From positions 1 through 21,654 of the forward strand of contig JBHLLO010000050.1 in assembly GCA_048885535.1 (NCBI GenBank): a DNA stretch of 21,654 nucleotides. The letters are read 5' to 3'. The notes beneath the pieces were generated by a model that was given only the letters and a program-made list of their open reading frames with translations, did no database searches and was not told the DNA's origin. This stretch comes from Candidatus Hermodarchaeota archaeon. GTDB taxonomy: Archaea > Asgardarchaeota > Lokiarchaeia > Sigyniarchaeales > SOKP01. Both the position numbers and the translations under genes were made by a program. Positions 1 to 21,654 of this stretch are shown here, in pieces. Positions within the stretch are counted from its first letter, which is position 1, and the number at the start of each line of letters is the position of its first letter.

Positions 1-1442
1 ACCTTAAAATCTTCATTCTCATTGACTTTAAGATATTCTATTATGGTTGCGAGATACATATTTAATTTTCGCTTCAAATCAGGTACTTTTTCTCTCAATT
101 TATACCAATTGCGATGAAAAATGTTAAATATAGCATCTACAGCTACTTTTTTGATCAACCAATAAACTTCTTTATCATCTAACAAACTGATTAAATCATC
201 AAGAGGTTTAAGATTTCCAATTTTTCCAAGAGCGATTATTGAATTTTTCTTTATTTCCAAATTCCTTTCATGCATTAAATTAAGTAATGGATTAACAAAA
301 TCTTCCTTTCCCAACTCACCGAATAAAAAAGCAACACTTTCCTTAATAGTATCATTATCCTTTTCTAAGTATGAATAAAGATGGTTAAATGTCGCGTTTT
401 TATTATTTAGGTAAATATTCTTAACAGCGTCTAATATAAATAACCTCATATCCAAATCAGTATATTCAAAACTCACATCTTCTATGTCTAATATACTTAA
501 AAGATCTGGAATCGCTGAAAGGTCTCCAATTTCTCCCAGTGCTTTAATTGAAGCAATACTGACTTCATTATAAATATTGTCAAGATTAGTGATCAATAAA
601 TCAACAGCATCTACTAACTTTAACTTTCCGCTTAATTTAATTGCGTTTTGCTTAACTATAAAATCGTCTATAAGTATAAGCTTGATAATGTCATCCTTAA
701 TCTCGGGTTCTATCAATTTTGTAATTGTTAATATTGCATCCATTAACTCAGAATCTTCTTCTTTTAATATTCGTGTTATTTCGTCCAATAATAGATGTTT
801 ACTTTCTATTAACTCAGATATTATTTCAGGGTACTTTTTTTTTAGATAACTAATATCTTCAAAAGAAATATCAATAGTTGATAATTCAATACCCATTAAC
901 TTTATAATCTCTGTATTGTGTTCATTGGAAAATTCTTTTTCCTTTAGAGATTTTAATAAAACCTTAACTAATCTTCCGGGATTAAGAGTTAAAAGCTGAT
1001 TGAATATGAATTCTCTAAGAGAGTTGTAAGATGAATCTAACTCACGGATAAATAATTCAATTTCCTCCTCATCAAATTTGATTTTTTTTATGGCTTTCAA
1101 AACAGAAATCTTTATTTCGAGGTTATCATCTTTTTCTTCTAAAATCCATTTCAAAGGTTTTAGTGCCTTATCGAGTTTGAGTTTTCCTAGAGCCTTAGCA
1201 GCTTCACATTTAACTTCAATTCCCTCTTCAGAAATCAAAATATTTTCTAGAGTGTTAAAACATTCTTTTTTCAATGAAGGAGCTTCTCTACCTAATAAAC
1301 CTAGATATTTTATAGCTCCCCTTCTTTTGCTTGTGGTTTTTTCAGTATCAATGATTTCTGTCAAAATTTTAATAGAATTCTCGATTCCAAGCTCCTCTCT
1401 CCTCTGAAATATTTCTTCTGGGGATGGGTTTTGTTTTAACAT
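1..1442 (-). CDS. HEAT/PBS-lyase repeat protein (3' end runs off the window)
   Basis: Not in the ORF track. Manual translation from ATG at 1442 gives MLKQNPSPEEIFQRREELGIENSIKIL..., with repeated HEAT-like motifs (VKCEAAKALGKLK, SIASIKALGEIGDLSAIPDLL, IKESVAFLFGELGK, IRKNSIIALGKIG). The frame was open in every segment translated, including the window edge (...MYLATIIEYLKVNENEDFK). Confidence 0.88.
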   Translation of the reverse strand, partial: MLKQNPSPEEIFQRREELGIENSIKILTEIIDTEKTTSKRRGAIKYLGLLGREAPSLKKECFNTLENILISEEGIEVKCEAAKALGKLKLDKALKPLKWILEEKDDNLEIKISVLKAIKKIKFDEEEIELFIRELDSSYNSLREFIFNQLLTLNPGRLVKVLLKSLKEKEFSNEHNTEIIKLMGIELSTIDISFEDISYLKKKYPEIISELIESKHLLLDEITRILKEEDSELMDAILTITKLIEPEIKDDIIKLILIDDFIVKQNAIKLSGKLKLVDAVDLLITNLDNIYNEVSIASIKALGEIGDLSAIPDLLSILDIEDVSFEYTDLDMRLFILDAVKNIYLNNKNATFNHLYSYLEKDNDTIKESVAFLFGELGKEDFVNPLLNLMHERNLEIKKNSIIALGKIGNLKPLDDLISLLDDKEVYWLIKKVAVDAIFNIFHRNWYKLREKVPDLKRKLNMYLATIIEYLKVNENEDFK

Positions 1443-1749
1443 TCTAAGCTGCTATTTTATTATAATAACCAATTTTTTTTTTAATTATTATGATTTTAGG
1501 TCTTTCGCCTATAAAAATATTTTCAAATTAATTAAAAAGTCTCTTAAAGTTCAGTATAAAATTAATAGAATAAATTTTTTAAATGTAAAGTCAAAAATTC
1601 TGAAATTCTGAAATATCGATTACATATTCAAAACTTCTTATTAATTAAATTTTTATTTGTTTGACATTTAAATTATCAAACTTTAATCTAACAAAATTTT
1701 TCTTCTCATAGAAAATTATCTTTAAAAAAAAAGATAGAGTGAAGATCAA

Positions 1750-2445
1750 TTGAATATAAGAAAATCGATAAATAAAATAAGAGCAAGAATATTTGAAAAA
1801 ACTATTAACTTTAAAATAGTTAGAATCTGTGGAATTATTGTTATAATTACTTATCTCTCATTGCTCATAGCTGGTGTTTTAGTTGCATCACTGCTACATC
1901 CTGGAGGCTATTCAATTATAGATAATTGGATAAGTGATCTTGGTAGCTTTAATCATACACCTGCTCCCTACTTATATGATATTGCTTGTATGGTTGCTGG
2001 TGTATTTACCATACCCATAACATTTTACATGGAAAATTTACTTTTTCCAATCCCCCAAAAGACAACAAAAAGTCTTACTAGATTGAGAATCAGGCTAACA
2101 AGCGGTGCCTTTATCTTTGGTTTGATAGGTAGTTTAGCTTATATTGGTGTTGGCATATTTAGTGAAGACAGAAGTTATTTTGGGCTTCATGGAGTGATGT
2201 CAGAATTATCATTTGTTGGTTTTGTACTCTCTGCTTTTTGCATGGGATGGTTTATTTTACTTTATAAAACAAGGATTCCTAAAACTTTAGGAGTATATGG
2301 CATTATTGGTCCTTTTACTACCATCATAATCTTTTTAATATATGGCAATGCATTATGGGAATGGCTGCTCCTCTTTTCAATACTTCTATGGATAATACCA
2401 TTAACACTATTTGTTTTTATAAAAAGATTGGAGCCTGAAAGATAA
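1750..2445 (+). CDS. DUF998-like multi-pass membrane protein
   Basis: About 6 hydrophobic segments. Motifs PGGYSIIDNWISDLG and GVGIFSED...H resemble the DUF998/Frag1-like family. TTG start. Confidence 0.7.
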   Translation: MNIRKSINKIRARIFEKTINFKIVRICGIIVIITYLSLLIAGVLVASLLHPGGYSIIDNWISDLGSFNHTPAPYLYDIACMVAGVFTIPITFYMENLLFPIPQKTTKSLTRLRIRLTSGAFIFGLIGSLAYIGVGIFSEDRSYFGLHGVMSELSFVGFVLSAFCMGWFILLYKTRIPKTLGVYGIIGPFTTIIIFLIYGNALWEWLLLFSILLWIIPLTLFVFIKRLEPER

Positions 2446-2449
2446 ATAC

Positions 2450-2471
2450 TTTTTAATTTTTTTATTTTTTT
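2450..2471 (+). terminator. Oligo-T tract, candidate archaeal intrinsic terminator
   Basis: A near-continuous T run right after the stop at 2445, between convergent genes. Confidence 0.4.
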
Positions 2472-3150
2472 AGAAATATTTTCCGAAAAAATATTCCATT
2501 GCGAGATTTCTTGCATTCTTCAGGTGTTTGTTCACTGTAGCCTCCTTTATATTAAAGTGGAGGGCAATTTTCTTTCCAGAAATTCTTTTTGGATTTTTAA
2601 AATAACCCATTTTTGCTGCATAATTAGCAATCTCTCGCTGTCTATTTGTGAAATGTGGAAGAGGAATAATGGTTCTCCAAACTGATTCATCAAAATCATT
2701 AATTTCATTTAGGTCGGTCATCCCTATTATTTCAAAATCGTCATTATAAGAAGATAAAATCTCAAATAAATTTTTGATATAATCTTCATGTGAAATGATA
2801 GTAAGCAAAACTAAATCACTTGATACATGAATAGGGAAAAGAAACGCCCACGGACCTGAGTCTATTATTGGAAAAAAGCCAGATGTTCTACTCTGATCCA
2901 TAATACAAATTATTTCATCTCCAGACTGATTTAGAAGTTGTAATGATTTAGGTTTGAAGTTCGTCATTATAAAATCTTTAATATCAAGATTAACATTACG
3001 TTTAAAACGAATCTTCTGCAATGCAAAAAAATGAGTTTGATCATATTGAAATGCATTTAAAATTTCTACTAATTCAACCTTGTTAAACAAATCTTTGAAC
3101 CCTATTTGTTCCAAAAAATTCCCTGGTATTTGTAATCTTACGATTTTCAT
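2470..3150 (-). CDS. Archaeal transcriptional regulator with C-terminal HTH (HTH_10/Bat-like)
   Basis: The C-terminus FTNRQREIANYAAKMGYFKNPKRISGKKIALHFNIKEATVNKHLKNA matches the LTxRQ...A...GYF..PR...LA..L..S..T...HLR.A pattern. Confidence 0.85.
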   Translation of the reverse strand: MKIVRLQIPGNFLEQIGFKDLFNKVELVEILNAFQYDQTHFFALQKIRFKRNVNLDIKDFIMTNFKPKSLQLLNQSGDEIICIMDQSRTSGFFPIIDSGPWAFLFPIHVSSDLVLLTIISHEDYIKNLFEILSSYNDDFEIIGMTDLNEINDFDESVWRTIIPLPHFTNRQREIANYAAKMGYFKNPKRISGKKIALHFNIKEATVNKHLKNARNLAMEYFFGKYF

Positions 3151-3211
3151 ATTTACTAAAAAATCTTCTATCTATCCTCTTACTTTATTTAATATTATCA
3201 TATTTTTTATA

Positions 3212-3227
3212 GGTTGCGATTGCTACC
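3212..3227. promoter_or_regulatory. Imperfect palindrome, candidate operator in a divergent promoter
   Basis: GGTTGCGATTGCTACC has 12 of 16 positions self-complementary. It is a GC-rich island in the AT-rich spacer between the HTH regulator and the SDR gene. Confidence 0.4.
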
Positions 3228-3324
3228 GTTAGACTCTTGAGACATTAATTATTACAATAAAATAGGAGTTTTGTTTTTGTATTGAATAATAACCTTGAAT
3301 AATTCATTATAAGGAGAATAGAAG

Positions 3325-4467
3325 TTGAAAATTTTAGTAACTGGAGCTTTTGGTAATGTTGGATTAAGTACATTAGACCAATTACTTAAAAGAAATCATG
3401 AAGTTAGAATAATTGAAATAAAAAGCAAAAAAAATAAAAAACTTGCTAAAAAATATAAAAGTAAAATTGAAATCGTATGGGGAGACCTCAGAAATAGCAA
3501 TGATGTTGAAAAAGCTATAGATGGACAAGATATAGTCATCCATCTAGCAGCTATCATCCCTCCATTAGCAGATTACAACCCAGAATTAGCAGAAGCTGTG
3601 AATGTTGGAGGAACAATAAATGTTTTAAATATGATAAAAAAGCAAAAAAAGATGCCGAAATTAATATTTACTTCCTCCATTGCAGTATATGGGGATAGAA
3701 GACTTAATCCACTGATTAAGGTCAGTGATCCTTTAAATCCAAGTAGAGGAGATTTTTATGCTCTTACAAAAATTTCTGCTGAAAAAGCTATTAAAGAGTC
3801 TGGTATAGAATTTTTAATTCTTAGGTTAACGTATATCACATCGGTGGATAAACTTGATATGGATCCACTAATGTTTCATATGCCTTTAGATACATGTATA
3901 GAAATATGTGATACTAAAGATGTTGGTTTAGCTTTGGCAAATGCGGTAAATTCTAATAAGGTTTGGGGCGAAACAATGCATATTGCTGGAGGTGAACAAT
4001 GTAGAACTAATTATAAAGATTATATTAACACAATGATGGAAATCTTCGGGTTAGGTGAACAACTCTTACCTGAACAGGCTTTTGCTAAAAAAGATTTTCA
4101 CTGTGGTTACATGGATACCGAACGCTCTCAAAAAATTTTTGATTACCAATATCATACATTAAATGATTATTATAATGAAGTACGAGAAAAAGTTGGAACT
4201 AAAAAACCTTTCTTTAAAATCTTCAAAAGAACAATCAAATACCATTTATTAAAAAGATCAGAACCATATCTTAGATTTAAATTCTTTAAACGTAAATTAG
4301 GATCATTCACGGTGTCTGAAAATAGGCTCATAAGGAAAATACTTTCTCATAATTACCAAAAGCTCGAAAATCTTGAGATCAAGATTGATCAATTAGAAAA
4401 AACTATTCAGGGATTAATCAGAAACAGAAAGCATAGGGAAATTACGCCAGAGATCGAAGTTAAATAA
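3325..4467 (+). CDS. NAD(P)-dependent epimerase/dehydratase (extended SDR) with C-terminal extension
   Basis: TGAFGNVG nucleotide-binding motif, HLAA, TSS and catalytic YALTK (YxxxK). AAGGAG SD lies upstream of the TTG start. Confidence 0.9.
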   Translation: MKILVTGAFGNVGLSTLDQLLKRNHEVRIIEIKSKKNKKLAKKYKSKIEIVWGDLRNSNDVEKAIDGQDIVIHLAAIIPPLADYNPELAEAVNVGGTINVLNMIKKQKKMPKLIFTSSIAVYGDRRLNPLIKVSDPLNPSRGDFYALTKISAEKAIKESGIEFLILRLTYITSVDKLDMDPLMFHMPLDTCIEICDTKDVGLALANAVNSNKVWGETMHIAGGEQCRTNYKDYINTMMEIFGLGEQLLPEQAFAKKDFHCGYMDTERSQKIFDYQYHTLNDYYNEVREKVGTKKPFFKIFKRTIKYHLLKRSEPYLRFKFFKRKLGSFTVSENRLIRKILSHNYQKLENLEIKIDQLEKTIQGLIRNRKHREITPEIEVK

Positions 4468-4478
4468 AAAAAGAATTA

Positions 4479-5135
4479 TTATAAAAGAAGAACTATTGTA
4501 AGTCTATAGAAAAGATTCGTAGCAAATGCTACTAATCCTAAGATTCCCACAACCATAAGATTTTTATCATTATAATTTACTCCATAAATTATCAATAATG
4601 CAAAACCGTTTAATCTAATGATGGTAAAGATAAAACTGATTATTGAAAAAGCCCTACTTTGAAGGATGGTTAGACTATCAAGAATACTTATAACACTTAG
4701 AATAGCTCCATCTAAAACAACTACTTTAAATCCATAAGAAATTATCCATAGAATCCCTGTAATCATGAGAAAAATATTATAATCTCTTTTCCTTCCAAGA
4801 ATAAAGAAAAAAACTCCGTACGCCAGAAAGAAAGGTATTGATGAAAGTAGACCTAAAAATATTATATAACTAACGAAAATAAAAGTTTCAAACTCCGTCA
4901 TTGATGCTCCATATATTCCGGGAAAAGTTAATGGCAATATATTAAAGATGATGATTAATATGCCAGCACTCTTTAATAGTTTTGAATTAGGAGTTTGTTC
5001 ATGACGAGATTTATATGATCTAAACATAAAAATAGCAATAGCAACAGCAAATATAGCTGAAATAATTATTGGTATTACTATAGAAATGAATATATGAAAG
5101 TCAAGATACTGAAAATAAACAAATCTAATTGTCAA
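4479..5135 (-). CDS. Hypothetical multi-pass membrane protein
   Basis: 218-aa ORF with about 6 hydrophobic helices and a GAGGGA SD-like sequence upstream on the minus strand. No family recognised. Confidence 0.7.
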   Translation of the reverse strand: MTIRFVYFQYLDFHIFISIVIPIIISAIFAVAIAIFMFRSYKSRHEQTPNSKLLKSAGILIIIFNILPLTFPGIYGASMTEFETFIFVSYIIFLGLLSSIPFFLAYGVFFFILGRKRDYNIFLMITGILWIISYGFKVVVLDGAILSVISILDSLTILQSRAFSIISFIFTIIRLNGFALLIIYGVNYNDKNLMVVGILGLVAFATNLFYRLTIVLLL

Positions 5136-5520
5136 TTGAATCCCTCATTTTTCAAGCCAATTATCTAATTAAATCAAGTAATTATAATACAATGTAAATA
5201 AAAATCTTTTATTGCTTTTTTAATTAAATCCAATTATTTTTTAGTTTTATATTATTTAATTTCTCAATCAATTAACAAATAGTTTTCGAAATAGGACAAG
5301 AATGACTATTTCTTTAATTATATTTTCAGATTTAACTTATAACGCTAAATAACAAATTATTTAAATAGATACAACATAAAAATTAAAATAAGTATAAAAA
5401 AAATACACTTCTCGATATTAAATTTATTTTCAATATTGGAAGTTTATCAATTTCAAATTTTAAAAAGTCTAAGAACAGATATATATAATTGTAAATTAAG
5501 AGGTGGATGTGTAAAAAAAG

Positions 5521-7464
5521 ATGGAAAAATCTGATACGCATCGGATTGGATACTATGCTTGTCAATGAGGTATTAATATTCGCGGAAAAGTTGATTGTAA
5601 TAAATTAGTGGAGTATGCAAAAGAATTAGATGGTGTCGTAATTTCAAAACAACACAGCTTCCTTTGTACCGAGAGTGGACAAAATGAGATTATTGAGGAT
5701 ATAAATGAAAAAAAATTAAATTGTATTGTGGTATCTGCTTGAACTCCACGTACTCACGAACCTGTGTATAGAGGATCGATAGCCAAAACAGATTTAAACC
5801 CATACTTTTTCCAAATGGTAAATGTGCGCGAGCATTGCTCATGGTGTACAGAAAGCAATGAAGAAGCATTAGATAAAGCTAAGATTCTCATAAAGGCAGG
5901 TGTTGAACGAGGTAAGCGTCTTGAAGCTGTACCAATTAAGACGGTACCTGTTGAAAAAGCAAGTTTGGTTGTTGGTGGGGGAATAGCAGGTATGAATGCG
6001 GCTTTAGATCTTGCAAATCAAGGAATTAAAGTATATTTAGTGGAGAAAAACACAACTATTGGTGGCAGAATGGCAGAATTAGATAGAACATTTCCTACGG
6101 ATGATTGTGCCATTTGAATCTGTGGTCCTAAGATGCTTGAAGTAAATCGAAATGAGAATATTGAAATTCTTAGTTATTCAGAAGTAAAAAAGGTTGAAGG
6201 TTATGTAGGAAATTATGAAATAACTGTAGAAAAGAAACCTCGATATATTAACCCTGAAACCTGTAATGGATGCGGAGCCTGTGCTGAAGTATGTCCTACT
6301 TACACAACAAACTATTTTGATGAGGATTTAGGAGCAAGAAAAACAATTGATATTGCATTTGGTCAAGCTGTTCCGTTTTTATATGATATTAACAGGGAAA
6401 CTTGTGTAGAATGCTTTAATTGTGTTGACGCTTGTGAATTGGATGCTATAGATTTCAGTCAAATACCAGAAGAGGTTAAATTCAAAGTTGGAACAATTAT
6501 TATTGCCACTGGATGGGACATATATGAACCTTTTGGAGAATATGGATATGGGGAATTCACAAACGTGGTCACTCAATCTCAACTTGAAAGAATGTTAGCT
6601 CCAAATGGACCATTAGAAGGACATGTTCGGAGGATTTCTGATGATAAGAAACCTAAGGAGATTGTTTTTATTCAATGCGTCGGAAGCCGAGATACTGAAA
6701 GAACATATTGTAGTGGCGTTTGTTGTATGCTTGCCTTAAAAAACGGAAAGTTACTAAAAGAAGAATTTCCAGGTGCTAATATTACTATTTGCTATATAGA
6801 TATTAGAACTAATGAAAAAGGTTTCGAAGAATATTACCAAAGGGCAAAAGATTCGGATATTCGAATGATTCGTGGGAAAGTGGGGGAGATTTCAGAAGAC
6901 CCAGAAACAAAAAACGTTAAAATACGTGTATATTCATCCTTAACTAATGAAATTATTAATATTGATGCCGATTTAGTAATTTTATCAACAGCAGCATTAC
7001 CTTCTAAAGGTACTCAACAAATTGCTAAGGTTTTAAACTTGGACGTTGATAAAAATGGATTTTTAACTGAATCTCATTTTGGTTTAATGCCACAAGAAAC
7101 AAAAACTAAGGGGATTTTCATTGCTGGATTTGCCCAAGGTCCTAAGGATATAGCTTATTCAGTTTCACAAGCAAGAGCGGCAGCAAGTAAGGTTGCAGAA
7201 CTAACCTCTGCTGGTGAAATTGACTTAGAATTAATTGTAGCAGAAGTAGATAAAGATTTTTGCATTTCATGTAGAAGATGCGAAAAAGAATGCCCAAAAG
7301 GAGCAATTAAGATTACGGAAAAAGAAGGAGCTATCGTTGATGAAATAAATTGTGACGGATGCGGTGTATGCGCGAGTTGTTGTCCTACTCAGGCTATTGA
7401 CATACGATATTATAGAGATCACCAGTTGTATGCTGAAATTGAGGCTCTATTAGGAGGTGATTAA
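5521..7464 (+). CDS. hdrA: Heterodisulfide reductase subunit A, selenoprotein with three UGA-Sec codons (647 aa)
   Basis: One frame from ATG 5521 to TAA 7464 with in-frame TGA at 5566-5568 (RIGYYACQUGINI), 5740-5742 (VVSAUTPRTHE) and 6115-6117 (TFPTDDCAIUICGPKM). Has the GGGIAG FAD motif, internal and C-terminal 2[4Fe-4S] ferredoxin motifs, and the CVGSR...CSGVCC cluster motif. GAGGTG SD at 5500-5505. Confidence 0.95.
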
Positions 7465-7468
7465 ATAG

Positions 7469-7909
7469 TTGGAGGATAGTTTAAAAATATTGATGTTTGC
7501 TTGTCTAAAATGAGGATATAGCGCAGCTGATTTAGCGGGAGTTTCTCGATTAAAATATACACCCTCAGTTAAAATTATAAAAGTTAGGTGCACTGGACGA
7601 ATTGATGTGAAGCACATTTTATATGCGATCAAATCTGGAGCTGATGGTGTTATGGTAGTTGGATGACGACCAGATGAATGTCAATTTAAAACAGGCAATT
7701 TCAAAGCTCAAACACATGTAGATCTAGCTAATAGAATATTAGAACGCCGAGGATTCGGGAACCAACGAATAAATCAATATTGGTTAAGTGGCGCAGAATC
7801 TGAAAAGTTAGTTAAAAGTGTTGAAGATACGGTTGAAAAAATAAGACGTATAGGTAAAAATCCTATTTACAAAATAAAATCAAAAAAAAAATCAAGCGTA
7901 GCCCCTTAG
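7469..7909 (+). CDS. mvhD: MvhD/VhuD/FlpD [2Fe-2S] subunit, selenoprotein with two UGA-Sec codons (146 aa)
   Basis: Not in the ORF track. TTG start 8 nt after a GGAGGTGA SD. Translates as MEDSLKILMFACLKUGYSAADLAGVSRLKYTPSVKIIKVRCTGRID...GADGVMVVGURPDECQF...WLSGAESEK...SSVAP*, with TGA at 7511-7513 and 7664-7666. Confidence 0.95.
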
Positions 7910-7969
7910 AATGAATCTTATAAGGAAATATTTGTTATAAGACGACTAACCATGCGTTGGTTAAGGGGT
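7901..7969 (+). promoter_or_regulatory. SECIS element (eukaryote/Lokiarchaeota-type, AUGA/GA core)
   Basis: Outer helix GCCCCTTA (7901-7908) pairs with TAAGGGGT (7962-7969). The core ATGAA (7911-7915) sits opposite CGAC (7943-7946). A perfect 8-bp upper stem TCTTATAA/TTATAAGA (7916-7923/7935-7942) is capped by the loop GGAAATATTTG, which contains AAA. It lies immediately 3' of two UGA-containing genes. Confidence 0.85.
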
Positions 7970-8016
7970 GTTTAAATAATTTTAAAAGTTTAAAAAATAG
8001 AATAAATGGAAATAAT

Positions 8017-9513
8017 ATGGTTCAGGTTGTGAATGAGAAATCATTCGGTGGAATTTCTCCGAAAAATTTAATTGAAGCAACATATAAAGCTTCGGAAAAT
8101 TTCCAAATTAGAGCATTTTACGAATCGAAAGATGAAATCTTGAAAGCTGCAAAATACTCTGAGAGAGAGTTTTTTGAGATAATAGATGCCATGTTAGACG
8201 CTGAAACTGAACGAAAGATTGTATTAGAGACGCTTAGAGGAAATAAACCCTTATTTTTAGAAGAAATAATAAAAATTGTAAAAGAGTTTCCACCTGATAA
8301 TGTTATACGGGATATAATCTATTTAAAGGAACAAGGATTTATTGAGGAACACATAGAGGTTAAAACTAAAATAGTTATAAAAAAAGTAAAAGGGGAAGAA
8401 AAGGAAGTAGAAGAAAAAGAATATTTCTATAGATATGAAGTAAAGGAATTACCAGATGATTTCATAGAAAATTATTTAGACCCTATTTCAATTGTTTTTG
8501 ATGCTGGTGTATGCTGCCAATGCGGATGGTGTTCCTCAATTTGCCCAGTCAACGCCATTGAAGTCACAGCAGACACTTTAGAAATTGATGATGAAAAATG
8601 TATGAAGTGTGGTTTATGCTTTACCGTTTGCCCCCGTACTTTTTCAATAGATCAAGCCTATAAAAGCATTAAGCAATTAGATAAATATCTTACCTGGTCA
8701 GAGAAAATTGGTGCCTATCTAAATGCTTATTCAGGAGCTACGACCAAAGACGCAATAAAAAAAGTGAAACAAGATGGTGGAGTTGTTACATCCTTGTTAG
8801 AATATCTATTAGAGAATAAGTTGGTGGATGCGATCATTGCTGTGCAACATTCAAAAGATTTATGGAGACCAGAACCAGTAATAGTTGATAATGTAAAGGA
8901 TTTATATAAGACTGGTGGTACTAAATATGCAAATGCTGCCTCGTTATCAATTATCGAAGCTGCTAAAAAGTATGAGAGAATAGCAGTTGTGGGGGTTCCT
9001 TGTATGATGAAAGCAATTGAGAAAGGAAATCTCTTTCCAAGTGGGTTACCTTTTTTTAAAAACATAAAATATACAATTGGATTGTTTTGTATGGAATCTT
9101 TTCCTTATGAAGGAGTAGTACAGTTAACTAAAGACAAATTCGATAAGGATATTAATGATTTAGTAAAAATGAATATTGATAGTGGAAAGTTCATAATTAA
9201 TTTAAAATCTGGTGAAAAATTAGATATAGATTTGAAAGAAGTTAAATCTTATGCTCGTAATAATTGTCATTATTGTGAAGATTTAACTTCTGATTATGCT
9301 GATATTTCAGTTGGTTCAATTGGATCCCAAGGAGGATGGTCTTCTGTTATTACTCGAACAAAGGAAGGAGATGAAATTTATCAGGGCGCAGTAGATGCTG
9401 GATTAATTGAATCTCAGAGTCTAAAAGAAATTAAGCCAGGATTAGGTCTTTTGGAGCGAATATCAGGATTAAAAAGAAAAAATTGTAAAATAATTGAACT
9501 TAAAAAGGAGTAA
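8017..9513 (+). CDS. FrhB/FdhB-family coenzyme F420 oxidoreductase beta subunit with N-terminal helical/winged-helix-like extension and ferredoxin domain
   Basis: Motifs CCQCGWCSSICP, CMKCGLCFTVCP, QDGGVVTSLL, GTKY, VGVPC, IGLFCME and CHYCEDLTSDYADISVGSIGS. The start was moved to ATG 8017 because the track start at 7957 lies inside the SECIS. Confidence 0.88.
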   Translation: MVQVVNEKSFGGISPKNLIEATYKASENFQIRAFYESKDEILKAAKYSEREFFEIIDAMLDAETERKIVLETLRGNKPLFLEEIIKIVKEFPPDNVIRDIIYLKEQGFIEEHIEVKTKIVIKKVKGEEKEVEEKEYFYRYEVKELPDDFIENYLDPISIVFDAGVCCQCGWCSSICPVNAIEVTADTLEIDDEKCMKCGLCFTVCPRTFSIDQAYKSIKQLDKYLTWSEKIGAYLNAYSGATTKDAIKKVKQDGGVVTSLLEYLLENKLVDAIIAVQHSKDLWRPEPVIVDNVKDLYKTGGTKYANAASLSIIEAAKKYERIAVVGVPCMMKAIEKGNLFPSGLPFFKNIKYTIGLFCMESFPYEGVVQLTKDKFDKDINDLVKMNIDSGKFIINLKSGEKLDIDLKEVKSYARNNCHYCEDLTSDYADISVGSIGSQGGWSSVITRTKEGDEIYQGAVDAGLIESQSLKEIKPGLGLLERISGLKRKNCKIIELKKE

Positions 9514-9517
9514 TATT

Positions 9518-10630
9518 ATGAGTTCAAAAACTTTTGAAGATTTAATCAAAGAAGTCCACGAAAAGGGTATTTGTCAAGAATGTGGAGGTTGTGTATCATT
9601 CTGTTCTTCAGCGGAGTATGATGTAATTGGCTTAAAGGATCAATATAAACCTCCTGAATATATTAATAAAGATAAATGTCTCGAGTGTGGCATCTGTTAT
9701 TATTTATGTCCGCAAACTCATATACTAGACGATGATTTGAATAATATATACAATTTCTCAGACTTTTCTTCAACACCTATAGGACATTATGTAGATATAT
9801 ATTCCTGTCAGGCTACTGATCCAGAATTTTTAAAATATGGTACTGATGGTGGAGTTGTTAATTCAATTATTAATTTCTTAATTGAAACGAAGGTAATAGA
9901 TGGTGCCATAGTATCTAAAACTGATGCTCCTTTTTCTAGAGAAGCAACATTTGCTGATAGCAAGTATGATTTATTAAAAGCCTCAGGAGCCAAATTAGAT
10001 ATAACTCCACAATTAAATGAGATACAAAAATTTTGTACATATACTCATTCTATTCCAAAATTAAATCATTACAAGTTTAAAAAATTAGCAATAGTTGGCA
10101 CACCGTGTCAGATATATACTATTAGATGTATGCAAGATTTAGGAGTCACTCCCTCTGAAAATGTTGAGATTTGTCTTGGTTTGTTTTGTTATGAGAACTT
10201 TTTTTTTGAAAAATTTCAAATTGAAAAATTTGAAAAAGACTTTAATATACAATTTAAAGATATTATAAAGATAAATATTAAGAAAGATGTGATTTTTAAA
10301 CTAAGGAGTGAGGGTCCTACCGAAAAAATCATTAATATTCCTTTTAATCATTTGGACGATTATATGCGACCAGCGTGTAATGCTTGTAGTGATTTTACTA
10401 ATATTTACGCAGATATATCATTTGGGGGATTAGGATCTCCAGATAAACACACAACTGTAATAATTCGAACTAATAAAGGAAAAGAAGTGTTTAAAAAAGC
10501 TGTTAATGCAGGGATAATAACCAGCAGAGAGATGGATGAGATAAAAAAGAAGAAAATGTTAGAATCAATTATAGAATATTCAAAATCAAAAGTATCACGC
10601 AAAGAAAAATTTATGCAGAAAATAACTTAA
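9518..10630 (+). CDS. Second FrhB/FdhB-family F420 oxidoreductase beta subunit
   Basis: Motifs CQECGGCVSFC, CLECGICYYLCP, TDGGVV, VGTPCQ, LGLFCYENF and CNACSDFTNIYADISFGGLGS. ATG 9518 follows an AAGGAG SD at 9505-9510. Confidence 0.9.
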   Translation: MSSKTFEDLIKEVHEKGICQECGGCVSFCSSAEYDVIGLKDQYKPPEYINKDKCLECGICYYLCPQTHILDDDLNNIYNFSDFSSTPIGHYVDIYSCQATDPEFLKYGTDGGVVNSIINFLIETKVIDGAIVSKTDAPFSREATFADSKYDLLKASGAKLDITPQLNEIQKFCTYTHSIPKLNHYKFKKLAIVGTPCQIYTIRCMQDLGVTPSENVEICLGLFCYENFFFEKFQIEKFEKDFNIQFKDIIKINIKKDVIFKLRSEGPTEKIINIPFNHLDDYMRPACNACSDFTNIYADISFGGLGSPDKHTTVIIRTNKGKEVFKKAVNAGIITSREMDEIKKKKMLESIIEYSKSKVSRKEKFMQKIT

Positions 10631-10729
10631 AGAGGGAAAAGTATAACAGAATCAAAAAGAGATTTAGAAAGGAAGAAAATATTCGGTGATACGTTAGAAT
10701 ATTTAGAAAAAATCTATGAATCAAACTTA

Positions 10730-11890
10730 ATGAGTTTACTAAAAAAGTGTTATCAATGCGGACGTTGTAGTGGTGTCTGTCAATTAAGTAAAGTGCAAAA
10801 GTTTCCTCCAAGTAGGATAATTCAATTAATCTTAGAAGGGTTTGAGGATAAAGTATTGAATTCAGGTGTTTTATGGGATTGCCTTACGTGTAATCAATGT
10901 TTAAAAGATTGTCCTGAGAAAATCAACTTTGCAGATATAGTTAGAATTGCAAGGTATAAAATGAGACATGAAGCAAACCAAAAATCCGATGAACTCATTG
11001 CTCATAAGGGAATTTACACAACAATAGCAGAAATAATGAGTAGACCATATATAACTCCAGAAAGATCATTGGATTGGGTACCGAAAGGCTGTAAAATATC
11101 CGATAAAGGAGAGCTTCTTTATTATGTAGGATGTCTGCCTTTTTATGAATATGAATTTGAAGATTCAGATACTATAGCTAAAAGTACTCTAAATCTTTTA
11201 TGTCAAATTGAACAGAAACCAATAGTAGTTTTAAAAGAAGAAAGTTGCTGCGGTCACGATCTTTACTGGGGACAGGGCAAATTGAAGACGTTTATCAAAT
11301 TAGCGAAGAAGAACTTGGAGAAATTCGAAAAAGCGGGAGTCTCCACCATAATAACCGCATGTGCAGAATGTTATCGAACCTTTAAAGTTGATTATCCTAA
11401 TATTTTTGAGAACTTTTCAACTAAATTTAATGTAAAACATATAATTGAATATATTTACGATAAATGGAAACAAAATAAAATATTTTTTAAGAAACCAAGT
11501 AAAAAAGATATAGATACAACATTCACGTATCACGATCCTTGCAGATTAAGTAGATTTTTACCAGAGGACAATAATTTAACTGAAAAAGTAAGAGAAATTT
11601 TTAATGAATTAACAAAGCTAGGTTTTAATTTTAAGGAAATGAAACATAATAAGCAAAATTCTCTCTGCTGTGGAGTAAATTCTTGGATGAACTGTAATGA
11701 GAGATCTAAAGCCCTTAGATATAAACGTATGCTAGAAGCAAAATCAGCAGCATCCTTAATGATTACTACTTGTCCTAAATGTGAAATTCACTTTAAATGT
11801 CTACAGAATGATTTCGAAGATATTGCAAATATTAAGATTTTGGATTTTTCAGAATTCATAATAAACAACCTAGAAATAGTTGAGGGATAG
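10730..11890 (+). CDS. HdrD/GlpC-like Fe-S protein (HdrC-type 2[4Fe-4S] domain plus two CCG domains); start may be ATA at 10643
   Basis: Motifs CYQCGRCSGVC and WDCLTCNQCLKDCP, then YYVGC...CCG...TACAEC and YHDPC...CCG...TTCPKC. Confidence 0.88.
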   Translation: MSLLKKCYQCGRCSGVCQLSKVQKFPPSRIIQLILEGFEDKVLNSGVLWDCLTCNQCLKDCPEKINFADIVRIARYKMRHEANQKSDELIAHKGIYTTIAEIMSRPYITPERSLDWVPKGCKISDKGELLYYVGCLPFYEYEFEDSDTIAKSTLNLLCQIEQKPIVVLKEESCCGHDLYWGQGKLKTFIKLAKKNLEKFEKAGVSTIITACAECYRTFKVDYPNIFENFSTKFNVKHIIEYIYDKWKQNKIFFKKPSKKDIDTTFTYHDPCRLSRFLPEDNNLTEKVREIFNELTKLGFNFKEMKHNKQNSLCCGVNSWMNCNERSKALRYKRMLEAKSAASLMITTCPKCEIHFKCLQNDFEDIANIKILDFSEFIINNLEIVEG

Positions 11891-11894
11891 TAGA

Positions 11895-14800
11895 ATGGAA
11901 GGATCTGTCTTAGTGATAGGTGGTGGTATAGCAGGAATTCAAACTTCATTAGATTTAACAGAGTTAGGATTCAAGGTCTATTTAGTGGAAAGAAATCCAT
12001 CAATCGGTGGCCGTATGGCACAACTTGATAAAACTTTTCCAACAAATGATTGTAGCCTTTGTATCTTGGCTCCTAAAATGGTGGAAGTCTTTAGAAATCC
12101 AAATATAGAACTCATGACTTATCATGAAGTATTAAGTGTATCTGGGAAAGTTGGAGACTTCACAATTAAAATTTTAAAAAAGCCAAGATATATAGATGAA
12201 ACGAAATGTAAGGGATGTGGCGATTGTTCTCAACGTTGTCCAAAAATTGAGGTTCCAAATTTATTTGATATGAAGTTAGGCAAAAGAAAATCTGTATACA
12301 TCCCCTTCCCGCAAGCTGTGCCTCCTATTTATCTAATAGATCCTGAAATCTGCCTTAAATTGACTAAAGGGGTATGCGGTGTATGTGAGAAAGTCTGTGA
12401 AGCTGAAGCAATTGATTACGAACAGAAACCTCAAGAAATTAACATTAATGTGGGAGCAATTGTGGTTGCAACTGGGTTTGATATGCCCGCAGAAGAATTA
12501 TCATCCAGATGGGGTTATCATTATAAAAATGTAATTAGTGCTTTAGAATATGAAAGAATTTTATGTGCTTCAGGACCATTCGGAGGGCACGTCTTACGTC
12601 CAAGTGATGAAACTGAGCCTGAAAAGATTGCTTTTATACAATGCGCTGGTTCAAGAGACTTACATGAAAATGTCCCTTATTGCTCAAGTGTTTGTTGTAT
12701 GTATATCAGTAAGGAAGCTATTATCACTAAAGAACATTCAGAAAAGGCAAAATGCTTTGTCTTTAGACACGATATTCGAGCTTATGGTAAAAACTTCTAT
12801 GAATTTACCCAGAGAGCGCAAAATGAATATGGTGTAGAATATTTTCAAACTAAGATAAGTCGAATCGAAGAGGATCCAGATACTAATGATTTGATTATAC
12901 ACTATGAAGATTTGCAAACAGGAGAGTTTAAGGATTTCAGAAGTAATTTAGTAGTATTAGCTACACCATTAGTTCCATCAAGTGGTACAGTTGAATTGAG
13001 CAAAAATGTAGGTATAGAATTAGATAAATATAATTTCTTTAAAGAAAGATCATATTTTAATAAATCACTGTCATCAAAGGAGGGTGTGTTCTTATGTGGT
13101 TTTTGTCAAGGACCAATGGATATTCCAGAAACCGTAGCAGATGCAAGTGGAGTAGCATCCCAAATTGCTTTACTACTAAATTCTGTAAAGTTCAAAGCCA
13201 TAAAAGAAAAAATTAGGGAGAAAGCTGAATTAGAAGTTAAAATCTCTGATGAACCTCGAATCGGGGTTTTAATTTGTCATTGCGGGATAAATATTGGAAA
13301 ATATATTGATGTCTCTGGAGTTGTGGAATATGTGAAAACTTTACCTTACGTAGCTCACTGTGAAGCCAATCTATATTCTTGTTCAAGTGATTCTCAAGCA
13401 CGAATTAAAGAAGTGATTGAGGAAGAAAATTTAAACAGGTTTATTGTTGCTTCTTGTACTCCTCGAACTCATGAAGCCTTGTTTCAAGAAACCTGCCAAG
13501 AAGCCGGTTTGAATAAATACTTGTTCGAGATGGTTAATATTCGCGATCAATGTTCTTGGGTTCATATGAATGAGTACGAATTTGCTACTGAAAAAGCCAA
13601 AGATTTAATTAGAATGGCTGTCGCAAAAGCTCGTTTATTGAAACCTCTCAAAGAAGCACTATTAGACATAACTCCAACAGCCTTAATAATTGGTGGTGGA
13701 GTTTCAGGTATGACTGCAGCTTTAAATATCTCTAATCAAGGATTTAAAGTATTTTTAGTAGAAAAAGAAAAGAAACTAGGAGGAATTTTGAATAACTTAA
13801 ACATTTTATACCCTGTTCATGAGGATGCTTCAAAATTTCTGGAGAATATAATAAGTAAAGTAAAAAGCAACAAAAACATTGAATTATTTTTAACCTCTAA
13901 AATTGAAAGTATAAAAGGTTATATTGGAAATTATGATGTTGCAATTATTGACTCAAAACAAAAAGTTCATAATTGTAAAATTGGAACTATTATAGTCGCA
14001 ACAGGAGCCCAAGAATTAAAACCAAATGGTATTTTTCAATACGATGAAAAAAACAAAAACGTAATTACTCAACTCGAATTGGAGGAGAAATTAAAAAGCA
14101 AAAATGTATCATGGTTAGATAAAATTGAAAGAATAACGGTTATTTTATGCGTAAACTCTCGGCAAAAAGAAGGAATAACATATTGTTCTAATGTTTGCTG
14201 TGGAGTAGGTATTAAGAATTTAAGTTTATTAAAGGAATTAAAACCTGAAATTGAGATTGTCGTTCTTTATAGAGATTTGCAAATGGCTAAGAAAGAATTT
14301 GAAGATTATTATCGAGAGCGTCGAAAAAATGCAATATTTCTTAGATATGATTTAGAAAGATTACCAAAAATCAAAAAAGTCAATAATAAAGAGGAAAAAT
14401 ATAAAATTAGTTTATTTGATACTAATTTACAAGAAGATATTGAATTTGATACAGATTTAATAATACTGTCAACTCCTATGATTCCTGATAGTAACTTAAA
14501 AGAGTTAGCAAAAATGCTTAAAGTACCATTAGATAAGAATGGATTTTTCTTAGAAGCCCATGTTAAACTTAGACCTTTAGATTTCGCAACTGACGGAATA
14601 TTTCTAAGTGGTTGCGCTCAATGGCCGAAAAATGTTCAAGATGCAATTGCTCAAGCTAATGGTGCTGCTGGAAGGGCTAGTAGATTTTTAAGTGCGAAAA
14701 CTATAACAACTTCAGGATTAATAGCTGAAGTAAATACAGGCAGATGTATTGGATGCGGAAAATGTGAATCTGTTTGCCCATATAACGCTATTGAACTTAA

Positions 14801-14978
14801 AGAAGTATTAATGGAGTTTGAGGAAATTAGCATAAAGGTAGCAAAATCGTTCATTAACACAGCATTATGTAAGGGTTGCGGTACTTGTGCGGCTACATGT
14901 CCAAACGGAGCAATTTCAGTTAAGCATTATGATTTTGATCAAATATACGCTATGATCGAATCTTATTTATTAGAATGA
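11895..14978 (+). CDS. hdrA: Large HdrA-like flavoprotein with two FAD modules (Cys-containing)
   Basis: Two FAD motifs (GGGIAG and GGGVSG), TFPTNDCSLCILAPKM, an internal CHCG...CTPRTHE...NIRDQCSW module and ferredoxin motifs. ATG 11895 follows a GAGGGA SD and matches the start of the paralog at 17365. Confidence 0.92.
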   Translation: MEGSVLVIGGGIAGIQTSLDLTELGFKVYLVERNPSIGGRMAQLDKTFPTNDCSLCILAPKMVEVFRNPNIELMTYHEVLSVSGKVGDFTIKILKKPRYIDETKCKGCGDCSQRCPKIEVPNLFDMKLGKRKSVYIPFPQAVPPIYLIDPEICLKLTKGVCGVCEKVCEAEAIDYEQKPQEININVGAIVVATGFDMPAEELSSRWGYHYKNVISALEYERILCASGPFGGHVLRPSDETEPEKIAFIQCAGSRDLHENVPYCSSVCCMYISKEAIITKEHSEKAKCFVFRHDIRAYGKNFYEFTQRAQNEYGVEYFQTKISRIEEDPDTNDLIIHYEDLQTGEFKDFRSNLVVLATPLVPSSGTVELSKNVGIELDKYNFFKERSYFNKSLSSKEGVFLCGFCQGPMDIPETVADASGVASQIALLLNSVKFKAIKEKIREKAELEVKISDEPRIGVLICHCGINIGKYIDVSGVVEYVKTLPYVAHCEANLYSCSSDSQARIKEVIEEENLNRFIVASCTPRTHEALFQETCQEAGLNKYLFEMVNIRDQCSWVHMNEYEFATEKAKDLIRMAVAKARLLKPLKEALLDITPTALIIGGGVSGMTAALNISNQGFKVFLVEKEKKLGGILNNLNILYPVHEDASKFLENIISKVKSNKNIELFLTSKIESIKGYIGNYDVAIIDSKQKVHNCKIGTIIVATGAQELKPNGIFQYDEKNKNVITQLELEEKLKSKNVSWLDKIERITVILCVNSRQKEGITYCSNVCCGVGIKNLSLLKELKPEIEIVVLYRDLQMAKKEFEDYYRERRKNAIFLRYDLERLPKIKKVNNKEEKYKISLFDTNLQEDIEFDTDLIILSTPMIPDSNLKELAKMLKVPLDKNGFFLEAHVKLRPLDFATDGIFLSGCAQWPKNVQDAIAQANGAAGRASRFLSAKTITTSGLIAEVNTGRCIGCGKCESVCPYNAIELKEVLMEFEEISIKVAKSFINTALCKGCGTCAATCPNGAISVKHYDFDQIYAMIESYLLE

Positions 14979-14997
14979 GAATAAGGAGAAAATTTGG

Positions 14998-15435
14998 ATG
15001 CCAAAAGCAAAAGCAAAGGTGAAAGGTCAAGAATTTAACCCTGAAATCTTAGTATTCTGTTGTAACTGGTGTAGTTATGCTGGAGCGGATTTAGCAGGGG
15101 TTTCAAGGTTCCAATATCCTCCCAATATGAGAATAGTAAGGGTTATGTGTTCTGGAAGAGTCGACCCTGCATTTGTTTTAAAGGCTTTAAAGGAAGGAGC
15201 TGATGGAGTATTAATCACAGGTTGTCATATTGGTGATTGTCATTATATTTCCGGAAATGAGTATGCTAAAGAAAGATTTGAAAGATTGCATAATGTTATT
15301 ATTAAACAACTTGGAATTAATGAAAAAAGAGTAAGGTTAGAATGGGTCTCAGCGTCAGAAGGGAAGCGGTTTGCTGATTTAATTACTGATTTTACAAATC
15401 AGATAAAAGAGTTAGGACCTTTAAAAGTACTATAG
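14998..15435 (+). CDS. mvhD: MvhD/FlpD [2Fe-2S] subunit (Cys-containing)
   Basis: Motifs FCCNWCSYAGADLAG, RVMCSGRVDP, GADGVLITGCHIGDCHY and WVSASEG. AAGGAG SD upstream. Confidence 0.95.
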   Translation: MPKAKAKVKGQEFNPEILVFCCNWCSYAGADLAGVSRFQYPPNMRIVRVMCSGRVDPAFVLKALKEGADGVLITGCHIGDCHYISGNEYAKERFERLHNVIIKQLGINEKRVRLEWVSASEGKRFADLITDFTNQIKELGPLKVL

Positions 15436-15522
15436 ACATAATCTATAACGTTTATTTTAAGAAAAATTTATCATACATAGTATCTTCAATCATTACATTA
15501 GGTAAGATTCTATTTTCTTTAC

Positions 15523-16446
15523 ATGTCAAGATATAAAGTTATCATTGATTGCGATCCTGGGTTAGGTAAGAGAGCTGCTGAAGTAGATGATGGTCTAGCT
15601 ATATTTTTAATGCTAAATAATCCTGATATCTTTGATATTATTGGGATCACCACTGTTTATGGAAACACACCAGTAGAGGTAGGTTATAAATTAGTGAAAA
15701 AGTATTTAAAATTAGCAAACAGGAGAGAGATTCCTAACTTTAAAGGTGCTACATCAAGATATACTTTAGGGACCTTAACAGATGCTTCGAGGTTTATTAT
15801 TAGTAAAATTCAAGAATATGAACATGAAATAATATTACTTACGCTTGGACCCTTAACTAATATTGCAACAATATTTATGGAGTTTCCTAATTTGATTGAA
15901 AAAATTAAAAAGATAATCTTCATAGGAGGTACAATCGAACCAACTTCAGCCTTCAGTCCACCTTTTATATTTGAAGATGGCCTATCTGAATTGGTTGAAT
16001 TCAATTTTCAAAATGATCCAATGGCTGCAAAAGTTATGTTTGACACAGAAACTCTCATTCCAAGAATAGGACTAGGTTTAGATATTTGTTGTCAAGCTGT
16101 TTTTAAAGAAGAACATCTTGAACGAATCAAATCTGTAAAGAGCCCTATCACGAATTTTATAGTAGAAAATTCAGAAGGGTGGTTAAATGTTTGGAAATTT
16201 AATAAAAGTGAGGGATTTTACCCATTTGATGTATTTGTCCCCATTTACATGTTGAATCCTGAATTATTTACTACTATTGATTTATATATAACTATTGATA
16301 CAGATGAAACACCTGGACGTATAATTAAATTAAAAAGTAAACATAAAAACATAGCACCAGTAACTTTTTGTATGAATTTTCAAAGATCTGATGGCAATAA
16401 GCAATTTATGGAGATTCTTATTGAAAATTTAATTAAAACAGAATAA
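15523..16446 (+). CDS. Inosine/uridine-preferring nucleoside hydrolase family protein
   Basis: Motifs IIDCDPG...DDGLA, ITTVYGN, LGPLTNIA, EFNFQNDPMAA and GLD. Confidence 0.88.
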   Translation: MSRYKVIIDCDPGLGKRAAEVDDGLAIFLMLNNPDIFDIIGITTVYGNTPVEVGYKLVKKYLKLANRREIPNFKGATSRYTLGTLTDASRFIISKIQEYEHEIILLTLGPLTNIATIFMEFPNLIEKIKKIIFIGGTIEPTSAFSPPFIFEDGLSELVEFNFQNDPMAAKVMFDTETLIPRIGLGLDICCQAVFKEEHLERIKSVKSPITNFIVENSEGWLNVWKFNKSEGFYPFDVFVPIYMLNPELFTTIDLYITIDTDETPGRIIKLKSKHKNIAPVTFCMNFQRSDGNKQFMEILIENLIKTE

Positions 16447-16486
16447 TTTATATATTTAAATTTGAAAAACCAAAAAACTAAATTGT

Positions 16487-17044
16487 ATGGCTAAAAATTC
16501 TAATTCTTCAGAGGAAGATGACTGGTTTCAATTAGCATTAATCTTTAAGAAAAAAGAAGATTATAATGAAGTAATTGAGAATTGTAAAAAAATATTAGAA
16601 ATAAATCCTAACTATGTTAAAGCATGGTTTTTGCTCTCTATAGCATATAGACAAATCGGAAAAATTGAAGATTCTTTAAAAGCTTTTAGAGAAACCTTTG
16701 AAATAGAGTCCGTCGAAAAATCGGAGTGGTATGAAATAGCAATAGAATATTATCAAAAAGAAGATACAAGTCAGCTAGTAAAATCAATAGAAAATATTTT
16801 ATTTTTTGATAAAGATAAAAAAGAAGATTGGATTCAGCTTGCTTCAAGTTATGAAAAGTTTAATCTTTTCATTGAAGCATATAATGCTTATAGGAAGGCA
16901 TTAAATATAGATCCTCTTGATATGCAGATCTTAAATAAAATTGGTCATCTTTATAATAAAATTGAAGAAATCTCGGAAAAAGACATAAAAAAAAGAGAAA
17001 AATTATTATTTAAAAATTATAAGATTAAACCTAAAAATCATTAA
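16487..17044 (+). CDS. Tetratricopeptide repeat protein
   Basis: TPR-like motifs KILEINPNYVKAWFLLSIAYRQIGKIEDSLKAF and AYNAYRKALNIDP. Confidence 0.85.
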   Translation: MAKNSNSSEEDDWFQLALIFKKKEDYNEVIENCKKILEINPNYVKAWFLLSIAYRQIGKIEDSLKAFRETFEIESVEKSEWYEIAIEYYQKEDTSQLVKSIENILFFDKDKKEDWIQLASSYEKFNLFIEAYNAYRKALNIDPLDMQILNKIGHLYNKIEEISEKDIKKREKLLFKNYKIKPKNH

Positions 17045-17364
17045 TTAAAAAATCAACAGTAAAGTGGAACCTTAACAACTACTTATCCTAAAAATAGTTC
17101 AATAAATTGACATTTTCATTAATTTAATTGAACTTAATTTAGTTTTTTATAAATAATAAGAAAAAATTTTTTTGATTTGGTACAAATTTAAAGAAAAGGA
17201 TCGCGGTTTATGATCATAATTAAGATATCCGATAAATAATCATCTGATTAATTTACCATATTGAAAAAATTTCATTAAGCCATGATCGATTTAGATCAAA
17301 AGATTTAAAAGTGTAGATATCTCATTTTGATAATAAAATTCTATTTTGAAATTGGGGATAAAAA

Positions 17365-20133
17365 GTGGAAGGTTCAGTTTTAGTTATTGGTGGGGGCATC
17401 GCTGGAATTCAAACATCGTTAGATCTAACGGAATTAGGGTTTAAGGTATTTTTAGTTGAGAAGGAACCATCAATTGGAGGTCATATGGCCCAATTTGATA
17501 AACTGTTTCCAAAGGATGATTGTAGTCTGTGTATTTTAGCTCCAAAGATGGTTAGTGTCTATAGAAATCCCAACATTGAACTTTTTACATTATCTGAAAT
17601 AAAAGAAGTAAAAGGAAAAGTTGGAAATTTCAAGGTAACTATTGTAAAACGTCCTAGATATGTTGATGAATCCAAATGCAAGGGTTGTGGTGATTGCGCT
17701 AAGCGCTGCCCAAAGATAGAAGTTCCAAATTTATTTGATATGAATTTAGGGAAGAGAAAGTCAATATATATGCTTTTTCCTCAAGCAACTCCTCCTGTAT
17801 ATATGATCGATCCTGAATTATGTTTATATTTAAATAGAGATGTATGTGGAGTGTGTAAAAAGGTATGTAAAGGGGATGCAATTGATTTTGAACAAGAATC
17901 TCAAGAAATTGAGATAGAAGTTGGAGCAATTGTAGTAGCGACTGGATTTGATATGCTTGGTAAAGAGCTCCCCCAAAAATGGGGTTATCAATATAAAAAT
18001 GTAGTTAATGCTTTAGAGTATGAAAGGATACTGTCTCCTACTGGACCTTTTGGACCTCAAATCCTAAGACCTAGTGATGAAGTTGAGCCTGAAAGTATTG
18101 CTTTTGTTCAATGTGCAGGCTCTGGGTATTTAAAAGAAAATGTACCCTATTGTTCCCGTGTTTGCTGTATGTATGTTGCTAAAAATGCTGTGTTAAGTAA
18201 GAATTATGCAGAAAATACTCAAATAACTATATTTAGACATAATATTCGAGTATTTGGAAAAAATTTTTATGATTATACTAAAGCTGCACAAGAAGAATAT
18301 GAAATTAATTACATAAATTCAGAAATCAATTCTATTGAAGAAGATCCCGAAACTAATGATTTGATCATTAATTATGATGATTTAAAAACTGGAGAAAGCA
18401 ATTTATCTTTCCGGGTTAAACTTGTTGTGTTAGCTCCTCCTCTAATTCCTTCAAAAGGTGCCTCAAATTTAGCAAAGATTTTAGGAATTGAACTTGATGA
18501 TTTTGGTTTTTTTAGAGAAACATCGTATTTTAATAAATCGCTTTCTTCTAAAAATGGAATATATCTATGTGGTTTTTGTCAGGGTCCTATGAATATCTCT
18601 GAAACTGTGGCTCATGCTAGTGGAGTAGCTTCACAAGTTGCAACCTTATTAAATTCGGTTAGATATTCCTTGATACGGGAAAAGGAAATTGATATACGTC
18701 CTGAAGAAGAAATCATTGATATTACACCTAGAGCCTTAATAATTGGTGGGGGTATTTCAGGTATGACTGCTGCATTAAATATTAGTAGTCAGGGATTTGA
18801 AGCTGTTATCGTAGAAAGAGAAAACATGTTGGGGGGAAATTTGAATCGGTTACACCAAATATATCCAATAAAGCAAGATCCTTCATCTATCGTTAATGAA
18901 CTAAGAGAAAATGTGGATACCGCGAATAACATCGAAGTATTTCTAAATTCTAAAATTGAGGAAGTGAATGGTTCTATTGGAAAGTATGAAATAGTTATTA
19001 GAAAAACTGACTCTGAAATAAAAAAGATGATTGTAGGAGTTATAATTATAGCTACTGGAAGTCAAGAATTTAAACCTTATGGTTTCTTCCAATATGGTGA
19101 AAACTTTAAAAATATTCTTACTCAAATGGAGTTAGAACAGAGACTAAAAAGTAATGATTTTTCCTGGCTTAAGAATATAAATCATTTCACAACAATTATG
19201 TGTGTTAATGCAAGACAAAAAGGAGGATTCGCATATTGTTCAAATATTTGTTGTAGTAATACTATTAAAAACATTAATATTCTAAAGGAACTAAAACCAG
19301 ATCTTGAGGCGGTTGTGCTTTTTAGGGAACTCCATATGGCTAAAAAGGAATTTGAGGATTATGTAAGTAAAAGGAAGAAGTTAGCTAACTATTTAAAATA
19401 CGATCTAGAAAACATACCAGAGATTATCAACATTAAAGAAAAACCTGAGAAATTTGAAATTAAATTAAGGGATGCCCAAAATACTGAAAAAAGTATAAGC
19501 TTTAAAACTGATTTGATAATTTTATCAACTCCTATGATTCCACCTGAAGGAATAGACGAATTAGCAAATATATTAAATGCCCCCTTAGATAAATTTGGGT
19601 TCTTTATAGAAGCTCATAAAAAGTTACGACCATTGGATTTTTCAGCTCATGGTGTTTTTGTTTGTGGGTGTGCTCAATGGCCAAAAAATATTCAAGACTC
19701 AATTTCAGAAGCGAATGGAGCTGCAGGAAGAGCAAGCAGGTTTTTAAATATAAGAAAAATATCTACAACAAAATTAGAATTGCTTTCATTTTTACTTTCA
19801 ATAGAATGCTTTTTCAAGGATATCAAAGTGAATGCTGAAAAATGCAACGGGTGTGGAAGATGTGTAGAGGTTTGTGAATTTAAGGCAATTTCTCTTAATG
19901 ATCTAAAACAAGAATATGAGGATGTTAGTATTGCTACAAAGAAAGCCTTAATAAATTCAGCTATTTGTAAGGGATGCGGAAAATGTTCAGCAACATGTAG
20001 ATTAAAAGCAATATATCCGCGACATTATGACTTTAAACAAATCTCAGCTATAATTGACCCTTATTTTCTAGGAAAAGTGGAATCTGAACAGATAACCTCT
20101 AATAGTGAAGAATTCTCTCTAATTAAAAGTTAA
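17365..20133 (+). CDS. hdrA: HdrA-like two-FAD-module paralog lacking the internal CHCG Fe-S module
   Basis: Collinear with and highly similar to 11895-14978; both begin MEGSVLVIGGGIAGIQTSLDLTELGFKV. GTG start with a GGGGA SD. Confidence 0.9.
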   Translation: MEGSVLVIGGGIAGIQTSLDLTELGFKVFLVEKEPSIGGHMAQFDKLFPKDDCSLCILAPKMVSVYRNPNIELFTLSEIKEVKGKVGNFKVTIVKRPRYVDESKCKGCGDCAKRCPKIEVPNLFDMNLGKRKSIYMLFPQATPPVYMIDPELCLYLNRDVCGVCKKVCKGDAIDFEQESQEIEIEVGAIVVATGFDMLGKELPQKWGYQYKNVVNALEYERILSPTGPFGPQILRPSDEVEPESIAFVQCAGSGYLKENVPYCSRVCCMYVAKNAVLSKNYAENTQITIFRHNIRVFGKNFYDYTKAAQEEYEINYINSEINSIEEDPETNDLIINYDDLKTGESNLSFRVKLVVLAPPLIPSKGASNLAKILGIELDDFGFFRETSYFNKSLSSKNGIYLCGFCQGPMNISETVAHASGVASQVATLLNSVRYSLIREKEIDIRPEEEIIDITPRALIIGGGISGMTAALNISSQGFEAVIVERENMLGGNLNRLHQIYPIKQDPSSIVNELRENVDTANNIEVFLNSKIEEVNGSIGKYEIVIRKTDSEIKKMIVGVIIIATGSQEFKPYGFFQYGENFKNILTQMELEQRLKSNDFSWLKNINHFTTIMCVNARQKGGFAYCSNICCSNTIKNINILKELKPDLEAVVLFRELHMAKKEFEDYVSKRKKLANYLKYDLENIPEIINIKEKPEKFEIKLRDAQNTEKSISFKTDLIILSTPMIPPEGIDELANILNAPLDKFGFFIEAHKKLRPLDFSAHGVFVCGCAQWPKNIQDSISEANGAAGRASRFLNIRKISTTKLELLSFLLSIECFFKDIKVNAEKCNGCGRCVEVCEFKAISLNDLKQEYEDVSIATKKALINSAICKGCGKCSATCRLKAIYPRHYDFKQISAIIDPYFLGKVESEQITSNSEEFSLIKS

Positions 20134-20141
20134 AAATAAAA

Positions 20142-21374
20142 TCATAAATCTTTTTTATCTTTGTTTTCAGTTTTCTTTGCAGAAGTATAGAGTATTATAA
20201 TTATAAAGATAAGTAAGAAAGAGACTATTAAAACAACTAAGTAGACCATTTCAATACCTCCATAATCATAAATACTATTATATATTATTGGAACAAGAGC
20301 TATTCCGATAAATTGTCCTGCTGTGACTAATCCTGCTAAAGCCCCCCTCCTTTCCTTTGATAAAGTTTGACTATAGAACATCATTGAAGGTAATAGAATA
20401 CCTCCTGCAGCTCCTGTGAAAATTAATCCAATTGTAGTATAGAAAAGAAGGCTTAAATTAGTGATATCTCCCAAGATTAAGAAGATTAAGATACTAATAT
20501 ATAATGAAATCAAACCAGAAATTATTGCAATCTTCACTCCTTTAAGTTTTATAATATTACCAAAAATTACACCAGCTATAGCACCAGTTAATCCTGCTGA
20601 ACCGATGACCCATCCTGTTATGTCTTCTGGTAGTACACCAGTAAAAGCTCTTGAAGTCATAGTAATTATCGCTAAATAAGTTTGAGTAATTAAGAATGCA
20701 GTAAAGATCAAAAATAACACTACAGAGCGACGAATCTCATATGAAATATGCTTTAAAAACAATCGCATTCCAACATTTTGGGGAGATGCTCGGGTTGGTT
20801 GTTTTAAAGCAATTAAAATAATGAATCCAATAAGAGTGATTATAATAAATAATAGATACAAATATTGCCATCCAAGAAAAACAATTTGACCTGCTATTAT
20901 TGGGCCAAAACCTACCCCTAAATTTGCGACAGCACCTAAATACCCCATCTTCTTCGGGATATTTGGACCTTTAGTAATATCTGTCATTAATGCAATTAAA
21001 ACGGGATTTACAAAACCAAAACCAATACCTCCTAAAACATTTGCCACGACATATATTGGTAATGACATAGATAACATTGCAAAAACCATACCTAATCCGA
21101 AGATAGATAATCCGAATAATATTACATTAAAACGCCCTTTAATATCAGAAATCGATCCAGAGAATAACTGAGTAATAGCGAATGGAAACATAAATGAAGG
21201 AATCGCAACAAATATTGCGCTTTCAGCTACACTAAAGTCCACTGAGAGGATTCCAAATAAAACCAATATTACATTTCCAGTTAAGGGTCCTAACGCAAAA
21301 AGGAGATAAATTGTCATCTCAATAAAAATAAAACTTTTAGCGTTCTTACCAGATTTCCTTCCATCTTTTTTCAT
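20142..21374 (-). CDS. Major facilitator superfamily transporter
   Basis: About 12 hydrophobic helices. MFS motif A (GSISDIKGRFNV), GVGFGPIIAG and KERRGALAG. Confidence 0.9.
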   Translation of the reverse strand: MKKDGRKSGKNAKSFIFIEMTIYLLFALGPLTGNVILVLFGILSVDFSVAESAIFVAIPSFMFPFAITQLFSGSISDIKGRFNVILFGLSIFGLGMVFAMLSMSLPIYVVANVLGGIGFGFVNPVLIALMTDITKGPNIPKKMGYLGAVANLGVGFGPIIAGQIVFLGWQYLYLLFIIITLIGFIILIALKQPTRASPQNVGMRLFLKHISYEIRRSVVLFLIFTAFLITQTYLAIITMTSRAFTGVLPEDITGWVIGSAGLTGAIAGVIFGNIIKLKGVKIAIISGLISLYISILIFLILGDITNLSLLFYTTIGLIFTGAAGGILLPSMMFYSQTLSKERRGALAGLVTAGQFIGIALVPIIYNSIYDYGGIEMVYLVVLIVSFLLIFIIIILYTSAKKTENKDKKDL

Positions 21375-21530
21375 AGTAATTCATACTTTCATTTTTATAC
21401 CAGTTAATCTGAATTAAATTTAATATCAATTAAAGGTTTAGGTTATAGAATTATACGTAAAAGACCGGTTTCACGAATTTTTGTTACTTAACACCTAATA
21501 AGAGGTATAAATAAAGCTAAGGATCAATAT

Positions 21531-21654
21531 TCACTCAAGACTTGCTATAGTATCTTCAATAATGGGTATAAAAATTCTCTTTTCCATAAGATCAATAAAA
21601 AGTTTCACTTCAAGAGGATTGATTGCATCTTTATCAATGAAGTCTAAAACTGTA
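21531..21654 (-). CDS. 3' end of an unidentified gene (partial)
   Basis: An open frame from the window edge, TVLDFIDKDAINPLEVKTFIDLMEKRIFIPIIEDTIASLE*, ends in TGA at 21533-21531. Confidence 0.55.
   Translation of the reverse strand, partial: TVLDFIDKDAINPLEVKLFIDLMEKRIFIPIIEDTIASLE

Follow-up and report, generated by a model that had tools for sequence, protein, structure and literature searches.

Can a single selenocysteine (Sec) insertion signal serve the UGA codons of two adjacent genes? This question is raised by a locus in the window, the whole stretch of 21,654 nucleotides analysed here, where the hdrA and mvhD genes contain five in-frame TGAs and a candidate SECIS element follows mvhD. 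The arrangement itself is known. For Lokiarchaeota, Mariotti et al. 2016 (PMC4989117) described HdrA-VhuD pairs in which a single lokiSECIS follows VhuD and up to six UGAs occur over ~2 kb, and deduced a polycistronic mRNA. Huang et al. 2024 (PMC11227280) repeated the deduction of a shared SECIS and extended it to Asgard archaea under the name hdrA-frhD. The original prediction presented such a unit as hidden. As the arrangement was published for Lokiarchaeota in 2016, the window is a further well-preserved example of hdrA-mvhD with a shared SECIS, not a discovery.

The hdrA-mvhD gene pair

When TGA is translated as U, each of the two genes forms a single open frame, with three TGAs in hdrA and two in mvhD, exactly as had been predicted (Table 1). 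When translation table 11 is used, both genes break into fragments; two such fragments of hdrA were submitted to an exact-sequence look-up, and neither is present in the public collection. The genes lie on the same strand and the predicted spacing of 4 nt between the hdrA stop and the TTG start of mvhD is confirmed by the coordinates. When the 15 orthologs are considered together with the window, a gap of 4-8 nt separates the two genes in 15 of 16 cases, and in the remaining case they overlap (-11).

Candidate Shine-Dalgarno boxes were found before both genes. The GAGGTGGA motif occurs at the equivalent place in most of the 15 ortholog upstream regions, and a GAGGTGAG variant in one of them (counted by eye; two of the 15 regions end slightly downstream of the motif position). 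For mvhD, the candidate box GGAGGTGA lies within the final hdrA codons, and GGAGG is found inside the hdrA 3' end at 13 of 16 junctions, with a variant at two and none at one (again counted by eye). The mvhD start codon is TTG in the window and ATG at the same codon in all 15 orthologs. The stop codon of hdrA is TAA in 15 of 16 genes, TAG in one and TGA in none. Avoidance of TGA in this position would be expected if UGAs far from the SECIS undergo recoding, but the argument is weak, as TGA ends 15% of long frames and 16 related genes are a poor test. The mvhD stop is TGA in nine of the 16 rows.

The next gene downstream encodes an FrhB/FdhB-like protein of 498 amino acids, which has an exact match in the public collection (coding frame 8017-9510). 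In the orthologs, the downstream gene has a conserved ATG start 60-90 nt past the SECIS element.

The HdrA product carries Pfam Fer4 and FAD domains and aligns end to end, with no frameshifts, with solved HdrA structures (9sfi_A, E 1.1e-204; 5odc_A, E 1.9e-196). The MvhD product matches Pfam FlpD far over the cut-off (8.6e-44) and the PDB chain 9sfi_K (1.4e-36). NCBIfam HdrA2 assigns the hdrA product 777.9 bits, under the cut-off of 1100, and NCBIfam VhuD assigns the mvhD product 154.2 bits, under the cut-off of 215; for the methanogen equivalogs NF040770, NF041778 and NF045873 the scores all stay below the cut-offs (777.9 vs 1100, 604.6 vs 1400 and 154.2 vs 215). Judged by these scores, the two proteins are homologs within their families and fall outside the methanogen HdrA/VhuD equivalogs.

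Table 1. Features of the hdrA-mvhD locus, in coordinates of the window
Feature	Position	Strand	Remarks
Shine-Dalgarno-like box before the hdrA start	5501-5508	+	GAGGTGGA
hdrA, HdrA-family flavoprotein/Fe-S subunit	5521-7464	+	647 aa; 3 predicted Sec codons; stop TAA at 7462-7464
UGA, HdrA codon 16, N-terminal domain	5566-5568	+	U in 16/16; Cys in Cys-type paralogs and 9sfi_A
TGT, HdrA Cys49	5665-5667	+	U in 12/16; C in window, L014, L015, L023
UGA, HdrA codon 74, N-terminal domain	5740-5742	+	U in 16/16; Cys in paralogs and 9sfi_A
UGA, HdrA codon 199, canonical HdrA Sec position	6115-6117	+	U in 19/19; X in 9sfi_A
TGT, HdrA Cys301, inserted ferredoxin motif	6421-6423	+	U solely in L024 (genome G012), 1/16
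Shine-Dalgarno-like box for mvhD	7453-7460	+	GGAGGTGA; within final hdrA codons
mvhD (VhuD/FrhD/FlpD family)	7469-7909	+	146 aa; TTG start; 2 predicted Sec codons; stop TAG
UGA, MvhD codon 15	7511-7513	+	U in 19/19; X in 9sfi_K
UGA, MvhD codon 66	7664-7666	+	U in 18/19, C in L031; X in 9sfi_K
Candidate helix I, 5' strand	7901-7906	+	last two sense codons of mvhD; pairs with 7964-7969
Candidate lokiSECIS core	7911-7945	+	ATGA 7911-7914; 9-position stem 7915-7923/7935-7943; 11-nt loop 7924-7934 (GGAAA start, final G); GA 7944-7945
Candidate helix III	7947-7963	+	6-bp hairpin, 5-nt loop; between GA and helix I 3' strand
Candidate helix I, 3' strand	7964-7969	+	short T runs next
FrhB/FdhB-like gene	8017-9513	+	498 aa; Pfam FrhB_FdhB_N/C; 47 nt past junction

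Conservation of the UGA codons

The core comparison consists of the window and 15 same-genus orthologs (16 rows), and further relatives bring it to 19 rows at some columns. The orthologs come from independent assemblies, their proteins are 80-93% identical, and their frames are full-length and carry the same TGAs. The conservation of TGA in relatives, on which the original prediction depended, was indeed observed: all five TGAs stand in Sec/Cys columns and are kept in the window and the 15 same-genus orthologs. In the ortholog alignment, in-frame TGAs are confined to Cys columns, and cysteine occupies the Sec columns in all five Cys-type hdrA-mvhD units of this genome. The ortholog in genome G012 has 5+2 = 7 UGAs across the two genes.

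At three of the five UGA positions (HdrA 199, MvhD 15 and MvhD 66) the solved Methanococcus chains contain X, which is Sec in the associated paper; Sec197 of HdrA is described in PMC13518236. The canonical HdrA Sec residue is described as a ligand, contributed by the partner subunit, of the cluster of the N-terminal domain (PMC9012536), and as belonging to a Cys-Sec relay (PMC13518236). The Sec positions of HdrA, two in the N-terminal Fe-S domain and the canonical one, may cluster around one cofactor, and all three may matter for the enzyme.

Selenocysteine machinery and the genetic code

A search of the genome for Sec machinery, proposed together with the original prediction, was successful. 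The gene for tRNA-Sec with the anticodon tca was found on contig C73, and the SepSecS gene (E 2.4e-115) lies ~200 nt from it. The SelD gene has one in-frame TGA, so that SelD appears to be a Sec-containing protein itself. The best matches to PSTK (166 bits) and to EFSec, a GTPase (231.8 bits), fall under the curated cut-offs of 290.5 and 242.25, which come from models built on other lineages; the EFSec-like gene shares its contig with another gene of the Sec machinery. Of the genome's 1,251 long open frames, 191 end in TGA, which argues for recoding of TGA and not for its reassignment.

The SECIS element

The predicted element begins 2 nt past the mvhD stop. Its core lies 2,345 nt from the first TGA of hdrA, in agreement with the distance of about 2.35 kb given in the original prediction. 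The stem has eight standard pairs and one A.C at its first position, which is unpaired in 12 of 24 such elements, and three of the first five loop bases are A. In these 24 elements, 94.4% of the stem cells are paired, compared with 76.1% in shuffles, and all nine pairs change on both sides. The retention of the TGA columns and the covariation of the stem thus place the arrangement beyond chance.

A scan with the bare pattern (ATGA, 9, 11, 9, GA/AA, at least eight pairs) is unspecific, giving 41 matches in the genome and 18-29 in five shuffles, and it served as a lead only. A covariance model, R1, was built from the 24 elements, with the element of the window in the training set. When R1 was applied to both strands of the whole window with filters off, the sole element was found at 7903-7951 (62.3 bits, E 1.8e-12), and within the hdrA-mvhD unit the next-best score on the gene strand was 8.6 bits (E 2.3). 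Thus the claim of a lone SECIS after mvhD is upheld by R1. Of 21 loci from relatives or paralogs, 20 contain the mvhD 3' end, and in each of these R1 gave one strong match, downstream of mvhD; no second match was found on the gene strand in the 15 orthologs. Genome-wide, R1 gave seven matches, three of which follow the three Sec-type mvhD genes; matches also follow other TGA-containing ORFs, for example a VhuU-like ORF on contig C57. No genome-wide match follows any Cys-type unit, and none was assigned to hdrA alone. An Rfam cmscan of the window with E up to 10 gave four chance-level matches and no SECIS family.

Search for a second element

A second SECIS, whether 5' of hdrA or within it, would have undermined the original prediction; one was looked for, and none was recognised. 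A SECIS-like pattern inside hdrA (codon 447, window 6864) was considered and rejected. It has 9/9 pairs in three orthologs only and 4-6/9 pairs in the other 12 rows holding the motif; in the window it has 6/9 pairs and an R1 score of 6.3 bits. The pattern tracks a conserved peptide, and thus is a coding coincidence. The GAA_A-type pattern was searched in the form of the PMC11227280 model (lower stem, GAA...A bulge, upper stem of 3-6 bp, loop of 3-19 nt): on the + strand of 5136-8020 there were 0 matches, against 1.27 +/- 1.65 expected from 100 shuffles. The window and its orthologs share a conserved inverted repeat that lies ~75-110 nt ahead of the start of hdrA; it does not have the ATGA/GA core. 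R1 and the pattern scans detect only elements that are lokiSECIS-like or of the GAA_A type, and an element of another form might lie within the hdrA gene or the 385-nt spacer ahead of it.

Two distant relatives differ in their layout. In L031, hdrA is ~690 nt from mvhD and is followed by its own SECIS-like junction, with a weak R1 score of 19.1 bits. In L077, a SECIS-like hairpin lies directly 3' of hdrA, and no mvhD match was found in the ~440 nt between this hairpin and the contig end. Such distant relatives, where hdrA stands apart from mvhD and has a separate SECIS, provide a natural contrast that favours sharing in cis in the tight pairs.

Proposed mechanism and alternatives

We consider it likely, on the strength of the sequence comparisons, that the five UGAs of the hdrA-mvhD unit are read as Sec and are served by one shared 3' lokiSECIS. 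The two genes would form a tightly coupled unit encoding two selenoproteins, the flavin/Fe-S subunit HdrA and MvhD, its small Fe-S partner. The UGAs would be decoded by machinery of the archaeal/eukaryotic type (tRNA-Sec, PSTK, SepSecS, SelD, EFSec). The lokiSECIS after mvhD would be the only Sec insertion signal of the unit, and would serve any ribosome at a UGA of either cistron, over a distance of up to 2.35 kb; it could act on both cistrons because they would share one mRNA. Co-transcription, actual insertion of Sec, and action of the lokiSECIS on hdrA are what we infer from these data. The original prediction described one SECIS recoding five UGAs across two cistrons, and this is still the best explanation, given the single element, the machinery and the conserved columns. 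However, the processive recoding that it also envisaged is not a necessary consequence: every ribosome that pauses at a UGA of the same mRNA can be served by a 3' SECIS independently of the others, and nothing needs to be carried past the hdrA stop.

One alternative is that the hdrA UGAs are decoded via some other element, situated in the coding region or the 5' leader or acting in trans, and that the SECIS acts for mvhD alone, which may be transcribed separately from a promoter in the hdrA 3' end. Methanococcales selenoprotein genes are each said to have their own SECIS (PMC4989117), and the hairpins directly 3' of hdrA in the two distant relatives, the inverted repeat upstream of hdrA, and the restriction of R1 and the scans to two types of elements are all compatible with this. 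On the other hand, no second match above 8.6 bits exists inside the unit and none on the gene strand in the 15 orthologs; the match at 6864 is explained by coding, the GAA_A pattern does not occur in 5136-8020, where shuffles give 1.27 on average, and the upstream dyad lacks the core. We regard this possibility as unlikely.

It is also conceivable that TGA is read as something other than Sec, by near-cognate read-through with Cys or Trp or by a local change of the code, and that the hairpin is a terminator or a stabiliser; indeed, T runs follow the element, and its closing helix is as in a terminator. However, TGA ends many long frames of this genome and mvhD itself in more than half of the rows, the in-frame TGAs occur on Cys columns only, and the genome has the full Sec machinery. 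Moreover, the element has the ATGA/GA kink-turn core and an A-rich loop, and R1 matches follow other TGA-containing ORFs (VhuU-like, C57). Such a reading is very improbable. Finally, the fragmentation of both genes under table 11 could be taken to mean that hdrA and mvhD are pseudogenes, their TGAs being genuine stops or errors of assembly. Given identical TGAs in 15 independently assembled orthologs with full-length frames, and a frameshift-free alignment along the whole of a solved HdrA, this can hardly be credited.

Comparison with known systems

Shared Sec decoding by one lokiSECIS, as proposed here, brings the locus close to the Lokiarchaeota HdrA-VhuD pairs. In both, vhuD/mvhD follows hdrA on the same strand after a very short gap; HdrA is a multi-Sec protein in which the same set of five Sec/Cys positions is used, with the canonical one (about 197-200) among them; VhuD has two Sec, and the hdrA stop is never UGA. 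The lokiSECIS adjoins the VhuD stop and is made up of ATGA, a stem of 9 positions, a loop of 11 nt with a final G, and GA; it is missed by Rfam-type tools, and R1 recognised no further lokiSECIS within hdrA or close to it, either in the window or in the 15 orthologs. There are differences as well. The loop of the window element begins with GGAAA instead of AAAAA, and its first stem position is A.C; according to PMC11227280, loops starting with G[U/G]AAA are found mainly in other Asgard clades. The mvhD gene of the window has a TTG start, and the seven UGAs of the G012 ortholog exceed the maximum of six stated in 2016 (PMC4989117).

The methanogen HdrA and VhuD (9sfi) are homologous to the proteins encoded here, with the same hdrA-vhuD synteny and with X at HdrA 199, MvhD 15 and MvhD 66. 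However, the methanogen HdrA has one Sec, whereas that of the window has two extra in the N-terminal domain, and the methanogen genes have the archaeal type of SECIS, one per gene (PMC4989117). Methanogenesis is not implied for the organism of the window.

The candidate lokiSECIS resembles eukaryotic SECIS elements in its ATGA/GA core, in having unpaired A's where the apical loop starts, in its 3' location and in its proposed action at a distance. It differs from them in a shorter upper stem, in a message of two cistrons and in having no Rfam SECIS match, and the likeness does not extend beyond the ATGA/GA core and an A-rich loop. SELENOP similarly has several UGAs per message, but it has two SECIS elements (PMC4989117). 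SBP2 was not found in Lokiarchaeota, according to PMC4989117. The locus bears on the origin within archaea of the eukaryotic style of Sec decoding, with a distant 3' signal and a kink-turn core, and on the reach of one SECIS, in terms of both the distance and the number of UGAs. Both points were made in the 2016 and 2024 papers. Added here are three computational checks set beforehand, all with positive outcome for this genome, the contrast with distant relatives, and the conservation of helix I and of the inserted hairpin.

Proposed lower helix and inserted hairpin

The SECIS may fold as a three-way junction (7901-7969), which is possibly an undescribed detail. Besides the core stem (helix II), this model contains helix I, formed by the last two sense codons of mvhD and a downstream strand, and the inserted hairpin, helix III. 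Helix I is paired in the MFE fold both with and without constraints, and the energies of cognate and permuted flanks were compared. The helix III region has invariant C-C and G columns. RNAalifold applied to the MAFFT alignment A1 (17 sequences) gave helix II only, the columns of helices I and III being visibly out of register. Helices I and III are thus proposed from folds of individual sequences and from permutation and shuffle tests where relatedness is uncontrolled, and the greedy hairpin finder used for helix III took a wrong register in several rows. Neither the lower helix nor the inserted hairpin appears in the main text of PMC4989117 or PMC11227280; the supplements may show them.

It is a tentative and somewhat doubtful suggestion that this junction, with its helix of mvhD codons, is conserved, and that its extra hairpin, whose loop contains G-C, could dock an Asgard SECIS-binding factor and enable one element to decode as many as seven UGAs spread over two cistrons and more than 2 kb. 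The conserved helix I and the inserted hairpin offer a well-defined object for structure probing and for the search for the SECIS-binding protein.

Other frames with TGA in the window

The gene for a fused HdrA of 1034 amino acids at 11880-14984 was considered as a further case of in-frame TGA and rejected, as the TGA is its stop, two codons ahead of a TAA. Two TGAs occur in the frame of an MFS transporter at 20130-21392.

The hdrA-mvhD pair

Two adjacent genes, hdrA and mvhD, are fragmented when translated under table 11 and become open frames when TGA is read as U (Table). The five in-frame TGA codons that the original prediction had placed in two genes 4 nt apart were confirmed by these frames. 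The hdrA gene stops with TAA at 7462-7464. A GGAGG motif within the final hdrA codons precedes the mvhD start, which is TTG at 7469, 4 nt beyond the hdrA stop. The mvhD start codon is TTG in the window, whereas all 15 orthologs have ATG.

The first gene product is homologous to HdrA and carries Fer4 and FAD-binding domains. It scores 777.9 bits against NCBIfam HdrA2, under the model cut-off, and aligns over its entire length with HdrA chains of known structure (9sfi_A, E 1.1e-204; 5odc_A, E 1.9e-196). The second protein belongs to the MvhD/VhuD/FlpD type (Pfam FlpD, 8.6e-44; 9sfi_K, 1.4e-36). By homology, HdrA is a predicted electron-bifurcating flavoprotein and MvhD a small Fe-S link to an electron-input module; roles of this type are described in PMC13518236 and PMC9012536. 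Two FrhB-like genes and a CCG-domain HdrB/C-like gene follow mvhD on the same strand and suggest a predicted non-methanogenic Hdr-type complex. Further downstream lies a Cys-type unit with a fused double HdrA, in which TAA occurs two codons beyond the TGA stop. No SECIS element was found behind this unit (11880-15435).

An inverted repeat at about 5405-5445 precedes the hdrA start by about 75-110 nt. Its position is kept, and both half-sites co-vary between ortholog groups. It has no ATGA/GA core and may either bind a regulator or form a hairpin in the RNA.

Table. Features of the hdrA-mvhD locus and of the downstream Cys-type unit
Feature	Position	Strand	Remarks
hdrA	5521..7464	+	647 aa; three in-frame TGAs; open frame with TGA read as U
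hdrA TGAs	5566, 5740, 6115	+	sequence
mvhD	7469..7909	+	146 aa; two in-frame TGAs; open frame with TGA read as U
mvhD TGAs	7511, 7664	+	sequence
Helix I (lower helix)	7901-7906 with 7964-7969	+	5' strand is the final two sense codons of mvhD
ATGA	7911-7914	+	starts two bases 3' of the mvhD stop
Helix II (core stem), nine positions	7915-7923 with 7935-7943	+	eight standard pairs and one A.C adjoining the core
Apical loop, 11 nt	between the stem strands	+	GGAAA first, G last
GA	7944-7945	+	closes the core after the stem
Helix III (inserted hairpin)	7947-7963	+	6-bp hairpin with 5-nt loop, between GA and the helix I 3' strand
Fused double HdrA (Cys-type unit)	11880-14984	same as hdrA	1034 aa; sole TGA is the stop
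Cys-type MvhD	14998-15435	same as hdrA	follows the fused double HdrA

Predicted selenocysteine codons

The HdrA protein was searched against the genomes of 30 relatives. Orthologs with 80-93% identity and 3 to 5 in-frame TGAs were found in 16 of the 18 same-genus genomes, and a partial copy in one further genome. Fifteen orthologs were analysed together with the window (16 rows); locus L027 was left out, as its mvhD is truncated by the contig end. The original prediction expected TGA/Cys columns to be conserved in relatives, and this is the case: TGA stands in all 16 rows at each of the five positions used in the window, HdrA 16, 74 and 199 and MvhD 15 and 66. At HdrA 49, 12 rows have TGA, whereas the window and three further rows have Cys; HdrA 301 is TGA in one row and Cys in the remainder. 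Across the rows, HdrA has five Sec positions in total, the number given by Mariotti et al. 2016. The window's own genome also holds five Cys-type hdrA-mvhD units, and these have Cys at the Sec columns. In solved chains of the Methanococcus type, X stands at HdrA 199 and at the two MvhD positions, and HdrA Sec197 is named in PMC13518236, presumably the paper behind the 9sfi structure. We conclude from these alignments that the in-frame TGAs of hdrA and mvhD are predicted Sec codons.

TGA terminates 191 of the genome's 1,251 stop-to-stop frames that are 300 codons or longer, as well as mvhD in 9 of the 16 rows, and thus it is not reassigned. One ortholog (L024, genome G012) has Sec at all five known HdrA positions and two in MvhD, that is, seven UGAs before one SECIS, compared with "up to six" in the 2016 paper.

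The components of Sec biosynthesis and insertion named in the original prediction were sought in the 3.09-Mb assembly (112 contigs, 30% G+C), in which the window is an entire contig. tRNA-Sec (anticodon tca, ARAGORN), SepSecS (E 2.4e-115) and SelD were found, SepSecS about 200 nt from tRNA-Sec on contig C73 and SelD, with one in-frame TGA, on C80. The best matches for the other two are under the model cut-offs. An EFSec-like GTPase of 478 aa on C73 has selB as its best NCBIfam match (231.8 bits, cut-off 242.25; EF-Tu models at most 136), and archaeal PSTK is the top match for a protein of 269 aa encoded on C54 (166.6 bits, cut-off 290.5).

A probably shared SECIS element

The hairpin behind mvhD has the geometry of the lokiSECIS elements of PMC4989117: AUGA, a 9-bp stem, an 11-nt loop with A-rich start and final G, and GA. 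It was not detected by Rfam; according to the 2016 authors, existing SECIS tools missed lokiSECIS elements. We aligned 24 elements: that of the window, 18 from orthologous or paralogous hdrA-mvhD loci, and five from elsewhere in its own genome. In the stem, 94.4% of cells are paired, compared with 76.1% after shuffling and 40-51% with the partner slid, and none of 500 shuffles reached the observed pairing. Changes on both sides occur in all nine pairs. In 12 of the 24 elements, the two bases adjoining the core do not pair.

A covariance model built from this alignment (R1) was run with filters off on both strands of the whole window. It yielded a single strong match, behind mvhD (7903-7951, 62.3 bits, for a sequence of the training set), and no second match above 8.6 bits (E 2.3) on the gene strand within the hdrA-mvhD unit. 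No methanogen-type GAA_A element was found by a pattern scan of 5136-8020. Thus no second SECIS dedicated to hdrA was recognised in the unit by either search, in agreement with the original prediction. A pattern match within hdrA (6864) was rejected as a coding coincidence.

The same model was run with filters off on 21 relative and paralog loci (95.8 kb). Exactly one strong match was observed directly 3' of mvhD in all 20 loci holding the mvhD 3' end; the few remaining matches were antisense of the same stem, plus a weak one in locus L031. Genome-wide, three of the seven matches are behind the three Sec-type mvhD genes (the window, C18 and C28), with none behind Cys-type units and none available to any of the three Sec-type hdrA alone. 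In a survey with stricter filters, R1 elements were found in all 84 sampled genomes of the window's family and in 0/8, 0/1, 2/2, 1/3 and 1/2 genomes of other families of the class.

Mariotti et al. 2016 (PMC4989117) described tandem HdrA-VhuD pairs in Loki, in which HdrA carries several Sec, at any of five positions, and VhuD carries two. They found a single lokiSECIS behind VhuD and none elsewhere, and considered translation from a polycistronic mRNA the likely reading. According to Huang et al. 2024, hdrA and frhD always adjoin in Asgard genomes, and almost all pairs share one eSECIS-like structure. The accessible text of a 2026 review holds nothing further on the mechanism. The window shows every testable defining feature of the Loki HdrA-VhuD/lokiSECIS kind; thus the finding is real, was correctly read and is already known.

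Relatives with separated genes

In L031, from genome G025 of a different family in the order, hdrA has one Sec, and its TGA stop lies about 690 nt upstream of mvhD. A separate SECIS-like element (L031:3469-3560) is located about 30 nt beyond this stop and scores 19.1 bits with R1, versus 42.9 bits for the element behind mvhD. The two elements of the locus have similar stems, and the one behind hdrA forms the same three helices when folded. It looks like a duplicated SECIS or an ancestral two-signal state. In L077, a SECIS-like hairpin lies directly 3' of hdrA, and the final 440 nt or so of the contig have no mvhD match. Four loci from other families of the order (L069, L070, L072, L075) have a single SECIS-like hairpin behind mvhD. 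A relaxed scan gave only a weak element in L071 and no convincing element in L068, L073 and L076. Thus the signal is located after the last selenoprotein cistron of the unit, and a separate hdrA has its own. This placement fits sharing in cis within tight pairs.

Proposed decoding

The gap between hdrA and mvhD is 4-8 nt in 15 of the 16 rows, with an 11-nt overlap in the remaining one. Given this conserved gap, 4 nt in the window, and the mvhD ribosome-binding motif inside hdrA, we infer that both genes share an mRNA and that their translation is coupled. On this mRNA, the Sec-specific elongation factor, carrying Sec-tRNA, would be brought in by the 3' element and passed to any ribosome pausing at a UGA of either cistron. 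The UGA codons are 2,345, 2,171, 1,796, 400 and 247 nt from the core, the first distance agreeing with the predicted 2.35 kb. The original prediction also took the arrangement to imply processive recoding. However, nothing needs to cross the hdrA stop, and therefore processivity is not implied.

All 16 hdrA genes stop with TAA or TAG, and mvhD is often terminated by the TGA of the ATGA core. This fits the idea of the 2016 authors (PMC4989117) that a UGA too near the element escapes recoding and a distant one is recoded, although it is a weak test with related genes.

Sec16 and Sec74 lie within the N-terminal Fe-S domain of HdrA, and Sec199 is the canonical residue. The latter is described as an N-terminal cluster ligand supplied by a partner subunit (PMC9012536) and as part of a Cys-Sec pair between the N-terminal cluster and FAD (PMC13518236). 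The three HdrA Sec residues, four in most orthologs, may cluster round one cofactor.

A putative three-helix extension

All three helices are present in both the free MFE fold and the constrained fold of the window. A strict parse, requiring four or more pairs in helix I and three or more in helix III, found both helices in 21 of 30 additional elements, which came from 30 loci within the window's family. The sequence of helix I varies among lineages with pairing retained. In ad hoc tests uncorrected for relatedness, duplexes of the cognate 5' and 3' flanks of 31 element classes had a mean energy of -10.06 kcal/mol, versus -7.02 +/- 0.41 when permuted (reached by 0 of 10,000 permutations), and the longest helices III and I in 45 unique elements averaged 5.0 and 5.4 pairs, versus 3.96 and 3.70 with the 3' segment shuffled (reached by 0 of 200). 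Helices I and III were not recovered by RNAalifold on a MAFFT alignment, and helix I is absent from two elements behind other genes of the same genome (C58, C15). The element is predicted to be larger than the published stem-loop and the extension may be new: neither Mariotti et al. 2016 nor Huang et al. 2024 mentions the hairpin or the three-way junction in the main text, and the SECIS model of the latter is limited to core, upper stem and apical loop.

Other candidate elements in the genome

The third Sec-type pair, on C28, has a SECIS with a 13-nt apical loop (C28:25717-25767, minus strand); the N-terminus of its mvhD matched as a separate tblastn piece and is absent from the extension of the larger piece. 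An R1 match outside the training set (C34:23349-23397, plus strand, 44.3 bits) lies about 40 nt past a small zinc-ribbon-like frame ending in TGA-TAA, in which no internal TGA was seen. On C15 (16205-16505 and 17227-17377; L037), there is a small membrane open frame that contains a single in-frame TGA and whose end coincides with the TGA of a lokiSECIS core (47.9 bits). Its tandem paralog has CGA (Arg) at the internal TGA codon and a similar hairpin without the A-rich loop and final G. On C58 (18156-18204, minus strand; L036:406-915, minus strand), a lokiSECIS of 47.9 bits lies behind an open frame of roughly 170 aa that has no Pfam family. The frame has two adjacent in-frame TGAs directly after Cys and may encode an undescribed selenoprotein with a Cys-Sec-Sec motif.

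What the first reader, a model, noticed from the sequence alone, without database searches (positions are those of the whole stretch)
5521..6132. HdrA with three selenocysteines, two in the N-terminal Fe-S domain
Seen in sequence: U16 (CQUG, versus CHCG in the paralog at 11895), U74 (SAUTPRTHE versus ASCTPRTHE) and U199 (DCAIUICGPKM versus DCSLCILAPKM). From my recollection, Methanococcales HdrA carries a single Sec, in the DCxxU motif. The two extra sites fall on conserved Cys of the N-terminal [4Fe-4S]-binding domain. Inference: this cluster may be ligated by more than one selenolate, which would shift its potential in an electron-bifurcating enzyme. An extra Cys two residues after U199 gives a CxxUxC motif. 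I cannot confirm that this three-Sec pattern is unreported.
Basis: partly seen in the sequence, partly recalled or inferred. Interest (0 to 1): 0.85.

Follow-up and report, generated by a model that had tools for sequence, protein, structure and literature searches.

The report
Three-selenocysteine HdrA in an Asgard archaeon
This is a real heterodisulfide-reductase A gene of a Loki-type Asgard archaeon with three selenocysteine codons; such multi-selenocysteine HdrA genes were published in 2016, but all the selenium sites gather around one iron-sulfur cluster of the enzyme.

Summary
hdrA (5521-7464, +) has in-frame TGA at codons 16, 74 and 199, each aligned to a Cys of solved HdrA structures (5ODC Cys13, Cys71, Cys197). 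They are read as Sec. The three TGAs are kept in 22 of 22 same-genus orthologs, while dN/dS between them is 0.03-0.05. A Loki-type SECIS follows the downstream 2-Sec vhuD. The genome has tRNA-Sec, SepSecS, an EFSec-like and a PSTK-like gene, and SelD. TGA is otherwise a normal stop.

The kind is not new. Mariotti et al. 2016 (PMC4989117) described Lokiarchaeota HdrA with up to four Sec at five positions, in hdrA-vhuD tandems sharing one SECIS. Most orthologs here carry four Sec and one carries five; the window copy appears to have lost Sec49.

The ligand idea is plausible but unproven. Columns 14, 16, 49 and 74 are the only invariant Cys of the N-terminal domain, which carries the HA3 "shuttle" [4Fe-4S] cluster. 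Residue 199 belongs to the Cys pair that contacts that cluster. Sec appears at 4 of these 6 columns but at 1 of 20 other cluster-Cys columns. Whether the Sec are fixed ligands or exchangeable relay residues remains open.

The parts
5521..7464 (+). hdrA coding sequence, 647 aa, stop TAA. It is a selenoprotein with three Sec. ATG 5521 lies 14 nt after GAGGTGG (5500-5506).
   Evidence: Full-length match to solved HdrA. The ATG aligned to this start is present in most orthologs.
5521..5925 (+). N-terminal alpha/beta domain (aa 1-135), the domain that carries the HA3 'shuttle' [4Fe-4S] cluster in solved HdrA. Its only invariant Cys/Sec columns are 14, 16, 49 and 74.
   Evidence: AF2 model pLDDT 94.3, with strands 9-14, 39-45, 68-73 and 97-101. 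Foldseek to 5odc_A: TM 0.92, rmsd 1.3 A. Invariant columns.
5566..5568 (+). TGA = Sec16 (CQUG), aligned to 5ODC Cys13.
   Evidence: TGA in 22 of 22 orthologs. U in 9 of 81 rows of the wide set, all Asgard.
5665..5667 (+). TGT = Cys49, aligned to 5ODC Cys46. It is Sec in most orthologs.
   Evidence: TGA in 18 of 22 orthologs and TGC/TGT in 4. On the quick tree the Cys state sits inside a four-Sec clade.
5740..5742 (+). TGA = Sec74 (SAUTPRTHE), aligned to 5ODC Cys71.
   Evidence: TGA in 22 of 22 orthologs. U in 3 of 81 rows of the wide set.
6106..6123 (+). C196-A-I-U199-I-C201. It holds the conserved Cys pair (5ODC Cys194/Cys197), with the canonical Sec at 199 (TGA 6115-6117) and an orthogroup-specific extra Cys201.
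   Evidence: Literature on the pair.
7469..7909 (+). vhuD (MvhD/FlpD family), 146 aa, 4 nt after the hdrA stop, with its own stop TAG. It has Sec15 (TGA 7511-7513) and Sec66 (TGA 7664-7666). The start is uncertain: TTG 7469 or the ATG of Met9.
   Evidence: PF02662 E 8.6e-44. NF045873 VhuD 154 bits, below its cut-off of 215. Both Sec align to the X positions of solved VhuD 9sfi_K, and U15 aligns to MvhD Cys16 of 9sw2_D.
7911..7945 (+). Loki-type SECIS. It consists of ATGA (7911-7914), an A.C pair, an 8-bp stem (7916-7923 with 7935-7942), an 11-nt loop GGAAATATTTG, then C and GA. It is the only such element in the window and presumably serves all five UGAs, which lie 247 to 2345 nt upstream.
   Evidence: hairpin -9.2 kcal/mol, z -1.86. 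The same element occurs at the same place in 21 of 22 orthologs, with compensatory stem changes. Genome-wide there are 9 pattern hits against 0-2 in shuffles, and 3 of them follow the three TGA-bearing hdrA-vhuD pairs.
8017..11890 (+). Downstream context on the same strand: two FrhB/FdhB-family proteins (8017 or 7957 to 9513, and 9494 to 10630) and an HdrD/HdrBC-like CCG-domain protein (10730-11890). They are candidate partners of this HdrA-VhuD pair; that role is inferred.
   Evidence: Pfam and NCBIfam.

Best explanation
This is a functional hdrA-vhuD selenoprotein operon of a Promethearchaeota (Loki-type Asgard) genome.

Decoding. One eukaryote-like 'lokiSECIS' hairpin lies just after vhuD. 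Together with tRNA-Sec and an EFSec-like factor it directs Sec insertion at five UGA codons of one bicistronic message: three in hdrA and two in vhuD. The single shared message and the role of the SECIS are inferred.

Protein. It is a full HdrA-type electron-bifurcating flavoprotein. It has the FAD/thioredoxin-reductase fold and all Cys for clusters HA1, HA2, HA4, HA5 and HA6.

Where the Sec sit. All three Sec belong to a single redox site. U16 and U74 are two of the four invariant Cys positions (14, 16, 49, 74) of the mobile N-terminal domain. [quoted passage not shown] U199 is the second residue of the conserved C-x-x-C/U pair of the flavin domain. In solved complexes this pair lies next to HA3 of the partner protomer.

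Most likely mechanism (inferred, about 0.6). At least two selenolates are in the first coordination sphere of HA3 in at least one conformational state: U199' plus U16 and/or U74. Selenium would ease ligand exchange and one-electron transfer at this site as the arm swings.

The window copy is a three-Sec derivative of a four-Sec orthogroup (Sec16, 49, 74, 199).
For: Real Sec decoding:
- The TGAs align to Cys of solved HdrA.
- TGA is kept at codons 16, 74 and 199 in 22 of 22 orthologs, with dN/dS 0.03-0.05 between them and dS above 1.
- The SECIS at 7911-7945 is conserved, with compensatory stem changes, in 21 of 22 orthologs. It is genome-specific: 9 hits against 0-2 in shuffles.
- The machinery is present: tRNA-Sec 61 bits, SepSecS (15), SelD with one TGA (16), an EFSec-like gene at 230 bits on the tRNA-Sec contig (62), and a PSTK-like gene (63).
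- TGA closes 194 of 1279 long frames, so it is a normal stop.
- The hdrA stop is TAA and vhuD lies 4 nt downstream with two Sec at the positions of solved VhuD. This matches the published Loki pattern.

Site assignment:
- Columns 14, 16, 49 and 74 are the only invariant Cys of the domain.
- In the AF2 model they sit at the C-terminal ends of strands 1, 2 and 3.
- The model superposes on solved HdrA at TM 0.92.
- Cys197 of the other protomer is described as a ligand of the N-terminal cluster, together with Cys of the N-terminal domain (passages of PMC9012536).
- HA3 is called the isolated 'shuttle cluster' that moves with the arm (passages of PMC12350162 and PMC13580544). When it is away from the pair it must be held by the domain's own residues.

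Sec pattern:
- Sec occurs at 4 of the 6 HA3-site Cys columns but at 1 of 20 other cluster-Cys columns (hypergeometric P = 0.0047).
- Sec does ligate clusters in this lineage. L036 has TGA at the third Cys of a CxxCxxCxxxC ferredoxin motif. Mariotti reports a similar C-terminal case.
Against: - No coordinates could be inspected, so which of residues 14, 16, 49 and 74 ligate HA3 is not shown.
- Mariotti et al. 2016, writing before any structure, stated that these Sec positions are not the cluster-coordinating Cys.
- Recent cryo-EM papers do not treat Cys197/Sec197 as a plain ligand. In M. maripaludis Sec197 appears bonded to a Cys. In M. marburgensis the pair binds an unknown ligand. In BamE the pair forms a disulfide 3.4-3.5 A from the cluster.
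- The Cys of MvhD equivalent to VhuD Sec15 is called an additional, non-ligand Cys. By analogy U16 could be such a residue.
- His79 is also invariant and could in principle be a ligand.
- The enrichment test uses columns, not independent events. Cys14 and Cys196 are never Sec (0 of 114 distinct rows), which a pure 'all ligands alike' picture does not explain.
- The window SECIS departs from the consensus: an A.C pair at the stem base and a GGAAA instead of AAAAA loop start.
- There is no protein, selenium or expression data.
Confidence: 0.85

Rival explanations
1. The Sec residues are real, but they are redox-active relay residues or exchangeable ligands beside HA3, not fixed cluster ligands. 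U199 with C196 (and perhaps C201) would cycle through a selenenylsulfide. U16 with C14 (a CxU motif) would be the N-domain counterpart, like the 'additional' Cys16 of MvhD. HA3 would then be held by other residues, or would swap one ligand between U16 and U199' as the arm moves. This would resemble ferredoxin:thioredoxin reductase.
For: - Sec197 is seen bonded to a Cys, with a proposed thiol-selenol shuttle (PMC13518236).
- A Cys59-Cys62 disulfide forms 3.4-3.5 A from cluster E3. MvhD has a Cys near the 2Fe-2S cluster that forms a disulfide, and this residue is Sec19 in BamF (preprint 10.64898/2026.04.10.717634).
- The Cys202/Cys205 pair and MvhD Cys16 are called 'additional' conserved Cys that bind an unknown ligand (PMC13580544).
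- VhuD U15 aligns to MvhD Cys16.
- Sec16 plus Sec199 is the commonest two-Sec combination among Asgard paralogs (12 rows labelled UCCU).
- Cys14 and Cys196, the would-be partners, are never Sec.
Against: - Positions 49 and 74 have no neighbouring partner Cys, yet they are Sec in 18 and 22 of 22 orthologs.
- A [4Fe-4S] cluster that travels with the N-terminal domain needs four ligands, and the domain offers only four invariant Cys.
- Homology of the N-terminal domain to MvhD, on which the U16 analogy rests, is weak here. Pfam finds no FlpD match. hhalign gives E 0.0034 over 47 columns only. Foldseek TM to MvhD chains is 0.50-0.54, no better than to unrelated alpha/beta folds.
Confidence: 0.3
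2. The TGAs are true stops. The gene would be a pseudogene, or only a shortened protein would be made from a start at 5764 or 6133 that lacks the N-terminal domain.
For: Table-11 ORFs exist from 5764 (117 aa) and 6133 (443 aa). Natural HdrA forms without an N-terminal domain exist, for example the fused paralog at 17365-20133.
Against: - dN/dS is 0.03-0.05 in segments 17-73 and 75-198, with saturated dS.
- All three TGAs are kept in 22 of 22 orthologs, where any other codon or any other stop would be expected under decay.
- SECIS and Sec machinery are present.
- A start at 6133 would remove the FAD-binding GxGxxG and the Cys pair.
Confidence: 0.02
3. UGA is read here as another amino acid (Cys, Trp or Gly) by near-cognate read-through or a changed genetic code, not as Sec.
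For: One relative (L051) has GGA (Gly) at column 16. Cys is the residue at these columns in most homologs.
Against: - TGA is an ordinary stop in this genome (194 of 1279 long frames).
- In-frame TGAs sit only on Cys columns and are accompanied by a conserved SECIS and a complete Sec pathway.
- The same columns are Sec (X) in solved Methanococcus HdrA and VhuD.
Confidence: 0.03

Closest known systems
Lokiarchaeota multi-Sec HdrA in hdrA-vhuD tandems with one shared lokiSECIS (Mariotti et al. 2016, PMC4989117; passages read, figure and supplements not seen)
   Same: - Several Sec in HdrA, always including the canonical position near 200, all on conserved Cys.
- vhuD immediately downstream on the same strand.
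- A single AUGA...GA hairpin after vhuD.
- An hdrA stop that is not TGA.
   Different: - Nothing in kind differs. I could not see which Sec combinations they list, so I cannot say whether the 16/74/199 pattern itself is in their set.
- They wrote, before the structures, that these positions are not cluster ligands. The later structural literature places them at the HA3 site.
- The window SECIS has an A.C pair at the stem base and a GGAAA loop start.
Methanococcales HdrA(U) with a single Sec197 (solved: 9sfi_A; PMC13518236)
   Same: Full-length homolog (E 1.1e-204). Sec at the same column of the DCxxU motif. vhuD with two Sec next to it.
   Different: - The Methanococcus protein has Cys at the columns of 16, 49 and 74, and Leu at 201.
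- The methanogen uses an archaeal-type SECIS; that point is taken from the 2016 and 2024 papers and was not tested here.
- NCBIfam HdrA equivalog cut-offs are not reached (605 against 1400 bits), so the substrate need not be CoM-S-S-CoB.
VhuD/MvhD and BamF, the [2Fe-2S] adaptor proteins with Sec at the 'additional' Cys
   Same: The Cys/Sec layout is similar: C-x(1-2)-U after the first strand, Cys after the second, U after the third. VhuD U15 equals MvhD Cys16, and BamF has Sec19 at that residue.
   Different: - The HdrA N-terminal domain binds a [4Fe-4S] cluster, not a [2Fe-2S] cluster.
- Sequence homology is not demonstrable here, and the fold match is only generic.
Ferredoxin:thioredoxin reductase type chemistry, that is a [4Fe-4S] cluster next to a redox-active disulfide. 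The analogy is drawn in the BCRII preprint; details of FTR are recalled, not tested.
   Same: A Cys/Sec pair lies within bonding distance of a [4Fe-4S] cluster, with one member able to bind the cluster.
   Different: The fold and family are different. No evidence here that HdrA reduces a disulfide at this site.

Membership tests
HdrA-type electron-bifurcating flavoprotein | Full-length similarity to structurally solved HdrA, with the domain order N-terminal domain, TrxR/FAD domain, inserted ferredoxin, C-terminal ferredoxin. | tested here: met
   phmmer against 9sfi_A (E 1.1e-204), 5odc_A (1.9e-196), 8rvu_a (6e-194) and 7bkb_A (1.1e-167), covering residues 5-646.
HdrA-type electron-bifurcating flavoprotein | All cluster Cys and the FAD-binding motif are present. 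| tested here: met
   Cys or Sec at columns 14, 16, 49, 74, 196, 199, 248-258, 295-305, 386, 397, 401, 402, 581-591 and 611-621. The GGGIAG motif is present.
CoB-CoM heterodisulfide reductase HdrA (NCBIfam equivalogs NF041778, NF041891, NF040770) | Score above the curated equivalog cut-off. | tested here: not met
   778 bits against a cut-off of 1100 (HdrA2). 608 against 1300. 605 against 1400. It is therefore a member of the HdrA family, but it cannot be named a CoM-S-S-CoB reductase.
Selenoprotein (UGA read as Sec) | In-frame TGA aligned to Cys or Sec in homologs and conserved under purifying selection. | tested here: met
Selenoprotein (UGA read as Sec) | A SECIS element and the Sec machinery are present in the genome. 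| tested here: met
   SECIS. tRNA-Sec, SepSecS, SelD, EFSec-like and PSTK-like genes. The EFSec-like hit scores 230 bits, below the bacterial selB cut-off of 242.
Selenoprotein (UGA read as Sec) | Selenium is actually incorporated into the protein. | not testable with these tools
   No proteomic or labelling data are available.
Loki-type hdrA-vhuD tandem with shared lokiSECIS (Mariotti 2016) | vhuD directly downstream on the same strand with a very short gap, and an hdrA stop that is TAA or TAG. | tested here: met
   The gap is 4 nt and the stop is TAA. The gap is 4-8 nt in the orthologs whose vhuD start was called cleanly.
Loki-type hdrA-vhuD tandem with shared lokiSECIS (Mariotti 2016) | A single SECIS after vhuD, built of AUGA, a 9-bp stem, an 11-nt A-rich loop and GA. 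| tested here: met
   There is one pattern hit in the window's contig, at 7911. It has 8 Watson-Crick pairs plus an A.C pair, and an 11-nt loop that starts GGAAA rather than AAAAA. Rfam has no matching family.
VhuD/MvhD (Pfam FlpD, PF02662) for the downstream gene | A Pfam match above the cut-off and two Sec at the canonical positions. | tested here: met
   148.9 bits against a cut-off of 22.3. U15 and U66 align to the X positions of 9sfi_K.
Sec as a direct ligand of the HA3 [4Fe-4S] cluster | Se-Fe bonding distance in a structure, or a spectroscopic signature. | not testable with these tools
   Only indirect evidence exists: invariance, position in the model, and literature statements.

The most novel reading that the evidence does not exclude
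In Loki-type Asgard HdrA, selenium substitution is aimed at one redox site only: the mobile low-potential 'shuttle' cluster HA3 and the Cys pair that docks onto it. Most orthologs of this gene carry Sec at 16, 49, 74 and 199. They would therefore hold a natural [4Fe-4S] cluster with three or four selenolate ligands. The window copy would have two or three. Different paralog clades sample different subsets of these positions (16+199; 49+199; 49+74+199). This natural 'selenium scan' would mark exactly the residues whose role in flavin-based bifurcation the 2026 structure papers leave unresolved. I found no paper that maps the Loki Sec positions onto HA3. Supplements, Wagner 2017 and Watanabe 2021 could not be read.
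Probability: 0.5. Interest if true: 0.6.

Novelty: new member of a known kind. Interest (0 to 1): 0.35.

Why it matters
As a gene it is ordinary for its lineage. Multi-Sec HdrA next to 2-Sec VhuD with one shared SECIS has been known in Lokiarchaeota since 2016 and was surveyed across Asgard archaea in 2024.

What may be useful is the position of the Sec sites. They coincide with the N-terminal cluster HA3 and the conserved Cys pair. Structure papers of 2025-2026 name these as the unresolved step of HdrA-type electron bifurcation: how electrons pass between the [2Fe-2S] cluster or HA3 and the flavin over 20-30 A.

A lineage that has replaced up to four of these six sulfurs by selenium, in varying combinations, gives a testable hint about which residues do chemistry there. 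It is also a candidate for a naturally selenolate-ligated [4Fe-4S] cluster.

Finally, it is an example of one SECIS serving five UGAs up to 2.3 kb away.

Tried and rejected
- Rfam scan of 5300-8300 at E up to 10 gave only two chance hits and no SECIS family.
- Pfam finds no FlpD/MvhD match in the N-terminal domain, only a chance hit at E 0.29.
- hhalign of the N-terminal domain against VhuD is weak. E is 0.0034, probability 9%, over 47 columns, with U74 placed on VhuD U66.
- Foldseek lists MvhD chains at TM 0.50-0.54, but riboflavin synthase and other alpha/beta folds score as well. A specific N-domain/MvhD relationship is therefore not shown here.
- Wagner et al. 2017 and Watanabe et al. 2021 are not held. 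The ligand list of HA3 therefore rests on secondary statements.
- One literature search on residue numbers returned only unrelated papers.
- Supplements of the 2016 and 2024 selenoproteome papers, which list the Sec positions per gene, could not be opened.
- The look-up of sequencing runs listed no RNA holder.
- Read laying used assembled contigs of four runs of one study, probably the source sample. They showed no differing letter at the three TGAs where they cover them, which is not independent support.
- The careful tree did not finish, so the quick IQ-TREE with SH-aLRT only was used. The first attempt was not run.
- SECIS pattern hits for the distant loci L043, L045, L047 and L048 (7-bp stems or odd distances) look spurious and were not counted.
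- Complex prediction was not used because it would not report ligand geometry.
Full report
1. The observation

The frame from ATG 5521 to TAA 7464 on the + strand is open under table 11, except for three TGA codons at 5566-5568, 5740-5742 and 6115-6117.

phmmer aligns almost the whole length to every solved HdrA: 9sfi_A at E 1.1e-204, 5odc_A at 1.9e-196, 8rvu_a at 6e-194 and 7bkb_A at 1.1e-167. In the printed alignments U16, U74 and U199 face Cys13, Cys71 and Cys197 of 5ODC. C14, C49 and C196 face Cys11, Cys46 and Cys194. The Methanococcus-type chain 9sfi_A carries X (Sec) at the 199 column only.

2. The TGAs are decoded, not stops

A search of 40 related genomes found an ortholog of at least 80% identity in 22 of the 24 same-genus genomes. 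These orthologs hold 3 TGAs in 4 loci, 4 TGAs in 17 loci and 5 TGAs in 1 locus.

- In a codon-level alignment, TGA is present at codons 16, 74 and 199 in 22 of 22 orthologs.
- Codon 49 is TGA in 18 and TGC/TGT in 4.
- Codons 14, 196 and 201 are always TGT/TGC.
- Between the TGAs the protein is under strong purifying selection. dN/dS is 0.054 (codons 17-73), 0.030 (75-198) and 0.025 (200-646) against L021, and 0.050, 0.049 and 0.038 against L022, with dS above 1.

This excludes a start at 5764 or 6133 and excludes a pseudogene.

TGA is an ordinary stop elsewhere in the genome. It closes 194 of 1279 stop-to-stop frames of at least 300 codons, and it ends the fused hdrA paralog in the window.

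The genome is 3.09 Mb in 112 contigs and 91.6% complete. It encodes:
- tRNA-Sec (61 bits);
- SepSecS next to it (385 bits);
- an EFSec-like GTPase on the same contig (230 bits, just under the bacterial selB cut-off);
- a PSTK-like KTI12-family protein (131 bits);
- a SelD homolog with its own in-frame TGA.

3. The operon and its SECIS

Four bases after the hdrA stop begins a 146-aa FlpD/MvhD-family gene (PF02662, E 8.6e-44). It has two in-frame TGAs. Both align to the X positions of the solved Methanococcus VhuD (9sfi_K), and U15 aligns to Cys16 of M. marburgensis MvhD (9sw2_D).

One base after its TAG stop lies ATGA, an A.C pair, an 8-bp stem, an 11-nt loop and C-GA (7911-7945).

- The same element sits 432-463 nt after the hdrA stop in 21 of the 22 orthologs; the remaining locus ends before that point.
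- It also follows the two other TGA-bearing hdrA paralogs of this genome.
- The stems differ by compensatory changes, for example TCTTATAA/TTATAAGA, TCCTGTAA/TTACAGGA and TCTTACAA/TTGTAAGA.
- A strict pattern finds 9 sites in the whole genome, against 1, 2 and 0 in three shuffles. Three of the 9 follow the three hdrA-vhuD pairs that contain TGA.
- Rfam holds no family that matches.

This is the arrangement described for Lokiarchaeota: hdrA always upstream of vhuD, a very short gap, one lokiSECIS after vhuD with a 9-bp stem and 11-nt loop, and an hdrA stop that is never TGA (passages of PMC4989117). It was confirmed across Asgard archaea in 2024 (passages of PMC11227280). The window element deviates slightly, with an A.C pair at the stem base and a loop that starts GGAAA.

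The closest named relatives are MAGs labelled Promethearchaeota/Promethearchaeia. The best is 86% identical.

4. It is not new in kind

[quoted passage not shown] They also wrote that one lokiSECIS may serve up to six UGAs over about 2 kb.

The window gene is therefore a further member of that class, and not its extreme. On a quick tree its orthogroup has 24 rows on a long, fully supported stem. Of these, 19 have Sec at 16, 49, 74 and 199. The other 5, including the window, have Cys at 49 and are scattered inside the group, which suggests loss of Sec49 (quick search, SH-aLRT only). One ortholog (L036) has a fifth TGA at column 301.

5. Where the Sec sites lie

In 80 diverse HdrA loci from archaea and bacteria plus the window (81 rows):

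| Column | Cys or Sec | Exceptions |
|---|---|---|
| 14 | 80 of 80 filled rows | none |
| 16 | 79 of 80 | one Gly (L051) |
| 49 | 80 of 80 | none |
| 74 | 80 of 80 | none |
| 196 and 199 | 81 of 81 | none |

No other Cys of the first 135 residues is invariant.

An AlphaFold2 model of residues 1-135 (pLDDT 94.3) is an alpha/beta domain. Cys14 and Sec16 sit at the end of strand 1, Cys49 just after strand 2 and Sec74 just after strand 3. The model superposes on the N-terminal domain of 5odc_A at TM 0.92 and rmsd 1.3 A.

According to Chadwick et al. 2022, who summarise the crystal structure, the N-terminal cluster is bound by Cys of the N-terminal domain plus Cys197 of the other HdrA protomer. Later cryo-EM papers call this cluster HA3 the isolated "shuttle cluster". 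[quoted passage not shown]

Sec usage follows this site:

| Column | Rows with Sec (of 81) | Where |
|---|---|---|
| 199 | 22 | 12 Asgard rows and 10 bacterial rows |
| 16 | 9 | rows labelled as Asgard lineages only |
| 49 | 3 | rows labelled as Asgard lineages only |
| 74 | 3 | rows labelled as Asgard lineages only |
| the 20 other cluster-Cys columns | 0 | none |

Counting L036 as well, Sec is seen at 4 of the 6 HA3-site columns and at 1 of the 20 others. The hypergeometric P is 0.0047, or 0.013 if Mariotti's C-terminal case is added. Columns are the units of this test, not independent events.

Columns 14 and 196 are never Sec in the 114 distinct rows examined.

6. What this means mechanistically

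The following steps are inference.
- A [4Fe-4S] cluster that travels with the domain needs four ligands, and the domain offers four invariant Cys.
- If three of them plus Cys197' are the ligands, as reported for the crystal, then at least one of U16 and U74 binds iron, together with U199'.
- If all four bind when the arm is away from the pair, then both do.

Sec can be a cluster ligand in this lineage: L036 has Sec at the third Cys of a canonical CxxCxxCxxxC motif.

The recent literature weighs against a simple picture.
- In M. maripaludis, Sec197 appears bonded to a Cys, and a thiol-selenol shuttle is proposed (PMC13518236).
- In M. marburgensis, the Cys202/Cys205 pair binds an unidentified ligand and is called dynamic. 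These residues correspond to 196/199 here by the offset of the 8rvu_a match. MvhD Cys16 is grouped with them as an "additional" Cys (PMC13580544).
- In the HdrA-like BamE, the pair forms a disulfide 3.4-3.5 A from the equivalent cluster in one state and lies 16 A away in the other. BamF has Sec19 at the MvhD position (preprint).

The rival reading is therefore that the Sec are exchangeable ligands or relay residues. I give it about 0.3. I could not settle the question because no tool gives coordinates and the primary structure papers are not held.

An analogy between the N-terminal domain and VhuD (U16 with U15, U74 with U66) is suggested by the layout and by a weak hhalign match. It is not established.

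7. Context

Downstream on the same strand lie two FrhB/FdhB-family genes and an HdrD-like CCG-domain gene. Then come a fused double HdrA with a Cys-type MvhD, and further on a second fused HdrA.

HdrA plus VhuD together cover the Methanosarcina HdrA2 model, an HdrA-MvhD fusion, at 778 and 135 bits. This is below the equivalog cut-off of 1100, and the methanogen HdrA equivalog cut-offs are not reached either.

The protein is thus an HdrA-family bifurcating flavoprotein. Its physiological disulfide and electron donor are not established. An F420H2- or flavin-dependent donor acting through the FrhB-like proteins is a guess from gene order.

8. Verdict

The class is already published, and the window copy is an ordinary member, in fact a slightly reduced one. 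The part worth keeping is the mapping of all Sec-prone positions onto the HA3 site. The 2016 paper could not make this mapping, and I did not find it in the open literature searched.

Noticed in passing
L022-L041 and L049 (orthologs); L036 for column 301: Most orthologs of this gene have a fourth Sec at column 49 (18 of 22). One (L036, genome G012) has a fifth TGA at column 301, the third Cys of the CxxCxxCxxxC motif of the inserted ferredoxin domain. That would be an unambiguous Sec ligand of a [4Fe-4S] cluster if it is not an assembly error.
   Followed up: partly
window 6121-6123: Cys201, two residues after Sec199 (C-x-x-U-x-C), is kept in 22 of 22 orthologs and in L049. It is Leu, Glu, Met, Phe or Ser in the other 79 rows of the wide set. 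It occurs only in the orthogroup with the most Sec. Its role is unknown.
   Followed up: partly
window 11880-14978, 14998-15435 and 17365-20133: There are two fused double-HdrA genes. The first has a TrxR unit with the DCSLC pair, then an N-terminal-type cluster domain (CHCG ... ASCTPRTHE), then a second TrxR unit without the pair, and is followed by an all-Cys MvhD. This is the 'complementary' heterodimer-in-one-chain layout that Chadwick et al. 2022 describe for ANME and Moorella. The second fused gene shows no match to the N-terminal domain.
   Followed up: partly
G000 C57:8856(+), C58:18196(-), C15:16465(+): Three further lokiSECIS-pattern hits lie just after short frames with in-frame TGA. 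One is a VhuU-like C-terminus (...VYCULSCAAH...). One frame has adjacent Sec codons (...VGCUUEK...). One is a small hydrophobic protein with GGGUPC. The last two may be less usual selenoproteins.
   Followed up: no
G000 C18:36617-38536 and C28:26271-28190: The same genome has two more selenoprotein hdrA paralogs (51% and 48% identity). Each has Sec at columns 16 and 199 only, and each has its own SECIS after the downstream gene. There are also at least two all-Cys full-length paralogs (C13, C4).
   Followed up: partly
L051:122-2041 (record labelled Hodarchaeota MAG): This locus has GGA (Gly) where its closest relatives have TGA at column 16. It is the only row of 80 without Cys or Sec there. 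It may be a one-base assembly or strain difference.
   Followed up: no
L069, L076, L079, L080, L083, L085, L087, L089, L092, L128: Ten bacterial HdrA loci also carry TGA at the canonical column 199, but none carries TGA in the N-terminal domain. They are labelled Deltaproteobacteria, Syntrophaceae, Zixiibacteriota, Planctomycetota/Phycisphaerales, Chloroflexia, KSB1, WOR-3 and one unclassified bacterium.
   Followed up: no
G000 C73:8104-14710: tRNA-Sec, SepSecS and the EFSec-like gene lie within about 6 kb of each other on one contig.
   Followed up: no

Follow-up and report, generated by a model that had tools for sequence, protein, structure and literature searches.

Lokiarchaeota carry a tandem of hdrA and vhuD genes that share one SECIS element, the lokiSECIS, as described by Mariotti et al. 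in 2016 (PMC4989117). The HdrA-VhuD/lokiSECIS arrangement was later extended to 227 Asgard genomes (ISME J 2024, PMC11227280). In the account of PMC4989117, the lokiSECIS consists of AUGA, a 9-bp stem, an 11-nt loop, and then GA (or AA), placed near the stop codon; the loop is A-rich in its first five nucleotides and its final G is ultraconserved. The same account describes the Loki HdrA as a multi-Sec protein, including a canonical position near 200, with a stop codon that is never UGA and with a SECIS after vhuD only. The Lokiarchaeial pair has been used to argue that the eukaryotic SECIS derives from an archaeal VhuD SECIS. Another close relative is the VhuD of Methanococcus maripaludis, which carries a [2Fe-2S] cluster that feeds the HdrA flavin according to PMC13518236. 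More broadly, an MvhD-type adaptor on HdrA is described as receiving electrons from an input enzyme and handing them singly to the bifurcating FAD (PMC6019823, PMC13518236).

Here, we followed up an unannotated region in a stretch of DNA of 21,654 nt (the window) from a Lokiarchaeial genome (phylum Promethearchaeota), and we are highly confident that positions 7469-7909 are a real vhuD/mvhD gene, in which two UGAs are very probably read as Sec under the direction of a SECIS. The locus is built like the published Loki tandem. Its hdrA gene lies directly upstream of vhuD, 4 nt away and in the same orientation, and has a TAA stop; HdrA is multi-Sec, including a position near 200, and VhuD is a protein of ∼150 aa with two Sec. 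A single SECIS follows, after vhuD only, with the same geometry, and the relatives of the window are labelled Promethearchaeota, including Loki_b31 and Loki_b32. The differences are small. The SECIS loop of the window begins GGAAA, whereas the reported Loki preference is AAAAA. The vhuD gene of the window ends with TAG, 2 nt before AUGA and in a different register; in 14 of 23 congeners, vhuD ends with the UGA within AUGA. At a fourth HdrA position, the window has Cys where many relatives have Sec (U in 25 and C in 15 of 40 sequences). Finally, the published lokiSECIS text does not mention the helix I and the third-arm junction described below. The window differs in nothing essential from the Loki HdrA-VhuD tandem. 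With this arrangement in print since 2016 (PMC4989117) and 2024 (PMC11227280), including its gene order, its number of Sec residues, and the geometry of its SECIS, the window is a rediscovery and at most a further orthologue.

The vhuD coding sequence (7469..7909, forward strand) comprises 146 codons from a TTG start to a TAG stop at 7907-7909. With TGA translated as U, it yields 146 residues and exactly two in-frame TGAs, both on the forward strand: Sec15 (7511..7513) within a C-x-x-U motif (FACLKUGY) and Sec66 (7664..7666) within a G-U-x4-C motif (VGURPDEC). A reading made earlier from the sequence only had placed a full MvhD frame with a Shine-Dalgarno sequence and a TTG start in an apparent gap of ∼490 nt, and this description holds. 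The Shine-Dalgarno-like run GGAGGTGA (7453..7460, forward strand) overlaps the final hdrA codons and ends 8 nt before the TTG. The start at 7469 is supported because an ATG after a GGAGG-type run is aligned there in all 22 congeneric orthologues; in 20 of these, by our reading of the alignment, the run matches GGAGG exactly. Between the hdrA stop at 7464 and an ORF at 7957, the only table 11 ORF of at least 60 aa is an antisense one of 60 codons (7450..7632, reverse strand), which had also been pointed out as the sole entry of the ORF track here. It overlaps the conserved, selected vhuD frame and is an artefact of ORF listing. A sequencing error behind the vhuD TGAs was rejected, as contigs from four public DNA runs (one study, possibly of the source sample) have no alternative letter at either codon. 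Two of the contigs cover both TGA codons with 0 differences. Among 18 public runs, no RNA run was listed as containing the sequence.

The family identity of the product is clear. The FlpD/MvhD profile search that had been proposed as a check gave a full-length match with U at Cys columns (Pfam FlpD PF02662; E 8.6e-44; 148.9 bits against a cut-off of 22.3). Residues 7-129 cover profile positions 1-123 of 123 without interruption, so the HMM coverage is unbroken at both TGAs, where a break had been named as the sign of a wrong call. Among NCBIfam models, VhuD NF045873 scores highest (154.2 bits, positions 4-130 of 132). This is under the cut-off of that model, 215, so by that criterion the window protein does not count as an equivalog of the methanococcal VhuD. 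Five conserved Cys/Sec columns (C-x2-C ... C ... C-x4-C) are occupied by C12, U15, C41, U66, and C71; these align with Cys in PDB chains and in a paralogue at 14998-15435. The pairing of CLKU with CNWC and of GURPDEC with GCHIGDC of that paralogue, proposed from the letters, is borne out by BLASTP (37% identity, E 1e-35). The top PDB match is the M. maripaludis VhuD (9sfi_K, F420-non-reducing hydrogenase subunit delta; E 1.5e-36), in which X stands at precisely those two positions that align to U15 and U66. This agrees with the earlier statement that methanococcal VhuD is a selenoprotein, for which PMC4989117 gives two Sec positions. As the context of this gene, however, Methanococcus has to be replaced: the gene belongs to the HdrA-VhuD type of Lokiarchaeia, which has a eukaryote-like SECIS and was already published.

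We searched 41 related genomes for orthologues with stops read through; 24 of these genomes belong to the genus of the window. In 22 of the 24, the best VhuD match has 72-86% identity and exactly two in-frame TGAs, and the remaining two (G011 and G014) have paralogue-level best matches only (42-43% identity). A codon alignment was made of the window and the 22 congeneric orthologues, leaving out seven distant loci (L030-L036). Both TGA columns are filled by TGA in 23/23 sequences, TGA occurs in no other column, and the five Cys/Sec columns are all retained in 23/23. Between the TGAs (50 codons), pS is 0.652, pN is 0.091, and dN/dS is 0.064; from the second TGA to the domain end (63 codons), the values are 0.732, 0.116, and 0.045. 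These ratios are rough, with dS near saturation, but the contrast itself holds. Relaxation is limited to the lysine-rich C-terminal tail (dN/dS 0.54). Relaxed selection downstream of the first TGA had been named as evidence that would speak against the gene, and instead selection on the orthologues is strongly purifying past both TGAs. Scanning one genome for each species added 41 loci from named metagenome-assembled genomes, probably overlapping the congeneric set and not an independent second sample, in which U stands at both positions in 41/41. They are labelled Promethearchaeota/Promethearchaeia (including Loki_b31 and Loki_b32), with one Odinarchaeota-labelled genome and several “uncultured archaeon” entries. 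No frameshifts or relaxed selection after the TGAs were seen in the 23 and 41 vhuD loci. Altogether, the UGAs sit on conserved Cys columns, are kept across species, and precede sequence on which purifying selection is strong.

Five of the distant relatives (L030, L031, L033, L035, and L036) have Sec/Cys or Cys/Cys at the two columns, with Cys at the second (Sec66) column in L030, L031, and L033. This pattern is the usual Sec/Cys interchange of selenoprotein families.

The hdrA gene (5521..7464, forward strand) has 647 codons and three in-frame TGAs on the same strand, U16 (5566-5568), U74 (5740-5742), and U199 (6115-6117), before its TAA stop. Its product scores 777.9 bits against NCBIfam HdrA2, under the cut-off of 1100. 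Among 42 aligned sequences, the columns of U16, U74, and U199 hold U in 38/38, 39/39, and 41/41 of those with a letter there, and the stop codons of the 42 are TAA in 37, TAG in 5, and TGA in 0. The five UGAs of the two genes lie 245, 398, 1794, 2169, and 2343 nt upstream of the AUGA of the SECIS. Because there is a single element on the contig, we infer that it also serves the three hdrA UGAs, 1.8-2.3 kb away, on one hdrA-vhuD transcript, for five Sec codons in total. A shared SECIS for hdrA and vhuD was put forward in 2016 as a hypothesis (PMC4989117).

The core of the lokiSECIS (7911..7945, forward strand) begins 2 nt past the vhuD TAG and comprises, all on that strand, AUGA (7911-7914), a main stem (7915-7923 with 7935-7943) of 8 Watson-Crick pairs and an A.C at the base, an 11-nt apical loop GGAAAUAUUUG (7924-7934) whose final letter is G, and GA (7944-7945) directly after the stem. 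The first five letters of the loop, GGAAA, include 3/5 A; the three A positions and the G that ends the loop are invariant in 42/42 aligned elements, as is AUGA. The pattern AUGA-N9-N11-N9-GA, with at least 8/9 pairs, is present in 22 of the 23 congeneric loci; the exception has a loop of 12 nt. Among the named loci, it is present in 41/41, with a loop of 11 nt in 38 and 12 nt in 3. Covariation was assessed in 42 aligned elements with 37 distinct sequences. In these, 94.0% of stem cells are paired, compared to 39.6-60.7% with slid partners; compensatory two-sided changes occur at 5/9 stem pairs (20 cells), and the covariation score was reached by 0/500 shuffles. Position 9 of the stem, the A.C of the window, is unpaired in 17/37 distinct sequences. 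Covariation thus supports a lokiSECIS at this position.

A strict-pattern SECIS scan of the whole genome, which comprises 3.09 Mb in 112 contigs (30% G+C, 91.6% complete), gave 6 matches, compared to 0, 2, 0, 0, and 0 when five genomes were simulated by a Markov model. Of the six, five are directly behind an ORF with an in-frame TGA: vhuD, where 7911 is the single match on the 21.7-kb contig; a second HdrA-VhuD pair on contig C18; a VhuU-like ORF on contig C57, which stands behind a VhuA-like gene; and two small ORFs for which no Pfam family was found. When the entire window was scanned against Rfam at E up to 10, there was no SECIS family and nothing near 7900, and PMC4989117 reports that published SECIS models likewise miss the lokiSECIS. 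The genome also encodes machinery for Sec. It has a tRNA-Sec with the anticodon UCA (61.2 bits, cut-off 47), a SepSecS gene (385 bits, above the cut-off) 219 nt from it, and an SPS/SelD gene (186 bits, above the cut-off) that itself has one in-frame TGA. Two further genes, one PSTK-like (166 bits) and one for a SelB-like GTPase (230 bits), give strong matches that lie under their NCBIfam cut-offs of 290.5 and 242, and the latter shares a contig with tRNA-Sec. In the mechanism that we propose, both vhuD UGAs would be decoded as Sec by tRNA-Sec(UCA) and an archaeal SelB-type factor, and one eukaryote-like SECIS, 2 nt past the TAG stop, would direct this decoding. The same SECIS would serve the three hdrA UGAs if hdrA and vhuD are on a single transcript.

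Other explanations of the two TGAs need to be weighed. The absence of a table 11 ORF covering the region, together with a Cys paralogue 7 kb away, could be taken to mean that vhuD is a decaying pseudogene, i.e., a former Cys-type mvhD paralogue with two nonsense mutations. However, the TGAs are at identical columns in 23/23 and 41/41 sequences with synonymous sites near saturation, dN/dS is ∼0.05 downstream of each TGA, neither frameshifts nor other stops occur, and a covarying SECIS is kept. Conserved TGA columns, purifying selection, and a conserved SECIS lead us to reject decay, to which we assign a negligible probability. It is equally hard to sustain that TGA now encodes a standard amino acid genome-wide, as it does in codes 4 or 25, with no selenocysteine involved, even if several genes of the genome do read through TGA. 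TGA closes 194 of 1279 stop-to-stop frames of at least 300 codons, close to the 175 closed by TAG, and two genes in the window terminate at TGA; therefore, TGA is an ordinary stop genome-wide and is recoded only locally. In addition, the in-frame TGAs are on Cys columns only, and tRNA-Sec, SepSecS, and SPS are present. Reassignment was rejected on the count of long frames, and we see virtually no chance that it is correct.

As a third alternative, the UGAs could act mainly in termination or regulation, or be read by near-cognate Cys or Trp tRNAs, so that the full-length Sec protein is rare or selenium dependent and the Cys paralogue does the routine work. Methanococcus does switch between Sec and Cys isoforms with selenium supply, as described in PMC13518236 and PMC11097638. 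However, TGA is exactly retained though one transition would give a Cys codon, and a SECIS is present in every orthologue, which argues that Sec itself is selected. The Cys paralogue is also just 37% identical and is located behind a different, fused HdrA-like gene. We consider this alternative very unlikely, and a vhuD gene with two Sec codons, directed by its SECIS, is the reading that we adopt.

The vhuD SECIS appears to extend beyond its core. The full element (7901..7969, forward strand) can be drawn as a three-armed junction, formed by helix I, the AUGA/GA core with its main stem, and a third arm. Helix I, which is rich in G+C, pairs 7901-7906 with 7964-7969 (GCCCCU/AGGGGU, forward strand), and its 5' strand is the last two vhuD codons. 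The third arm pairs 7947-7952 with 7958-7963 around a UGCGU loop at 7953-7957, also on the forward strand. The register of this arm in the window was picked by homology to conserved CC...GC...GG columns, and an alternative register with an 8-bp helix I scores equally in the window. The minimum-free-energy fold of the window includes the third arm.

In a joint search for a hairpin after GA and a helix that pairs the 18 nt before AUGA with sequence past the hairpin, helix I and the third arm were both found in 42/42 loci. Helix I is 4 bp long in 2 loci, 5 in 3, 6 in 26, 7 in 6, and 8 in 5; the stem of the third arm has 3-7 bp, and its loops, mostly of 3-5 nt, have invariant or near-invariant G and C columns. 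The strands of helix I covary as pairs: ACCCCU/AGGGGU (8 loci) and ACUCCC/GGGAGU (7 loci) are joined by AGCUCC/GGAGCU, AACACCU/AGGUGUU, UCCUCC/GGAGGA, and AAAUCCCU/AGGGAUUU. With its own partners, helix I has a mean weighted score of 16.0, compared to 12.1 ± 0.5 (maximum of 100 runs, 13.3) for 5' strands exchanged between loci and 9.0 ± 0.5 for shuffled ones. Within the genome, the third arm is present in 5/5 credible SECIS and missing from the sixth, chance-like match. Given a plain MAFFT alignment of the extended elements, RNAalifold found the main stem only, because linker lengths vary. From this evidence, it is rather probable that the vhuD SECIS is a three-armed junction and not a simple stem-loop. 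A compact fold of this kind could allow one element to serve five UGAs of two cistrons over distances of up to 2.3 kb with no need for an SBP2-type protein. The topology would be like that of a “k-junction.” The text of PMC4989117 and the main text of PMC11227280 use junction, hairpin, three-way, or additional stem in no such sense, and PMC11227280 models a “lower stem” in the SECIS; the three-armed form thus goes slightly past the text of both papers.

The element shares several features with eukaryotic SECIS, including the AUGA...GA quartet (kink-turn core), helix I below and helix II above it, and unpaired A residues in the apical loop. In contrast to them, it has a shorter helix II, sits between operon cistrons, adds a 3'-strand hairpin between GA and helix I, and is missed by Rfam SECIS models. 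The methanococcal SECIS is unlike the window element, being of the GAA_A archaeal type (as given in PMC4989117 and PMC11227280). The proteins are more alike: the M. maripaludis VhuD (9sfi chain K) belongs to the same fold family, has Sec at the same two positions, and adjoins hdrA. However, the window protein is under the NCBIfam VhuD cut-off, the window has no Vhu hydrogenase genes, and its host is a non-methanogen, judging by the labels of relatives. Cys-type MvhD proteins (5odc chain D, 7bkb chain F, and the paralogue at 14998-15435, which is 37% identical) belong to the same Pfam family and have the five Cys columns, but they have Cys at both Sec positions and no SECIS. BamF, the adaptor of class II benzoyl-CoA reductase, is likewise an MvhD-type [2Fe-2S] adaptor with a Sec (Sec19) near the cluster. 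Unlike the window VhuD, it is bacterial, is >100 residues longer, and has one Sec, a comparison made by its description (10.64898/2026.04.10.717634).

For genome annotation, the locus shows what is lost when TGA is read only as a stop. Standard gene callers leave a 490-nt hole at vhuD and split hdrA into pieces, so Asgard energy-metabolism genes will be under-called unless Sec decoding is modelled. For the proposed archaeal origin of the eukaryotic SECIS, the window is one more copy of the pair on which that argument draws. It is also a clean example of one signal apparently serving five UGA codons in two cistrons. A Methanococcus reporter system is described in PMC9622424.

VhuD (∼16 kDa) is predicted to be a [2Fe-2S] adaptor that would take electrons from an input module and hand them one by one to HdrA's bifurcating flavin. 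Its cluster binding and its docking on HdrA are suggested by homology and by the adjacency of hdrA. A [2Fe-2S] cluster needs four ligands, and the VhuD family has five conserved Cys/Sec columns versus these four ligand positions. If all of the ligands come from the five columns, then at least one of the two Sec residues would be a ligand. In the description of 10.64898/2026.04.10.717634, methanogen MvhD has, close to its cluster, one conserved Cys that is redox active but not a ligand; Sec19 is the counterpart of this Cys in BamF. No residue-level statement on the ligands was found in passages of PMC13518236, PMC13188914, PMC6019823, and PMC5736913.

As to the electron source, gene order provides some hints. 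Downstream of the SECIS is a co-directional FrhB-like gene (8017..9513, forward strand) with an N-terminal 2x[4Fe-4S] part (NF006807, 273 bits; cut-off, 269). It is followed by a second FrhB-like gene, a gene for an HdrB/C-like CCG protein, the fused HdrA-like gene (11880-14978, 1032 codons), and then the Cys-only MvhD paralogue (14998..15435, forward strand). No hydrogenase genes were found in the window. From this order, the input partner of VhuD may be an FrhB-type module, which seems at least as likely as a Vhu hydrogenase, and the FrhB-like gene at 8017-9513 is a candidate for the electron-input partner. By analogy to Vhc of Methanococcus, the Cys paralogue may be a selenium-independent counterpart. 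The ATG at 8017 is the likelier start of the FrhB-like gene, because the listed TTG at 7957 falls inside the SECIS. The same ATGGTTCA start is found after the SECIS in the orthologous locus L024.

The window holds three HdrA-type genes, namely the hdrA of the Sec pair and two long, fused double-HdrA-like genes. The first of the three (5521-7464, + strand), directly upstream of vhuD, encodes an HdrA with three Sec codons, at residues 16, 74 and 199, and ORF finders using translation table 11 break it into 5764-6117 and 6133-7464. At a fourth column (residue 49), aligned HdrA sequences show Cys in the window and Sec in 25 of 40 relatives. The two fused genes lie on the same strand, at 11880-14978 (1032 codons) and 17365-20133 (922 codons), and have near-identical N-termini (MEGSVLVIGGGIAGIQTSLDLTELGFKV...); the former is followed by the Cys-type MvhD gene. 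Downstream of the vhuD SECIS lies an FrhB-like gene whose ATG at 8017 agrees with the start in an orthologue. The start chosen by the ORF finder, TTG 7957 (+), falls within the third arm and helix I of that SECIS.

The genome that holds the window has a second HdrA-VhuD pair, with two Sec in each protein, on contig C18 (L097:288-2843, + strand). This pair has its own lokiSECIS, at C18:39040, and its vhuD terminates at the UGA contained in the AUGA core of that element. On contig C57, a VhuA-like [NiFe] hydrogenase large subunit gene (L096:52-1356, +), which does not include the C-terminal part, is followed by a short VhuU-like ORF with one Sec (...VYCULSCAAH), and then by a lokiSECIS with its stem paired at 9/9 positions.

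The genome also encodes a selenophosphate synthetase (Sec-SPS) on contig C80 (11143-11997, - strand) with one in-frame TGA, as reported for Loki SPS. The strict lokiSECIS pattern scan found no SECIS for this gene; this miss fits PMC4989117, which describes the SPS-type SECIS as a different element.

Two small ORFs with in-frame TGA, neither matching a Pfam family, were found elsewhere in the genome. One, on contig C58 (L094:606-1088, -; 160 codons), carries two TGA codons side by side in a Cys-Sec-Sec motif (GCUU), adjoins a 2x[4Fe-4S] ferredoxin gene, and is followed, 11 nt 3' of its stop, by a perfect lokiSECIS. Its relatives occur in 32 of 41 genomes (this genome counted), spanning four families of the order. 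Among the matches listed, 42 of 43 have at least two in-frame TGA codons, the lone exception being a 42-residue fragment. The ORF does not belong to the CxxC-type Prx-like family that PMC4989117 describes. The other ORF, on contig C15 (L095:1266-1466, +; 67 codons), encodes an N-terminal membrane helix and a GGGUPC motif, and may be another small selenoprotein. This ORF terminates within an AUGA SECIS core, at the UGA there, and the SECIS has a third arm (ACCCU GCA AGGGU).
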